62,709 bases of DNA from Promethearchaeota archaeon (GTDB taxonomy: Archaea > Asgardarchaeota > Lokiarchaeia > Sigyniarchaeales > SOKP01). Each line of letters begins with the position of its first letter. Position 1 is the first letter of the stretch. Made by a program: the position numbers and the translations under genes. The notes below the pieces were generated by a model. The model was not told the origin of the DNA and did no database searches. It saw only the letters and a list, made by a program, of their open reading frames with translations. The stretch is taken from positions 1 through 62,709 of the forward strand of contig DAOUVJ010000002.1 of the NCBI GenBank assembly GCA_030667705.1. The letters run 5' to 3'. Positions 1 to 62,709 of the stretch are shown piece by piece.

Positions 1-3000
1 GAGCCCTATACTTATGTTGAACACCGTCTCTGTAAAGTGTGATAGTCCAATATATGTTCCATTAATATAAACTGAATCTAAATTGAGATCTAGTTCTCCA
101 TCATTATACACAGAAATGACCACATCTGAAAAATCTCTAGCGCTAGTCTCCGAATCCTCAATTCTTATATTATAAAGAGTGGAATTAACAACAGCAGTAA
201 AATTTGTAGATGCTAAAGCAGTCGTGTTTGTAGTGATACTTACTTGTACTGTATCTGTATTATTGATATTCAAACCAGTGATGTTAAAGGAAACAATTGC
301 ACACTCTTGCATGGTTAAGATTTTATCTCCACTTAGGAATTCTACATCTGAATCAAACGATAAAATTGTAGTGCCATTGAGGGTGATCTCATCAAGAGCT
401 ATATCTTCATCACCTGTATTTTTGATTAATAATCTACCAGTTTCATTTGCTGCAATGTATGAGCCTAATGAACCCCTTACACTTTCAATGATTTGAATGT
501 CAGGATCATCGTTTATTGTATGTAAATAACCTATATCTGAAGCTTTAGTAGAACCATCAAAAAGTGCTGTCACAATTAAACCAATTTCATCATTCACGTC
601 AAGATCTAAATAATCTGATGCTTTAACAGTAATGTATTTTTCTTCTCCTGGATTGAGATTAAATGGTGTAAATGATACAGAATCCCAGTCACCAGTCTCT
701 CTCAAGTAAATAGAATCTAACCCAAGAATGATATCTCCCGTATTTTTCATTCGAATTGCTAAGAATGTTGTTCCATTGTCATATGTATAGGAATGGGTAC
801 TACTCAACTCAATTGGCATGTGATCTCTAAAATCATCACTTTGAATAATCGCAACTTCTGGAGAAGATATTCGAGATTCAGGAAGAAGAGAAATCTTGTA
901 ATTTTCATAATTTGATGTCATTAGAATTTCATCTTTTATCCCATTTGGTGTGATAACTCCAATTTTGTGCTCGGTGCCTACATCATAAAACGATGCTAAT
1001 GAATTTGAAATATGAACAGTTACTTTTTCACCGGGTTCAAGTATTGGTGATCCTGATAAGTAATTAACATTAGTGAATTTATCATCTATAGTATCGTAAT
1101 AAAAATTCTCTAAAACTACTACATTATCTCCGGTATTTTCAATTTCAAGATAGAGGTCTGCTTGAGATTCATCAACTTGAACTACCTTGCTATTTTCCCT
1201 ATTTATACGAATTTCTTCCTCTTTTGCTTCCTTTACAAAGAAATTGCTTGTGCTATTAGAGAATATGTATGGTTTCCCTTCTAAAGCAACCGATTCTGCT
1301 TGAACCGTGATGCTAACGATATCATTCTTTTGAAATGTTGTTTCTTCAAGATTAACCCATATCAAATCGTCATCATTTGCTTCCACGTGATTATCGCTTA
1401 TACCTTTTCCAAGAGAGTAGTTATAACTCTGTCCATTAACTTTTACATCAGTAATCGTTAAATTTTTCGTTCCTGTATTATCTAACTTTAGAGTAGCATA
1501 TCCAGTATCAAATACTTCGGGATTAACTATTGAAAATGAGGATTCCAATGCAGTATAGTCCAATTTAAATAATTTTACAGTGCCCCAAGTTGAGCTATAT
1601 GCAGGTTGGAACACATTAAAATCATAATCTCCATTTGGTGGAATACTTTCAACCCAAGGAATACCTTGATCATCGACTCTCCTGAGGTTAATTTCATCTC
1701 GATAATTCCTCTCAAGATCATTTACCTGTTCTTCAGGTGAAACGGGAGTAGTAGGAATTCCAGAAAACATGAGACGAACTACCATGCTTTGAAACCAAGA
1801 CCTTTCTGCACGTTGGCTTGTTGCATTCCAATATTTTGCTTCGTCAAATACGGAATTTGCTTCCCAATTATCTTCTTCTAGACCCATTACTTTATATTTT
1901 TCATAATTATCGTTGCATATACGCAACATCCATGGCCACTTACCCTCGTCCCCGCCCAAACCGGAGTACAGGAATCCGAAATACACCAACACATAATCTG
2001 CTTTAAGTTGTTTGAAAATTTTAGCACTATATAATTCATTCGTTTGCGATAAAGCCATCCCTGTGAGACCTATCCGTGTACTATTTAATGTAGCGTTATC
2101 ATTTACAGTAGTCATATTAGCAATTGGAGTTAACCAGTAGCCATAATCCCACCACGAGACGACTACAGTATCCCCCGGTAAATTTGTTTTCATCCAGGTA
2201 AGACTTTCTTCCCAATCATGAAATTGTCCCCCCGGAGATAGTTGACTATAAGCTAGGTCATTTGTTGCTATATTTGCAGCATGAGAAACTTGAGCAAATA
2301 ACATTAAACCCACAATAAAGTAGACTAATCCAATCTCAAATTTGCCTACTGTTGTTTTTAATTGCCGTTTTCTTTTGCGGCTAAGCACACGCTTTTCATC
2401 AAAAAAGCTTCCGAAAATTTTTAAAACATTACTTAAACCATATGCAGCCACCAAAGAAGCTACTGGGGCAAATAGTAGAATAATTCGAATCATACTACCA
2501 GTGAAATAGAATATTGTTAGTAGAAATACTATTAAAAATATATCTATGTGATTGGATCTTTTAAACGCAAAGAAGACTCCTAATGGAAGTAGCATTAATG
2601 GTATTAATGTATTGTAGTAGAAAATACTCCAAGCACTTGGTGCATGTTCGGCAACTGATGCAACAATGTGAATTTGCTCTCGAAGCAAGGGACTCAAGAT
2701 ACTTAATAACCTTCTTCCTAATCCTAATGGTATTAAATCTGGAGCAACCCAAATCAATACAGCAAATATAGCGATGCCCGGTACTAATATCCATTTAATA
2801 GTAGTTAAAATTCCATTGTAAAGTTGAGGTTTTTCATTTTTACTCATGTATATTAAGTGGAAAATTACGAGAAGCAATGTAAAGAAGAAAACACCACCAA
2901 TATCTAAGCTTGTGAATAACTCATCAAATCGAAAATTAGTAAATAGTGAAAATATGAGTAATCCTGTTCCTATAGTTCCACCATATGCAATTAATACTTT

Positions 3001-3726
3001 GGAATTATACTTACCAGTTAATACAATAATCCCAACAATTAATGGAAGTACATAAAAGACAAAATTATATCCTCCCCAACTGAGAGATAAATAACCTAAG
3101 AACACACCTCCTAAGATGGAGTGAGTAATTTTTCCCGTTCGCATTGTTTTAATAAAGAAATAGAAAGTCATTAAAGTAGCAAACACTCCAATAGTTTCAT
3201 TATCAAAAAATCCTGCAGTTGTTCTTTGCATGAAACCTATATTAAATGCCATAAAGAAGGCAAATAATAAGCCACACTTCTTATCCAATACTTCGTTTCC
3301 TAATAAATACGAAGCAAGTACAGTCACTCCTCCCATTACTGCAGGAAAATAAAAACAAATATCATAAAGAGTAATTGGGATGCCAATAGCATTAAAAAAA
3401 TTATAAATAGCAACAACTGTGAAAGTAAGACCTGGTCTTAAATTACCTCTATAATAACCTGTAGGAAACCAACTTTTAAAATCTTGCCAATTAAAGTATT
3501 CATATATAGTATGGGTTGATAAGTATTCTGCATTGTAATATTGGATCCAAGGGTCAAAAGCTTTAATAAGATAATTCTCCACGACTATAGGAGATAATCT
3601 AATAACGATAGCTACTATAAACACTAACCCTAATGCTATCAAAAATAGAAGGTTTTGTCGTTTAATTGTTAAACCAGATCTAATACGATCTCGGAAATTT
3701 CGGATTGAATTACTGAATCTACTCAT
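1..3726 (-). CDS. aglB: Oligosaccharyltransferase AglB/STT3 catalytic subunit; the 3' end runs off the window (at least 1242 codons)
   Basis: An uninterrupted minus-strand frame runs from the ATG at 3726-3724 to position 1 with no stop, which explains its absence from the ORF track. The N-terminal half is multi-TM. The WWDYGYW catalytic motif is encoded at 2134-2154. The C-terminal part consists of repeated modules. Confidence 0.85.
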   Translation of the reverse strand, partial: MSRFSNSIRNFRDRIRSGLTIKRQNLLFLIALGLVFIVAIVIRLSPIVVENYLIKAFDPWIQYYNAEYLSTHTIYEYFNWQDFKSWFPTGYYRGNLRPGLTFTVVAIYNFFNAIGIPITLYDICFYFPAVMGGVTVLASYLLGNEVLDKKCGLLFAFFMAFNIGFMQRTTAGFFDNETIGVFATLMTFYFFIKTMRTGKITHSILGGVFLGYLSLSWGGYNFVFYVLPLIVGIIVLTGKYNSKVLIAYGGTIGTGLLIFSLFTNFRFDELFTSLDIGGVFFFTLLLVIFHLIYMSKNEKPQLYNGILTTIKWILVPGIAIFAVLIWVAPDLIPLGLGRRLLSILSPLLREQIHIVASVAEHAPSAWSIFYYNTLIPLMLLPLGVFFAFKRSNHIDIFLIVFLLTIFYFTGSMIRIILLFAPVASLVAAYGLSNVLKIFGSFFDEKRVLSRKRKRQLKTTVGKFEIGLVYFIVGLMLFAQVSHAANIATNDLAYSQLSPGGQFHDWEESLTWMKTNLPGDTVVVSWWDYGYWLTPIANMTTVNDNATLNSTRIGLTGMALSQTNELYSAKIFKQLKADYVLVYFGFLYSGLGGDEGKWPWMLRICNDNYEKYKVMGLEEDNWEANSVFDEAKYWNATSQRAERSWFQSMVVRLMFSGIPTTPVSPEEQVNDLERNYRDEINLRRVDDQGIPWVESIPPNGDYDFNVFQPAYSSTWGTVKLFKLDYTALESSFSIVNPEVFDTGYATLKLDNTGTKNLTITDVKVNGQSYNYSLGKGISDNHVEANDDDLIWVNLEETTFQKNDIVSITVQAESVALEGKPYIFSNSTSNFFVKEAKEEEIRINRENSKVVQVDESQADLYLEIENTGDNVVVLENFYYDTIDDKFTNVNYLSGSPILEPGEKVTVHISNSLASFYDVGTEHKIGVITPNGIKDEILMTSNYENYKISLLPESRISSPEVAIIQSDDFRDHMPIELSSTHSYTYDNGTTFLAIRMKNTGDIILGLDSIYLRETGDWDSVSFTPFNLNPGEEKYITVKASDYLDLDVNDEIGLIVTALFDGSTKASDIGYLHTINDDPDIQIIESVRGSLGSYIAANETGRLLIKNTGDEDIALDEITLNGTTILSFDSDVEFLSGDKILTMQECAIVSFNITGLNINNTDTVQVSITTNTTALASTNFTAVVNSTLYNIRIEDSETSARDFSDVVISVYNDGELDLNLDSVYINGTYIGLSHFTETVFNISIGL

Positions 3727-3879
3727 GAATATTTTGCCTAAAAGTATAATTTTAAATTATTTAATAAAATTCTAATTAAAGTTTAGATTATAAAAATTTC
3801 CCTAAGATTAAAAGATTATTTTTTAGTTAATGAAAACGTCTTGATATCATAACAAATACTCAATAAAAGAAACTCTTCA

Positions 3880-4710
3880 ATGAATGGAAATAGATACTTA
3901 TTTAGGTTTTTTTATGTTGGTGAGAATTATTATGGTTCTCAAAGGCAATTAAATCATATTACTGTTGAAGAATGCATTATTAATGCATTATTGAAAAAAA
4001 AATACATGGATGATGTCGAAAATTCCGGATTTGAAGTTGCTAGTCGTACGGATAGGCATGTATCCGCAAGAGGGGCGGCATTTTCTTTCATCGCAAATAA
4101 ACCACCTATTTTAATGGAGATTAATTCAGTTTTACCTAAGGATATAGGAGTATGGGCACATGTAAAAGTTTCACGAGATTTTTCATCTCGTTTTAATGCT
4201 GAATATCGTCATTATAAATACATTGTTCAAATCGATTCTCATGATTCAAACATGGATTTAGATATAATGAGAAAAGCGTGTAAGGAACTTGAGGGAAGGC
4301 ATGATTTTATAAATTTCTCAAAAAAGGAGAAAGATGAAGTTATTACATTAAGGGACTTAATGGTTGCTCGATTTGAAAATCAAAAGAACTTTTTAATTTT
4401 TGATTTTAAAAGCAAGGCATTTCTAAGACAGCAGATCAGGAGAATGATGACTAAAATCCTTGAAATAGGAAAAAATCAGATCTCTTATGATGACTTTCTG
4501 CGACTTTTTGATCCATCTAAAGAATATTCGTATAAACCTGCAGAACCTAATGGCTTAATATTATGGGATGTAAATTATGGTCATAAGTTGAGATTTGAAA
4601 TGGATAAAAAATCAGTAGAACGGATGAAAACATATTTATTGCAACGTTACAGAGATTTATATTTGAAATCTAGATTATTTCACATCATGGAGCAAGACGA
4701 TCTTAGCTAA
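3880..4710 (+). CDS. truA: tRNA pseudouridine synthase A (TruA/Pus1 family)
   Basis: ASRTDRHVSARG matches the TruA catalytic RTDxGVHA-type motif. Size is 276 aa. The 3' end overlaps the convergent rfcS by 36 nt. Confidence 0.8.
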   Translation: MNGNRYLFRFFYVGENYYGSQRQLNHITVEECIINALLKKKYMDDVENSGFEVASRTDRHVSARGAAFSFIANKPPILMEINSVLPKDIGVWAHVKVSRDFSSRFNAEYRHYKYIVQIDSHDSNMDLDIMRKACKELEGRHDFINFSKKEKDEVITLRDLMVARFENQKNFLIFDFKSKAFLRQQIRRMMTKILEIGKNQISYDDFLRLFDPSKEYSYKPAEPNGLILWDVNYGHKLRFEMDKKSVERMKTYLLQRYRDLYLKSRLFHIMEQDDLS

Positions 4711-5646
4711 TAATGCTTTTAGTTGGATCTCTTCTGTTGCTCCTTGGCTCAACCGATATTCGAATTCCGCAAGGAGTTTTGAAAGTTCTATCTTTTTATC
4801 TTCGGAGATTTCAAGATCATATAACTCTCGATATATATTTTTAATGATATTGATTCCAGAGAGACCATATTCATTCACGATGTCATCTAAAAGTTTAATG
4901 GATAACTGCAATTGACCTTGTAAAGCTGCTTTAAGTATGTTAGTAGTTTTATTAGATGGAACTTCTCCTGCTACTCTAAAAACTGTTTCTTGATCAATTT
5001 CTTTAGATATTGTTCCACATGATTGCAGGTAATTAATTGCCCTTCTGCAATCTCCATGAGATACTTGAACTAATGAGGATAATCCATCTGGAGTTAGTGA
5101 TAAATTTTCTTGTGAAGCGACATATTTTACTCTTTCTTTAATATCTTCTTGATTTAAGGATGAAAACCGAAAAACTACACATCGAGATTGAATTGGAGGG
5201 ATGATTTTATTTGAGTAATTGCATATTAATATCATGCGACAATTCCTTGTATACTTTTCCATTGTTCTTCTTAAAGCTTGTTGCGCACTCGACGTCATGT
5301 TATCTGCTTCATCTAGTATAAGGATTTTAAAAGGAATGTCCAATGGAGGTTTTGTCTTCGCAAAATCCTTAATATATGTCCTAATAACATTTATTCCCCT
5401 CGCATCGCTAGCATTTAATTCAAGATAAGTAATATTTATAGCCATTTTCTTTCTGTAAATTTCTCTAACCATGGCTAATGCTGATGTTGTCTTACCCGTC
5501 CCTGCAGGACCTGCAAAGATCAGGTGAGGCATTGATTTGTCTTTAACAAATTGTTTTAATCTTTCCATTATACCCTTTTGATTTGAAACTTGATTTAGTG
5601 TGCGGGGGCGATATTTTTCAACCCAAGGTCTGTTTTTAATGGACAT
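4675..5646 (-). CDS. rfcS: Replication factor C small subunit
   Basis: The N-terminus is PWVEKYRP. It has Walker A GPAGTGKTT, Walker B DEAD and an SRC motif. Length is 323 aa. Confidence 0.92.
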   Translation of the reverse strand: MSIKNRPWVEKYRPRTLNQVSNQKGIMERLKQFVKDKSMPHLIFAGPAGTGKTTSALAMVREIYRKKMAINITYLELNASDARGINVIRTYIKDFAKTKPPLDIPFKILILDEADNMTSSAQQALRRTMEKYTRNCRMILICNYSNKIIPPIQSRCVVFRFSSLNQEDIKERVKYVASQENLSLTPDGLSSLVQVSHGDCRRAINYLQSCGTISKEIDQETVFRVAGEVPSNKTTNILKAALQGQLQLSIKLLDDIVNEYGLSGINIIKNIYRELYDLEISEDKKIELSKLLAEFEYRLSQGATEEIQLKALLAKIVLLHDVK

Positions 5647-5757
5647 AATAATGGTTAATAACTAAATAGAATTGAAGATTTATTATTATTATATAAATAA
5701 TTCTCTTAAGAAATAAAATTTCTTTATTTTTATCAAATTTCATAAAACTGATTATTT

Positions 5758-5761
5758 GGAG
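5758..5761 (+). promoter_or_regulatory. Shine-Dalgarno-like GGAG, 6 nt upstream of the eno ATG
   Basis: The sequence reads GGAG-attaac-ATG. The same GGAG-N6-start spacing occurs at 17997-18011 and 29861-29873. Confidence 0.45.
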
Positions 5762-5767
5762 ATTAAC

Positions 5768-7075
5768 ATGACAGATTTTAAAATCACAAAAATTAAATCT
5801 CGATGGATTTTAGATTCACGAGGTAATCCGACTGTAGAAACAGATATATTTGCTGGAGATGTTTTCACGCGTTCTGCTGTGCCCTCTGGGGCATCTACGG
5901 GTATTTTGGAAGCATTAGAATTGAGAGATGGAGGGACTGCTTTTTTAGGAAAGCATGTAACTAAAGCTGTTGCAAATGTAAATGAGATCTTAGCAAAAAA
6001 ATTGATAGGTTTTGATGTACGTGAACAAGAGAAGATTGATTTAGAAATGATAAATATAGATGGTACAGATAATAAGAGTGAGCTGGGAGCAAATGCTATC
6101 TTGTCAGTATCACTATCAACATCAAAATTAGCAGCTCGACTTCTTGATAAACCCTTATTTGAACACCTATATGAATTAAGTCATAATAAATCAAGAAATA
6201 ATTATCTATTACCTTTACCATGCTGTAATATAATAAACGGTGGAGAACATGCTGGGAATAATTTGTCGATACAAGAATTTATGATTCTACCAATCGGTGC
6301 AAAATCATTTTCACAAGCAATGCAAAACGTCGCTGAAGTTTATCAAAATTTAAAAACTATTTTACGTGAGAAATATGGAAGAACAGCAGTTAATGTCGGC
6401 GATGAAGGAGGATTTGCCCCCAATTTATCAAGTACAAAAGAAGCTATTGAATTAATTATTGAAGCAATTGAAGTTTCAGGATTTTTAATGAATATGGATT
6501 TTGTTTTAGGAATGGACGCAGCTGCAAGTGAATTTTATGATGGGACTGTTTATGATATAGATGGAAAAAAGTTAAGTGAAACCGAACTACTGCAATATTA
6601 CTTAGACATGTTAGATGAATTCCCTTACATTAAATCTATAGAAGATCCATTCGATCAACAAGCATTTCGTGGATTTTCTAATTTAACCGCAAAGATAGAT
6701 AAATCAATTCAAATTGTTGATGATGATTTAACAGTTACAAATATAAATATACTGCAAAAAGCGATTCAAGAAAATGCCGGAAATGCTCTTTTATTAAAAG
6801 TTAATCAAATTGGTAGTTTGACTGAAGCTATAAAAGCGTGTAAAATGGCTTTTGACAATAAATTTAATGTAATGGTTTCTCATCGTTCTGGAGAAACAGA
6901 AGACCCATTCATAGCGGATTTGGTTGTGGGATTATGTGCTGGTCAAATTAAAAGTGGAGCACCATGCAGGAGTGACAGAAACTGTAAATACAATCAATTA
7001 TTACGCATAGAAGAACGTTTAGGGGATAATGCAAAATATCCAGAATCTCTTGATTCGTGGAAAAAATATCAATAA
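5768..7075 (+). CDS. eno: Enolase (phosphopyruvate hydratase)
   Basis: Contains ILDSRGNPTVE, SHRSGETED and the KVNQIGS(L)TE motif. I prefer the ATG at 5768, which is preceded by GGAG-N6, over the track's TTG at 5756. Confidence 0.95.
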   Translation: MTDFKITKIKSRWILDSRGNPTVETDIFAGDVFTRSAVPSGASTGILEALELRDGGTAFLGKHVTKAVANVNEILAKKLIGFDVREQEKIDLEMINIDGTDNKSELGANAILSVSLSTSKLAARLLDKPLFEHLYELSHNKSRNNYLLPLPCCNIINGGEHAGNNLSIQEFMILPIGAKSFSQAMQNVAEVYQNLKTILREKYGRTAVNVGDEGGFAPNLSSTKEAIELIIEAIEVSGFLMNMDFVLGMDAAASEFYDGTVYDIDGKKLSETELLQYYLDMLDEFPYIKSIEDPFDQQAFRGFSNLTAKIDKSIQIVDDDLTVTNINILQKAIQENAGNALLLKVNQIGSLTEAIKACKMAFDNKFNVMVSHRSGETEDPFIADLVVGLCAGQIKSGAPCRSDRNCKYNQLLRIEERLGDNAKYPESLDSWKKYQ

Positions 7076-7092
7076 TAAATTTTTTTATTACT

Positions 7093-7731
7093 CTATTTTT
7101 TAGTAATTCGATATATTTTAACATTTATATCCTTCTTTTTTTGACTATGAAAAGGAAATGTTTTCTCTAATTTCATTTTAAAAGGAAATGTGTAATTAAT
7201 TTTCCAACCATTTTTGTTGATGAATTTTGATAGGAATTCGTGCACTTTTTCATTATGAAGGTGAATCGTGTAAATGGTATCTGAAAAATTAAAAGCTTTT
7301 AAAAGGAATGCCCTATCTGCAGTTTTCTTTTGCACTCCAAATGGAGGGTTCATTATCGTAGTGATTTTCAGAGAATCCGGTAGATTATTCTTACTAAATT
7401 CAAAATTGGAAACATTCGTACATATCGGATTAATCAGGTGATTCAAACCAAGTTCATTTATATTCTGTTTAAAAATCTTGATTGCAGACCAATCAAAATC
7501 AATTCCAATTACTTGATTTGCACGGAGATACGCGCTTGCAATTGATAATCTTCCCGTTCCTGAACCTAAATCTATAATTAAATTATTATCAATGTCGTTA
7601 AATTCAAATCCAGCAAAATAGATAATATCAGCAGCACTCACAGCATCGATGCTATATTGCTCAAATTCAACTTTAGGTTTCGAAAATGGTGCTGTTGATT
7701 GAATTATCGAAATTAATTCTTTTTTATTAAT
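7093..7731 (-). CDS. METTL5-like (COG2263) SAM-dependent rRNA N6-adenine methyltransferase; the start is uncertain
   Basis: Has SAM motif I DLGSGTGRLS and an NPPFG motif. The family N-terminal block KPKVEFEQY lies upstream of the track's GTG at 7641. The frame is open only to 7740. The candidate start is the ATT at 7731, 6 nt after the GGAG at 7741-7738. Confidence 0.6.
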   Translation of the reverse strand: MNKKELISIIQSTAPFSKPKVEFEQYSIDAVSAADIIYFAGFEFNDIDNNLIIDLGSGTGRLSIASAYLRANQVIGIDFDWSAIKIFKQNINELGLNHLINPICTNVSNFEFSKNNLPDSLKITTIMNPPFGVQKKTADRAFLLKAFNFSDTIYTIHLHNEKVHEFLSKFINKNGWKINYTFPFKMKLEKTFPFHSQKKKDINVKIYRITKK

Positions 7732-7846
7732 AACAATCTCCTAATAAGCTCGCTCTGGTTTAATCTCATGAAACATAATGAATAAATTTATTTGTTTTCA
7801 TTAATATAATTCAATTGAGATAAATAGAAAAATAGAACTGAATATC

Positions 7847-8443
7847 ATGAAAGAATCGATTAAAACAAATGAAATTGTAATTACGGGTCAGTATTTAGGA
7901 GTGGTAGAAGAGTATTTACCTAATAAAAAATCAACGTATACCAAAGATGGAAATATCTATGCGACTAAATCAGGAATTGTCTCAATTGATAAGGATAAAA
8001 GAGAAATTGAGATAAGGAGTCTTCAAGATGAAGATAGAAAAGTTATTGAGATGGGAGACATAATCATAGGAACCATACGTTTCTTAAGACAATATTCGGT
8101 CGGACTTAATTTTCAGGCGATAAATCAAAAACTTCATTTTAATAGTTCATATTTTGGTAATATTCACGTCTCTCAAATATCCAACAAATATGTTGAAAAA
8201 ATAGCCGATGCTTATCAACCCACAGATATTGTGCGAGCCAAAGTAATTGAACAAGAACAAAATGAATTTAAATTAAGTACATCTGGTAATAATTTAGGCG
8301 TCATCCATGCAGATTGCACTATTTGCGGGACATCATTGGAAAAGATAGGATTTAACAAGTTACAATGTACCCGGTGTGGTAATGTTGAATTTAGAAAAAT
8401 AGCCTCAGATTATCGGAATGTCACTGAAAAACTCAGATATTAA
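7847..8443 (+). CDS. csl4: Exosome RNA-binding subunit Csl4
   Basis: An N-terminal domain is followed by an S1-like barrel and a C-terminal CxxC...CxxC zinc ribbon (CTICG ... CTRCG). Size is 198 aa, and it lies adjacent to rpoL. Confidence 0.7.
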   Translation: MKESIKTNEIVITGQYLGVVEEYLPNKKSTYTKDGNIYATKSGIVSIDKDKREIEIRSLQDEDRKVIEMGDIIIGTIRFLRQYSVGLNFQAINQKLHFNSSYFGNIHVSQISNKYVEKIADAYQPTDIVRAKVIEQEQNEFKLSTSGNNLGVIHADCTICGTSLEKIGFNKLQCTRCGNVEFRKIASDYRNVTEKLRY

Positions 8444-8492
8444 TTTATTTTTATTCCATTCAAAATCATATTAAAATTTAAGATGTCTAAAT

Positions 8493-8726
8493 ATGGCAAG
8501 AAAGGGCGGGCGAAAAGTCATACATTTCTATAATTCAAGTGGCAAATTAGATAATGTCGTACAATTTCTCCAAGAAATTCAAAAAAAAATTAACTACCTT
8601 ACCTTAAACTGTTCAGTTGAGGGGAAATCTATTAAAATCACGATATTTGGACCACGTGATCTTCAATATCTTGCTACCGAACGATTAAGAGAATTGGCGA
8701 CTCGTTATCTGTCTTCTTCTTCTTGA
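8493..8726 (+). CDS. Hypothetical small protein (77 aa)
   Basis: The ORF sits between csl4 and rpoL on the same strand. I recognise no motif. Confidence 0.3.
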   Translation: MARKGGRKVIHFYNSSGKLDNVVQFLQEIQKKINYLTLNCSVEGKSIKITIFGPRDLQYLATERLRELATRYLSSSS

Positions 8727-8813
8727 AGAGCCCACTAAGAGAATTACAAACCAAAAAACATTTATTTTAGATAATATTAGATTTATTAACTCTCAATAAT
8801 TGGTGCACTGTAA

Positions 8814-9260
8814 GTGGCAAAAAAACCTCCTAAAGAAGAAGATCTTGAAGATAAAAGTGATTCAGATTTATCTAATGATGATGCACAGAAATTACCTTCC
8901 GAAACCTCTGGAGAAGATGGTGATGTAGAAGACGATGAAGAAGAAGATTTCGAGGAAGAAATAATTGAGAAAAAAGATTATAAATATGTAAAACTTGAAC
9001 TCACCAAGGGATTGAACGAAAATGATCATGTTTTATTATTAGAAGGTCAATCACATGGTTTCTGTAATCTTTTTGTAAAACAATTACTCCCCTTAAAAGG
9101 TGTAATTTCAGCAGCATATAGAATCACCTCAGTAAAACCCCCAGAAATATTCATTCGATTAGAAGACGGATATAAAATTAAGGATATCTTATTTGAAGCA
9201 ATAGAGTCTCTAAGAAATGAGGGTCAAGAAACACAAGAACTTTTTAAAAAAGTAATGTAA
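8814..9260 (+). CDS. rpoL: DNA-directed RNA polymerase subunit L (Rpb11/AC19-like) with an acidic N-terminal extension
   Basis: The C-terminal ~90 aa (LLLEGQSHGFCNLFVKQLL...ISAAYRI...PPEIFIRL) matches the EGEDHTLGNLL...AaY...HP pattern of RpoL. The start is GTG. The first ~55 aa are D/E/S-rich. Confidence 0.6.
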   Translation: MAKKPPKEEDLEDKSDSDLSNDDAQKLPSETSGEDGDVEDDEEEDFEEEIIEKKDYKYVKLELTKGLNENDHVLLLEGQSHGFCNLFVKQLLPLKGVISAAYRITSVKPPEIFIRLEDGYKIKDILFEAIESLRNEGQETQELFKKVM

Positions 9261-9303
9261 TTTACTCATATATTCTCTCGATTTAGATAAATAACTGATT
9301 TTA

Positions 9304-9756
9304 ATGGCATTCAACTTCCTACTTGATGATCTAAACCAACATTTATCCCAAAAAACCATTGGAACAGATAAAGGTTTAGCAAAGTTAGGAGATAGTATAG
9401 TTAACCTTACATACTCCATGGCAAAATCAATTTATTTAACACGCAATAATCCAAAGAATAGAATTATTCGAACGGGTAATAAAGTTAGTAAAAAGATCCT
9501 TGCTGAAGCGTTAAAAAATGCAGGTTTAAAACCTTTTGCGAAAAATAGAGGGGATGCACATGACATGGCAGACACTGTTGAAGCAATAGTCGCGTATGTC
9601 TGGTTAAGTAATAAAATGAGCATTGATGACATTATAGATGTATTATGGAAAGCTTTATCTGGAGATATTTCAATTAGAAACCAAGAAATTGAAACCGCAA
9701 GGAAGGCTTTTACAACTCTTCTAAATACGATGAAAAAATTTCTACCCGAACATTAA
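9304..9756 (+). CDS. RNase III-domain (mini-III-like) protein
   Basis: LAKLGDSIVNL matches the LGDA block and MADTVEAIVAYVWL matches the ADxxEAxxGA block of RNase III domains. At 150 aa it has a single domain and no dsRBD. Confidence 0.45.
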   Translation: MAFNFLLDDLNQHLSQKTIGTDKGLAKLGDSIVNLTYSMAKSIYLTRNNPKNRIIRTGNKVSKKILAEALKNAGLKPFAKNRGDAHDMADTVEAIVAYVWLSNKMSIDDIIDVLWKALSGDISIRNQEIETARKAFTTLLNTMKKFLPEH

Positions 9757-9824
9757 GATTAAATAAGCATGATTTGTGTAGATTTTAACCGAGATGTAAG
9801 AAATTGGTGAAATGGTAGTAGGAT

Positions 9825-10319
9825 TTAAACCGTTACAGTCTCGTACTCTAAAATCTCTTTCATTCTTTTTCTCAATTCAGGACGAATAGCTGACATCCCA
9901 TACGTCTTTAAACCCCCCAACTTTTTTTGAACTTCTTTGGCAGTAAGAGCACCAGGGAGATCTTGTTTATTAGCAATAGCAATTATCTTCGTGCCAATAG
10001 TCCGTACAAACCTGTCATATATTGCTTTTGTTTTTTCCACACTTTTGTCTGTCGAATCACATACTAAAACAGCTAAACCTGCTCCTCTTAAAAAATCTTG
10101 CCACATGAATTTAAATCGTTTTTGACCAGCTAAATCCCAAATTGAGCAGTTTTTGCCATTTAAAGAGGAATCTTCAACCTCAAGACCTACTGTAGGGACG
10201 CGTTTCTCTGATATCTCTCGTCCTTGAAGGAGAGATAATAGAGAGGTCTTTCCTACGCCACCTTCACCAATCAAACAAATCTTCGACTTTGTTGTGAGAA
10301 CTTTTACCAACCCTTCCAA
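9825..10319 (-). CDS. Arf-like small GTPase
   Basis: G1 is GEGGVGKTS, switch I is VPTVGLEV, G3 is WDLAGQ, G4 is NKQDLPGAL (Arf-type) and G5 is SAI. The start is TTG. There is no N-terminal Gly. Confidence 0.75.
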   Translation of the reverse strand: MEGLVKVLTTKSKICLIGEGGVGKTSLLSLLQGREISEKRVPTVGLEVEDSSLNGKNCSIWDLAGQKRFKFMWQDFLRGAGLAVLVCDSTDKSVEKTKAIYDRFVRTIGTKIIAIANKQDLPGALTAKEVQKKLGGLKTYGMSAIRPELRKRMKEILEYETVTV

Positions 10320-10561
10320 GTTGAAATTGTCGTTAACTAGAAAAGGAAGTTCAATCTACTAAAATTGAAATAATATTCAAATGTCACGAGGATGTTATGA
10401 TTCCTTAATTAGTAGTTCGCCACATTTCCGACATGAAAATTCATCTAAAAATAAAAAAAATCTTTACTCAAACGCCTTCTTCTTCTTAAAAAGATTGAAA
10501 AGTACAAAAAATTGAAAATAGAAATTATAAAAATAGGGAAATAAAAAAATAATTTAAATCT

Positions 10562-11890
10562 TTATTCTGTTTTTACTACATCCTTAACAATGCCGACTTC
10601 TAAATCTTTAACAATGCCGACGCAGACCGTTCTACCCATATCTCGCACAGCAAATCGTCCCATCTCTGGAAAATCTTCATATTTTTCAATACAAAGTTTC
10701 TTAATGGGTTGTAGTTTTACGATTGCAGCTTCGTTTCTTTTTATAAATTTGGGCGAATCTTCTATAACGGCCCCTGTTTTTTGATCAAGCTTCTTAATTA
10801 GTTCTACGAACTTTGCTGCTACTTGAGCGGTATGAGTGTGGATAACGGGAGTATAACCTTGAGCTAGGGCTGTTGGATGCCAAATTACAATAACTTGTCC
10901 AATCCAATGACCGTTAGGAGTGACGACGGTGGGTGGATCCTTAGGATGACCCATGCAATCTCCTCTGCTAACATCACTTAGTTCAATCCCTCTAATGCTG
11001 AATCCAATATTGTCTCCTGGTATTGCTTCGTCAATTTCCTCGTGATGCATCTCTATGCTTCGGATTTCACCTACGAATCCGGTTGGTTGAATTATGATCT
11101 TATCATTCTTCTTCAACACTCCAGATTCTACCTTTCCAACGGGTACTACACCAGTACCTTTGATTCGATATGCATCTTGAATGGGAACGCGCAATGGCTT
11201 ACCGGTAGGCTTATCTGGAATCACAAAACCATCAATAGCTTCAATTAGGGTAGGTCCTGTATACCAAGGCAAGTTAGGTGAAGCTTCAATAAGGTTTTCA
11301 GCTTTAATTCCGCTTACTGGAACGAAGTGGATTTTTTTTACGGGAAAACCTATGTTTCTGAGCAATTCCGAGATTGCAGCCACGCATTCTTTATATCGTT
11401 CTTCTTTATACTCATATACATCTGCCTTATTTATGGCAACAACCAGTTGTTTAACGCCCAAAGTCTGAGCTAAGTATGCATGCTCTCTGGTCTGACCATT
11501 GGCCGCAATTCCTACTTCCATTTCTCCTTTCTTTCCCGAAACTACAAGAATGGCGGCATCAGCTTGAGACGCACCAGTGATCATGTTCTTTACGAAGTCA
11601 GCATGCCCTGGAGCATCAATGATGGTAAAGTACTTTGAATTGGTTTCGAACTTTCGGAATGCTAAGTCAATTGTAATACCACGTTGTCGCTCTTCTTTTA
11701 GTCGGTCGAAGACATAAGCATATGACCAAGATTCTCGATCGTATTCTTTTGCTAGCTTTTCGAGCTCACGGGCTTCTCTGTCTGAAATAGCTCCCGTTTT
11801 AATGAGCATTGCACCCATCATAGTGCTCTTTCCGTGATCTATGTGACCGATTATTACGAGGTTCAAGTGCGGTTTTTCTTTTCTTGACAT
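10562..11890 (-). CDS. tuf: Translation elongation factor 1-alpha
   Basis: Contains GHIDHGKST, DAPGH and NKAD motifs and is full-length EF-1alpha-like. I prefer the ATG at 11890 (MSRKEKPHLN) over the TTG at 11899. Confidence 0.95.
   Translation of the reverse strand: MSRKEKPHLNLVIIGHIDHGKSTMMGAMLIKTGAISDREARELEKLAKEYDRESWSYAYVFDRLKEERQRGITIDLAFRKFETNSKYFTIIDAPGHADFVKNMITGASQADAAILVVSGKKGEMEVGIAANGQTREHAYLAQTLGVKQLVVAINKADVYEYKEERYKECVAAISELLRNIGFPVKKIHFVPVSGIKAENLIEASPNLPWYTGPTLIEAIDGFVIPDKPTGKPLRVPIQDAYRIKGTGVVPVGKVESGVLKKNDKIIIQPTGFVGEIRSIEMHHEEIDEAIPGDNIGFSIRGIELSDVSRGDCMGHPKDPPTVVTPNGHWIGQVIVIWHPTALAQGYTPVIHTHTAQVAAKFVELIKKLDQKTGAVIEDSPKFIKRNEAAIVKLQPIKKLCIEKYEDFPEMGRFAVRDMGRTVCVGIVKDLEVGIVKDVVKTE
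10583..10630 (-). repeat. 24-nt imperfect tandem duplication at the 3' end of tuf
   Basis: cttaacaatgccgac (10583-10597) recurs as tttaacaatgccgac (10607-10621). The protein therefore ends CVGIVKDLEVGIVKDVVKTE. Confidence 0.7.
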
Positions 11891-12111
11891 TTCAATCAAT
11901 TTCCTTTATTTTAATTTCAAAACCATATTTAAGAGTAATTAAAAGTAATTCTGCAATATAGTTTGAATAATCATCTTAATGATATTAATTATTTATTTTT
12001 TACTATAATTTAGTCCAAGATATTAGGGAAACTACTGGGAAATCCTTGAATTTTCTCAATCACATTTCTCAATATGAATAAATAATATAATGATTTATGT
12101 TTCAGGTCAAT

Positions 12112-12549
12112 TTAAAGCAGATCTTCAATTAGTTCATCTTGATTTTCTTTTAATAATGCGAAAATTTCATTTATTTCCTTCATGAAATTAATACAATCTC
12201 CATTTTCATCAATAATTTCTGATTGTACTTTTTTCTTGAGAAATTTCGTGAATATGATTTCTAAAACGCGTGAGTTTAATCTTGTTTCTTTAAGAAAATC
12301 TAATAGGTGATGCATGTAAAAAGCCTTAACATACAATTTCTCATTGCTATATTGTTTCTCTATATCTTTTTTATAAAAAAACTTCAACTGCCTTGAAGCG
12401 TTGCTCTCTTCCTCATCAACATTATTTCGAGCTTCTTTAGAAAAAGCCCATTCTGTTCCATAATCTATATTTTGATTGACGTAATTTGCGATCAAGCGAT
12501 CTATTTTTGCCTTATCCGTCCATTTGCTATGTATGACCCAATTTGGCAT
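12112..12549 (-). CDS. Hypothetical protein (145 aa, predicted helical)
   Basis: A clean ORF with an ATG start. I recognise no family. Confidence 0.4.
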   Translation of the reverse strand: MPNWVIHSKWTDKAKIDRLIANYVNQNIDYGTEWAFSKEARNNVDEEESNASRQLKFFYKKDIEKQYSNEKLYVKAFYMHHLLDFLKETRLNSRVLEIIFTKFLKKKVQSEIIDENGDCINFMKEINEIFALLKENQDELIEDLL

Positions 12550-12719
12550 TTTTTCTTGGAATATCTTGTATTTTTACGTGTTATGTGATGTAAAATTGAT
12601 ATAAAATAATAAATTTTAAGGCATGAAAGCCAAAAATAAAAAACGATATCTGCTTATAAATATTAAATTACATGATTTACAATAATAAAATAATAAACTC
12701 ATACTATCATTGATTCCCC

Positions 12720-13544
12720 ATGGTTAGAAATAAAACACCTTTTCCAAAAGAAGGAGATTTTATCATTGGTCGAGCAGTTAATGTTGAGCAACAATATATT
12801 TATGTGGATTTAGCGGACTATAAAGGTTTACCTTCGGAGAAATTTGCTCAAGGGATGATTCATATCAGTGAAATTTCTAGTCGTTGGATAAAGAACATTA
12901 GAAATTTTGTTAGGATTGGTCAAGTTATTGTTTGTCGAGTTTTAAAGGTGGATCCTTCAAAAGGACACATTGATCTTTCACTTAGAAGGGTGAATTCCGC
13001 GCAGAAAAAGAAAGTCGCAAAAGAAAGGAAATACGCTGTAAAATTTGACAACCTCCTGCAATTCTTAATTGAAACTGAAGGAGTAAGCATGACATTAGAT
13101 GAATCATGGGAGCAAATTGGATGGCCTTTATTAGATAATTATAAATTTTATCAAGAAACTATTGAAACTCTGAAAGAAAATGGAGAAGAAATCCTTACTG
13201 AACTAACAGATATTCCTGAGGATATCAAGAAAATATTCTTACAAATTGTAGATGAAAATGTGGAAATTACAACTGTAAGAATATCTGGAAAAATCAAACT
13301 GGTAAACAGGCAAGGCGATGGAATTGATCGAATTAAAGATACTCTGAAAAGTGTCGTGGGTATTGTAGAAGATCCTCGAGATACGAGAAAACTCGATATT
13401 ACTTACCTTGGAGCACCATATTATCGAATGGACGTGATATCTAAGGATTATCTTGATGCAGAAGGCATTATTTCGGATGTCATGGACGCATTAGAAGCAA
13501 AGTCTGTGGAACATGAGGGGTTATTTGAATTCATTAGAGACTAA
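12720..13544 (+). CDS. eif2a: Translation initiation factor aIF2 alpha subunit
   Basis: The N-terminal S1 domain (PKEGDFIIG...HISEIS..WIKNIR..V..GQ..VC.VL.VD..KG.IDLSLRRV) is followed by helical and alpha-beta domains. It is paired with nop10 as in other archaea. Confidence 0.9.
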   Translation: MVRNKTPFPKEGDFIIGRAVNVEQQYIYVDLADYKGLPSEKFAQGMIHISEISSRWIKNIRNFVRIGQVIVCRVLKVDPSKGHIDLSLRRVNSAQKKKVAKERKYAVKFDNLLQFLIETEGVSMTLDESWEQIGWPLLDNYKFYQETIETLKENGEEILTELTDIPEDIKKIFLQIVDENVEITTVRISGKIKLVNRQGDGIDRIKDTLKSVVGIVEDPRDTRKLDITYLGAPYYRMDVISKDYLDAEGIISDVMDALEAKSVEHEGLFEFIRD

Positions 13545-13561
13545 AAACAGAATTGATTATC

Positions 13562-13753
13562 GTGGTTAAATATCTATTAAAATGTAAGGAATGTAATCAG
13601 TATGGTCTTAATAATTCAGAGTCAAAATGCTCGAATTGTGGGGGTCAACTTTTAAATCCAAGACCGCCAAAATACTCACCTATTGATAAGTATGGAAAAT
13701 ATCGGCGTGAATATTTTAAGGAAGATTTTAAAAAGAGATTTGAGCAAAATTAA
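13562..13753 (+). CDS. nop10: H/ACA RNP protein Nop10
   Basis: Has a CKEC...CSNCGG zinc ribbon followed by PPKYSPIDKYGKYRR. The probable start is the GTG at 13562; the track uses the TTG at 13553. Confidence 0.85.
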   Translation: MVKYLLKCKECNQYGLNNSESKCSNCGGQLLNPRPPKYSPIDKYGKYRREYFKEDFKKRFEQN

Positions 13754-14406
13754 GATAACTCTATTTTTTCAGCGAATTTTTCATTTATTAAGATGATCGC
13801 ATTTTTATGGGGTAAATTAATGACGTCTTCCTTCTCGAAAGGACCGTAAGTTTTTAAGTCAACTCCAACTAGGGGAGGCGTGTTCTTCACCATCCGAACG
13901 AGAGTGTATTGATAGTCAGTTTCTTCTTGTAGATGTGTTGATTTTTTTGGTATTGTTAATTCAGGAACAGGAACATTCAAAATATCTTTTTTTAATATCG
14001 GTTTGGCGATTACTTCAGAGATTAATTCTTCCGGTGGTTTTTCCAAGAGAGATACGGTCTTGGATTTATTATAACCCTTGAATGAGCCTACAAGATTTTG
14101 ATAAAAAAATTTTTCATGTTCGATCAGATGATTTAGATTAATTTCTTCCAAAGCCATGGCTGAATTAATTATTTTTAGCTTCCTAATCTGCATGAAATCA
14201 TCAAAGAGGTAATTAAAATTATCACGATATTCTTTTATAATTCGTATTTTTATAGGATCATTGTCAATGAGATTAAAATTATTAATTTGAGACTTACTCT
14301 CTTGAAATCTAATATAATTTTCCTCAGAAAAATCAATGAGATTAACTTGTTCTAATTCAGTTATCCATTGATTATAAAGGTCCTCATATTCCTTTTTAAA
14401 ATTCAT
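13750..14406 (-). CDS. GINS subunit (Gins51/Gins15-like)
   Basis: A helical N-domain is followed by a small C-terminal beta domain (YTLVRMVKNTPPLVGVDLKTYGPFEKEDVINLP). It lies directly downstream of priS, the known archaeal linkage. Confidence 0.5.
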   Translation of the reverse strand: MNFKKEYEDLYNQWITELEQVNLIDFSEENYIRFQESKSQINNFNLIDNDPIKIRIIKEYRDNFNYLFDDFMQIRKLKIINSAMALEEINLNHLIEHEKFFYQNLVGSFKGYNKSKTVSLLEKPPEELISEVIAKPILKKDILNVPVPELTIPKKSTHLQEETDYQYTLVRMVKNTPPLVGVDLKTYGPFEKEDVINLPHKNAIILINEKFAEKIELS

Positions 14407-14469
14407 TTAAATCTTATCTACTCTAATATATAAAACAAGTTGACATGTAATTAATTTTTAACTTAATAA

Positions 14470-15747
14470 TTAAACAATTTTTGCAACACCTTTACACAAT
14501 AGGAATACGGCTACGTGATGGGGAACTTCAATTTTTTCGCCCCGTTCATAATCGCCATACGTTTCTCCTTTAATTTTTGTTGCAGGAACTTTAACATCAG
14601 TTATTTCCAATTTTTGAGTAATTTGTTTCTTACTTTTAAATACAATTGGGTCAATTAATTCATTACTTTCATCTAATGGGTTGAATTCATCAAGTTGATT
14701 ATATTCAAGTTCTTGAACTTTAAACCCTGTTTTTCCATGTAATGTCCCGGGATATCTAATAAGTCTATGAATATCTATTGAAACCGGTTCATCGATCTCT
14801 GCACCAACTTTCTTTACAACAGCTTTAAGTAATTTTTTCCATGTAGGTAAGCCAAAACCTTCTATTGACCATATACTCCGTTTTTTACTATTAATAATCT
14901 CTAAAAAATCTTCTCGATAATTTAGCAGACTATTAACTCGGAGTGCTGTTAAATTGCCCCAATGCGGATCACGTAAGAAATGTTCTATTTCAAGCCGATC
15001 CATGAGTAAAATCTCCTCAAGTTTAGCCATTATTTTGTTTGACCATCCTTTGTTATCTTTTAAGAGGCCAAAAATACTTGTCTTCTCATGTAAACCCAAA
15101 ATTTCAAATGAGATATTATGCCCCGTTAGATAATCAACTATTTCTCTTCTCTGATCACTCGTTAAAGTTCTAATTCTTGGATCAACTATCTTTAAATGAT
15201 ATCCCCGATGACCCGAGAATGCTATATTCATTTGTTCAACATTTAGTGCAAAATCAGGAATTAGAAAATTATCTATTAATTTAATGATTTCTTTTTTCGC
15301 AATATCTAAACATTTATCACATATCCAAGCAATTCTTGTTATTTTTAGCTTTTCGCATTTAGGACATTTTTCAATCATCCCTTTACCATTCGTTCCACAT
15401 TCCTTACAGTACCAGAGATCGTGATCGTTTTTACATTCAGTATAAAAATGATCAACATCAATATCTATTACAAAATCACAACCTTGATAGCCTTTATTTT
15501 CCATATCATTATTATCAGGTCGACTATAAAGGGAACCGCTTGAATAAGCATGCTTTGGACTTTTTTTAATAAGAAATTGCCTCAAATCATCAAGTTGAGC
15601 AAAACCTAAATGTCTTTGCATGAATTGGTTGTCCCATAGAAGAAATCCAAATTCTCTTCGATCTAGCATGCTTACAGCTGGAATATCCTCATTGGATTCT
15701 TGATAGTATGCTTGGAACAAATTCTTAAGAAAAATCTCATTATTCAT
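14470..15747 (-). CDS. priS: DNA primase small (catalytic) subunit PriS
   Basis: Has the DFVIDIDVD catalytic acidic motif, FSGHRGYH, and an inserted Cys-rich zinc module (CKEC..CPKC). The ATG at 15747 overlaps the priL stop by 8 nt (ATGAATAA). Confidence 0.9.
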   Translation of the reverse strand: MNNEIFLKNLFQAYYQESNEDIPAVSMLDRREFGFLLWDNQFMQRHLGFAQLDDLRQFLIKKSPKHAYSSGSLYSRPDNNDMENKGYQGCDFVIDIDVDHFYTECKNDHDLWYCKECGTNGKGMIEKCPKCEKLKITRIAWICDKCLDIAKKEIIKLIDNFLIPDFALNVEQMNIAFSGHRGYHLKIVDPRIRTLTSDQRREIVDYLTGHNISFEILGLHEKTSIFGLLKDNKGWSNKIMAKLEEILLMDRLEIEHFLRDPHWGNLTALRVNSLLNYREDFLEIINSKKRSIWSIEGFGLPTWKKLLKAVVKKVGAEIDEPVSIDIHRLIRYPGTLHGKTGFKVQELEYNQLDEFNPLDESNELIDPIVFKSKKQITQKLEITDVKVPATKIKGETYGDYERGEKIEVPHHVAVFLLCKGVAKIV

Positions 15748-16921
15748 TTTTAGTTTTAACCTCCTCTTTAGGTTTATGTTTACGGTATTGTTTAAATTGC
15801 ACGTAAAATAAGGGGTGTTGTATCTTTCTCTGAGAATCAAGTTTTTTAGAATAATAACCTTCTAAACATAACTTATCTTTATATTTCGTTGCCATGCAGA
15901 GACTATATGATTTTAAAGTAGAACAAGAGTGGGGTGAATATCCCTTCTTTTTCGCAAATTCGACTTGATATTCTGTTTTCTTTCTATTAAAATCTGGCAA
16001 TTTCGCAAACAAGTTAACAATCTCATCAATCGGAATTTCTAAAGAATGTAAAAAGAAGACAAGAAATAACCTTTCAATATGTGTTATGTTTTGACCTTCA
16101 TCGACTTTCATGAGAATATCTTCTACACAAGGAGGAAAACTCTCTTCTACTTTTTCTCCTTTTCTATACTTAATCTCAAAAGAATATTCAAATTCTTCTT
16201 TTTTCAATTCCCATTCGCCAAGAATTCTCTCGTTGAGCTCTTTAATTTCTTTTATTTCGAGAATTTTATTCTTAAAATCATCTAAACTAGAGAGGTCCTT
16301 CTCTTGTTCAATTATTAACTTTTTTCTTACAACCTCCTGTAAAAGGCGAGTTAAGTCTTTTTTTTCAATTAAAACATATCCTCCAATTAAAGCATTATGA
16401 ACCAGTTTTCGATAATCATCTCTTAAATTAGAAGCAAGCTTGAGATAATCAATGTAATGAATACTGAATTGTGTTTGAAGAACCTGTTTTCTATCCTTCT
16501 CAACAATTAATCCAAACGGAACTGCTTTATCATAATATTTGATTTCTAATTCCAAATCTTTACAGATAGAATATAAATTGAAATCATTATCCTCTCTAAT
16601 CAATTTATTATAAGTGTGTTTTGAATATAGGTTAGCAACTCTATTGGCAATTGGTATGCTATTATTTATATAAAGTAGAATTTTCAAAATTGTATAAAGA
16701 TAAACGTTTAACTCATCTGCTTTATAAGTTTTTATTTCTTCTATATTTTCAAAAGCTGTTTTAAATATATTAAAAATACGAGCTACTAATTCCCCATCTG
16801 GATATTCTGCTATTTTTTCCTTGATAAAATCTACCGGATCTTTTGATGCTATCTCAGAATAATGAATTTTCTTAGAAGGTAACCAAGGATAATGTTTTAC
16901 TAACTCATATGAGATGCTCAA
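15740..16921 (-). CDS. priL: DNA primase large subunit PriL
   Basis: Has C-terminal Fe-S cluster cysteines (PPCV ... HSCSTL..SLC...C). It is translationally coupled to priS. The start is TTG. Confidence 0.8.
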   Translation of the reverse strand: MSISYELVKHYPWLPSKKIHYSEIASKDPVDFIKEKIAEYPDGELVARIFNIFKTAFENIEEIKTYKADELNVYLYTILKILLYINNSIPIANRVANLYSKHTYNKLIREDNDFNLYSICKDLELEIKYYDKAVPFGLIVEKDRKQVLQTQFSIHYIDYLKLASNLRDDYRKLVHNALIGGYVLIEKKDLTRLLQEVVRKKLIIEQEKDLSSLDDFKNKILEIKEIKELNERILGEWELKKEEFEYSFEIKYRKGEKVEESFPPCVEDILMKVDEGQNITHIERLFLVFFLHSLEIPIDEIVNLFAKLPDFNRKKTEYQVEFAKKKGYSPHSCSTLKSYSLCMATKYKDKLCLEGYYSKKLDSQRKIQHPLFYVQFKQYRKHKPKEEVKTKNE

Positions 16922-17025
16922 ATCAACATCGACTCCTTTTGAATTGTTCCTTCATATTGGTGAGAAAAAATAAAGCAGTTAAATAAATTTAGACTAAATC
17001 GAATTTGTAAATAAATGATTTTGGT

Positions 17026-17838
17026 TTAAAAATCATCCATATCATCGTCATCGTCATCCTCTTCATGTTCGACTCTTGGTGCCAGAAATAGGGATAATAC
17101 ACAATCGTTTTCCAATTTAAAAATGATTTTTAGGGGAAAATCTGATTTTAAACCCATTTCTAAATTCAAGGTGATTGATGATATTTTCAGAATAGCTTTT
17201 AAGAAATCGAGACTGTAGGAACCCATGCAGGTCTCATTAATTTCACTAGAACGTAAATCTTCAAGGTCGAGATAATATTCCATTTCACCAATCGTTCCTA
17301 GTGAAGTGAACAAGAGACCTTCTCCTTCAGTAGCTTTTAAACTAAGTACTTCAGAGTAGATCTCCGCATCCTTTATAGCTTCTACTAAAAATGAAGGTTC
17401 TATTTCCCAATTTGAATTATAATCTATTTCATACAACCTATCTAATTGAAGATTTTCGATTTCATTTTCTGAGAGTGCTAAGCTAAAGGTACGCGTTAAT
17501 TTTTTATCTCCTTCAGTTTGGCGTTGTAATTTAATTTTAATTTTATTATCTTCTTCCTTGAATGTTATTTCAAGCGAATCATTTAAAGTACTTCTCTTGA
17601 GAATTTTATCTAAATCATCAATATTTAAATCAATATCCAATTTCTTATCGCAAGAATATGAATCGAAATCTTCATCTTTGATCTTAAGTTGTAGCAAACA
17701 AATACGACTATCATCAAACGCAAGTATAGTTAATCCCTTAGGTGTGACCTTGAACTTGGCTTCAGTGACAATACTTGCGAGAGTCTCAATAATAACTCTT
17801 AAGACCCGACTTTTATCTAATTTTAGCGAAAATGACAT
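17026..17838 (-). CDS. pcn: PCNA sliding clamp with a poly-acidic C-terminal tail
   Basis: At 270 aa it has a two-domain clamp-like sequence. The C-terminus is EHEEDDDDDDMDDF. It sits in the replisome cluster. Confidence 0.8.
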   Translation of the reverse strand: MSFSLKLDKSRVLRVIIETLASIVTEAKFKVTPKGLTILAFDDSRICLLQLKIKDEDFDSYSCDKKLDIDLNIDDLDKILKRSTLNDSLEITFKEEDNKIKIKLQRQTEGDKKLTRTFSLALSENEIENLQLDRLYEIDYNSNWEIEPSFLVEAIKDAEIYSEVLSLKATEGEGLLFTSLGTIGEMEYYLDLEDLRSSEINETCMGSYSLDFLKAILKISSITLNLEMGLKSDFPLKIIFKLENDCVLSLFLAPRVEHEEDDDDDDMDDF

Positions 17839-17996
17839 TATTTATACGTTCCTTTACTTTTTTCTACTTATTAAATATGTTTTAATGACAATATTTATAA
17901 AATTCGGTATTAGGTCTTTAATAATAGTTAGTATTTATTTCTGGAATAATTATTTATAGTCACCTTAAAATTATAAAATTATATATTTTATTTGAG

Positions 17997-18002
17997 AAGG
18001 AG
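17997..18002 (+). promoter_or_regulatory. Shine-Dalgarno-like AAGGAG, 6 nt upstream of the ATG at 18009
   Basis: The sequence reads aaggag-taaaaa-ATG. Confidence 0.45.
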
Positions 18003-18008
18003 TAAAAA

Positions 18009-18353
18009 ATGGAAGAAAATAGAGATAATCAAAAAATATCAGCAAAACATGTAATGATAAAAGATATAAAAAAGATGGAGATTGGTTCACAAGTACAAAT
18101 TATAGGATTTGTAAAAGGAAATATTGAAGAAGAAAATATTACACTTGACGATAGAACTGGAGAGATAACAATTAACATCCAAAAGCTCAAATTTCCATTC
18201 AAAATAGATGATCTTGTTAATGTATTTGCCATGGTTAAACCAACAATGGAAGGTGAGAAAAAATTAGAGGCAATTTTCTTCCAAGACATGTCTAACCTTA
18301 ATTTTGATCATTTCCAGAAATTATATAACATGAAAAAAGAATTAACCGAATAA
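18009..18353 (+). CDS. Small OB-fold protein (possibly an RPA small-subunit-like ssDNA-binding protein)
   Basis: At 114 aa it shows a beta-rich pattern (VQIIGFVKG...ITLDDRTGEITI...VNVFAMV). It is divergent from pcn. Confidence 0.35.
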   Translation: MEENRDNQKISAKHVMIKDIKKMEIGSQVQIIGFVKGNIEEENITLDDRTGEITINIQKLKFPFKIDDLVNVFAMVKPTMEGEKKLEAIFFQDMSNLNFDHFQKLYNMKKELTE

Positions 18354-18474
18354 TTTTAATCAAATAAGTTTTGTACTTCTATTTTATAACCATTTGAACC
18401 TTTTTGATGGAAAAGTTTTTTAGAGATCTAACTTTTGTTAATTTAATCTTCTTAACTAAATAAAGCTCTTTAAT

Positions 18475-18813
18475 ATGGTCAATTTTTGCCCTGAATGTTC
18501 TAGTCTTTTACGTAAAAAAAAATTTAATGGAAAATATGTACTATCTTGTCGTTGCGGATATGAAGAAAATAATACGCCAAATGAAGATGATTTGAAAAAA
18601 ACAATTGAGGAAAAGAAAAACGCGATAAGTCAGAATCTAATCGTAATAAAAGAAGAAGATAAAATATTTGTACACCCTATAGTTTCCAAATATTGTCCTA
18701 AATGCAACCATAATGAAGCAGAGGCTTGGCAAGAACAAACTAGAAGTGCGGATGAACCCAGTACCTCATTTTTTAAATGTAGAAAGTGTAAACGCACTTG
18801 GCGTGAGTATTAA
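18475..18813 (+). CDS. tfs: Transcription factor S (TFIIS/Rpb9-like)
   Basis: Has an N-terminal zinc ribbon (CPEC...CRC) and a C-terminal TFIIS-type ribbon containing QTRSADEP and CRKC. Confidence 0.85.
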   Translation: MVNFCPECSSLLRKKKFNGKYVLSCRCGYEENNTPNEDDLKKTIEEKKNAISQNLIVIKEEDKIFVHPIVSKYCPKCNHNEAEAWQEQTRSADEPSTSFFKCRKCKRTWREY

Positions 18814-18857
18814 AAAATTAATTCTTATTTTAGATATCACTCTTAGATACATGATTC

Positions 18858-18881
18858 TTCGTGAAAGGATTCTTTCACGAA
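18858..18881. terminator. Perfect 10-bp stem with a 4-nt loop, between convergent tfs and rps27e
   Basis: ttcgtgaaag-gatt-ctttcacgaa. Confidence 0.35.
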
Positions 18882-18972
18882 ATATTGGTTTAATTAATGA
18901 TTAGATCTAAATTGAATCAAATTAAACATTATCTTAGAAAGAAAATGACATGCTAACTTAACTGAAAAAAGG

Positions 18973-19179
18973 TTAAGAAAGAACTTCTAAAATCTTAGTT
19001 AAAATTCGTGCTTTTCCTCCAGTGGATTGTAAAAGTACTTTCCCACATACAAGGCATTCAACATCAGTAGCAGAGCATCCAAAAATAATCTGTTGATTTC
19101 CACAATTCAAACATTTAACTCTTAGAAATCTACTATTTGGTTGAGGTATTAAATCTTTTTCTCTTTTCTTCTTGGGCAT
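18973..19179 (-). CDS. rps27e: Ribosomal protein S27e (eS27)
   Basis: Has [29 protein letters not shown], a C4 zinc ribbon. It lies downstream of rpl44e, the usual archaeal pair. Confidence 0.9.
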
Positions 19180-19194
19180 GATTAAATGACAACT

Positions 19195-19476
19195 CTAAAC
19201 TTCTTGTAATTCAAATTTCTTTACTCGATAAGATTTAGAATACTGTTTCTTACCGCAATCAGGGCATTCTAATATGGGTAAGGCACGTTTATTTAACTTG
19301 GCATTTTTATGGAAGATTTCTTTTGGGAATGAACCATATCCTTTCTTTTTCCTTTCAACTCTCCTTCTTCCCTGATTTAACATGCGTTCCTTACCTTTCT
19401 TATACACCGTTACGTTATGCAGTTTATGTGCTCTGCACTTAGGACAATAACGGTTTATCGTTCTTGGATAGCGAAT
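19195..19476 (-). CDS. rpl44e: Ribosomal protein L44e (eL42); probable non-canonical ATT start
   Basis: RYPRTINRYCPKCRAHKLH...GYGS...CPDCGKK matches the family from residue 2 onward. The only canonical start is the TTG at 19527, which would add 17 unrelated residues. The sequence GAGAGG-attcat-ATT places an ATT at 19476. Confidence 0.85.
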   Translation of the reverse strand: MRYPRTINRYCPKCRAHKLHNVTVYKKGKERMLNQGRRRVERKKKGYGSFPKEIFHKNAKLNKRALPILECPDCGKKQYSKSYRVKKFELQEV

Positions 19477-19665
19477 ATGAATCCTCTCGAGTTTTTGATA
19501 ACAATTGATAATAGTAATATATTGCAATCTAATTAAGCAATAATTATAAATTTTATTATTTCCTTAGCCTAAGCTCTTAAATTATGATTTATTAATTACA
19601 ATTTAATAGATAATATTTAAAATCATAGATTCATAATTTTAATAAAAATTTTAATTGAGATTACG

Positions 19666-20586
19666 ATGTTTAAAGAAAAATTTAAAGAGGGAATTATAAC
19701 AGCTAAAGATTTCACTAGGGATGATATTGATTATATCCTAAATAAAGCAAGGGAAATGATGCACAATGATAAAAATTCACAGCTTTTAAAAAATAAAATC
19801 TTAGCTACATTATTTTTTGAACCTTCTACTCGAACTAGGCTTAGTTTTGAGTCAGCCATGCATAGATTAGGAGGAAGCGTAATTGGTTTTCATAAGGGAG
19901 ATGTTTCTTCAGTCACAAAAGGAGAAAGTCTCGCAGATACGATTAGAACAGTAGAAAATTATAGCGATGGTATTGTAATTCGTCATAATTTGGAGGGAGC
20001 ATCAAAATTGGCCGCTAAGTTTTCTAGAATTCCTATCATCAATGCTGGATCAGGTAGTGGTGAACATCCTACTCAAGCATTATTAGATTTATTAACTATA
20101 ACTCAAGAAGGGCAAAAGTTGGACGGGATGAATATCGGAATTATGGGAGATCTCAAGTATGGAAGAACTGTTCATTCTTTAACAATTCTATTATCGAATT
20201 ACGATGCGAATATATATTTAATAAGTCCAAATGAACTAATGCTGAGAAATCGGGATAAGGACTTCTTACAAAAAAGACAAGTAAAGTATAAAGAAATCAC
20301 TCAATATCGTAAGATTTTAGATGTGCTTGATGTTTTATACATGACACGTATCCAAAAGGAAAGGTTTCCAGATGTTGAAGAATATGATAAAGTGAAGAAT
20401 ATTTATGTATTTAGAAAAGATGATCTTAACAATACAAAAGATAATTTCAAACTCATGCATCCCTTACCAAGAATTACAGAGATTTCTGCTGATGTTGATA
20501 GTTCCCCTAAAGCCATTTACTTCAAGCAAACTCACTATGGTATACCAATGAGAAAAGCAATATTAGCAGAATTATTATCTGATTAA
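19666..20586 (+). CDS. pyrB: Aspartate carbamoyltransferase catalytic subunit
   Basis: Contains STRTRLSFE, HPTQALLD and HPLPR motifs. No adjacent pyrI is present. Confidence 0.93.
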   Translation: MFKEKFKEGIITAKDFTRDDIDYILNKAREMMHNDKNSQLLKNKILATLFFEPSTRTRLSFESAMHRLGGSVIGFHKGDVSSVTKGESLADTIRTVENYSDGIVIRHNLEGASKLAAKFSRIPIINAGSGSGEHPTQALLDLLTITQEGQKLDGMNIGIMGDLKYGRTVHSLTILLSNYDANIYLISPNELMLRNRDKDFLQKRQVKYKEITQYRKILDVLDVLYMTRIQKERFPDVEEYDKVKNIYVFRKDDLNNTKDNFKLMHPLPRITEISADVDSSPKAIYFKQTHYGIPMRKAILAELLSD

Positions 20587-20595
20587 TTTTTTAAT

Positions 20596-22551
20596 TTATT
20601 TTGGGAATGTTGCATTTATTTTTGATGTTTTTAATAATTTCAATAAGTTAAAAAGACTCTGATCATCTTGGCTGTCTGGGAGATAAAATATATTCCCCCC
20701 GTCAAGTATCGATTGGAATTTTTTAAATAGATCAAGTTGTTTATCGATAGGTAGGGTTGTTTCTTGTCTAATAATAGAACTAGAATAGCATTTCGCCTTC
20801 ATGGAAGGATCAAAAGGATTATTATTGGAAAAATCAATCAAATGATGAGGTTGAGTTAAGACATAATTCTCTCCCAAATCTTTATTTTTCTCGATGATCA
20901 GTTGTTTTATTATTCCTAATATTTTCAGGGCAAATTTTTCACTAATTTCGATTCGATCCAATTCAATTCCACAGTGACATTCTATTGCTTCGTTTAATCC
21001 TATAAAGCTAATGGATTTAATTGAATTTTTTATAAGATTTTCTGGTGTATTATTAAAAATTGTCTCACATGTACTTATCCAACGTTTTTGAGAATTCAAT
21101 TTTTTACTAAGTAAATCTTTCTTGATGTCAAAAAACTCGAATATATTAGAAATTTTCTCACAAAGGCTTTCTTCAAAATGATTATCATCTCCATTTGAAT
21201 TAACTGCGAGTTTATGTAAGTTTATCAAAATTTTATCCAGGATTACATTATTAGGTGATGATTCTTTGAGATGGGTTGTTTTTTTTATACCTATCGCAGT
21301 TGAGTTTAATAAGCCAGTTACTTCTTTGCTATAAAAAAGAGTATTATATTTTAGATTTTTGATTATGTTATTGTTAAAGTTCAGTAAATCTAACCCTGAA
21401 TATTCAAACAAAATAAGAGGAGAAATTTGCATCAATTTTGACTGACATTCCTTATTCAAGCAATCCAAAAATGTCTGAGCTTCATTTATACACTCTTTCT
21501 TATTAAATGAAAAATCTAAAGATAACGCTGATCCATTAGTGATATAAGAGCTATTTTTGTAACTCAATTTAAGCAGTTCTGATGCTAAAAATCTAAATAT
21601 TGAATTCTCATGATCTTTCAGGGAAGATAAGAGAGTAGAATCGAAATCACCTAGTAGTATATCTTCAGATATGTATGGATGAATATTTGATAATTTAGTC
21701 ACAAATGATTGAATCAAGTGGAATACCTTTCCAGGGTCATTCGAATCATGAATATTGGCAAGACTTTCTTTAGAATTTCCATCTAAAAGCGTTTTTGTAT
21801 TTATGTAAGCACCAAGTGGCCGTAAACTCCAATAATTTAAGTTTAGAAGAATAATTTCCCCAGAAAGATATAGATCAGCAAGATCTTTAGGCAATAAGTT
21901 AAGAAGTAAAAATTGCTCTGAAACATCAGATCCAAGTTCATGTAAAAACATTTCTGGATTAAGATTTCTATCATCAAATAATTTCTTAGCTTCAAAAGGA
22001 GGGGTTCCTAAACGTGTTAACCGATGTCTTACGTTTTCTAATCCGTTTTCTAATAAGATACCGTTTATGTATTCACGCATTAATGGAGTAGTCAAATATT
22101 CTACCTCAGTTCGAGAAAGCCTTTCGCTTACTTCATTTGCAATTTGCTTAGCTCGAAACAATTCCATTCCCCCCTCTCTTACTAAATATTTTTCTATTTT
22201 TTCAAGATTAAATGGTTCTGTAGAATATCTCGAAGTACGGATCATTATCGATTTATCTTGATCGTTAAGGATCTGTTCCATTGAAATTATATTTCCTAAT
22301 ATTTTCTTACCTAACGATGTAAGTAAGTAACCCTCATCAGAAGACTCAATTAAATCGTTTGTCCTTAATACTTTAAGATGAAAAGAAAAATTTACTGAAT
22401 TGGGATTTGATCCTAAGACTTGCTTTTGAAGCAAGGAATAACTCACGGGTTTCGTATTTTTGTCCAGATTCTTTAAAATATCTATTCTAATCTTTTGACC
22501 TAATATTTTTAATTGACGTTCTAATAAATCACTATTTTTGTCGGAATCCAC
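20596..22551 (-). CDS. wHTH + ATP-cone protein with a large C-terminal region (possibly a degenerate NrdD-like domain)
   Basis: Residues ~15-95 are ArsR-like wHTH. Residues ~100-180 fit the ATP-cone consensus (IMIRTSRYSTEPFNLEKIEKYL...LMREYINGILLENG). Further downstream there is an FIGLNEAIECHCG block. There is no glycyl-radical RVCGY-type C-terminus. Confidence 0.5.
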   Translation of the reverse strand: MDSDKNSDLLERQLKILGQKIRIDILKNLDKNTKPVSYSLLQKQVLGSNPNSVNFSFHLKVLRTNDLIESSDEGYLLTSLGKKILGNIISMEQILNDQDKSIMIRTSRYSTEPFNLEKIEKYLVREGGMELFRAKQIANEVSERLSRTEVEYLTTPLMREYINGILLENGLENVRHRLTRLGTPPFEAKKLFDDRNLNPEMFLHELGSDVSEQFLLLNLLPKDLADLYLSGEIILLNLNYWSLRPLGAYINTKTLLDGNSKESLANIHDSNDPGKVFHLIQSFVTKLSNIHPYISEDILLGDFDSTLLSSLKDHENSIFRFLASELLKLSYKNSSYITNGSALSLDFSFNKKECINEAQTFLDCLNKECQSKLMQISPLILFEYSGLDLLNFNNNIIKNLKYNTLFYSKEVTGLLNSTAIGIKKTTHLKESSPNNVILDKILINLHKLAVNSNGDDNHFEESLCEKISNIFEFFDIKKDLLSKKLNSQKRWISTCETIFNNTPENLIKNSIKSISFIGLNEAIECHCGIELDRIEISEKFALKILGIIKQLIIEKNKDLGENYVLTQPHHLIDFSNNNPFDPSMKAKCYSSSIIRQETTLPIDKQLDLFKKFQSILDGGNIFYLPDSQDDQSLFNLLKLLKTSKINATFPK

Positions 22552-22725
22552 TTTATTTATCCTATTATCCTATTATTCAATATCTCAAATCCTAGTTATC
22601 TAATTATTGCACTTGAGTGTATTTAAAATTTAGGAAGAAGTTTTTTTCATAATATCTGGGTGATATATAATCCACTATCACAAAAAAAAAGCATGTACAA
22701 AAATTAGAAATGAAAAATATAAATC

Positions 22726-23343
22726 TTAACGAGAAGATACAGCAATACGTTCAATTTCTTCCTTCCTTTTCACGGCACGCGATTCTTGACTGTTATCAGC
22801 GGCAAGTATTAATTCTTGTGCCACGTTTGCGGCAAAATCTCTTTCATTTGAATGTGATCTTGCGCTAATGGCTTGAACAATGTATTTGATACCAAGATCA
22901 ACTCGACGTTGAGGAGAAATGTCTACTGCTGAGGAATAAGATATCCCTCCCATAGCGATTCTCGTAACTTCTTCTCTAGGAGCGGAGTTACATATTGCTT
23001 TGATAATTACTTGGATAGGATTTTTACCAGTATTCAACTCAATCAATATGAAAGCGTTCTTCAGCACTTTAATTAACTTGTTCTTTTTGCCCGAATTATA
23101 AGAGCTTTTACGACCTTTTACTTTAGACGCTATAAAACCGGGGGATAATAGTCTGTTTATAACACGCTCAATGATTGATACTCGTGTTGTTTTCCAAAAT
23201 CTTCGGTGCTCGTGTCTTCCACAACTTTGAGGAATGATTATTGGTTTCAAATTGATATATGCCTCTAGCGTCCAGTCAGGAATTACAATTTCCTTAAAAG
23301 ACCACTTATTAAATAATTTTATGTCTGTATTAGCTTTACTCAT
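22726..23343 (-). CDS. rps7: Ribosomal protein S7 (uS7)
   Basis: The sequence is typical of archaeal S7, and the gene follows rps12. Confidence 0.93.
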   Translation of the reverse strand: MSKANTDIKLFNKWSFKEIVIPDWTLEAYINLKPIIIPQSCGRHEHRRFWKTTRVSIIERVINRLLSPGFIASKVKGRKSSYNSGKKNKLIKVLKNAFILIELNTGKNPIQVIIKAICNSAPREEVTRIAMGGISYSSAVDISPQRRVDLGIKYIVQAISARSHSNERDFAANVAQELILAADNSQESRAVKRKEEIERIAVSSR

Positions 23344-23356
23344 GATTTTTTCCTCT

Positions 23357-23791
23357 TTAACGCAGTGGTTTTTCTTTCTTTCCAGAAAGTAATGCTTCTA
23401 AGGATACGCCATTTACCATTACAACCCTCCACCTAACACCAGGAAGATCTCCAATTGAACGACCCTTGGCACCACCAATTCCTTCAACAATTACCCGATC
23501 GTGTTCTTCAATGAAGTTAAGGCTCCCATCTCCCGGAAGAAACGCAGTAATGGATTTCCCATTTTTTTTGAGTTGTACGCGCACGCATTTACGAATTGCA
23601 GAGTTAGGTTGCTTGCTTTCCCTACCTACCTTCTGTAGAACGATCCCGAGAGCCTGACAGGCCCCTTCTAGAGGGTCTACTTTCTTTTTCAGTTTTAATT
23701 TTGCTCGTTTATAACTTGTTTTTGACCAGCGGAATTTCTTTCTATTTGTCCTCAATTTTCGGGCCGCATAAAGTCCTTTCGGTTTTGACAT
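23357..23791 (-). CDS. rps12: Ribosomal protein S12 (uS12)
   Basis: Contains [15 protein letters not shown] and LPGVRW. Confidence 0.95.
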
Positions 23792-23889
23792 TTTCTTTTC
23801 CTATATCGAGTAAGTTAACTAGATGGTACTAGATAATAAGTGTATTATTTCCTTAAACTTAAAATTTATGAAATGAGAAAATTACTATA

Positions 23890-24363
23890 TTAATTTTTTG
23901 TATTAATAATGACGTTATCAACTTTAAAATGTCGAGTAACTAATAGTTTTATTTTTCGTATCATTGAACCTTCTTTTCCAATGGCTTTTCCCCTATCCTG
24001 GGGGTTCACTGAAATTATAACAGTTTTTTTCTCATTTTTATTTACTTTAATTTCAATCTGCTGAACTGTTATGGAATTTTTGGATGTATTTAGAATAAAT
24101 TGAATGAATTGTTCAATATTATCTGAATATGGAATTACATCTATTTTCTTTTGAAGTTTGCTCATTAAATCTTTGACATGTTCTCCTGCCTTACCAATAG
24201 CTTTTCCAACATCTTCTTTTTTAACTAGGAAAATAATAATCTCAGAGTAATTTTCAGGAGATTCAAACGTTAAGCAATCTTTAATGATGGCTCCTGAAAG
24301 GTTGTTAAATAAAGAGATGAGTTCCATGGCTTTTCTATCGAATTTGATATTTCTCCTTAGCAT
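23890..24363 (-). CDS. nusA: Archaeal NusA-like protein (two KH domains)
   Basis: Has two GKAIGK(A/E)G KH GxxG motifs, and its operon position is between rpl30e and rps12. Confidence 0.8.
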   Translation of the reverse strand: MLRRNIKFDRKAMELISLFNNLSGAIIKDCLTFESPENYSEIIIFLVKKEDVGKAIGKAGEHVKDLMSKLQKKIDVIPYSDNIEQFIQFILNTSKNSITVQQIEIKVNKNEKKTVIISVNPQDRGKAIGKEGSMIRKIKLLVTRHFKVDNVIINTKN

Positions 24364-24391
24364 TTTTAGCCTGTACTCTTAAGTATAATTA

Positions 24392-24778
24392 TCACTTAGT
24401 TTTTAAAGTTTTTAAAGTTTTTAAAGATTCTAAAGCACTATCACCGAATTCATTAATCCCTATTACCGAGATCATGTATGGTTTTCCCATAGCTAATCCA
24501 AGTTCCCAAGAGGATCCTTTATATTTGTAAATAAAAATACTATTTCCCATGAGCTTGTTGTAGTATTTTAATTGATGTTCAAATTCGATAGGACAATTTT
24601 GTGCGACTAACACCATTTTAAATGGTTTTTGTCTTAATTGACGTAAGACTTGACTTCTACCAAAAAGGATTTTTCCCGTTTTATATGCAACTTTGATATT
24701 TGTCTCAACATCAAGTTCCTTTTTCTTCTTGCGCGAAAGGTCGATTGAGTCGCTTATATTTTTGCTTTTCTTTGCCAT
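24392..24778 (-). CDS. rpl30e: Ribosomal protein L30e (eL30)
   Basis: The L7Ae/L30e-like core matches and the operon position is as expected. The C-terminus ends in LKTLKTLKTK. Confidence 0.8.
   Translation of the reverse strand: MAKKSKNISDSIDLSRKKKKELDVETNIKVAYKTGKILFGRSQVLRQLRQKPFKMVLVAQNCPIEFEHQLKYYNKLMGNSIFIYKYKGSSWELGLAMGKPYMISVIGINEFGDSALESLKTLKTLKTK
24398..24424 (-). repeat. 3 x 9-nt tandem repeat (agtttttaa) encoding (LKT)3 at the rpl30e 3' end
   Basis: Read directly from the sequence. Confidence 0.8.
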
Positions 24779-24879
24779 CGTCTTAAAAACTATTTCAAAT
24801 TTATCATACTATAATTAAGTAATAAAAGAAATATATGATGATTTAAATTTTTAATGCTAATTCACACAATCTTTCATGT

Positions 24880-26145
24880 TTAGATTTGAGGATTTAGATT
24901 TTCTTCGGTAATATCTTTGGTAATATCTTCGGTAATATCTGTATTATTGCTAGACTTATTTTGTTCTAATATTTCTAAATTACGATCTAGGTCAAACATA
25001 ACATTAATTCTTCCACTACCGATTGGGCATACTTGACCTACTATCACATTTTCAGGTATTCCAAGTAAGCGTTCTTCTTCTCCATAAAGTCCTGCATCAA
25101 GTAATTGGTTTACAGTGACTTCGAAAGCTGCCCTTGCAAACACGCTCGATTTTGACCCAGAGATACCGTGTCTTCCAATCGATTGAATCTCGCCACCTAC
25201 GGTCATTAAATCAGATAAAATAAGTAAATGCCTAAGATCTACATCTAATCCTTGTTGTTCAAGTACTTTCCTAGCTTCTTTAATGATTAATCCTCGAGCA
25301 GCTTCTATACCAAATAATTTTTCAATTTCATGGATATGATTCGAAACTGTTCTTGAAGCATCTACGCCTTCAACTTGAACTATACTTGGTAAATTCGTTC
25401 CTTCAGTTTTAATGACCCATTCATTATTATCATCTGTAGGTGTAAGTAGGCCCCTTTTTATTCCTCTAATTCCTTTAACGACTTTCTTAAGAATCTTTTC
25501 TCTTAGTTTTTGAAGGCTCTGCAAGTCTTCTATTCCAGGATCAATAATTATCGCATTTCCTTCCCGCACGATTGTTCCTTTTTTCTTATAACGCTTCAAA
25601 ATCTCAGGAATTTTATCAATATCTATATTTTTTTTATCGCAGATATCAGGTATGAGATGTATTACTATTTTCCAGTCAATAAAGTCAAGATCCACATCCG
25701 AAGCAATTTGTTCGATTCGGATTTGTTCAATGCGATGATGAACCTCCATCGCTTTATCTTCACTCTCGTTGTAAGGTTTTTCTAAGTATATCTCCATCAT
25801 GGGAGTTGATGGAAAACGACGAGCATCAACAATTTCAATAAGTCGGGGAAGTCCTTGAGTTACTGAAAATTCTTCTACCCCAGCATAATGAAAGGTTCGG
25901 AGTGTCATTTGGGTACCTGGTTCTCCAATTGATTGGGCAGCAACAGTGCCAACGGGTTCAGCAGTTTCTACACGTGCATTATTATAATTGATATAAATTT
26001 TATTTAGTAAGTATTCCAATTGTTCTGGCTCTAATTCTTCATCTTTAAGTTTATTTCTTATTTTGTTAATTAGATCTTGCGGAATATCATCTTCATATAA
26101 CTCGGTTAATTTTTCTTCTAAATATTTTTTTGTTATTTTTACCAT
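24880..26145 (-). CDS. rpoA2: DNA-directed RNA polymerase subunit A''
   Basis: Has the trigger-loop block [16 protein letters not shown]. It follows rpoA1 after an 8-nt gap. Confidence 0.95.
24906..24941 (-). repeat. 3 x 12-nt tandem repeat encoding (DITx)3 at the rpoA2 3' end
   Basis: The units are cggtaatatctt / tggtaatatctt / cggtaatatctg. The protein tail is [21 protein letters not shown]. Confidence 0.8.
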
Positions 26146-26153
26146 GAAATCAC

Positions 26154-29102
26154 CTATAAATTATATTTCTCTTTTTTCCAATCTAAATATCCTTTAGTTA
26201 ATTTCCCTCTCCATTCAGCATTTTTTCCCGTTTCTTCTTCATAAGATTTTCTTATTGTATCCTCATCAGGAGCGGAATCCTGTGTATCTACTTTCTTTTC
26301 TATTTTCTTAGGTTTATCAACAGCTTTCTTAGGAGTTGGTTTTTTAGTGGTTGGTTTTTTAGTGGTTGGTTTTTTAGGTTGAGCACTCATTTTTAATTCG
26401 TCTCGGATTTCATTAATATCGAGCGCTTTAGCTTTAAGTAATAATACATTTAGATTAACAGATTCGCTGTGATCTGTATGCATGGGATCAATCCCATCAT
26501 CACCATAGAAAAATTGAATAATATTTTTATCAGAATTTCTTACGGTGTTATCATTCTCTACAACCATGTCTTGTAACGCGTGTACAAGCCTTCTTTGCAT
26601 GTATCCAGAGGTGCTTGTTCTTACTGCGGTATCAACTAGACCTTCTCTACCACCCATTGCATGAAAGAAGAATTCCTCAGGATTAAGACCCGTTCTATAA
26701 GAAGATTCTACAAAACCTCTAGATTTTGGTGTGAGGTCGTTTATTCTGAAATGGGGTAGAGTCCTTTGACTGTATCCCCTATTAATTCTTTCCCCTCTAA
26801 TTGCTTGTTGCCCAACAACCGCAGACATCTGTCCTAAGTTTAAGATATTACCTCTTGCTCCAGACTTGGTCATAATTACTGAATGAGCTTCATCACCAAT
26901 GAAATCAGCCGCAATTTCTTCAGCTGCCTTACGCGCTTCTGCTAATAATTGTCGAATTCTCAATTCTAATGTTTCTTTTAAAGATCGCCCAGGAGCACGT
27001 TTTAAAACCGTTGTATCTTCCTCATAAAATGCTTTAATTAACTTACTAGATTCATTATTCGCGTCTTCTAATACCTTTTGTATTGCCTCATAAGCATGAC
27101 CATGAACATAAACCTCATCTAAACCAATGGTCATCCCATTTTGTCTGATTACATATAATAACATTTTAGTTGCATTATCTAAGAATTGTCTTCCTCGAGC
27201 ATTTCCATGATCTTTTATTATTCTTTGTAGAATGCTATTAGATTGCATTGGACCAAAAGAATTTTCATCTATTGTCCCTGCTACTAATACTCCATTTTTT
27301 ATGACAACATAAGCATCAAATTTACAATTTTCTTGCTCACAGACTTCACATTTTTTACAGAATTTTGATTTGACTCTGATATTTAAGTCATCTGGAAAGA
27401 GTGAGCTAAAAATTTGCTTACCAGAATATAAGTTCTCAGGATCAGTTTTAACGGGTATAAGGTTTTCTAATTTGAATTCGGGATTTGTGTCAAATATACC
27501 TCCCATGTAAAGCAAGTTTAAAGCATCTTTTTTTTTATAAAGAGAGTTTAAACTAGTAAATTGAAAAACTGATGATATAAAATCTTGAATCCCCCCTAAA
27601 ATTGGTCCACCGAATCGAGGAGATAAAATATGTTCTTGTACTTTAAGTAATAATTCTGCTTCAGTTCGAGCTTCCTCACTTTGTGGAACATGAAGGTTCA
27701 TCTCATCACCATCAAAGTCAGCATTATATGGTGGGCATACTGTAAGATTAAGCCTAAATGTTCTTCCATCCATGATTCTTACTTCATGAGCCATTATAGA
27801 CATTCTATGAAGAGAAGGTTGTCGATTAAAGAGTACTAAATCTCCTTCACTTAGATGGCGCTCCACAGTAAATCCAGGAGCTAGTGTATCAGCTATAATT
27901 TTTCGATTCTTCACGTATCTAAGATCAATTCTTCTTCTGTCATTTCTGATTATATAATTAGAACCGGGATGTCTAAATGGTCCATTGATGACCATTTGTT
28001 TCATTTCTTCAATATTCCAATCATTAACATTAGTAGGAATTGTTAAAATTTTAGCTATTTCAATAGGCACGCCCACTTCATTAATACTAATATAAGGGTT
28101 AGGCGATATTACGCTTCTTGCTGAGAAATCTACTCGCTTTCCGCTTAAATTACTCCTAAATCGCCCTTCTTTTCCCTTTAATCTCTGAGTCAATGTTCTT
28201 AAAGCTCTGCCTGATCTATGACGAGCGGGGGGAATTCCCGAAACTTGATTATCAAAATAAGTAGTTATGTGATATTGTAATAATTCCCACAAGTCCTCAA
28301 CAATTAAATGAGGCGCTCCAGCATCTATATTTTCTCTCAATCTCTGGTTGATACGAATTACATCAACTAACTTATGTGTCAAATCATCTTCTGATCGTAT
28401 ACCACTATCTAAAGTGATACTCGGTCGTGCACAAACTGGAGGGATGGGTAAAACTGTAAAAATAACCCATTCTAAACGAGCATTTTCCGGAGCAATACCA
28501 AGTATTCTCAAGTCATTGTCGGTCATTTTTTTTAAACGTTCTAAGATCTCTATAGGTGTCAATCTTCGAGATCCCTTAGCTTCCTCTTCTTCGTAATAAG
28601 TAGTAGGCTTTTCAATTATTATCTTCTTCTTTTTGGCACCACAGTAAGGACACGCTTTACTTTTTCGTGCTCTCTTGAAGACGATTTTCGAAGCATCCTC
28701 ATCCCCTTCAAAAAAGATGATTCTATGTTGTTGTTGTTCTTGATGGAATTTTTCCTTTTCTTCCTCTGTAAGCATTAATCGAGAACATTCGGGGCATATA
28801 GATCTTAAAACCTTAAGCACTTTTTTTGAATATCCAACATGAATAACTGGCCGGGCCAATTCAATATGTCCGAAATGACCCATACAATTACTAACCAGAT
28901 TTCCACAGGTTTGACATCGCTGTCCAGGCTCAATGGTACCTAATCTCTGGTCCATCAATCCACTTGGAATCGGAAGACCATCTTCATCATAAGTATCCGC
29001 GGTAATAATTCGAGCGGCACTCATCTTACGAATTTCGTCCGGGGATAAAAGACCAAACTTTATCTTGTCAATTAATTTAGTACGTGAATAAGTATAACTC
29101 AT
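26154..29102 (-). CDS. rpoA1: DNA-directed RNA polymerase subunit A'
   Basis: Has the catalytic [12 protein letters not shown] motif and N-terminal zinc motifs (CQTCG, CPEC, CPYCG). The start is the ATG at 29102 ([25 protein letters not shown]). The track's upstream 44 codons are not homologous. Confidence 0.95.
26336..26380 (-). repeat. 3 x 15-nt tandem repeat encoding (KKPTT)3 in the rpoA1 C-terminal extension
   Basis: The units are ttggttttttagtgg x2 followed by ttggttttttaggtt. Confidence 0.85.
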
Positions 29103-29287
29103 ATAATAATAACATCCTCTATTTTTTGAATAATTGATAATATGATATAGAATAAGTGAACAAATACTGCACTGTAAGAAAGAGAAGCAAGCAAATATTA
29201 AAAATTTTTCTATTTCGACATCATATATTAACATTTCCTCATGGTTTTTTTTAAAGAAATTTTATTTTAAGTCAATATTTTAACTAT

Positions 29288-29890
29288 TTGATAATGAAGA
29301 TTATGACTATATTGAAAAACAAAGTTGTCCTTATCATAATTCAATTTTTGATATTAACTTTAATGATTTATGGTTTTAATCATTCTTATCAAATTACTTT
29401 TGATACCACTACATCTATAGAACAGCAAATTATAATACAATTTCTTGCGAATTATGTTATATTTGATGATATAAATGGCATGATATTTATGGGTATAATT
29501 TGGATTATTGTTTCACTCCTTCCTATCATCATCTTTTTTGATTTTAAAAAAGCATATTCAACCAACTTGAGTACATTCTTTTTTCTTAACTTTTTCTTCT
29601 ATGTGTTTTTGATTAGACATTCTCCTAATTTCTTTAACATTACTTTTATTACGAATACTCTCTTACTTGGTTCTATTATAATAGTCATTTCAATTGGATT
29701 ATCATTAGTTTTAAAATACTTTAAAAAACCTTGGGAAATGAAGAAACAAGAACAATTCAGTCAAAATAATGGAAAATCATTGATGGTGTGCCCCCAATGT
29801 GGTACGGAATTTCAATCTATACCAATGTTTTGCTATAATTGTAATACAAAATTAGTCAATGGAGAGGAGGATGCTAACTCTGAATTCTAA
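29288..29890 (+). CDS. Membrane protein (about 5 TM) with a C-terminal zinc ribbon
   Basis: Hydrophobic segments are followed by CPQCG...CYNCN. The 3' end overlaps the next gene by 20 nt. Confidence 0.4.
   Translation: MIMKIMTILKNKVVLIIIQFLILTLMIYGFNHSYQITFDTTTSIEQQIIIQFLANYVIFDDINGMIFMGIIWIIVSLLPIIIFFDFKKAYSTNLSTFFFLNFFFYVFLIRHSPNFFNITFITNTLLLGSIIIVISIGLSLVLKYFKKPWEMKKQEQFSQNNGKSLMVCPQCGTEFQSIPMFCYNCNTKLVNGEEDANSEF
29861..29870 (+). promoter_or_regulatory. Shine-Dalgarno-like GGAGAGGAGG immediately upstream of the ATG at 29871
   Basis: Read directly from the sequence. Confidence 0.45.
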
Positions 29891-31334
29891 AAGTTCATTT
29901 AATGATTTTGATTTAATGTTTAATCCTAAAAACGTCATGATATATGAAGCAAAACCGAAAATCTCATTTTTCGTGAGCGGATTCATAAGGCAAAATTTCG
30001 ATTTAAACAATTTATATTTAGTTTCTCCAAAATTAGATTCTATCTTAGATGTAAAATGTATCAAATCGATCGACGAAATTCCGGCAGAAACTATTGATTT
30101 AGTAATTCTCTCTGTTAGACGGAGCATTTTAATAGAAACTATAGAAGAAATTTTATCAAAAAAAATAATTAAATTCTTCCATATTTTTACAGCAGGTACG
30201 GGAGAATCAGATGATGTTGGAATTGAGATTGAGAAACAGCTAAAAAAGACTCTAAATCGATTTGGTGACACTAGAGCAATTGGTCCGAATTGCATGGGAT
30301 TGTATAGTCCTAAAGGTAAAATTGCATATTATTCTTCATTTCCGGTTGAATCAGGGAATATTAGCTTGATTTTTCAGTCTGGAGATTTACATTCGAAAAT
30401 GGTTAAATTTGGATCACGTCGATATGATCTAAAGTTTTCTAAAGGAGTTAGTGTTGGAAACTGTGTCGACATTCAAATCTCTGAATTATTAAGTTATTTT
30501 AATGAAGATATTGATACAGATATAATCTGTGTGTATCAAGAGGGTTTTTCTCCATTCACTAAAGAAGAAGGGAAGAGATTGCTATGTGTAATGAAAAAAA
30601 TGAAAAAACCTGTTTTGTACATGCGAGGAGGAAAAACGTTAAGAGGTCAAACAGCTGTATTAACCCATACAGGTGCAATAGCAACTTCAAAAAATATTTG
30701 GAAGGCAATATTCAAACAAACACCTGCCATTGAGGTAAAATCTTCATTAGATGAACTAATTGATTATACTTACATGTTCTATAAGTACTTTAATTATTTC
30801 AAAACAAGTAACAAACCGATAAAATATCCTGAAAATAAGCGAGCTTTAGTTGTATTATGGTCTGGTGGATTTGGAATCCTAGCAACGGATACTTTAACTG
30901 AGTTAGGTATTGATCTTCCACATTTCACAGGGGCAGCACTAGAGAAACTTAAAGCAATTTATCCCTCGAAAATTGGTAGCTTAGCAAATCCATTTGATTT
31001 ACCATGGGTAACATCTAAGAGGGAATATTTAGATGTATGCAAGGCTGCAATTGATGATAATATTGATCTCGTAATAGTAGAAACTGATGCTTGGAGGGAT
31101 CTGGAATCAAACCATTTCAAAGGATATTATCATAATTTAACTGAAATAAAAAAACATGTTGAATCTCTTAATAAGGTTTTTACAATTATATTACATGAAT
31201 ATCCAAGTGAATCAAGAAAGAAATTTTATGCAATGCTCATCGCAGATAATTATCTAGTGTATCCAAATATTGATATAGCTGCCAAATCATTTCTCAAACT
31301 TTATGAATATGGAAACAAACAAAAATCTCTATGA
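29871..31334 (+). CDS. ADP-forming acyl-CoA synthetase alpha-subunit-like protein (CoA-binding plus CoA-ligase domains)
   Basis: Contains GPNCMGLYSP, QSGDL, and LTHTGAIA (phosphohistidine loop). No ATP-grasp beta domain or gene is nearby. Confidence 0.7.
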   Translation: MLTLNSKSSFNDFDLMFNPKNVMIYEAKPKISFFVSGFIRQNFDLNNLYLVSPKLDSILDVKCIKSIDEIPAETIDLVILSVRRSILIETIEEILSKKIIKFFHIFTAGTGESDDVGIEIEKQLKKTLNRFGDTRAIGPNCMGLYSPKGKIAYYSSFPVESGNISLIFQSGDLHSKMVKFGSRRYDLKFSKGVSVGNCVDIQISELLSYFNEDIDTDIICVYQEGFSPFTKEEGKRLLCVMKKMKKPVLYMRGGKTLRGQTAVLTHTGAIATSKNIWKAIFKQTPAIEVKSSLDELIDYTYMFYKYFNYFKTSNKPIKYPENKRALVVLWSGGFGILATDTLTELGIDLPHFTGAALEKLKAIYPSKIGSLANPFDLPWVTSKREYLDVCKAAIDDNIDLVIVETDAWRDLESNHFKGYYHNLTEIKKHVESLNKVFTIILHEYPSESRKKFYAMLIADNYLVYPNIDIAAKSFLKLYEYGNKQKSL

Positions 31335-31407
31335 AATCTCTGAGAGCATTTTTTTTGTACTCAATTACAATCTGAAAAGATTTATCTAATGAATTATAAT
31401 TACTCTA

Positions 31408-32361
31408 ATGGCTGGAGAGTTTATTGCAATTTTAGCTGTTTTAACCTTTGTTATCTCAAATGTGATTTTTAAAAGAGCTGAACATGAAGCGAGCCCTACG
31501 TTCATAAATTTTGTTCGTACTGCCATTGGAACACTCACTTTTTTCATGCTTGCTATAATATTCAACATCTTCTTTCTTGTTTTTTTACTTCCTTGGGAAT
31601 TATGGTTGATTCTATTCATTAGCTTTCTATTTGGTCAAATAATTGGTGATACAGCATATTTTATAGCACAAAAAGAGTTAGGAATTACAATGGCTCTTGC
31701 AGTTTCGATGATTTTCCCACTTATAACTTTTATTCTTTCAATAATCTTCCTAAATGAACCTTTTGACCTTCGAGTGGTTATTTCGCTTATCCTTGTTGGT
31801 TTAGGTATTTACATAATTGGTAAAAGCAAAGTCGTTGATAATTTACCATCCAAAACAATCGTAGAACCTAAAAGTAAACATTCTAAACTCTCTAAATCTC
31901 GAATTAAGGCCATTAGTTTTGGAATTTTAGCAGCTCTTGGATGGGCTGTAGGCTTAGTCATTATTGATTTTGCTACTAATGAAATCAATCGTATCTTGTC
32001 AATAGAAGAATTAAGCTCTGTAATTGGAAATGTCATCAGGTTTCCATTTGCTCTAATAATATTAATATCCATGGTTTTACGTGAAAATTATAGAACAAGA
32101 GCGGTAAACACAAATATAAAAAGAAGCGGAAAAACTTGGGCTCTTTTAATTATAGGTGCGATTATTGGCACATCTATAGGTGCTTATATTTATACTGAAG
32201 CTGCTCGTGTAGCAGGTGCGACAATCATGGCTTTAATAGCTAGTGCTAGCCCACTTTTTTCTCTTCCATTGACATATTTCATAAATAAGGAAAGGATTAC
32301 GAAATTTGGTTTTGTGGGTGTTATTTTTACCATTTTAGGAGTAATAGTTATTATATTCTAA
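31408..32361 (+). CDS. DMT/EamA-family transporter (about 10 TM)
   Basis: The hydrophobic profile shows two repeated 5-TM halves typical of EamA. Confidence 0.65.
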   Translation: MAGEFIAILAVLTFVISNVIFKRAEHEASPTFINFVRTAIGTLTFFMLAIIFNIFFLVFLLPWELWLILFISFLFGQIIGDTAYFIAQKELGITMALAVSMIFPLITFILSIIFLNEPFDLRVVISLILVGLGIYIIGKSKVVDNLPSKTIVEPKSKHSKLSKSRIKAISFGILAALGWAVGLVIIDFATNEINRILSIEELSSVIGNVIRFPFALIILISMVLRENYRTRAVNTNIKRSGKTWALLIIGAIIGTSIGAYIYTEAARVAGATIMALIASASPLFSLPLTYFINKERITKFGFVGVIFTILGVIVIIF

Positions 32362-32454
32362 GAATATTATGATCATATGAATATCGGAAGGTTTTGCGAT
32401 TGTTAAGAAATTAAAGAGCGGTGAATGCCCAAATGGGGATTATAAATAAATGTC

Positions 32455-33036
32455 CTATTTTTTGATAATTTTTTCATAATCAAATTCATTCTTCTTTAAA
32501 ATGGATTCAACCATGTTTAAAAACACAGCGTGGATGTTATAACCATCTTTGGAAGAAGTTTTGTAAAATGGAATGGAATCATGTCGCGTTCTAAAATTTT
32601 CTATCACTAAATCATCTACTTTTTCAGGATCTTGTACTAAATCGCTTTTACAGCCCAGCAAGATTTTAGGTGTATCCTTATGAAGTAATTTTGATAGATG
32701 ATCATTCCACCAATTTAACCCTAAGAGAGAATTGTTCAAATTAAATAGACTAAAAACGAGAAATACTCCATTAGCACCATGAATATAATAACTAAACATC
32801 TTCTTGAATTGCTCCTGTCCACCGAAATCCCATATAGACAAACGAATGTTTTGTTCTTCACCATTAATTATTATTGGAAAGTCATGGGCATAGAAGTCAA
32901 TACCTATCGTTAATTTTGTATCAGCATCGAACGAATCTAAACACAATCTTCTAGCAAGACAAGTCTTTCCGGTCCCACCATTCCCAATGAGACAAATCTT
33001 GAAGATATAAATAGGTTTATCATTATTATTAAACAT
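32455..33036 (-). CDS. Rab/Ras-like small GTPase
   Basis: G1 is GNGGTGKTC, switch I is TIGIDF, G3 is WDFGGQE and G4 is a degenerate CKSD. There is no C-terminal Cys. Confidence 0.8.
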   Translation of the reverse strand: MFNNNDKPIYIFKICLIGNGGTGKTCLARRLCLDSFDADTKLTIGIDFYAHDFPIIINGEEQNIRLSIWDFGGQEQFKKMFSYYIHGANGVFLVFSLFNLNNSLLGLNWWNDHLSKLLHKDTPKILLGCKSDLVQDPEKVDDLVIENFRTRHDSIPFYKTSSKDGYNIHAVFLNMVESILKKNEFDYEKIIKK

Positions 33037-33572
33037 GAAGTTATTTTCTCTTTTTTTAAATTTTGGTGAAATTTTCTTATTGTAAAAATAATCGATATAA
33101 TCAATTTTAAATCTTTAGAAATCAGAAGAAAATTAATATTTAATAAAACAAGAGTAGTGCTAAATGTCATGAAAAATCCATTACAGATTCTTTAATATTC
33201 TTTTCTTTTTTTTGAGTAATTAAAGAAGAAATATCAGCTCCACTTCAGAAATTTATTTCCCAAATAAAGAAAAGTTTTATCTGAGTTGCAGATCTACAAT
33301 AATTGGCTCCAATATTCATCAGAAACATTGTGTAATTACTATATTGATCTGATCAACATGCTTATTTGAACTCAGTTTTTGATCAAATTTGCAGATCCGA
33401 AATTACTACTAAAAAAATTGTTTCAAATCACGGGTGATTTTTTTTGTCGAACAAAGATCATCAATCTGATAAATCAGATTCATCTGCATCAACCAACACA
33501 TTTATATATGAGTAATACCAATTTAATTGTAATAACATTAAAATTTTTAAAAAATATTTAAAATAGTATTGT

Positions 33573-33577
33573 GGAGG
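33573..33577 (+). promoter_or_regulatory. Shine-Dalgarno-like GGAGG, 11 nt upstream of the histone ATG
   Basis: The sequence reads gtggaggaataaaaaattATG. Confidence 0.35.
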
Positions 33578-33588
33578 AATAAAAAATT

Positions 33589-33795
33589 ATGGCAGCTTTC
33601 GCATGGTCTCCGCTTCGCTCACTTATGAAAAAAGCAGGTGCTGAAATCGTAAGTCGTGCAGCAGTAGACAAATTAATGGACTACCTCGAGGAATACGCAA
33701 AGGAATTAACAGGTTGCGCCCTCGATATCGCAAAACACTCAGGCAGAAAGAAAGTTACACAAAATGACATGAAAATCGCAATCACTTTAATTTAA
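33589..33795 (+). CDS. Archaeal histone (HMf-type histone fold)
   Basis: At 68 aa it contains LMKKAGAEIVSRAAVDKLMDYLEEYAKEL...AKHSGRKKVTQNDMKIA, which matches the histone-fold L1/alpha2/L2/alpha3 pattern. Confidence 0.9.
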   Translation: MAAFAWSPLRSLMKKAGAEIVSRAAVDKLMDYLEEYAKELTGCALDIAKHSGRKKVTQNDMKIAITLI

Positions 33796-33840
33796 ACCGA
33801 TTTTCGTCTTGGACTTGAATGTTTGGCAAAAAAATCAAAC

Positions 33841-33851
33841 TTTTTTTTTTT
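33841..33851 (+). terminator. Oligo-T tract (11 T) downstream of the histone gene
   Basis: The T11 run begins 46 nt after the stop. Archaeal terminators are T-tracts. Confidence 0.45.
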
Positions 33852-33980
33852 ATTTAATTTTATTAGCGCAATTTGGATACAAATTTATCATAAATTTCTG
33901 ATAAATAAAGGACCTTAAGAAGAGATTTCCTTATTCGAATAAAGCAAAGTCTAATGATTTCTATAGTACTTTAAAATTGA

Positions 33981-34077
33981 ATAGCAGTAGAAAAATTAGA
34001 TGAATTAGTAATAGAAAATTTTAGATATTGTGGTCGAAAGAAAGTAACCCAAGATGATATGAAACGGGCGATGATGT
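33981..34077 (+). pseudogene. Decayed histone paralogue remnant
   Basis: This open frame has no start codon. It encodes IAVEKLDELVIENFRYCGRKKVTQDDMKRAMM, compared with AAVDKLMDYLEEY...HSGRKKVTQNDMKIAI in the intact gene. It has an internal deletion of ~13 aa and lacks alpha1. Confidence 0.45.
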
Positions 34078-34110
34078 TTTTTTTATTAAAAAAATTAATT
34101 ATAAAAAAAC

Positions 34111-35520
34111 CTAATCTAAATGTGTTTTAAGAAATTCTTGATATGTACATAATTTATCTAGAGATTTAGCTAAAGCTTCAATCGATTCATATACGGGAAT
34201 TTTCAGCTGGAACATTTCTTTCTTGAACTGTAATCTGGCGGAATAATAATCAACATCGTCAGTGATTTTATAAGCGATGCAAACAAATGGTTTGCTCATT
34301 TCATGATAAGCTTTTTTAACGTATTTAAGAATATGCTTGTCAAAATTTATAACCCAACCAAATACAATCGCAGAGATGTTAGGATCTCTATCTAAAGCAA
34401 TTAATGATTTATAAAAAACTTCGGGATTTATTCCACTGCTTCCGAGATCCAATGGATTGCGAACGATAGTATTAACACCGGGTAGAAATTTGAGTATATT
34501 TTCTCGTGTTTCGGGTAATAATCTTGGAATTGATAGGTTATACTGTTCAAGTATATCCGTAATTTGGATTGACGCTCCACCTCCAATGCTTATCACACCA
34601 ATTTTTCGATCAATGGATAAGTTTAAGAGATACTGAAATGTCATTGCCAAGTTTTGAAATTCTTCAGCATTTTTTACGAGTATTGCTCCAGACTGACGCG
34701 TTACACCTTCCCATATTGCTTGAGACCCTGCTAAACCTCCCGTATGAGAAAGAATTGCTTCTCTTGATGATTCACCAGATCCAACTTTCCAAATAATGAC
34801 GGGTTTATTTTTAAGAGCTAATTTTTTCAGGATTTGTCTAAAATTCTGTCCATTATCCTTATTTTTTAGATTTTCAATATAAAGCCCTATTACTCTTGTT
34901 TCTTTATCTGTAAGGAAGGTTTCAAGAAAATCTACGAAATTCAAATCAATTTGGTTTCCTATTGATATCGCTTTACTTATGTGGTTTCCGTAAATAGAAG
35001 AAGCCATTGAAGACATCTGTATTGCTAATCCACCAGATTGAAGAATCATGCCAAAATTACCTGAATTCGTACTCAATCTCGATGAAAAAGATATATTATT
35101 TTTTGGAACATAAATCCCCAAGCAATTAGGGCCAATGATTCTTATATCATATTTTATCGCTATTTTTAAGATATCGGACTCTAAAGACTGCTTACCAACT
35201 TCAGAGAAACCAGAAGTGAATATTGTGACAAACGGAACCTTCCTCTTTCCTACTTCCTCTAAAATGGTCGGACAGAGTTTAGCAGGAACCGCAATAATAA
35301 CATGATCTATTGGTTCTTCCATCGGAATATCTAAAATAGATCCATGTACATGTAAATTTCTAATTATTTGACCTTTCAATCGAGGATTAAAGATGTAGAT
35401 AGGCTTATCGTAAGGCATGCTTTGAAGACTCCTGAGGAAAAAGCCTCCTCCATAAGGTTTATCACTAACACCTATTATTCCAATAGCCCTCGGATTAAAT
35501 AAGCGATTGAAGTCGAGCAT
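34111..35520 (-). CDS. ADP-forming acyl-CoA synthetase alpha-subunit-like protein (paralogue of 29871-31334)
   Basis: Contains LFNPRAIGIIGVS, GPNCLGIYVP, QSGGLA and SHTGGLAG. Confidence 0.75.
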   Translation of the reverse strand: MLDFNRLFNPRAIGIIGVSDKPYGGGFFLRSLQSMPYDKPIYIFNPRLKGQIIRNLHVHGSILDIPMEEPIDHVIIAVPAKLCPTILEEVGKRKVPFVTIFTSGFSEVGKQSLESDILKIAIKYDIRIIGPNCLGIYVPKNNISFSSRLSTNSGNFGMILQSGGLAIQMSSMASSIYGNHISKAISIGNQIDLNFVDFLETFLTDKETRVIGLYIENLKNKDNGQNFRQILKKLALKNKPVIIWKVGSGESSREAILSHTGGLAGSQAIWEGVTRQSGAILVKNAEEFQNLAMTFQYLLNLSIDRKIGVISIGGGASIQITDILEQYNLSIPRLLPETRENILKFLPGVNTIVRNPLDLGSSGINPEVFYKSLIALDRDPNISAIVFGWVINFDKHILKYVKKAYHEMSKPFVCIAYKITDDVDYYSARLQFKKEMFQLKIPVYESIEALAKSLDKLCTYQEFLKTHLD

Positions 35521-35652
35521 GCTATATCTTTTTAATCAAAATTATCGTAAATTTCAAAATTAACTATAGATAATTTATTGAAACTTTAAAAGCATGTTAT
35601 AATTTTTAGAATAATAATCAATTCCCTTCGTTATTTAGCACGATTTAAAGGA

Positions 35653-36204
35653 TTACTCATCGATAGGATATTTATCAAAAAGAAAATCTGTCATGACTTC
35701 AAATGCTTTCTCCACGTTTTTTCCTGTCTTGGAAGATAGTTCTATAAATGATGTTAGACTGTATGTTTTAGCGGCTTGAATTCCTTCATCCCTTGATACG
35801 GCACGATATTCCTCCAAATCAAGTTTAGATCCTACTAACATTATTGGTATGTCTCCAGCATGTTCTCTAACGAGTTGAGTCCATGCAGGGAGATGTTCGA
35901 GTGTTCTGGCATTTGTGATGTCATACAGGAAAAATGCAGCATTTGCTCCTTTACAATATTGGGAAAGCAAGAATCGAAATCTTTCTTCTCCTCCAAAGTC
36001 CCAAATCTGTAGTTTTACCTTATGGACGTTATGGAATATGACGTTTTTTGAATAAAAGTCAACTCCAATAGTCAACTTGAGATCTCGAAGGAAATAGCCC
36101 GAAATAAATCTTATCGTTAAGGAGGTCTTCCCTACGGATGCGTCTCCAAGCATCATTACTTTAAAAGTATAATCAAAGTCAGTCAACTCTTCCCACCTCC
36201 GCAT
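35653..36204 (-). CDS. Rab-like small GTPase
   Basis: G1 is GDASVGKTS, switch I is TIGVDF, G3 is WDFGGEE and G4 is a degenerate SKLD. There is no C-terminal Cys. Confidence 0.8.
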   Translation of the reverse strand: MRRWEELTDFDYTFKVMMLGDASVGKTSLTIRFISGYFLRDLKLTIGVDFYSKNVIFHNVHKVKLQIWDFGGEERFRFLLSQYCKGANAAFFLYDITNARTLEHLPAWTQLVREHAGDIPIMLVGSKLDLEEYRAVSRDEGIQAAKTYSLTSFIELSSKTGKNVEKAFEVMTDFLFDKYPIDE

Positions 36205-36572
36205 TTAAACTTAATTTAAGTAAATTAAAAATGAACTTATAACGATATTTTATTCTTTATTCTTATATATTATATTAAATCCACTTACTATTTATTACTC
36301 TTTTCGAAAGATAAAACTTTTGAAAAAGAAGATCTATATTGAAAAGGTAAAATAATATTTAATTTGGGAATTAAAAAGGTCGACTATTACGCTCTAATGG
36401 TTGATCTATCAAGATATAGGCAAGAGTTAGATACAGAAGCAGTTCTTGAACCCGAATTCACAGATTACAGTATTTATTGATAAAATTCATTATAAGTTAT
36501 CCAAAATTTTTAGTGTTATTTGAAACTATGTCAAAATTTCTCTAAGCAGGTTTAAATTAAAAAATCATGCTA

Positions 36573-37226
36573 TTAAAAGATTAAAACTAAGATATTAAAG
36601 AGTGAATGAGCAACCATGCTTGGTAGAAGTGATTCTTTATTAATTCTATATAGTCCACCAAATAGCAATCCAAATGTAAAGTAATATCCAAAAAATGTAA
36701 TTACTGTAGATAAGGGAACTAAAATGGGGGGAACGTGATAAATAGTGAAACAAAGGGATGAAATAATCAATGCTAATATATAATTTGACTTATTTTTAAT
36801 TTTTTTTAAAACAAAACCTCGAAAAAATCCTTCTTCACACGGTCCTACAATAAGAACTTGAAGAACAATTATTATAGCAAGCTCAATAAGCTGGGGATTC
36901 ATTGGTTCAACACTAATAGCATTGTTAATCGCATTCTCTACAAAAACTACGCCCATCACATTTTTAATTACAACATCTACAAAAAAAAAGAAAATCCATC
37001 CTCCCATAAGATAAAAAAAAAACCCGATTAAGATTCCTTGAGAAATCAATAATAATCCTCTCTTGATATTGTAGTTTAACAAACTAAAACCCATATCTAC
37101 TAATTCTTCTCTAAATGATTTCTTTTCTACATGAGATGCGATTAAATTTGGAATTATAATTAATAGAATTTCTAAAATGATAAATAAAATCAAGATAAAT
37201 GGATTTGCTCCTAAATTGATTGCCAT
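36573..37226 (-). CDS. CPBP (CAAX protease/Abi) family intramembrane metalloprotease
   Basis: Has a multi-TM region with the EEGFFRGF motif, FTIYH and HSLFN. Confidence 0.7.
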   Translation of the reverse strand: MAINLGANPFILILFIILEILLIIIPNLIASHVEKKSFREELVDMGFSLLNYNIKRGLLLISQGILIGFFFYLMGGWIFFFFVDVVIKNVMGVVFVENAINNAISVEPMNPQLIELAIIIVLQVLIVGPCEEGFFRGFVLKKIKNKSNYILALIISSLCFTIYHVPPILVPLSTVITFFGYYFTFGLLFGGLYRINKESLLPSMVAHSLFNILVLIF

Positions 37227-37318
37227 TGTTATTGTGATAAGGCTTTATTTCCATTTTATAAATTATAAAACTAAATCTCTCATCATTATTATTATTATCT
37301 CGTATTTATTCAATCTTG

Positions 37319-38614
37319 ATGACGATAAAGAATACATTTACTTTTTATGATGATGATTATGATGATGAAAATGAGAAGGATAACTCAAAATATGATTATT
37401 CAATAAATCATAAAATAGGACACACAAAAGAACAACTACTCTTCAAAAACCTGAAAGAAATCGCTTTTGATTTCTTGAAAATTGAGGAAACTAAAAAAGG
37501 GTTCATGAAAATAATCCAAAAAAATATGAGAGAGCTTGATTTTTCTGAATTTATAGAAGATCCATATTTTGATATAAAAGAAAACCTTTTAACCAGAGAA
37601 ATTGCTCATGCAAACATAAGGGGATTGAATATAGCTAGTGTCGATGGTAGTTCTGTTGTTAAACATTTTATGAATGCAGATTTCTCATTTCTGAAAGCAA
37701 TCTGTGTGAAATATTATTTTTACAAAAACCATTCCTCAAAGATAAAATATTTTCCCGATATAAGTGGATATAATAACTACTTGGTTCAAGCAAATTTTAT
37801 CAATAAGGATGAAACTAATGTTGATGCTCAGATCTCAATGGATATGAATCTAATGGAGATCACCCTTCTCAATGATTTAATTAATACTAGTGATAATTTA
37901 GATCTTATTATTATAGATGGTTCAATAGTCCCAATGCCTATTAATCTCATTTTTGGGAGGGATCCAGATATATCACATAAATATGATACACTCCTAAGGG
38001 AATATCGCCGGTTATACACCAATTGTATGGATAAAGATATTGTTTTAATCGGTTCAATCAAGGACACTAGAACATCAGCATTGATACATTCATTACGTAG
38101 TGGAATTCAATTATTAAAACCAAATACTTCTAGATTAAGTGATTTCATTAAAGTAAATTATCGTCAGATAATTAATTATTTCTCAGATTTAGATTTTTTT
38201 ACAAGATTATTAAATAAATCAGAGAGGTCATGTATATTTAATTGTAAAAAAGATATGAAGAAAATACGTGAACCAGGAATTAAAAGGGAAATACCAAATT
38301 ATTTCCCAAATAATTTCTATGCTTTTTATCTAAAAACAGTAAAACATGACACACCCTGTCGAATCGAATTTTTCACTAATGAAGATGATACTATAAAAGA
38401 AGCTTCTGATAAAGCCGATTTGATTAGCTCAATAATATTACCAATATCAAGTTACAACGAAAATTACGGTTTACCAATACCGCAGATTGAAGCCCATAGG
38501 AGAGCAGTATTTAAACCATCAGAAATAAATCTTTTATTTAATAACATAACGAGAAATCTTAGCATGAACGGGATAAACTTGCTTGAAAAAAGGAGAGCAA
38601 GAAGACCTTTTTAA
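37319..38614 (+). CDS. NurA-domain nuclease-like protein
   Basis: Contains IASVDGSSV, LIIIDGSIVP, IGSIKDTRTS and C-terminal YGLPIPQIEAHRRA, which match the NurA blocks. No herA/mre11/rad50 is nearby. Confidence 0.55.
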   Translation: MTIKNTFTFYDDDYDDENEKDNSKYDYSINHKIGHTKEQLLFKNLKEIAFDFLKIEETKKGFMKIIQKNMRELDFSEFIEDPYFDIKENLLTREIAHANIRGLNIASVDGSSVVKHFMNADFSFLKAICVKYYFYKNHSSKIKYFPDISGYNNYLVQANFINKDETNVDAQISMDMNLMEITLLNDLINTSDNLDLIIIDGSIVPMPINLIFGRDPDISHKYDTLLREYRRLYTNCMDKDIVLIGSIKDTRTSALIHSLRSGIQLLKPNTSRLSDFIKVNYRQIINYFSDLDFFTRLLNKSERSCIFNCKKDMKKIREPGIKREIPNYFPNNFYAFYLKTVKHDTPCRIEFFTNEDDTIKEASDKADLISSIILPISSYNENYGLPIPQIEAHRRAVFKPSEINLLFNNITRNLSMNGINLLEKRRARRPF

Positions 38615-38616
38615 AC

Positions 38617-39282
38617 TTATTCGAGAACTGCCCGATTTAGGAAAATATCTTCAAAAAAGATATGCTGATTCATTAAAACTTTATTTTTAAACCCTCTTTC
38701 TTCAATAAATTTATATAGCTCATCTAAATTTGTATTTGATGAACAAATGTAATAGACGTGGCACTTTTTTTGACGATTTAAATAAACTTTCACTTGTGAG
38801 AAAAATTGAGAAAGTACTTTCAGTCCATCGATACCCCCATCCCAGGAATAATCACTACTTTTTTTTTCAATTCTATCAAATGAAGGTAAGTAAGGAGGAT
38901 TGAAGATGATTATATCAAATGAGTTTTTCAAGTGGGTAGGAAAGGATTCAAATAAGTTAGAATGAATATAATTTATTTTGTTTTCAATGTTATTTCTTTT
39001 TTCATTCATTTGAGCACATTTTATAGCATTTTGTAGAATATCTGAAGCATATATTTGAGAGGGAAATAGATTTAATAATTCTAAAAAAATTGCTACGATC
39101 CCTGTTCCTGTTCCTAAATCTAATATGTTTCTTATCTCTTTAATAGGAATTTCATCAAATATTTCTTGAGAGATATTACTTCTTATAAAATCTAAGATTA
39201 AATATGTATCCTCTGAGGGAGAATATACATCTTCAAAAGGATTGAGAATGATAGGGTCAGACATCTTTTCTTTCATGTCCAT
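38617..39282 (-). CDS. N5-glutamine methyltransferase (Mtq2/PrmC-HemK family)
   Basis: Has DLGTGTGIVAIF and NPPYLP. I prefer the ATG at 39282 because the track start at 39324 would overlap ksgA by 38 nt. Confidence 0.7.
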   Translation of the reverse strand: MDMKEKMSDPIILNPFEDVYSPSEDTYLILDFIRSNISQEIFDEIPIKEIRNILDLGTGTGIVAIFLELLNLFPSQIYASDILQNAIKCAQMNEKRNNIENKINYIHSNLFESFPTHLKNSFDIIIFNPPYLPSFDRIEKKSSDYSWDGGIDGLKVLSQFFSQVKVYLNRQKKCHVYYICSSNTNLDELYKFIEERGFKNKVLMNQHIFFEDIFLNRAVLE

Positions 39283-39286
39283 CAGA

Positions 39287-40150
39287 TCAATTTGTGTATT
39301 CAAAGAGAAGTTCGCAAGTTGCAATTAATTCATCTATTTCCTTATGAAAGACTTTTTCATCTGAAATCGAATTAGATTTAAAAAATTTTATAATATCTTG
39401 TTTAGTTAAAGCGAGTGATGGTTTATTCTTAATAAATAGCTTTAAAGAATTAGAAAATGTTTTATTCTTATAGGGAGTGATCCCAGCAATAAATTCAATG
39501 AAAAATTTTCGTTTCATTGGTTCCTTGAGAAAAGAATTCAATGTTGTTTTTGGTTTTATTTTGATTAGGGCTAGATCAATGCCTGGAATTGGATAAAAAC
39601 AATTTCTTGAAATTTGATATTTATTTATGAGATCCATAAAAGCATTAAAAGTAACACCTATTCGAGAGAAGTTCTTGTATTTTTTAATGTCTGAAATTCT
39701 CTTCGAGAGAGAATTTTCAATAATCATTATACCAACTGGAGAATTTTCTCCAGAATTATAAAAAAAATTTTCGAGTATTGGACCTGTAATAGTATAAGGA
39801 ATGTTTGATACTATTTTATCATGAGGAGGAATATTGGATTTTAGAGCATCAGCATTAATAATTTCAACATTTGTTGAAATTGAAAACTTATCTTTGAGGT
39901 ATTGATAGAGTATTTTATCTATCTCATATGCATATACTTTTTTTGCTTTTTTCTCCAGCTCTGTAGTTAGTGCTCCTAAACCGGCGCCTATTTCTAAGAC
40001 TGTTTCTTCCTTGGAAATCTCAGCCTCATTTATCATTTTAATGAGTATGTTTCTATCAATCAAAAAATTTTGCCCGAGACTCTTATTCGGAATAACGCCG
40101 AGTTTGTTTAAAATGAGTCGAGTCTCTGTAAGATTCATTTTTTCATTCAT
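39287..40150 (-). CDS. ksgA: 16S rRNA dimethyladenosine transferase KsgA/Dim1
   Basis: Contains LGQNFLID, EIGAGLGALT and SNIPY. Confidence 0.9.
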   Translation of the reverse strand: MNEKMNLTETRLILNKLGVIPNKSLGQNFLIDRNILIKMINEAEISKEETVLEIGAGLGALTTELEKKAKKVYAYEIDKILYQYLKDKFSISTNVEIINADALKSNIPPHDKIVSNIPYTITGPILENFFYNSGENSPVGIMIIENSLSKRISDIKKYKNFSRIGVTFNAFMDLINKYQISRNCFYPIPGIDLALIKIKPKTTLNSFLKEPMKRKFFIEFIAGITPYKNKTFSNSLKLFIKNKPSLALTKQDIIKFFKSNSISDEKVFHKEIDELIATCELLFEYTN

Positions 40151-40802
40151 ATTTTTTTGTCTTGGAAAACAAGTAATATTTGATTCCTTCTCTTTGAAGT
40201 TCTTTAATTACTCTTTGAGCAATTAATTTTTTTGGATTTGATATACTTGTACGATCAGATATATCTTGAAATGTTGTGAATTTTTGTCTATTTCTTGCAT
40301 TGAGGATCTCCCACATATGTTTTTGTCCTACTCCGGGTAAAAGTTTTAATGCGTGCATCCGTGGTGTGATTGAAGTGGAGTTATTGAAGAAATTAATGAA
40401 TTCTCCTTCAAAATTTAATACTTCTTGTTCAAGTATTTGCTGAAGAAGTGCTTTTGAAGTGTTTGTTAAGTCTTTATAATCAATTTTTTTAATGACATCC
40501 CGAAGTTTATTCTGTCTCTGGAATTCTTCGTATGTACCCTTTTCTTGTACTTTTATATCAGAATCTCTATTCATTTTCACTTCATATAAAACAAAATCAG
40601 GGAATGTAATAACTTGCGCAATTGGTGTTTTTGACCAACTAGGTTTATTTTCTTCTGGATGTCCGTGGAGAAGTAAGTCTATAATAATAAGCTCTCTATA
40701 TTTCTTGATAAATTGCTTTTTTTTCCCGTGTTCTTTTCCTCGGTAGTTGGATCTTCGAGGATCTCGTCTGTATCGATCTCGAGGTCTTTCCATAAGCACC
40801 AA
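40143..40802 (-). CDS. DUF655/COG1491-family protein (OB plus HhH, predicted RNA-binding)
   Basis: Has the LLPGVGQKHMWEIL HhH-like block. It occupies the conserved archaeal rpl21e-rpoF-DUF655-ksgA neighbourhood and overlaps ksgA by 8 nt. Confidence 0.55.
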   Translation of the reverse strand: MVLMERPRDRYRRDPRRSNYRGKEHGKKKQFIKKYRELIIIDLLLHGHPEENKPSWSKTPIAQVITFPDFVLYEVKMNRDSDIKVQEKGTYEEFQRQNKLRDVIKKIDYKDLTNTSKALLQQILEQEVLNFEGEFINFFNNSTSITPRMHALKLLPGVGQKHMWEILNARNRQKFTTFQDISDRTSISNPKKLIAQRVIKELQREGIKYYLFSKTKKYE

Positions 40803-40969
40803 TTTTCTTGTATTTTATTTTCCAGAGATCCATAATAAATTTTTATTTTTAATATTCCTTGACTTAGAAGGATTACTATCCTAAAAAGGACATCTCATTA
40901 AATTTAATAATAACATGTATTTTAAATTCTTCGGCTTGTTGGGAATTTCTTTGAAAATGTATAAAAAGT

Positions 40970-41341
40970 TTAAACTTGAGCAGATATTAGTTCTTCCATT
41001 TGATAAAGGAGATCTTGCAATTCATCTTCAGTTAGAGATCTTCCAGCAATACTTTTTTCTAAAATCATTCTTAATTCAGGAACCGTTCTTGGATAAATGT
41101 TTACTACATTTATTGAATAAATTTCTTCAATGTCATATTTATCTATTAAGAATTTTTGAACTTTGGCTCCATCCTTTTCACTCATTTTAGCAAATTTGTT
41201 TACATAATTATATGTTATTTCTTGAAAGTGAGAAATTCCTTCTTCCTTGTCAATTTGTTCAATCTTCTCCTTTACGTTTTCCATAATCTTTTTCACTTCC
41301 GGTATTGAAACAGCTCTCTCCTTTAATTTACGCCCTGACAT
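40970..41341 (-). CDS. rpoF: RNA polymerase subunit F (Rpb4-like)
   Basis: It is a 123-aa helical protein (ISHFQEITYNYVNKFAKM...) in the conserved position after rpl21e. Confidence 0.65.
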   Translation of the reverse strand: MSGRKLKERAVSIPEVKKIMENVKEKIEQIDKEEGISHFQEITYNYVNKFAKMSEKDGAKVQKFLIDKYDIEEIYSINVVNIYPRTVPELRMILEKSIAGRSLTEDELQDLLYQMEELISAQV

Positions 41342-41364
41342 GACTAATCCTGCATTTAATGATT

Positions 41365-41673
41365 TTAATTTTTGATTGTAGATTTACTTATCCTAAGATG
41401 TTCTCTTCCCACAATTAATAATTTCTTTGAATTACCTATTTTCACTTGAACTTCAAAACATCTTCCCCTATAACCCTTAATTGTTCCAGTTAAACCATGA
41501 TACCTTCGATGAGGCATTCCACGTTTGTGTTGAGAGGAATCTGTAATAACATCAACTTTTTCATTGATTTTATATTCTAATAAATATTTCTCTATGGAAC
41601 CTATACCCTTATCTCTTACATTCTTTCTATGAAGTTGTCGACACTTATTTCTATATCCCTTGTGTAAGGTCAT
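41365..41673 (-). CDS. rpl21e: Ribosomal protein L21e (eL21)
   Basis: HKGYRNKCR...HRRYHGLTG.I.G.RG....V matches L21e. Confidence 0.9.
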   Translation of the reverse strand: MTLHKGYRNKCRQLHRKNVRDKGIGSIEKYLLEYKINEKVDVITDSSQHKRGMPHRRYHGLTGTIKGYRGRCFEVQVKIGNSKKLLIVGREHLRISKSTIKN

Positions 41674-41848
41674 TTTCTCTCACCGTACTACACGATTCAT
41701 TATTTTCTGAGTAAAAGCAAGTGAATACCATGCTAATTACCAGCTAAACTTTCTGATGAATCGAAATCAGTTAATAGTTTCATAAATATTATGATTTAAT
41801 TAGAATATGCATAATAGTTTATTTATTTTGCGATTTAAAGTATCAATT

Positions 41849-43213
41849 TCAAATATCTATATGGAGCACATCTAGTTCTTTACAAATGAGAGGAGCACCA
41901 AATAATTCTGTAAATGAGTTTGTGGTTCTTCCTTTATCTCCATTAATTAATTCTTTTATGTATGTGCCTCCTTGAGTTTTTACTGTAAATTCAAAAAGGT
42001 TAGATTTTAAAAATCTTCCGTTTAATTCATAGATATATTTCTGCCTTACTTTATCTGCTCGTCGATGAGATACCCTTTCAGGTGTTCTTTGAGATAACTT
42101 CTTACCGACTAGCTGGTTTTCTAAGAGAATTAAAAATTCATTAAATTGCGATTTTGTAATCCTTTTTTCTGATTGTACGAGTGCTTTATATAGTTTTTTT
42201 GTATTTTCAGCATTAGTTTTAATTGATATTACATTATTTTTATTGCTAAACTGCAAATCGCGAATCTTAACCTTTTTCTTTGTTATTTTATTCACTCTCT
42301 TCTCAAGATTTTCCAGATTCAATAATCTTAATACAGGATTTTGTAATTCTAAGATAAATGGGCGTCCTTTTCCCAACATTCTCACATCTATATCTTCTCT
42401 TCCGGCACCATGGAATTTAGCGCCAGTTGATTTTGATACTTTAATAAATTCAGGAATAATTAATTCTTCTACACTCGTTTGGTGTTGTTTTCCTGTGTAA
42501 TTACAATTAACACATCCCATACCTTTACATCTTCTACAATCCCAGTGAGTTTGAGGAATCCCCCTTATCAACTTATTGTATCTTCCATAAATAAATAGAG
42601 ATCTAATTACGAGATTGATTGAAAAAGAATCAAAACTTAGTGAGAAAATAATCGTAATATCTGGATTCGCAAAATCTGTAGATTTTTTAATCTGAGTTGA
42701 CAATAATTTCCCCACTTCTCTATTAAAATGGCTCTTAAAAGACTCAGCACCTAATATTTTAAACCTAACCTTGAACTCGTCTTCTTTATTGATGATTTTG
42801 CCATTTAAATTTGTTCCTACTAAAAAACTCTCATAGTCAAGATTTTCTAGTTTTCTTATTGCTTCTAGAGTGTATTTTGTTAAATCTGAAAAAATATTAT
42901 CACAAAGATAACAAGAAGGTTCAGTTATTTCATTGTCAAAATTTAATCCTTCTTTTTCCATGACTTTTATTGCGGGTACAAATTTTGCTTTTTCAGCCAA
43001 TAATCTTAAATGATTAACAGTATCGTCATTTTTCTCATTGATAGATAGATAATTTTCGTGTAATTGCATCGTAAGTGCAAGTAAGATTGAATTACCTCTT
43101 TCTAAATTAGTTGTATTAGTAGCATAAAGAGAAAACATCCTACCTAAACAATGGGGGCAAATATAATAATCGTGATAAATCTCTAATACTTTCTCGTTTA
43201 TTGTCATGCTCAA
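41849..43213 (-). CDS. pus10: tRNA pseudouridine(54/55) synthase Pus10
   Basis: Has the N-terminal CPHCLGRMF zinc module, a THUMP-like middle region with CRRC...CVNC, and the catalytic GREDIDVRMLGKGRPF. Confidence 0.8.
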   Translation of the reverse strand: MSMTINEKVLEIYHDYYICPHCLGRMFSLYATNTTNLERGNSILLALTMQLHENYLSINEKNDDTVNHLRLLAEKAKFVPAIKVMEKEGLNFDNEITEPSCYLCDNIFSDLTKYTLEAIRKLENLDYESFLVGTNLNGKIINKEDEFKVRFKILGAESFKSHFNREVGKLLSTQIKKSTDFANPDITIIFSLSFDSFSINLVIRSLFIYGRYNKLIRGIPQTHWDCRRCKGMGCVNCNYTGKQHQTSVEELIIPEFIKVSKSTGAKFHGAGREDIDVRMLGKGRPFILELQNPVLRLLNLENLEKRVNKITKKKVKIRDLQFSNKNNVISIKTNAENTKKLYKALVQSEKRITKSQFNEFLILLENQLVGKKLSQRTPERVSHRRADKVRQKYIYELNGRFLKSNLFEFTVKTQGGTYIKELINGDKGRTTNSFTELFGAPLICKELDVLHIDI

Positions 43214-43280
43214 TTGATAAAAGAAAGCATCCTATTTTTTTTTTCCCATTTAAGATGTTAAAAAAAAAATTAAATAGATT

Positions 43281-44633
43281 TTATTTTTTCTCCCAATCAA
43301 AATCTAGTTTGACATATTTTTTAGTATAGAAATATGAAACAATCAGAATCAGTGATACGATGGGGCCCCATAAGACATAGCCGATTGAAAAATAATTAGT
43401 TCCAATTACAATCTTTGGAAGAGAAGTAATTACCCCCAGCAAAAACACTCCTATGGCTTGAAAAATATTGAGTATTATGCTTGGAAATCCCGTATAAACC
43501 CCTGCTTTTAAATCACCAGTACTTTTCTCATCATCCTCAGCAATATCAGCATAAATAATATATGGGAATAAATACCATCCACCTAGAATAGCTCCAATCC
43601 CAATTATAAATATTATACCAAGAATTAAAGAAGGAATAGCTGAAACTAATCCTAGCAAAGAAATTGGTAGAAAGATTATTGCGAGTAGAAATATATAGAG
43701 AAGTGTCTTTTTCTTTCCAATTTTTTCAATTCTTTTTCTCCAGAGATAAAGGAATACAAATATACCGAGAAGTATACATACAGCAATGATAATGTAATCA
43801 GTACCTCCTAAACCTAAGACTAATATAGTAAAAGTTAACATCACTGTACTAATCATTGACCATCCAAAACCAGAAATACCTTGCATTAGAGTTACTAGCA
43901 GAAAATTTTTGTTTTTCACTGTCGTTTTTAAATTCTCCCAAAGATCTGTTTTTATTTCATACCTATGTTCTGTTGGAAGCAGGAATACAATTAATAGAAA
44001 TAGTATTACTGCAATTAGTCCAAAAGTAACAACAATTAGTAAAAAAGAGGTCGGAATAACACTCGGTGTTAAATTGATTTCTTCAAATATATTAGTAAAT
44101 ACTAATAGTGTAACAAGCGCCATTATACCATTGCCAATAAAGTTGAAGGTGTTTTGCACTTGAGATACTTGTGGACGTTCATTAGCAGGAAACAGTTCTG
44201 CCATCCAAGCTTGATAGGGAGTAGTTACTGCATAACTGAATCTAAATATGATGTCCCAAATCAAAAGCCAAGTAAAAAGCGCGCTCTTATCATTCATATT
44301 AGGTAGAAATAAACCAGGTAATAAAAGAAAAATAAAACTTATCCCGAGTAATGGTCCAAAAATTAAAATGTAAGGTTTTCTCCTTCCTAATTTAGTATAT
44401 TTGGCATCACTTAACCATCCTAATAAGAATTGCCCTAAAGCAATGCTTAAATATCCCATTGCCAAAGCAAATCCAACTAAGAATTCATCAATTCCATAAC
44501 CTAGTACGTACAGCGAAAATAAGGCAAATCCCTCTATTCCTAATACAAGGGAACTTCCAAGACGAGGAACCCCAAATAACACTCTTTTACTATTCTTTGT
44601 ACTTTCTCTCTTAATTGATCCGATTTCACTCAT
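43281..44633 (-). CDS. MFS/GPH-family transporter (about 12 TM)
   Basis: The hydrophobicity pattern fits, and there is a D..YTKLGRRKPY loop typical of GPH/MFS loop 2-3. Confidence 0.6.
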   Translation of the reverse strand: MSEIGSIKRESTKNSKRVLFGVPRLGSSLVLGIEGFALFSLYVLGYGIDEFLVGFALAMGYLSIALGQFLLGWLSDAKYTKLGRRKPYILIFGPLLGISFIFLLLPGLFLPNMNDKSALFTWLLIWDIIFRFSYAVTTPYQAWMAELFPANERPQVSQVQNTFNFIGNGIMALVTLLVFTNIFEEINLTPSVIPTSFLLIVVTFGLIAVILFLLIVFLLPTEHRYEIKTDLWENLKTTVKNKNFLLVTLMQGISGFGWSMISTVMLTFTILVLGLGGTDYIIIAVCILLGIFVFLYLWRKRIEKIGKKKTLLYIFLLAIIFLPISLLGLVSAIPSLILGIIFIIGIGAILGGWYLFPYIIYADIAEDDEKSTGDLKAGVYTGFPSIILNIFQAIGVFLLGVITSLPKIVIGTNYFSIGYVLWGPIVSLILIVSYFYTKKYVKLDFDWEKK

Positions 44634-44740
44634 GTAATTTCACTTATTTATTATTAAATATTTTTAAATTTAGTTTATATTTTGTTTTATATAATGTTAT
44701 AGTAATTTCGAAAAACTTTCAGATAAGTGAAATTGAGAAT

Positions 44741-45712
44741 TTACTCATTATCATCATCCCATCCAAGATCCTTCAGAATATCCCCAAAAGCTTCAGATTC
44801 TTTGTCTAATACGAATTCGACCTCATATTCAGAAGCAGCTTCAAATTCAGTTTCAAAATTTGGAGGGGTTAATTCATCAAGAGTAGGTAAAGCATCAGTT
44901 GATATAGGTTCTTGGACAATTGTAGGTTCATCAATAGATGCATCTTCTTCAATTTCCATGGGGGTGTAATCTTCAAGAGGAATTGGAGGAATTTCATCAT
45001 CATATACTTTGAATTGAGATCCTGGATCTATTTGAGTTTGTTCTTGGCGGTCAATTGCACCCATATCGATATGAGGTTCAATTGTTTTCTCATATTCCAT
45101 ACCATTAGATTTTGGGATTGATACAATTTTGTTATTAGTGCCAGTTTCAAGTTCACTTTCATCAACTCCTTCTTTTTCCCAAACATCTAAAAATCCAAGT
45201 AAATCATCTAATGCGGCTTTATCTTCTTCTACAGACGGTTTGATTATTGATAGTTCTTTCTCTTCTATATTGATCCCTAATCTTGCTTTTTCAGAATCAT
45301 CAAGAGATAACGTCATTTCAGTGATTTCATCCCCAGAAATCAAACGATTTAGTTTTTTTGCTAATTCTCGCAGATATCCTAAGTAGTATCCTATTCTAAA
45401 GACATTTTTCAATCCACCAAACATAATATAATCATCGTTAATAGCTAATAGGATGCTATAACCGAAAGTATTATGAAGAATAATCTCTGTAAGTGCTCCG
45501 TGTGCTGTTGCTTCACTTAATCGTAAACCTAAATCTATTAATGCTGTACTTGAAGCGGAAGTTGCATCAGCATCTAATTCAGATGATGTAGCAGAAGCAA
45601 CTTTTATTCCTACTCTTGAAAGAACAGCTAAATTCTCTAAATCTGTTTTTTCTTCCTCAATACTGAGGATATTCATCATATTTTCTCTTATATCTTGAGC
45701 GAGGGACGACAT
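44741..45712 (-). CDS. Roadblock/LC7-domain protein with a ~200-aa acidic C-terminal extension
   Basis: The N-terminal ~120 aa (LAVLSRVGIKVASA...ILHNTFGYSILLAINDDYIMFG) fit Robl/LC7. The remainder is D/E/P-rich and ends in GWDDDNE. Confidence 0.6.
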   Translation of the reverse strand: MSSLAQDIRENMMNILSIEEEKTDLENLAVLSRVGIKVASATSSELDADATSASSTALIDLGLRLSEATAHGALTEIILHNTFGYSILLAINDDYIMFGGLKNVFRIGYYLGYLRELAKKLNRLISGDEITEMTLSLDDSEKARLGINIEEKELSIIKPSVEEDKAALDDLLGFLDVWEKEGVDESELETGTNNKIVSIPKSNGMEYEKTIEPHIDMGAIDRQEQTQIDPGSQFKVYDDEIPPIPLEDYTPMEIEEDASIDEPTIVQEPISTDALPTLDELTPPNFETEFEAASEYEVEFVLDKESEAFGDILKDLGWDDDNE

Positions 45713-45804
45713 ATTTCTTCAAGTATAGTAAAATGTAAAATCAATCGAGTAAACTAATATTTGTTTATTAAATCATAGAATAAAGACTAATATATTTTTA
45801 TGTT

Positions 45805-46527
45805 TCATTTTATCAAATAATTTTTTAATGTCATTTGAGTAGAAGGAGGTTTTTCTAACTTTTTAAAGGAATATCCTGTTAATTGAGTAATTATTTCTTC
45901 TATTTTCTTTATAACATCTTCTTGTAATAAGTGCTCCGTATTGATTATTAGTATTTTCGTTTTATTGTTTCCTGAAATCAAAAAATCATCATAATATGAA
46001 AGGATTTTGAGTAAATAATCTCTTTTATGTTCATTCCACTCTTTTCTTATTACTTCTAAGGACCCTCGTTGGTATATGCGCTTTAAAATAGTATCTGGTT
46101 CAGCTGTAAGGTAAATAACGTAATTTTCTCTCCAATCTACAGAATTATACATGTTTAATATGAGATCATAATCTTTACTCTTGAGTTTTAGACCTTTTGA
46201 GTATATCAAAACGCAAACTGGAGTTCTATCAAGAATTATGATCCTACCATTATATATTTTATCAAAATTAACTATATTCTTATTCCGACGGGTTAATTGC
46301 TGAAGGAAATGAAATTCACTCCTAAATCCAATATTTTTGTCAGTAGATCCAAATGGAAAAGGGGGGTTTTTAATGTAGCGTTCTGGAAAGAATTTAAACT
46401 TATTATTGTCATTATATATTTTCTTTAACATGTTAAAAACAGTAGTCTTACCAACACCGTGAGCTCCTGCTATCGAGATGACGACGTTCTCCTTTTTTCC
46501 TTTATTTCGATAGGTTTTTTTACCCAA
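45805..46527 (-). CDS. Deoxynucleoside-kinase-like P-loop kinase
   Basis: Has Walker A GAHGVGKTT, a DRTP block (dNK DRS-like) and the lid LKRIYQRGSLEV. The start is TTG. Confidence 0.5.
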   Translation of the reverse strand: MGKKTYRNKGKKENVVISIAGAHGVGKTTVFNMLKKIYNDNNKFKFFPERYIKNPPFPFGSTDKNIGFRSEFHFLQQLTRRNKNIVNFDKIYNGRIIILDRTPVCVLIYSKGLKLKSKDYDLILNMYNSVDWRENYVIYLTAEPDTILKRIYQRGSLEVIRKEWNEHKRDYLLKILSYYDDFLISGNNKTKILIINTEHLLQEDVIKKIEEIITQLTGYSFKKLEKPPSTQMTLKNYLIK

Positions 46528-46639
46528 ATTTCAATACTCCAATCAGTTTATACGATTTTAAATTTCATTTATTAATAATACCACTAGAGTTATGTAATTT
46601 TTCTTATTATTAAAGTTGCATATTAAACCATAAAGAGAA

Positions 46640-47734
46640 TCATGGAAATAAAGCGATATTGAAATAGATGATCAAGACAATTAGCACATCATATATAATG
46701 CCCGCTATTATCGTGTTAAAGAGATTTCCATTGATTTCATACATGATTCCTAACGCAGTAAATACCAAAAAATTTATTAGAATGAAATATATTCCCCCCG
46801 GGAAAGTAAAAAAGAGAAGAAGTCCAGAATAGACTAAAGAGATAGTCAAAATGATTGTAATTCGTCCTGTAAATTTATTATTAAAATATTGTTTTAAAGC
46901 ATTATGCAATACGCCCCGATAGACTATCTCAGTCGAAATTGTTCCTATACATAGTAAAATTATTAAGGGGATCATCCAAATAATGCCTGCATTCCTGATG
47001 ATTTGATTCTCTTCAATAATATAAGTTTTAATATCATAAACATTAATTCCAATGTCATATATAAAATCAATCAAAAAGCCAGAAGAAAAATCAATCATAA
47101 TCAAGCAAGCAGCTCCTATAATCCCGATTAAAAAACTTATAAAGATTTTATTTTTTCCTAAGTATAACCCCATTTTTTTGAAATCATGCTTTTTAGAATA
47201 GATATACCACATAGGATAGACTCCAAAAATAATAGTTGGTATTTGTTCTAATAATAGGAGTGACATGGTTGTTTCAACTGATTCTAAAGAACTTGATTGA
47301 CTAACAATCAATATTATAATTAAAAATCGAAGAAAAACATAAATCATTAAGGAATTGCTGAAAATACTAATACCTTCACGAATAGTCCACGCATCTTTCT
47401 TAACCGATAATCTCTGTTCTGATACAAATTTTTTATTTGTAAATATTACACCCATCTTTTTTTGAGACTTTTCTTCAGAGGCAGTTGTTGGTTGCTTGAG
47501 TACTTTCTCTAATTTGGCATTACATATAGGACATTGTTCCAAGATTGGAGATGTAATAATAGATCCACATCCAGAACATTTGCGTGAAATTGGTGGAGTT
47601 TTTTTGGATCGAGGTTTAATTAGTTTCGCTATTAATTTTCCACATTTTGGACAATAAGTTTCCGAATCACTTGCTTCGGTCCCACAATGAACACAATACT
47701 TAATTTTCCTTACAGTTTCTTTATCATCAGACAT
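46640..47734 (-). CDS. Double zinc-ribbon N-terminus fused to a CPBP-like multi-TM domain
   Basis: Four CxxC pairs lie in the first 75 aa. A TM region follows with STEIVYRGVL (an EExxxR-like motif with one Glu lost). No clear HxxxN motif is present. Confidence 0.5.
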   Translation of the reverse strand: MSDDKETVRKIKYCVHCGTEASDSETYCPKCGKLIAKLIKPRSKKTPPISRKCSGCGSIITSPILEQCPICNAKLEKVLKQPTTASEEKSQKKMGVIFTNKKFVSEQRLSVKKDAWTIREGISIFSNSLMIYVFLRFLIIILIVSQSSSLESVETTMSLLLLEQIPTIIFGVYPMWYIYSKKHDFKKMGLYLGKNKIFISFLIGIIGAACLIMIDFSSGFLIDFIYDIGINVYDIKTYIIEENQIIRNAGIIWMIPLIILLCIGTISTEIVYRGVLHNALKQYFNNKFTGRITIILTISLVYSGLLLFFTFPGGIYFILINFLVFTALGIMYEINGNLFNTIIAGIIYDVLIVLIIYFNIALFP

Positions 47735-47904
47735 GATAAATCATAGTTAATAGCTTATCTATATTATAAAATGATTACTATTGTTTCTTAGTACAATATG
47801 GAATCAATAATTTTATAGTTTATCATTATCTTTGCTATTTTATTAGGATAATGAACTATAAAAATAGCGGAATATAAAATTTAAAGAGAAGGATCTTAAT
47901 TTTA

Positions 47905-49167
47905 TCAAGATGCAAGAGATATTTTTTTTTGGGCAAAAAACGATATTTCCATCATTAGCAACCCATGGTAGTTAGATATGGAATCGTAATATACTTCACC
48001 ATCGTCTCTGTTAGCATGAATTAATGCTAAGTGTGCATTGAGTGCCGATTTCATTAATAATACTACTCCTTTATATATCATATTTGGACTCCATATTCCA
48101 CGATCCGGATTTGCCCACCATGTAGTATCTGAACATATACTCCTATCATAAAACCATCGTGCAGTGTTATAATAATTCCGAATGTTCCATTCTTTGGATA
48201 AATCTAAAGTATCTATCAGGTTCATTAGTTTGTTTAAGTTTTTCACAATTTTCCAATAGAAATTGTGAATTTTATTTTCTGAATGATTCCAAAGAGGATA
48301 AGGTAATTTTTGTTCTATATCATTCTCAGAAGTACTCCAACTTGATTCTCGTGGAATTAAATTTGTATCACTAATTGGGAAATAGTGATCTAACATGCTG
48401 ATAAAGGTAATTTCAATCTCTTTATCATCATTTATTATTTCTAATACTTTTTTTATGAAGGTTTTTTCATAATTTTTAAAATGGTGCCCAAAAGTTTCTC
48501 CATCCATCGCAGTTACTACATACGTATTGTTATTGTATTGTTGATCTTCGTCTTTATGCACTTTCTTTAATTCTATAGTGAACTCCTTAGCTGTAATATT
48601 ATTGAAAGAGATCTTATTACTTAAGATATCATCTCTAAAAAATAGCTTCAACCCATTAGGAGATTTATAGATTATATCATATGGCCATGTTAGACTTTTC
48701 TCTTCTCCAGGATAAGCAATTCCACTTTGAATCACCCACTCATAACCAATTTCTTTGATATATTTATCAATTTTTGATGATATTGCCATTTCAGGCGGAA
48801 AGAATCCCTTTCTTTCCCAAGAATTACCTAAAACTTTACGATTCATATCTTCATTTATTTGAATCTGGTGAAATGCTTCTTTTTTAGGAATTAAAGGCAA
48901 AATAGGATGAAAGTTTGCAGTACCCATTATTTCAAGTTTTGATTCAGATACAAGATTTTTAATTAAATCTATTGTATCTTCTAAACCAAATTCATTTAGC
49001 ATATCAATAAGAGTCCCATTGATATTTAGTGTAAATTTTGCATTATCATATTCTTCCAAAATAGAAAATAGTGGTTTATAACATTCTTTATCAATTTCCT
49101 TTAGAACACGAACATCTTGCGTTGGTGGTTGGTAAATGTGCAGTAGTGGAGCCCAATATGTTGTCAT
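47905..49167 (-). CDS. Glycoside hydrolase family 57 enzyme (alpha-glucan-active)
   Basis: Has an N-terminal HIYQP block (an HQP-like block), FPPEMAIS (nucleophile region) and AMDGETFGHH. Confidence 0.75.
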   Translation of the reverse strand: MTTYWAPLLHIYQPPTQDVRVLKEIDKECYKPLFSILEEYDNAKFTLNINGTLIDMLNEFGLEDTIDLIKNLVSESKLEIMGTANFHPILPLIPKKEAFHQIQINEDMNRKVLGNSWERKGFFPPEMAISSKIDKYIKEIGYEWVIQSGIAYPGEEKSLTWPYDIIYKSPNGLKLFFRDDILSNKISFNNITAKEFTIELKKVHKDEDQQYNNNTYVVTAMDGETFGHHFKNYEKTFIKKVLEIINDDKEIEITFISMLDHYFPISDTNLIPRESSWSTSENDIEQKLPYPLWNHSENKIHNFYWKIVKNLNKLMNLIDTLDLSKEWNIRNYYNTARWFYDRSICSDTTWWANPDRGIWSPNMIYKGVVLLMKSALNAHLALIHANRDDGEVYYDSISNYHGLLMMEISFFAQKKISLAS

Positions 49168-49272
49168 AATATTTTTCCTAAAAATTTTAATTTAATATTG
49201 AATGTCATTCACAACTTTTAAAGGTTGGATCTTTCAAACCAAGCTCTTCAAATACTTCTATCTGAGGATTTA

Positions 49273-50385
49273 TTATTTTTCAACGATTTTTTCTTTAACT
49301 GCGGTACCAAAATGAGTAGCTCCAGGTCCTACATGCACTATAACTTCATCACTAATTTTAATATCAACAACAGGGCGAGCAACGCCGTGATTATCAACAA
49401 TTTTAACGGTTTCTGCATTTTGGCATATACAATTAATATGAATGACTTCATTATTAATTAACGCTTCTAATTCAAATCGAAGCATCGGTCGCGTTTCAAT
49501 CTTGACACGACCTACAGTAGCTATTCTAGTATTTCCTTCAATATCAACAACATAAACTTGGTCTCCACCCTTTAATTCACTTAAATACTTGGTACGATAT
49601 ACTCCTTGCTTTTCCGAGGGAACCAGAATATAAGCCGAAACATCCCCGGCATTTACACGAAATGGTCTTGAAGAGACAAATTTTGTGTCAAATACTTCAG
49701 CATGAACTAATACAAATCCTTTAGCTGTACTCCCTATGAGCATGCCCTCACCTACTTCAAGAAGAGAAGTTGTATCTACACATACTCGCTCGCTTTCAGG
49801 TATATTTTGAATACTTATAACTTTCGCTTTCGTTAAGTTGATCTTAAAATTTGATTGAGTAAATCTTTTTAATTCTTCCAATTCATCCACGTTTTTAGGG
49901 GCGTATAAAATTCCATCAACTCCCACTTCTAAAACGTTAAGCATTAATTCAGCTTATTTAACCGAATAAACTTCTGCGATTAAATTTGTATTGTTAGAAT
50001 GCATTGCAGCAATAAGATTTTCATAAGGTATAACTTTCCAATCTTTTGCTGAGACAATAATAAAATCAAGTAAACTAGTTTCAGATAGTCCTATAATTAT
50101 GCTCTCATCTTCTTTTGTTACTAACTCTCTATAGATACCGATTTTTATAGGATTTGATTCACTTTTAGGCATTAGTCTTTTTGCCTCATCTATATCTGAG
50201 CAAATTAGATTTTTTACGGGTAAAGTAAGATCTTTAGAATACGTGATTAGCCTTTCAAATTGAGATATTTCTTGAAGCACTTCTTTAGAAACAAGTATAT
50301 CCAAGAAATTATGATTTAAAGCTTCTTGAATTAACTTTTTAAAATTAGGGGTTTTCTGTTCAATGTTAAGTATAATAGTCTTCAT
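49273..50385 (-). pseudogene. aroB': 3-dehydroquinate synthase II (archaeal AroB') interrupted by one in-frame TAA at 49956-49954
   Basis: The two track ORFs (143 and 223 aa) are in the same frame, separated by TAA-GCT-GAA-TTA-ATG. Together (~366 aa) they are colinear with single-chain DHQS II (WKVIPYENLIA...RPFRVNAG...GRVKIE.RP...QNAET). Confidence 0.7.
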
Positions 50386-50547
50386 ATTTCATCAACTATG
50401 GAAATAAAATTTGGACTATGAAAGATTAAAGATTTGAAATTATTTTATTTAACTAAATTCTATTAAAATATTTAAGTCAAAAATATCTTACTTATTATTA
50501 AAGAGAATTAATTAAAATAAACTTCCAATATACTGAGATGAAACACA

Positions 50548-51198
50548 GTGGGAATTAAAAAGAAACTTTTTCCAAGAAAAGGAGTTGAAAAAGAAGAACT
50601 TGTAATTAAGGCCAAGGCGCATATTCGTAAGATGGCTCTGGCGAATAAAACTTATAGCAAAAGATCAGAAATCGCAAGAAAGAATGCAAAAATTGCTTTG
50701 AAACGAGGAGAAAGGGTAAGAGCGAAGAACTATCTAATCCAATTTAAGCAATATCAACAAAAGGTTGACCGAGCTAACAATATTCGAGCTAAAATAGAGC
50801 GATCCCTAGAAGCGGTTGAAGAAGGCAAAATGATTTCTATGACAGGTGATTTAATGGGTGGGATTAGAGATGAATTACAGACTATTTCGACTAAAGTCTC
50901 CCCCGAAAAAATTGCTATAATTGCGGAAGACTCTGAGGCATATGTTGCTGAAATAGAAGAATCTGCTGAAATATTAGCTGGTGACCCGGAGATTGACCTA
51001 GCTATTGATGTGACAGATGAATTAAATCAGCTTGAAACCGAGATGCTACTCGATCAAGGTGGTCAGATACCTGATGTACCTGCAGATGATTTACAATACA
51101 TTTCAGAGTTTGAACTTGATGAGGAAGAGCCTGAAATAAGAACTAAGGCAAAATTAAGTGATGAAATAGAAAAATTGAGGAAAGAGTTAGAATCATAA
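50548..51198 (+). CDS. Snf7/ESCRT-III (CHMP)-like protein
   Basis: At 216 aa it has a basic N-terminus (MGIKKKLFPRK), a long basic helical hairpin, an acidic C-terminal half and a terminal MIM-like helix (SDEIEKLRKELES). The start is GTG. Confidence 0.65.
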   Translation: MGIKKKLFPRKGVEKEELVIKAKAHIRKMALANKTYSKRSEIARKNAKIALKRGERVRAKNYLIQFKQYQQKVDRANNIRAKIERSLEAVEEGKMISMTGDLMGGIRDELQTISTKVSPEKIAIIAEDSEAYVAEIEESAEILAGDPEIDLAIDVTDELNQLETEMLLDQGGQIPDVPADDLQYISEFELDEEEPEIRTKAKLSDEIEKLRKELES

Positions 51199-51246
51199 AT
51201 TCTATTATCATTTTTCATTCTTTATAGCATTAAATTTTTACTTATT

Positions 51247-53343
51247 TTATGAATAATATTGTCTACCGTAAAATTCTCGATGTTTTCCTTTAATATCTTC
51301 AATTTCTTCCAAATCTTGGCTAATGTTCTCAATATTCTTATCGATAGAATATATCTGTTTCTGAAGGTTTTTGAAAGTCCTAAAATAATCAACTTCAGAA
51401 ATTATCCCTTGATCGAATTTTGTATCTAAAGCTTTCAAAGTTTCATCCAGACTATATTTTTCCTTCTCGAAATCACGCAATTTTCTGAGTTTTTCTTTTT
51501 CTTTTTTTGAATACTTTCCTTTAGTATTTAAATCATTAGGAATGAAATTTTCTTGATTAAAATATTCAGATAAATGATTTTTGGAATAATCATTATACAT
51601 GGAACGCTTTCCTTCATTTATATTCGAATATGAACCATGATCTCTTTGGGGGATATCGTAAGAATCATTGATCTCTGGAGAATGTAATAGACCATTTTTT
51701 TGAGCTTGCTCGAGTTTTCTCATTAGAATTTTTTTGTTTGTATCTATTCTCTGATTATTATTTCTGGTAGGAATTCTTCTTCTTTCATAGTTCTGAATTC
51801 TGTTAGGATCATATAGGTTTTGTGGAATAAAGCGATTATCGTAATAAGGTTGTTTATATTGATTGTTAACCCTTGGATTTCCAATAATAAACATGTTTTG
51901 GGGATCTTGATTAGGATATGTTTTATTATTGATTTGTTGGGGGGGGAGATTTTGATATTCTCGTGGAGGAATGGGTTGTGAGACTTGATAGTTTTGTGGT
52001 GGTATATTTTGAAGATAATTTGGTTGATATGGTTGTGGTTGATATGGTTGTGGTTGAATTCTTGGAATATCTTGAAGAATATAATTTGGCTGTCCTGCCA
52101 TGCTTATTGGGATTAGATTATCGGAATTTTGATTTATACTATTATATTGGCACTTTAAACTAAAAAATGAGTTAATAGTTTCTTCAATATATGCAGTTAT
52201 ATCATTTAATTCGATATAGATATTGTTAAGTCTCTCTGCGGTCTCTTGATCATACTTTATAGTATCATCAAAATTCCTTGCTAAAATAATATAATCCAAA
52301 ACTCGTGTAATGTTATTTGGAGGAAGAGAGAACTCATATCTCCCATAAGGAAATTCAATATATAATTTCTTGAACATTTTACCTTGGGATTTGATTTTAA
52401 TTAAATCTTTTACAGGAGCCTTAAATATAACTTCTTTCTTTCTTTTTAGTCTTCCATATTCATGTACAAATGATAAGTCAAGATTCGTAATAAAGAGGAT
52501 CCCTCTACTTTTTTTTATTTTATCTTGAGTGTTTAAACCATTGGCTAATTTTGCATAAATAGCATAAATTGGTTTTTCATTTTCAGCTAAATTTAAGTAT
52601 TTTTTATAGGTTTCAAAGTAAAAGATGATTTTTTCAATAAATTTCAAGTAATCTTGAATACTTTCTAAACTTGTAGAAATTGTTTTTATGTTATTCGTAA
52701 CATATTCCTGAATTGAATCATTGCTTCTTGTTAGATTCTCAAGGATCCCCTCAATAATAATTACATTTTCATTTGGTTGTGAGTAAATATCAAAAAAATA
52801 TTCCTTGTTTAATGATAGCTGGTTAAAAAGAATGCTAATTTTCTCATGTAAATTCTCTTTTGCATAACTTAATAATTTAAATAGTGCTAGGAGGTCAGCC
52901 TCCAAGTGGGGAAAGTGATAACACTTAATTGGAGGTGCCCGTGCGTTTTTTGTTTTTTCGCGCAAATGGTACAAGTTATTAATAAGTTCGTTTAATGGCT
53001 CAATGAAGTATCGCACGTTTTTTATTATATCTAAAAAACTTTTTTCTAATTCCTCTTTTTTCTCATAAATATTGATTATTGATGTGGAATGACATTTTTG
53101 GCAAGCTTTTAATAATTGACTCCCTTTAGTAACATGTTCACTCTCACAATCCTTGCAAGATCCATTTTTACCTGAATCGTTTATTTCTATATTCTTAGAA
53201 TTACAATCTTGACATACAAAATAATCAATTTTTTCTTCATGTAAGCATTCAGAACAACAAGTGGCTCCACAATCCTCACAATAATAAGCCAGCTTAATAA
53301 GTCTATTGCAGAATCGACAAATCTGCATGTTCTGTTCCGACAT
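51247..53343 (-). CDS. Multidomain protein: cross-brace zinc finger + zinc ribbon + coiled coil + PH/GRAM-like module + P/Q/N-rich region + SHOCT-like tail
   Basis: The Cys spacing is C9-x2-C12-x9-C22-x2-C25-x3-C29(C30)-x2/3-C33-x10-C44-x2-C47, then C63-x2-C66-x14-C81-x2-C84. Residues 279-345 read GILFITNLDLSF...LYIEFPYGRYEFSLP. Residues 415-530 are P/Q/N/Y-rich. Residues 630-665 read LDETLKALDTKFDQGIISEVDYFRTFKNL. Confidence 0.5.
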   Translation of the reverse strand: MSEQNMQICRFCNRLIKLAYYCEDCGATCCSECLHEEKIDYFVCQDCNSKNIEINDSGKNGSCKDCESEHVTKGSQLLKACQKCHSTSIINIYEKKEELEKSFLDIIKNVRYFIEPLNELINNLYHLREKTKNARAPPIKCYHFPHLEADLLALFKLLSYAKENLHEKISILFNQLSLNKEYFFDIYSQPNENVIIIEGILENLTRSNDSIQEYVTNNIKTISTSLESIQDYLKFIEKIIFYFETYKKYLNLAENEKPIYAIYAKLANGLNTQDKIKKSRGILFITNLDLSFVHEYGRLKRKKEVIFKAPVKDLIKIKSQGKMFKKLYIEFPYGRYEFSLPPNNITRVLDYIILARNFDDTIKYDQETAERLNNIYIELNDITAYIEETINSFFSLKCQYNSINQNSDNLIPISMAGQPNYILQDIPRIQPQPYQPQPYQPNYLQNIPPQNYQVSQPIPPREYQNLPPQQINNKTYPNQDPQNMFIIGNPRVNNQYKQPYYDNRFIPQNLYDPNRIQNYERRRIPTRNNNQRIDTNKKILMRKLEQAQKNGLLHSPEINDSYDIPQRDHGSYSNINEGKRSMYNDYSKNHLSEYFNQENFIPNDLNTKGKYSKKEKEKLRKLRDFEKEKYSLDETLKALDTKFDQGIISEVDYFRTFKNLQKQIYSIDKNIENISQDLEEIEDIKGKHREFYGRQYYS
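52021..52058 (-). repeat. 2.5 x 15-nt tandem repeat encoding (QPQPY)n
   Basis: The units are tggttgatatggttg x2 followed by tggttgaa. Confidence 0.8.
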
Positions 53344-53499
53344 TTTTACATCTAATTCCCAATTTAATTATGAGAAAACACAAAATTAACTAGTACTTTC
53401 AATAATTTTGAAGGGTTTTTTTAATTTCAATAGGTATATTATATATGTAATATCCCTAAAATACCTAAATTGGGCTTATTTAAAAGACTAAAAACGAGA

Positions 53500-53793
53500 T
53501 TATTTAATGATCTTAATTTTGGTACCTAAAGCTTGTCCTGGCAATCCTGCTTTTTTGAAATGTGCTCTAACGGCCCCACTATTACCATGTGCTCTAGTAA
53601 TTACACCTTTCATATCTTTTCCTGTTGGGCTAACCCATAAAACAGTCCTTCCTACTAATTTATTTGCTTCTTTTCTAGTTTTAATAGTTGGGAATACTAA
53701 TATGCAATGTTTGGGGTGAACTGTATGTCGTCCTCGTTTATAATTTGAAATCGCACCTTTCATTCCCAGTAATTCTAACTTATCCAATGTCAT
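53500..53793 (-). CDS. rpl35ae: Ribosomal protein L35Ae (eL33)
   Basis: Contains KGAISNYKRGRHTVHPKHCIL...GVITRAHGNSGAVRAHF. The start may instead be the internal ATG at 53763. Confidence 0.88.
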   Translation of the reverse strand: MTLDKLELLGMKGAISNYKRGRHTVHPKHCILVFPTIKTRKEANKLVGRTVLWVSPTGKDMKGVITRAHGNSGAVRAHFKKAGLPGQALGTKIKIIK

Positions 53794-53902
53794 AACATCT
53801 AAAAAAATATTTAAAAAGATAAAAAATTTACGATAATTATTTCTGTGTCCGCTTTTTCACAAAAAGTAAAATTTTTGTAGATTTCAAATTTATATTAAAT
53901 TT

Positions 53903-55279
53903 ATGAAAGTTGCGTTTGGAAAGAAAACTATAACTCCATTAAATTACCTAGGCATGTCATTAGCAGGTTACACTCGCAAAAAACCTTGCTTAGGAAAATT
54001 AGATGATATTAATGTTCACGGCATCTTGATTGAAGAAAATCAAGATTATCTCTTAATGCTTTCATTTGATACACTTAAGTTACCCTTAGCTATCGTAGAA
54101 TACATGAAAAATAGGATTGTTTCAGTTTTCCCATCTATTAAACCAGAGAAAATCCTTATACATGCTACTCACACTCATGCTTCTTTTGATCTAACGGGAG
54201 AATTTCATTGGTCTGGAGGGACTTTTAATGTTTTAAGAGGGATAATGTTTGGATCTAACAGAAATGATTTATACATTGTTTGGCTTGCTAATAGAGTTAT
54301 TCAATTGTTTGAGAAATTATCAAAACAGTTAGAGCCATGTAGGATTGCGTGGAAGAAAAAACAATGGAATCCTGATATTGTCATCAATCGAAGGCATCCA
54401 ACCAGACAATCAAAACCAGAACTTGGAGTCATAGTTTTCAAGTATGTGAGTAAAGATGAAATAATTGGATTACTTACAAATTACTCATGTCATCCAACAA
54501 CCCTATCATATAAGAATTTTAAATTATCAGCAGATTTTCCCGGAAAGTATGTTGAACGAATTGAACAAATGACTGATAAAAAAACTCGAGCTATATACTT
54601 CAATGGTCCATCTGGGGATCTTAATCCGATTACGACGAGTGGAATTAATTATAAAGCTTTAGAAGAAGAGAAATCGTTAATATACGATCAGCTAGGCACT
54701 TATGAAGATACTAAAAAAATTGGTTATATCATTGCTGAAGAGGCACTAAAATTGGCGAGATCTATTGATGATGAGGAATTCTCCGATTCTATCAGAATTA
54801 TGGCTGAATCCCATGAATTTTGGGTTCCAATGAAAGATGCAAAATATTTTAATAAAATTTGGTTATCTAATAAGCTCTACTATTGTATTAAGAAGCTATT
54901 TCTCCTTAAGATTGCCAGATTACTGCTTTTAAATGCTAATTTTCCATTTTTTACTTTGAATAAAAAAGGGCGGAGAGTTAAATGTAAAACAATCGTTCAA
55001 CGTTTTCAAATATCAACTGAGGCAAAAAACACGTCAAATAAGATAGATCTAATAACTGTACCAGGAGAATTATTTGAAGATTTAGGAAATAAGATCCTTG
55101 AAGAATCGTTGCTTGGAAGAGAGAATACTTTCATTTTTCAAAACTCTCAAGATTGGATTGCTTACTTGTTTACCATAAAAGAATATATAAATTTTGGAGG
55201 ATATGAGCCATTTCCAACGTTCAGTCCATTTTCTGGTGAAATAGTATTAAATGAAGTGATGAAATTTTTTCAGGAATAA
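53903..55279 (+). CDS. Neutral/alkaline ceramidase-family-like hydrolase
   Basis: The N-terminal pattern is G..TITP...G(M)SLAGY........G..DD(I)..(H)G.L......(L)...D......V.......I.....(I)HATHTHA, as in the Ceramidase_alk N-domain. Confidence 0.45.
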   Translation: MKVAFGKKTITPLNYLGMSLAGYTRKKPCLGKLDDINVHGILIEENQDYLLMLSFDTLKLPLAIVEYMKNRIVSVFPSIKPEKILIHATHTHASFDLTGEFHWSGGTFNVLRGIMFGSNRNDLYIVWLANRVIQLFEKLSKQLEPCRIAWKKKQWNPDIVINRRHPTRQSKPELGVIVFKYVSKDEIIGLLTNYSCHPTTLSYKNFKLSADFPGKYVERIEQMTDKKTRAIYFNGPSGDLNPITTSGINYKALEEEKSLIYDQLGTYEDTKKIGYIIAEEALKLARSIDDEEFSDSIRIMAESHEFWVPMKDAKYFNKIWLSNKLYYCIKKLFLLKIARLLLLNANFPFFTLNKKGRRVKCKTIVQRFQISTEAKNTSNKIDLITVPGELFEDLGNKILEESLLGRENTFIFQNSQDWIAYLFTIKEYINFGGYEPFPTFSPFSGEIVLNEVMKFFQE

Positions 55280-56454
55280 ATCAATTCTTCTGCCATTTCC
55301 CAAGCATGAATATTAATTCTTTGAATCACAGAATTAACATTCTGGTTATTTAGAATAGCTTTTTTAACTTGATCAATAACCTTTTTCTCAATAAACTCTA
55401 ACTTGGATAAGTACTGATTTTTCAAATCCAGATTATTAAGAGTTCTAATGAAATGAGAATGCCGTAGCCAATACCAATCTGAATTTTGTTTTTTATAAGG
55501 TCCAGATTTTAAGACTTTTTGATTTTCAAGGGAGAACAGGTATGGTTTATATGTGCTCAAACAGGGAAGGGCACTCCCAGTTAGCCAATGAATCGAATTA
55601 ATACCTTCCTTTCTCAGTTCAGAAACTTGAGATCCTGTTGATTCAAATCCACCATGCATACATAATCCCACATCATGTTCTCTTAGAAATTTCATCATTA
55701 ATGAAGGTGTAATTTTACCAATATTATTCTTTAGTAATAATGTAGACTTCCCTTCCCGTGAAAAGGGAGATAATGTATTAGAGATATAATCTCCTGAAAA
55801 AGTGACAGCAAAATCAAAATCATCATCATCTTTACAATATCCCATTTCAATTGCGTGATTAACAATTCCTTCTCGTCTAAAATCTCCCTTTCCGCGTATT
55901 GATATCCCATTAGAGATAGATCTTACATCGACGACCTTTTCAACAATCCACCAATCATCAGCAGTTTCTAAGACATATGCCTCTTTAGAGTCAGCAATAA
56001 GGAAAGAATTATGATAAGTCCAAGTAGAGTCCTCGTGAGAACATCCACCCCCTTGATGATATTTTTCTAATAATTCTGTAATTATTTTAGTTGATTTATA
56101 AGCAGAATTCCCTCGTTCTAATCCTAGTCGAAGAAGATCCATCCCGAGTAACCCCTCGTTTCTTAATGGCTCATGCGTGTACACCGCTTCATTTCCAATA
56201 ACTACCCCTTGCTCATTTGCTCCCATTTCAGCACCCCACATCCAAAAAGGCTGACTAAGAAGAATTGCAGCTGTTTCTTTTACTTGAGGTATTGATATAT
56301 AAGTACAATTAACCTTATCTCCCTCAACATGCTGACATTTAGGTGCATACGTGATTAATTGTATTTCATTTTGGGGTCGATCGCTATTCTTGCCAAAAAT
56401 TACATTTCCATTGTCAGTACTATTTCCCAAAGCCACTAATGTGTCACACATCAT
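55270..56454 (-). CDS. Peptidase C69 / secernin-like Ntn hydrolase
   Basis: The N-terminus is MMCDTLVAL...VIFGKNSDRPQNEIQ (Cys nucleophile after Met; compare secernin VVFGKNSARPRDEVQ). It overlaps the convergent neighbour by 10 nt. Confidence 0.65.
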   Translation of the reverse strand: MMCDTLVALGNSTDNGNVIFGKNSDRPQNEIQLITYAPKCQHVEGDKVNCTYISIPQVKETAAILLSQPFWMWGAEMGANEQGVVIGNEAVYTHEPLRNEGLLGMDLLRLGLERGNSAYKSTKIITELLEKYHQGGGCSHEDSTWTYHNSFLIADSKEAYVLETADDWWIVEKVVDVRSISNGISIRGKGDFRREGIVNHAIEMGYCKDDDDFDFAVTFSGDYISNTLSPFSREGKSTLLLKNNIGKITPSLMMKFLREHDVGLCMHGGFESTGSQVSELRKEGINSIHWLTGSALPCLSTYKPYLFSLENQKVLKSGPYKKQNSDWYWLRHSHFIRTLNNLDLKNQYLSKLEFIEKKVIDQVKKAILNNQNVNSVIQRINIHAWEMAEELIYS

Positions 56455-56511
56455 ATTTTCCTCTTGAATCTAATACGAATTTCCCCAATTGAAAATTCAA
56501 TAAACCATTTG

Positions 56512-58104
56512 TTAACATTGGAAGGTCAAATATTTTGCAGAAGTGATGTTTGGCAGCTTTGCAATTTTGGAAAGAATATCTTCTTCCACGGAACTATCCA
56601 CGTTTATAAGACATATGGCAGTTCCTCCAAGTTTCTTTCGACCTAATTGAATACCAGCGATGTTTATTCCTATATTACCTAAAAATATGCCAATACTACC
56701 AATTACTCCTGGAACATCTTGATTATGAAGCATTAATAATCCTCCAAGTAAATCAGCTTCAATTGGAAAGCGATTGATCTGAACTATCTTCAGAGCAGAT
56801 CCAAATACTATACCAGCAACTGAAGTTTCCCCCTTTTCTGAGAAGCACGCAACTCTGATCATGCTAGTGTAATTTTCTGCTTTTAAGCCTTTTGTTTCGG
56901 TTATTTTTATTCCACGTTCTTCGGCTACTACTCGTGCATTAACTAAATTGACGTCTTCTGTTTGGTGTTGTAACACCCCCTTTAATACCGAGATCGTGAG
57001 TGGTGCTGTTGCAAGTTTCGAAGCTTCTCCTAAATATTCTACTCGTATTTCTTTAAGAGGAGAATCAAGTAATTGCCCTTGGAATGAACCTAACCTCTCA
57101 CAAAGTTTAAGGTAAGGGCGTAAAATAGGAATTAACTCCGCAGATATTGAGGGAAAGTTGATTGAGTTTCGAATCATGCCTTCCTTTAGAAAATCACAAA
57201 TCTGCTCGGCGATCAAAATCGCCACTTTTTTTTGGGCTTCTATTGTAGAAGCTCCTAAATGAGGTGTTAGAATCACATTTGGATATTTAAGTAGGGTATT
57301 ATTGGGTGAAGGTGGCTCAACTGGAAAGACATCTAAGGCTAATCCCTTAATAAATCCAGATTCCAAGGCATTTAATACATCAGACTCGTTAATAAGTGCA
57401 CCTCGTGCGCAATTGATCAAATAAACTCCTTTTTTCATCTTTGTAATTGACTGAGCATTTATAATTCCTCTTGTTTCTGGTGTGAGAGGCGTGTGATAAG
57501 TGATAAAATCGGAGCGAGCATATAACTCATCAAGAGTTACATGTTCCACACCAAGTTTTGAAATAACTTCAGGTTGGACGTAGGGGTCATAACTTATAAC
57601 CACCATCTTTAATCCTAACGCTCTTTCTGCTACTACTTTACCAATATTCCCCATTCCTACAATCCCGAGCGTTTTTCCTGTCAATTCAGTTCCTAAAAAT
57701 TTCTTTTTCTCCCATTTACCTTCCTTCATAGAAGCTGAAGCTTGGGGGAGCTTTCTTGCAAGAGCCATAATCAACGCAATTGCGTGTTCACCCGTCGTTA
57801 TTGTATTTCCCCCAGGAGCATTCATTACCACGATACCTTTTCTGGTTGCGGTTTTCTTGTCAATATTGTCCGTTCCAGAACCTGCACGACCTATAATCTT
57901 TAAACGTGTTGCTTGTTGCAGAATTTCTTTTGTGATGACTGTAGAACCTCTTAAAACAATTCCATCATAATTATTGATGATTTCAGTCAATTTTGAAGCA
58001 TTCATCGGCCCCATCACATCGACTTGAATTCTTTCTCGAGTGAACACATCAACTCCAGCTTTATCCAAATTATCAAGAACTAACACTTTCACTATTATTT
58101 CCAC
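56512..58104 (-). CDS. serA: D-3-phosphoglycerate dehydrogenase (long form with ASB and ACT domains)
   Basis: Has the NAD motif GIVGMGNIGKVVA, the catalytic region CARGALI...TPHLGAST and a C-terminal ACT domain. The start may be the GTG at 58092 (MKVLVLD). Confidence 0.9.
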   Translation of the reverse strand: MEIIVKVLVLDNLDKAGVDVFTRERIQVDVMGPMNASKLTEIINNYDGIVLRGSTVITKEILQQATRLKIIGRAGSGTDNIDKKTATRKGIVVMNAPGGNTITTGEHAIALIMALARKLPQASASMKEGKWEKKKFLGTELTGKTLGIVGMGNIGKVVAERALGLKMVVISYDPYVQPEVISKLGVEHVTLDELYARSDFITYHTPLTPETRGIINAQSITKMKKGVYLINCARGALINESDVLNALESGFIKGLALDVFPVEPPSPNNTLLKYPNVILTPHLGASTIEAQKKVAILIAEQICDFLKEGMIRNSINFPSISAELIPILRPYLKLCERLGSFQGQLLDSPLKEIRVEYLGEASKLATAPLTISVLKGVLQHQTEDVNLVNARVVAEERGIKITETKGLKAENYTSMIRVACFSEKGETSVAGIVFGSALKIVQINRFPIEADLLGGLLMLHNQDVPGVIGSIGIFLGNIGINIAGIQLGRKKLGGTAICLINVDSSVEEDILSKIAKLPNITSAKYLTFQC

Positions 58105-58323
58105 TTTCTCTTTTAATTAACCAATAAAAATCAATTTATCAAATAAAAATCATTATTATTATTGATTGATATTGAAAGTGATATCTAATTAATATTTTGA
58201 TATAAAATAGAGGAATAGAATTCTGAATATTAGAGAGTACTCATGAGATTTTGTTTGTTATAATAATAAATATTATTTATGATTTTTTAATTAATTAAGT
58301 AGAAGAACACGTTGATAAGCAAT

Positions 58324-60126
58324 ATGCTAAATATTTGGATTTTAACATTTGAATTTGCGGGTGTGGCAAAATTTGGAGGATTGGGAGAAGTACCAGCAAA
58401 TCAAGCAAAGCATCTTTCCAATACTCATAATATAACTATTTTGATGCCCTCTCATGGACAAGTTGACAGACTAAAAGACAAGCATGAGTGGGTTAAATTA
58501 CCAATATCCTGCGAAGGAGAAATTAGTGGTTTACAATTGGGATTAAATACACCAAAAATGAGCTATCAAATATCATTTTATCAATTCAAAATTGGTAACC
58601 TAAGAATAATTTTATTAAGTGGTGAAAATCCCTTAAGCAGGTTTTTTCTGGATGATAAAACAATTTACAATCCTGATACAATAAAAGGAAAGATCTGTTT
58701 ATACACCCATGGAATGAGATGTTTTTCGAATCATATTTTTAGAGAGCAATTGAATAAGTACATTCCAGATGTTATTCATTTACATGATTATCATGTTGTA
58801 TTGCCTTTCATTGCTTTAAAACAAGTGTTTACAAAAAATAAGTTGGATGTCGCTTCAATACTAACAATCCATTTATTAACTTGGCCTAGATTTGGATTGG
58901 ATTATTATAGTACATGTGGCATTGATTCTTCTCCAATTAAATTACGAATGAAAAAAGGATTTAAGTTATTGAAATTGGAGGATATTATCGCATTATGTTA
59001 TAATGATCTAAATTGGAATCGAATTTTTGAACCTCCTACAGTAGAAAAAGTTGGAGCTATAACATGTGACATTGTCACAAGCGTAAGCCAGTCATATTTA
59101 AATTCGGATATTATCCCTAATTGTGGTGGAGATTTAATAGACTTTAAAGCTGATTTTATATGGGATGGATGTGATTGGGAATATCAAGATATACTTAAAT
59201 CTGTTATGAATAATATTGGTAATGAATTGCGTAAGCTTTTAGAAATTGACTCAAAAGCTCTAATTTCGAAAAGCCATATTAAAAAATATTTATTGCAATA
59301 CAAAATTGGAAATTTAAGCCAGAGTCCATTAATAAGTTCTAAAAAGGTATTAGATACTATTAATGAAATTTCAAATGGAAATCCATTTATCAAGAACGGA
59401 AATATTAAACCCTTTACTGAATCTGGACCATTAATGTTAACCACAGGGAGAATTTCGCCCCAAAAAGGATTTGAAACGATTTTTGAATCGTTAGCTTTGG
59501 TAATTGAAGAAATTCCCGACGCAAAATTTCTATTTTTAATTTTACCGACAGATTATAGTTTGTCTGAAATAAAAAGCTATGCTCAACACGTAAAAAATTA
59601 TCCAAATAATTTAAGAATCATTTTTGGGGTTGCTTCTGATATTTTTTACTTAGCGCATATCGCTGCTGATGTATATTGTGCTGCTTCTCGATGGGAACCA
59701 TTTGGTATCATGGCTCTCGAAGCAATGGCATCAAAACTACCAATAATCGCTACAAAAGTTGGGGGATTGCAAGAAACAATTGTAGATGTAAGAGATTTTC
59801 CTGAGATCGGAACAGGAATTTTAATTGAGAAAGACGATCCTATACAGTTAGCTCACGCTATAATTTCCCTCTTTAAATCGGCAGAAATTGCTGAAAAAGC
59901 CAATCAATTAAAATCTACTAATATTTTCGAGATTGAACTCCTTAGATTAGCTAATCAAATTCCCGATGAAATAATAAAATCTCGAGTGTTAGTTGATCCA
60001 AGTTTCTATGATATTATTAGAGAAAATTGTTATAAAAGAGTAAAGGAAAACTTTACTTGGGATATAGTTTCTAAAAAACTAATAATTTTATATGATTTCT
60101 TAGCAGAGCAGAGTTTTTATTCTTGA
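58324..60126 (+). CDS. glgA: Glycogen/starch synthase (GT5, GlgA-like)
   Basis: The N-terminus is FEFAGVAKFGGLGEV (a KxGGLGDV motif variant). It has a C-terminal GT-B block SRWEPFGIMALEAMA. I prefer the ATG at 58324 over the TTG at 58312. Confidence 0.8.
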   Translation: MLNIWILTFEFAGVAKFGGLGEVPANQAKHLSNTHNITILMPSHGQVDRLKDKHEWVKLPISCEGEISGLQLGLNTPKMSYQISFYQFKIGNLRIILLSGENPLSRFFLDDKTIYNPDTIKGKICLYTHGMRCFSNHIFREQLNKYIPDVIHLHDYHVVLPFIALKQVFTKNKLDVASILTIHLLTWPRFGLDYYSTCGIDSSPIKLRMKKGFKLLKLEDIIALCYNDLNWNRIFEPPTVEKVGAITCDIVTSVSQSYLNSDIIPNCGGDLIDFKADFIWDGCDWEYQDILKSVMNNIGNELRKLLEIDSKALISKSHIKKYLLQYKIGNLSQSPLISSKKVLDTINEISNGNPFIKNGNIKPFTESGPLMLTTGRISPQKGFETIFESLALVIEEIPDAKFLFLILPTDYSLSEIKSYAQHVKNYPNNLRIIFGVASDIFYLAHIAADVYCAASRWEPFGIMALEAMASKLPIIATKVGGLQETIVDVRDFPEIGTGILIEKDDPIQLAHAIISLFKSAEIAEKANQLKSTNIFEIELLRLANQIPDEIIKSRVLVDPSFYDIIRENCYKRVKENFTWDIVSKKLIILYDFLAEQSFYS

Positions 60127-60134
60127 TAGAGAAA

Positions 60135-62111
60135 TTATGAATTCCAGAACGGATATAATACATTACTTATTGCACTTGCTTCGTCAGGTATAATTTGGAG
60201 CTCTTTTCGTGCCCATTCTGATATCCATTTAGATTTCTGCTTAAATCTCGAATCCATAAAAATTATTGAGCCCTTATCCCTTATTTTTCTGATTGGACGT
60301 CCAGAAGCTTGATTTGCGCGCTGTACAGCCGGGGAGAGATAAGCAAAATCCCACCCTCTTCCATTGAAAGCTATGTCATAATAGGCAATTTTGGCTTTAA
60401 CTCGCGGTGTTGGTAGATGATAAGGAAATCCTGCAATGATCACTGAATTCATGTAGTTTCCAGGATAATCCTCTCCTTCTGAGTTTCTTCCTCCACATAC
60501 TCCAAGTAAAATCGCTCCTTGATTGGGTGAAGAACCCATGGATTTAAAATCATTAACCATTAAAGCATTTTCAGAAGCAGATAATCCAGATTCTTCAACA
60601 AATAATTTCTTATTATATTTCCGAGCCAAATAGGAAATACCACTTGATTTTAATGAATTAAGTATCTTATATGAAGCGCAAAAAATACCCGTGTTTGCGG
60701 GCGTAGAATAAATCACTTCTTCTATTTTAAAAATCATCTTTTTATACATCTCCGGATTTCTATTCACACCTCGAGTATCAACACCCTCAGTAATAAGAAC
60801 TTTAATATTTTCCTTTTTGAAAGGAGAACCTCCATTAATTTCTTCATAACCCTTGCCACTTTGTTTTAATCCCATTAGATTATTATATACTTGAGGGTTC
60901 ACAGTACCCGAGAGATTCACACTTGTATAGACATCTTTCAAAATAGGAATAACCATCTCTCTTGGATCAAGAGCGACTATCTCAAGTGAAATGTTTCGAT
61001 TCTTTTTAGTATCTCTTATATTATAACAAAAAAAGTAATTATCTAAGATGTAGCTATTAATCCACTTTAACCAAAAATCAGCGAATGTCCCAACATGATC
61101 TCTTGAGATCTCTCCATTTGCCATTCTTTCTTCATGAATAGATACACTAAAATCATGCATTTCTTTGATAAAATTTTTAAATTCAGTAAGTGAGCGGAAT
61201 TGTAATTTTTTAGTAATTTGGTTCAAGAAAACTTCAGGATTGATCTCTTGTTCATACTGAATGTTTCCCTTTTTTTTATTTAGGTGAGATGTCAGTAATT
61301 CCACAAATTCTAGCATGAGTGGAGGTGAACGATACATTTCCAGATCTCCCCGGCATAATCTTAAAGAATACGGTGTTAATCTTTTAGAATTTATCTCAGT
61401 TGCTACATCTATTAAATTATGACACTCATCAATAACGAGTATACAATTTTGAAGATCCTTTTCAATAAAAGATAAGAAATTTTCCCTTATGTGAGGATTA
61501 AAAATCCATTGATAATTGCATATTATGAGTTTCATCTTGCTTAGAAGAAACTTGCTAAGAAAGTAAGGACAGATATACTTATCCTTACACATATTGATAA
61601 GTTCTTCAGCATCGATAGGTTTATCTAAGATTTCAGGATCGATGAGAAGAGGGTTGTCACGTTCATCTTTTTTTTTAATTAAATTAACATAATATTTACA
61701 GTTTCTATTTTTCCTAAGATCACTACACACCGACATTGATTCTTTGGGACCTAATTTTAGCTTCAGTAACATCTCATTTAAACACATTTCATTCCTTCCC
61801 CGAATTGAGATACCACTCACTTTATGATTAAAACCCTTTTCTTTGCGAAAATTGGAAATACGAGTCAATTCTTTAATGATTCTGGTATTTTGAGCGTGAG
61901 TTCTACAGGTATAAATTATTTTTAGATCTTTCTCGTATGCTAAGGGTAATAACGCGCTTAATGCTATGATTGTTTTACCGCTTCCATTTGGGGCAACTAG
62001 TAGCGTATTTTTACTTTCTATAGATGATTGTTCTACTTTTTTGATGATACTTTCTTGTTCTTGCCTAAAATTTTTGTATGGAAAGAAATCAATGTATTTC
62101 ATATTATACAC
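60135..62111 (-). CDS. xpd: XPD/Rad3-family Fe-S DNA helicase
   Basis: Has Walker A APNGSGKT, DECHN (a DEAH-box variant), four Cys in the Fe-S domain (MCLNE...VCSD...NCKYY...CPYF) and C-terminal helicase motifs (QASGRPIR). Confidence 0.85.
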   Translation of the reverse strand: MYNMKYIDFFPYKNFRQEQESIIKKVEQSSIESKNTLLVAPNGSGKTIIALSALLPLAYEKDLKIIYTCRTHAQNTRIIKELTRISNFRKEKGFNHKVSGISIRGRNEMCLNEMLLKLKLGPKESMSVCSDLRKNRNCKYYVNLIKKKDERDNPLLIDPEILDKPIDAEELINMCKDKYICPYFLSKFLLSKMKLIICNYQWIFNPHIRENFLSFIEKDLQNCILVIDECHNLIDVATEINSKRLTPYSLRLCRGDLEMYRSPPLMLEFVELLTSHLNKKKGNIQYEQEINPEVFLNQITKKLQFRSLTEFKNFIKEMHDFSVSIHEERMANGEISRDHVGTFADFWLKWINSYILDNYFFCYNIRDTKKNRNISLEIVALDPREMVIPILKDVYTSVNLSGTVNPQVYNNLMGLKQSGKGYEEINGGSPFKKENIKVLITEGVDTRGVNRNPEMYKKMIFKIEEVIYSTPANTGIFCASYKILNSLKSSGISYLARKYNKKLFVEESGLSASENALMVNDFKSMGSSPNQGAILLGVCGGRNSEGEDYPGNYMNSVIIAGFPYHLPTPRVKAKIAYYDIAFNGRGWDFAYLSPAVQRANQASGRPIRKIRDKGSIIFMDSRFKQKSKWISEWARKELQIIPDEASAISNVLYPFWNS

Positions 62112-62207
62112 TTTGGTATGGTGGCTTGTTATATTAAGATTTTTTCTATACTTTATATTAGCAAAGAGTATAAAAGTTTAATTATTAAGAAAATTTACAT
62201 AGAAATT

Positions 62208-62709
62208 ATGAAGGAAAATAATACGAATGAAGAATACTTGCCCCTAAAAGATATTTTGAATGAAACTTTACTCCGAGATTTAATTATATTTGTTGTATTG
62301 TTTTTATTTATTCTTACTCAATCATGGAATGATCTATTTTTACTTATATTTCCCCTCATATTATTTACAATGTCAATGACGTTCAGAATTATTAATACAA
62401 ATAAATGGAGAATTTATTTAGCAAATGGAATGATAATTTATAATCCTCTGGGGTCTGAAAAAAAACATGCTGATAGATTGTACTTCTCATCAATCCTATT
62501 ACTTATCATATTATTTTGGATTGGTTCAGAGTCAATATACCACCCTCAATTAATAGATGATTATACTCTTTATTTTAATGTTATATTCATATTCATTTAC
62601 ACTTTTGGTTTTTATTGGATACTTATTGATATATGGAAAAATGCTAAAATCGAAATTCTTAGTAAAGAAGAGCAAGATCAAAACATAAATGAAGTTCTTT
62701 CCTCTCTTA
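62208..62709 (+). CDS. Hypothetical membrane protein; the 3' end runs off the window
   Basis: The frame is open from the ATG at 62208 to the window end. It has at least 4 hydrophobic segments. Confidence 0.4.
   Translation, partial: MKENNTNEEYLPLKDILNETLLRDLIIFVVLFLFILTQSWNDLFLLIFPLILFTMSMTFRIINTNKWRIYLANGMIIYNPLGSEKKHADRLYFSSILLLIILFWIGSESIYHPQLIDDYTLYFNVIFIFIYTFGFYWILIDIWKNAKIEILSKEEQDQNINEVLSSL

Follow-up and report, generated by a model that had tools for sequence, protein, structure and literature searches.

The gene at 51247..53343 on the (−) strand of the window (the whole 62,709-nt stretch of DNA analysed) is an orthologue of Znr_CC_PH_SB, and we lean towards reading its product as a putative membrane-anchored scaffold of the archaeal ESCRT-I layer. 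This family (asCOG cog.011556) was described by Makarova et al. (2024, mBio; PMC10936438) as a "likely ESCRT-I component" spread over several Asgard lineages. The first-pass annotation of this DNA had delimited the 698-aa ORF, which is real, and nearly every feature it described was borne out, including the order of domains (zinc module, helical stalk, PH-like module, P/Q-rich linker and terminal hairpin). Its statement that the protein belonged to no described archaeal family was wrong, since the gene is cog.011556 and occupies the syntenic position of the family gene in Lokiarchaeum GC14_75. As the family was named in 2024, the window protein is a known candidate and not a new kind of protein. 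The window adds refinements to that family (a probable B-box-like finger, the identity of the neighbouring gene and limits of the synteny) but no discovery.

Family membership and gene order

The ORF begins with ATG, and 265 full-length homologues (48–92% identity to the window protein) were retrieved. Whole-protein searches of Pfam, NCBIfam and PDB sequences gave no significant match. The homologues found belong to Lokiarchaeia, Helarchaeales and Sigynarchaeum; searches with divergent alignments returned few proteins. The architecture and all 12 ligand Cys residues were kept in relatives only 18–27% identical overall, including those of Promethearchaeum syntrophicum MK-D1 and Lokiarchaeum ossiferum, indicating conservation far beyond chance.

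The published architecture of Znr_CC_PH_SB comprises three zinc-binding modules, a coiled coil, a PH domain and a steadiness box (PMC10936438). Three zinc modules, a helical region with a PH domain and a predicted C-terminal steadiness box were all found in the window protein. It shares architecture, phylum and genomic position with the published family, and nothing essential differs.

In Lokiarchaeum GC14_75 the order PepD – L35Ae – cog.011556 – MetE – Vps20-family ESCRT-III – DHQS – Mer – GH57 – unknown – CAAX protease is given in Table S2 of PMC10936438, the family member (As_004-p_01543) lying between L35Ae and the Vps20-family ESCRT-III gene. The window reproduces this ten-gene order, save for MetE (inserted in GC14_75 and absent in the window), and locus L001 shows the same order as the table. 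Thus, the window protein is orthologous to As_004-p_01543, as shown by gene position alone. Besides lacking the MetE insertion at its locus, the window copy carries a private QPQPY repeat.

Domain organization of the protein

Cys residues of the window protein stand at positions 9, 12, 22, 25, 29, 30, 33, 44, 47, 63, 66, 81 and 84, with two more among the remaining 614 residues. The eight Cys previously counted in the first 47 residues are in fact nine, of which eight are conserved ligands, and the actual spacing is C-x2-C-x9-C-x2-C-x4-C-x2-C-x10-C-x2-C, followed by C-x2-C-x14-C-x2-C. C30 was taken as the ligand because C29 is not conserved beyond the closest subfamily. The eight ligands (C9, C12, C22, C25, C30, C33, C44 and C47), conserved across subfamilies, form a binuclear finger (aa 9–47; 53203..53319, (−) strand). 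A third zinc site is the CxxC-x14-CxxC ribbon (aa 63–84; 53092..53157, (−) strand), already recognized in the first pass, whose C63, C66, C81 and C84 are invariant. All 12 ligands (six CxxC pairs) were present in 191 of 203 N-termini, and 11 of the other 12 were truncated fragments.

All three zinc sites were termed "Zn ribbons" in PMC10936438, whereas in the window protein sites 1 and 2 seem to make up a single B-box-like binuclear finger. The spacing C-x2-C-x9-C-x2-C-x4-C-x2-C resembles that of B-boxes (PF22586, ANCHR/ZFYVE19-like, and PF00643), but in the window finger the last two ligands come 10 residues later as a CxxC pair, where B-boxes have His. The window protein had no significant B-box match in Pfam. 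Its relative P0210 fell just short of both cut-offs, with 26.6 bits for ANCHR-like_BBOX (cut-off 27) and 22.5 bits for zf-B_box (cut-off 24.1), and precomputed PF22586 and PF00643 matches exist on P0281 and P0242; the near-threshold scores come from distant, Helarchaeales-type members. One natural variant (P0232; n=1) lost Cys 1, 5 and 6 but kept 3, 4, 7 and 8, consistent with cross-brace ligation (pairs 1+3 and 2+4). Foldseek with a separate N-terminal model gave parkin and zinc ribbons (E>0.1 throughout), the best local structural match of the ribbon being the Rpb2 zinc ribbon (rmsd 1.7 Å over 41 columns). The N-terminal region of 38 aligned members gave weak zinc-ribbon Pfam matches, and a PDB profile search with the N-terminal module returned generic zinc ribbons alone (E>0.03). 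FYVE structures were absent from the Foldseek matches of this model, and the basic R(R/K)HHCR signature of FYVE is absent from the window sequence, the site reading AYYCEDCG. The B-box scores and the P0232 variant suggest that the first finger is probably B-box-like, with a putative cross-brace; of the earlier cross-brace proposal, the B-box-type reading has some support but the FYVE kinship does not stand.

The region earlier called a coiled coil was modelled by AlphaFold2 as a rigid stalk of about 160 aa (aa 92–250; 52594..53070, (−) strand) composed of three long helices (92–134, 147–184 and 191–250; pLDDT about 86–95). In a PDB profile search, the stalk together with the PH region retrieved coiled-coil-type sequences only, and the PH region itself gave no matches.

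A basic PH-like domain of bPH/GRAM type follows (aa 258–356; 52276..52572, (−) strand). AlphaFold2 predicted a seven-strand β-sandwich (258–339) capped by a C-terminal helix (345–356), the arrangement that defines the PH superfamily, and Foldseek and the Pfam matches of relatives agreed. The segment 279–345, in which a PH/GRAM/GLUE strand pattern had been noticed, lies inside this domain, and a further helix (380–406) comes after the domain. PH matches in Foldseek included DH-PH modules, the Lam6 PH-like domain, Sec3, Brag2 and Btk; Pfam bPH_3 was above its cut-off in the relative P0138, and GRAM matched weakly. The domain is net basic (20 K+R against 8 D+E in 99 residues), and its conserved basic residues include K278, K300, K302 and K308. 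DH-PH RhoGEF modules were the top Foldseek matches of the full model (E 1e-6 to 1e-4). They were rejected as a fold assignment, the superposition being poor (TM 0.14–0.35, rmsd about 16–30 Å), the stalk having three helices only, and RhoGEF Pfam matches being absent; the low TM and high rmsd indicate "long helices then PH domain", not a DH fold. BAR-PH was not among the best 50 Foldseek matches.

An analogy to yeast Vps36 (ESCRT-II) was drawn in PMC10936438 itself. As in the GLUE domain of Vps36, a PH fold (a membrane binder in Vps36) is combined with zinc fingers in an ESCRT-type protein. In contrast to GLUE, the window PH domain is contiguous, with no inserted NZF fingers, and winged-helix domains do not accompany it; the window protein had no winged-helix or EAP30 Pfam matches. 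Vps36 structures were not among the best 50 Foldseek matches, and the window PH domain resembles the bPH/GRAM type.

The P/Q/N/Y-rich low-complexity region reported earlier, with its DNA-level QPQPY tandem repeat, was confirmed as a disordered linker of about 200 aa (aa 408–609; 51517..52122, (−) strand) by composition and by pLDDT below 50. AlphaFold2 disorder covers 408–536 and 548–609, and residues 408–536 are 17% P, 16% N, 16% Q and 9% Y. The linker varies in length and sequence in the family alignment; two short motifs, NPNRIQNY (512–519) and NHLSxxF (589–595), are kept in the close subfamily. A perfect tandem repeat (15 nt × 2.5, detected by TRF; aa 430–441; 52021..52057, (−) strand) encodes QPQPYQPQPYQP and is private to the window genome, being missing from relatives 82–92% identical. 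The UEV-binding motif P[ST]xP is absent from the window protein; 16 of 120 close members carry it, as do 7 of 30 distant ones.

The protein ends in a helical hairpin (aa 613–692; 51268..51507, (−) strand; AlphaFold2 helices 613–644 and 650–692), which AlphaFold2 and profiles together suggest to be a steadiness box, the ESCRT-I headpiece module. Pfam Vps23_core matched 37 of 38 members, below threshold (12–23 bits against a cut-off of 26.8). In a profile search of 177,635 PDB sequences, the top seven matches were all yeast Vps28 or Vps23 ESCRT-I core chains (E 0.04–0.35). The family profile found the UEV-domain protein P0269 at E 3e-6 among 1.84 billion proteins, and hhalign of the family hairpin with this protein gave 96.6% probability (E 6e-10). 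The similarity to the Vps23 and Vps28 steadiness boxes is thus weak but specific: no single match reaches a curated threshold, and the lines of evidence converge on a predicted steadiness box. The helix pair had been called SHOCT-like; SHOCT (PF09851) had no match in the window protein at E≤1 and was not among the families matching more than one of the 38 members, so the Vps23_core matches replace that reading.

In eukaryotic ESCRT-I, the stalk helix passes straight into the steadiness box. In the window protein, by contrast, the PH domain and a disordered stretch of about 200 residues lie between the stalk (92–250) and the hairpin (613–692). Compared with Vps23, Vps28 and Vps37, it is without a UEV domain, a Vps28 C-terminal domain and a mod(r) domain, and its combination of zinc fingers and a PH domain is found in no eukaryotic ESCRT-I subunit. 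Like Vps37 and MVB12/UBAP1, it would bring a putative membrane-binding element to ESCRT-I.

The neighbouring ESCRT-III gene and its linkage

The family gene faces, tail to tail, a gene for a 216-aa ESCRT-III protein of the Vps20-32-60 class (50548..51198, (+) strand). Between the convergent 3′ ends lies an AT-rich spacer of 48 nt (51199..51246), read directly from the sequence; the gap reported earlier was exact. The neighbour matched Pfam Snf7 (PF03357, E 2.9e-11) and, over its full length, PDB 9FN1 chain U (E 5e-87, 66% identity over 218 aa), whose reference sequence is the CHMP4-7 of GC14_75. It is therefore an orthologue of Loki CHMP4-7, a characterized filament-forming ESCRT-III subunit (PMC11791191), encoded apart from the vps4 cluster, and not the "orphan" it had been called.

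Of 82 close loci, 35 have the Snf7 gene convergent with the family gene and within 300 nt of it, and a further 35 have it within 1.5 kb; MetE interrupts the pair in roughly half of these close loci. The ribosomal protein gene L35Ae was linked to the family gene in 76 of the 82. Snf7 linkage holds in Lokiarchaeales-type lineages but loosens to a spacing of 2.4–3.6 kb in MK-D1 and L. ossiferum; an adjacency of 50 nt was seen in a subfamily about 27% identical, at loci without the DHQS and GH57 neighbours. No Snf7 gene was found within 8 kb at Harpocratesius or Helarchaeales-type loci, and none of the loci examined had an ESCRT-I, ESCRT-II or vps4 gene next to the family gene. The ESCRT-III linkage is thus lineage-restricted, and its conservation does not exceed that of the linkage to L35Ae. 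With L35Ae linked equally tightly, conserved synteny is enough to account for the ESCRT-III adjacency, and being convergent the two genes are not co-transcribed. As a sign of functional coupling, ESCRT-III synteny was therefore judged weak. The CHMP4-7 neighbour fits a shared pathway, of which the gene arrangement is no proof.

Proposed role and alternatives

An ESCRT connection, claimed in the first pass, is the best reading of the protein. In the reading towards which we lean, that of a membrane-anchored ESCRT-I scaffold, the PH domain would hold the protein on anionic membrane lipids, and the flexible linker would let the headpiece extend from this anchor. The steadiness box would co-assemble with Vps23-like proteins, Vps28 or free-standing steadiness-box proteins. 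No Vps37 homologue is present in Asgard archaea, and the Odin proteins Vps23 and Vps28 assemble into a trimer (PMC9192718); the hairpin would take the third headpiece position, that of Vps37 in eukaryotes and otherwise vacant in Asgard archaea. By analogy to yeast Vps36 and its zinc fingers, the zinc module would bind a partner, the obvious candidates being ubiquitin or a further ESCRT subunit.

A bolder version is tentative, and we hold it only as a possibility: Znr_CC_PH_SB would be the third headpiece subunit that Lokiarchaeial ESCRT-I otherwise lacks, standing in functionally for Vps37/Mvb12 and joining in one chain PH lipid anchoring, B-box-like capture of a partner or ubiquitin and steadiness-box assembly (functions later split among ESCRT-0, ESCRT-I and ESCRT-II), perhaps coupled to the CHMP4-7 filament. 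The one-chain ESCRT-I reading was partly anticipated by Makarova et al.; the Vps37 slot and the coupling to CHMP4-7 go further. How Asgard ESCRT-I, ESCRT-II and ESCRT-III are recruited to the membrane bears on the origin of eukaryotic membrane trafficking. Vps37, Mvb12 and Vps36-GLUE modules are missing in Asgard archaea, and Znr_CC_PH_SB is an obvious candidate for a membrane anchor. Since the family occurs in the two cultured Lokiarchaeia and its gene is often adjacent to that of CHMP4-7, a biochemically tractable protein, the hypothesis lends itself to direct testing.

The kinship with Hrs/Vps27 (ESCRT-0) suggested in the first pass would make the protein a cargo adaptor upstream of ESCRT-I, its FYVE-like finger and PH domain binding lipid and its P/Q-rich region recruiting ESCRT-I; we consider this quite unlikely. 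The order of zinc finger, coiled coil, lipid-binding-type module and Pro/Gln-rich region resembles that of Hrs, and the central CxxCG...CxxC motif (C-x2-C-G-x3-C-x2-C) is common to FYVE and B-box fingers. However, the window protein had no Pfam match to VHS, FYVE or UIM at E≤1, and none of the three belongs to the 25 Pfam families that its 38 aligned relatives matched most frequently. A clathrin box is also missing, as are the FYVE basic motif and, from the Foldseek matches, FYVE structures. P[ST]xP, through which such an adaptor could contact a UEV domain, is absent from the window protein and not conserved in its family, and the protein carries a predicted steadiness box of its own, so an ESCRT-I-like placement is better supported than ESCRT-0.

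Alternatively, the protein may be a dedicated recruiter or nucleator of the CHMP4-7 filament, an analogue of Vps20/CHMP6, CHMP7 or ALIX-type proteins, in which PH targets the membrane and another part binds CHMP4-7, largely independently of ESCRT-I. The close convergent pairing in 35 of 82 loci (35 more within 1.5 kb), its recurrence at 50 nt in the about-27%-identical subfamily despite the loss of DHQS and GH57, and the identity of the neighbour as a characterized filament-forming protein outside the vps4 cluster speak for it. The idea is nevertheless unlikely, as the genes are not co-transcribed, L35Ae is linked equally tightly, the spacing widens in MK-D1 and L. ossiferum, and Snf7 is missing within 8 kb of the Harpocratesius and Helarchaeales-type genes. 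Very improbable is a protein unrelated to ESCRT, either a TRIM-like or B-box/coiled-coil scaffold or a DH-PH-like regulator of small GTPases, with the hairpin a generic oligomerization coiled coil. Some members are named "B-box zinc finger protein" by NCBI, the B-box scores come near threshold and DH-PH modules head the Foldseek list. Yet neither the window protein nor its 38 aligned relatives gave a RING match, which also speaks against the TRIM-type reading of the first pass; the DH-PH matches superpose poorly, and the stalk is three long helices with coiled-coil sequence matches only. The hairpin profile retrieved Vps28, Vps23 and the UEV-domain protein specifically, not generic coiled coils.

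Family membership and gene order

The 698-aa protein is encoded at 51247–53343 on the minus strand (ATG start), and its stop codon lies 48 nt from the end of a Snf7-family ORF (50548–51198, plus strand; PF03357, E 2.9e-11), the two genes being tail to tail. Read along the minus strand, the gene order was C69 peptidase, ceramidase-like, L35Ae, the 698-aa protein, Snf7, DHQS, GH57 and CAAX protease. In the Lokiarchaeum genome GC14_75 (Table S2 of Makarova et al., PMC10936438) it is PepD(C69), L35Ae, cog.011556 Znr_CC_PH_SB (650 aa), MetE, Vps20-family ESCRT-III, DHQS, Mer, GH57, unknown and CAAX protease, and a further locus bearing a homologue (L001) showed exactly the GC14_75 order, MetE included. 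This matching order indicated that the gene is the positional orthologue of the published family Znr_CC_PH_SB, although the first-pass annotation had recognised no described archaeal family. Makarova et al. (PMC10936438) report the family as absent in eukaryotes and "likely to be ancestral in Asgardarchaeota", call it "a likely ESCRT-I component" and expect its PH domain to be membrane associated. The protein belongs to a family already defined by computation, whose role is a prediction; the present analysis adds, modestly, an independent check of the steadiness-box identity, a probable B-box-like finger, assignment of the neighbour as a CHMP4-7 orthologue and the limits of the synteny.

A search of 5.8 billion proteins gave 265 homologues. 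The best 120 of these were nearly all full-length (624–715 aa) and 48–92% identical, and those with names were all Promethearchaeota/Lokiarchaeota MAG proteins, the closest (92%) being on L004, a contig of a Promethearchaeota MAG; several homologues carry the NCBI label "B-box zinc finger protein". When 1.84 billion representative sequences were searched exhaustively with the profile, just 169 proteins matched at E≤1e-3, indicating that the family is narrow. They divided into several subfamilies that share just 18–27% identity with the 698-aa protein yet keep its architecture and 12 conserved Cys, and covered Promethearchaeum syntrophicum MK-D1, Lokiarchaeum ossiferum, Ca. Harpocratesius, Ca. 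Sigynarchaeum and Helarchaeales-type MAGs. The orthologues in MK-D1 and L. ossiferum, both cultured Lokiarchaeia, make the published hypothesis testable.

Twelve contigs with typical Lokiarchaeial synteny (L066, i.e. DATKTW010000152.1, and L032, L033, L047, L051, L059, L065, L072–L074, L078 and L079) were labeled "Nanopelagicaceae bacterium" or Odin-, Thor-, Hod- or Hermodarchaeota. Their family proteins were ~46–55% identical to the 698-aa protein (L078, 61% over a partial match), which points to mis-binning or unreliable labels, so name-based claims on the family's taxonomic spread need care.

Domain architecture

An AlphaFold2 model computed from the alignment (pLDDT bimodal, mean 70) contained small beta elements surrounding the zinc sites (aa 6–91), a stalk of three long helices (aa 92–134, 147–184 and 191–250; pLDDT ~86–95), a seven-strand sandwich (aa 258–339) with a capping helix (345–356), a further helix (380–406), disordered regions (408–536 and 548–609) and a C-terminal helical hairpin (613–644/650–692). 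Strongly conserved in a 38-sequence alignment were the zinc module, the stalk, a GILFITNxDLSF...FKAPVxDL...YG[RK]YEF block and a C-terminal TLKxLDxKFDQGxISExDYF block; residues ~400–610 varied in length and sequence.

Cysteines were located at positions 9, 12, 22, 25, 29, 30, 33, 44, 47, 63, 66, 81 and 84, with just two more in the remaining 614 residues. All 12 family Cys were present in 191 of 203 N-termini, 11 of the other 12 being truncated fragments. The spacing first read from the sequence stood as written, but C29 was conserved solely within the closest subfamily and C30 is thus assigned as the ligand. The cross-subfamily consensus was C-x2-C-x9-C-x2-C-x3-F-C-x2-C-x10-C-x2-C. Helarchaeales-type members came near the thresholds for ANCHR-like_BBOX (26.6 against 27 bits, E 6.5e-6) and zf-B_box. 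A single natural variant, P0232, had lost Cys 1, 5 and 6 and kept 3, 4, 7 and 8, a pattern which cross-brace ligation predicts and two sequential ribbons do not (n=1). Residues 1–95 modelled separately (pLDDT 83) gave only weak Foldseek matches, to zinc domains of parkin and the Rpb2 zinc ribbon (E>0.1), which are neutral or count against the cross-brace reading. Of the FYVE/B-box-type finger originally proposed, the B-box-like reading is probable for the first finger, on the near-threshold Pfam scores and P0232, whereas FYVE was ruled out, its basic motif being missing and no FYVE match being found.

The PH-like fold proposed for residues 279–345 was confirmed by the modelled sandwich and by PDB matches found with Foldseek, which contained PH: DH-PH RhoGEF modules came first (E 1e-6 to 1e-4), followed by isolated PH-like domains from Lam6, Sec3, Brag2 and Btk. 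Among relatives, Pfam bPH_3 exceeded its cut-off in P0138 and GRAM matched P0263 weakly. The PH region, 99 residues long, has 20 K+R vs 8 D+E. A DH fold for the stalk was rejected, since the DH-PH matches had TM-scores of 0.14–0.35 and rmsd ~16–30 Å, amounting to "long helices then a PH domain".

The C-terminal hairpin had been described as SHOCT-like; SHOCT was not reported in Pfam searches of the protein and 38 aligned members. Vps23_core was the sole Pfam family matching nearly all members (37/38; best E 9e-4, every score below cut-off), and the top seven matches of a residue 608–698 profile to 177,635 PDB sequences were all yeast Vps28 or Vps23/Stp22 ESCRT-I core chains (E 0.04–0.35). Among 1.84 billion proteins the full family profile matched P0269 (E 3e-6), a 250-aa protein in which an E2-variant/UEV domain and the matching C-terminus form the Vps23 architecture; hhalign of the hairpin profile with P0269 gave 96.6% probability (E 6e-10, 61 columns). 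By these profile comparisons the hairpin is assigned as a steadiness box, not SHOCT. A hairpin at residues 332–388 of P0259 (395 aa; DUF4062 and TIR domain) also matched this region (profile E 9.6e-7), and the module may occur in defence-type proteins too.

Residues 408–536 comprised 17% P, 16% N, 16% Q and 9% Y. A perfect 15-nt × 2.5 tandem repeat at 52021–52057, coding for QPQPYQPQPYQP, was detected by TRF. ORF calls, composition and TRF bore out the ORF, the convergent 48-nt gap, the P/Q/N/Y-rich stretch and the repeat as initially noted. The QPQPY repeat was found in this genome alone, 82–92% identical relatives having QQQPYQPHLNHP or close variants; it arose by recent slippage within a rapidly evolving linker and is not a functional repeat. 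Two linker motifs, NPNRIQNY (aa 512–519, 51787–51810; 59/120 close relatives) and NHLSxxF (aa 589–595, 51559–51579; 108/120), were found in none of the distant subfamilies and are candidate short linear interaction motifs.

Predicted role

Domain identities, strong domain conservation and a basic PH surface were obtained by computation. In the mechanism we propose, the PH domain would tether the protein to anionic lipids and the disordered linker would give reach. Assembly with Vps23-like, Vps28 or free-standing steadiness-box proteins would fall to the steadiness box, and binding of a partner (by analogy with yeast Vps36, perhaps ubiquitin or an ESCRT subunit) to the zinc module. According to Hatano et al. 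(PMC9192718), Vps37 is missing from Asgard archaea, and the Odin proteins Vps23 and Vps28 assemble as a 2:1 trimer; a third steadiness-box protein with its own membrane anchor could plausibly take the place of Vps37. The linker had no conserved P[ST]xP, PPxY or YPxL motif, which is evidence against a handover to a UEV domain of the Hrs type. The first-pass interpretation is partly supported, in its domain order, PH-like part and ESCRT connection, but not in its SHOCT, FYVE, novel family or orphan ESCRT-III neighbour.

The ESCRT-III neighbour and its linkage

The Snf7 ORF matched PDB 9FN1 chain U ("Vps20/32/60-like protein (ESCRT-III)"), which is Loki GC14_75 CHMP4-7 (KKK44605.1), at E 5e-87 and 66% identity across the full 218 residues. 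Snf7 genes adjoining the family gene at other loci were up to 83% identical to this CHMP4-7. Judged by this similarity, the neighbour is a CHMP4-7 orthologue rather than an orphan paralogue. In vitro, the GC14_75 CHMP4-7 subunit forms helical tubes by self-assembly and remodels membranes (PMC11791191).

Among 82 close loci (9 too short to judge), the CHMP4-7 gene was convergent and ≤300 nt away in 35, ≤1.5 kb away with MetE intervening in another 35 and farther off in two; at one it was not found although ≥3 kb lay downstream. L35Ae lay ≤700 nt upstream in 76/82, indicating that the entire block is syntenic. Among more distant subfamilies, one of 800–950 aa (~27% identical) still had Snf7 50 nt downstream in L084, with DHQS and GH57 missing, and 4.3 kb off in L085. 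It was 2.4 kb off in MK-D1, with GH57 intervening, and 3.6 kb off in L. ossiferum; Sigynarchaeum had a 28%-identical Snf7 on the opposite strand 5 kb off, or none, and no Snf7 occurred within 8 kb in Harpocratesius or three Helarchaeales-type loci. At none of the loci examined was the family gene adjacent to vps4, ESCRT-I or ESCRT-II genes. The synteny is confined to particular lineages and is non-specific: CHMP4-7 linkage is compatible with a shared pathway but is weak evidence for one. It fades with divergence roughly in step with L35Ae linkage, and the two genes converge.

In Helarchaeales-type loci L097 (6061–7865), L098 (4660–7848) and L099 (4460–7753), the family gene was directly downstream of a metallophosphoesterase gene, itself with myo-inositol-1-phosphate synthase close upstream. 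This proximity is suggestive if the PH domain binds inositol lipids; residual synteny would explain it just as well, the L098 and L099 contexts being near-identical.

The Lokiarchaeial CHMP4-7 gene was far from the vps4/CHMP1-3/ESCRT-II cluster (on a separate contig in GC14_75), a placement not discussed in the searched passages of the two papers. The nearby 3-dehydroquinate synthase II gene (within 49273–50385) was interrupted by one in-frame TAA (49954–49956, minus strand), leaving 143-aa and 223-aa ORFs. A conserved Glu (GAA) occupied this position in 12/12 relatives checked, one of them 98% identical across the compared 49-residue stretch; the TAA reflects either a nonsense mutation or an error in the assembly.
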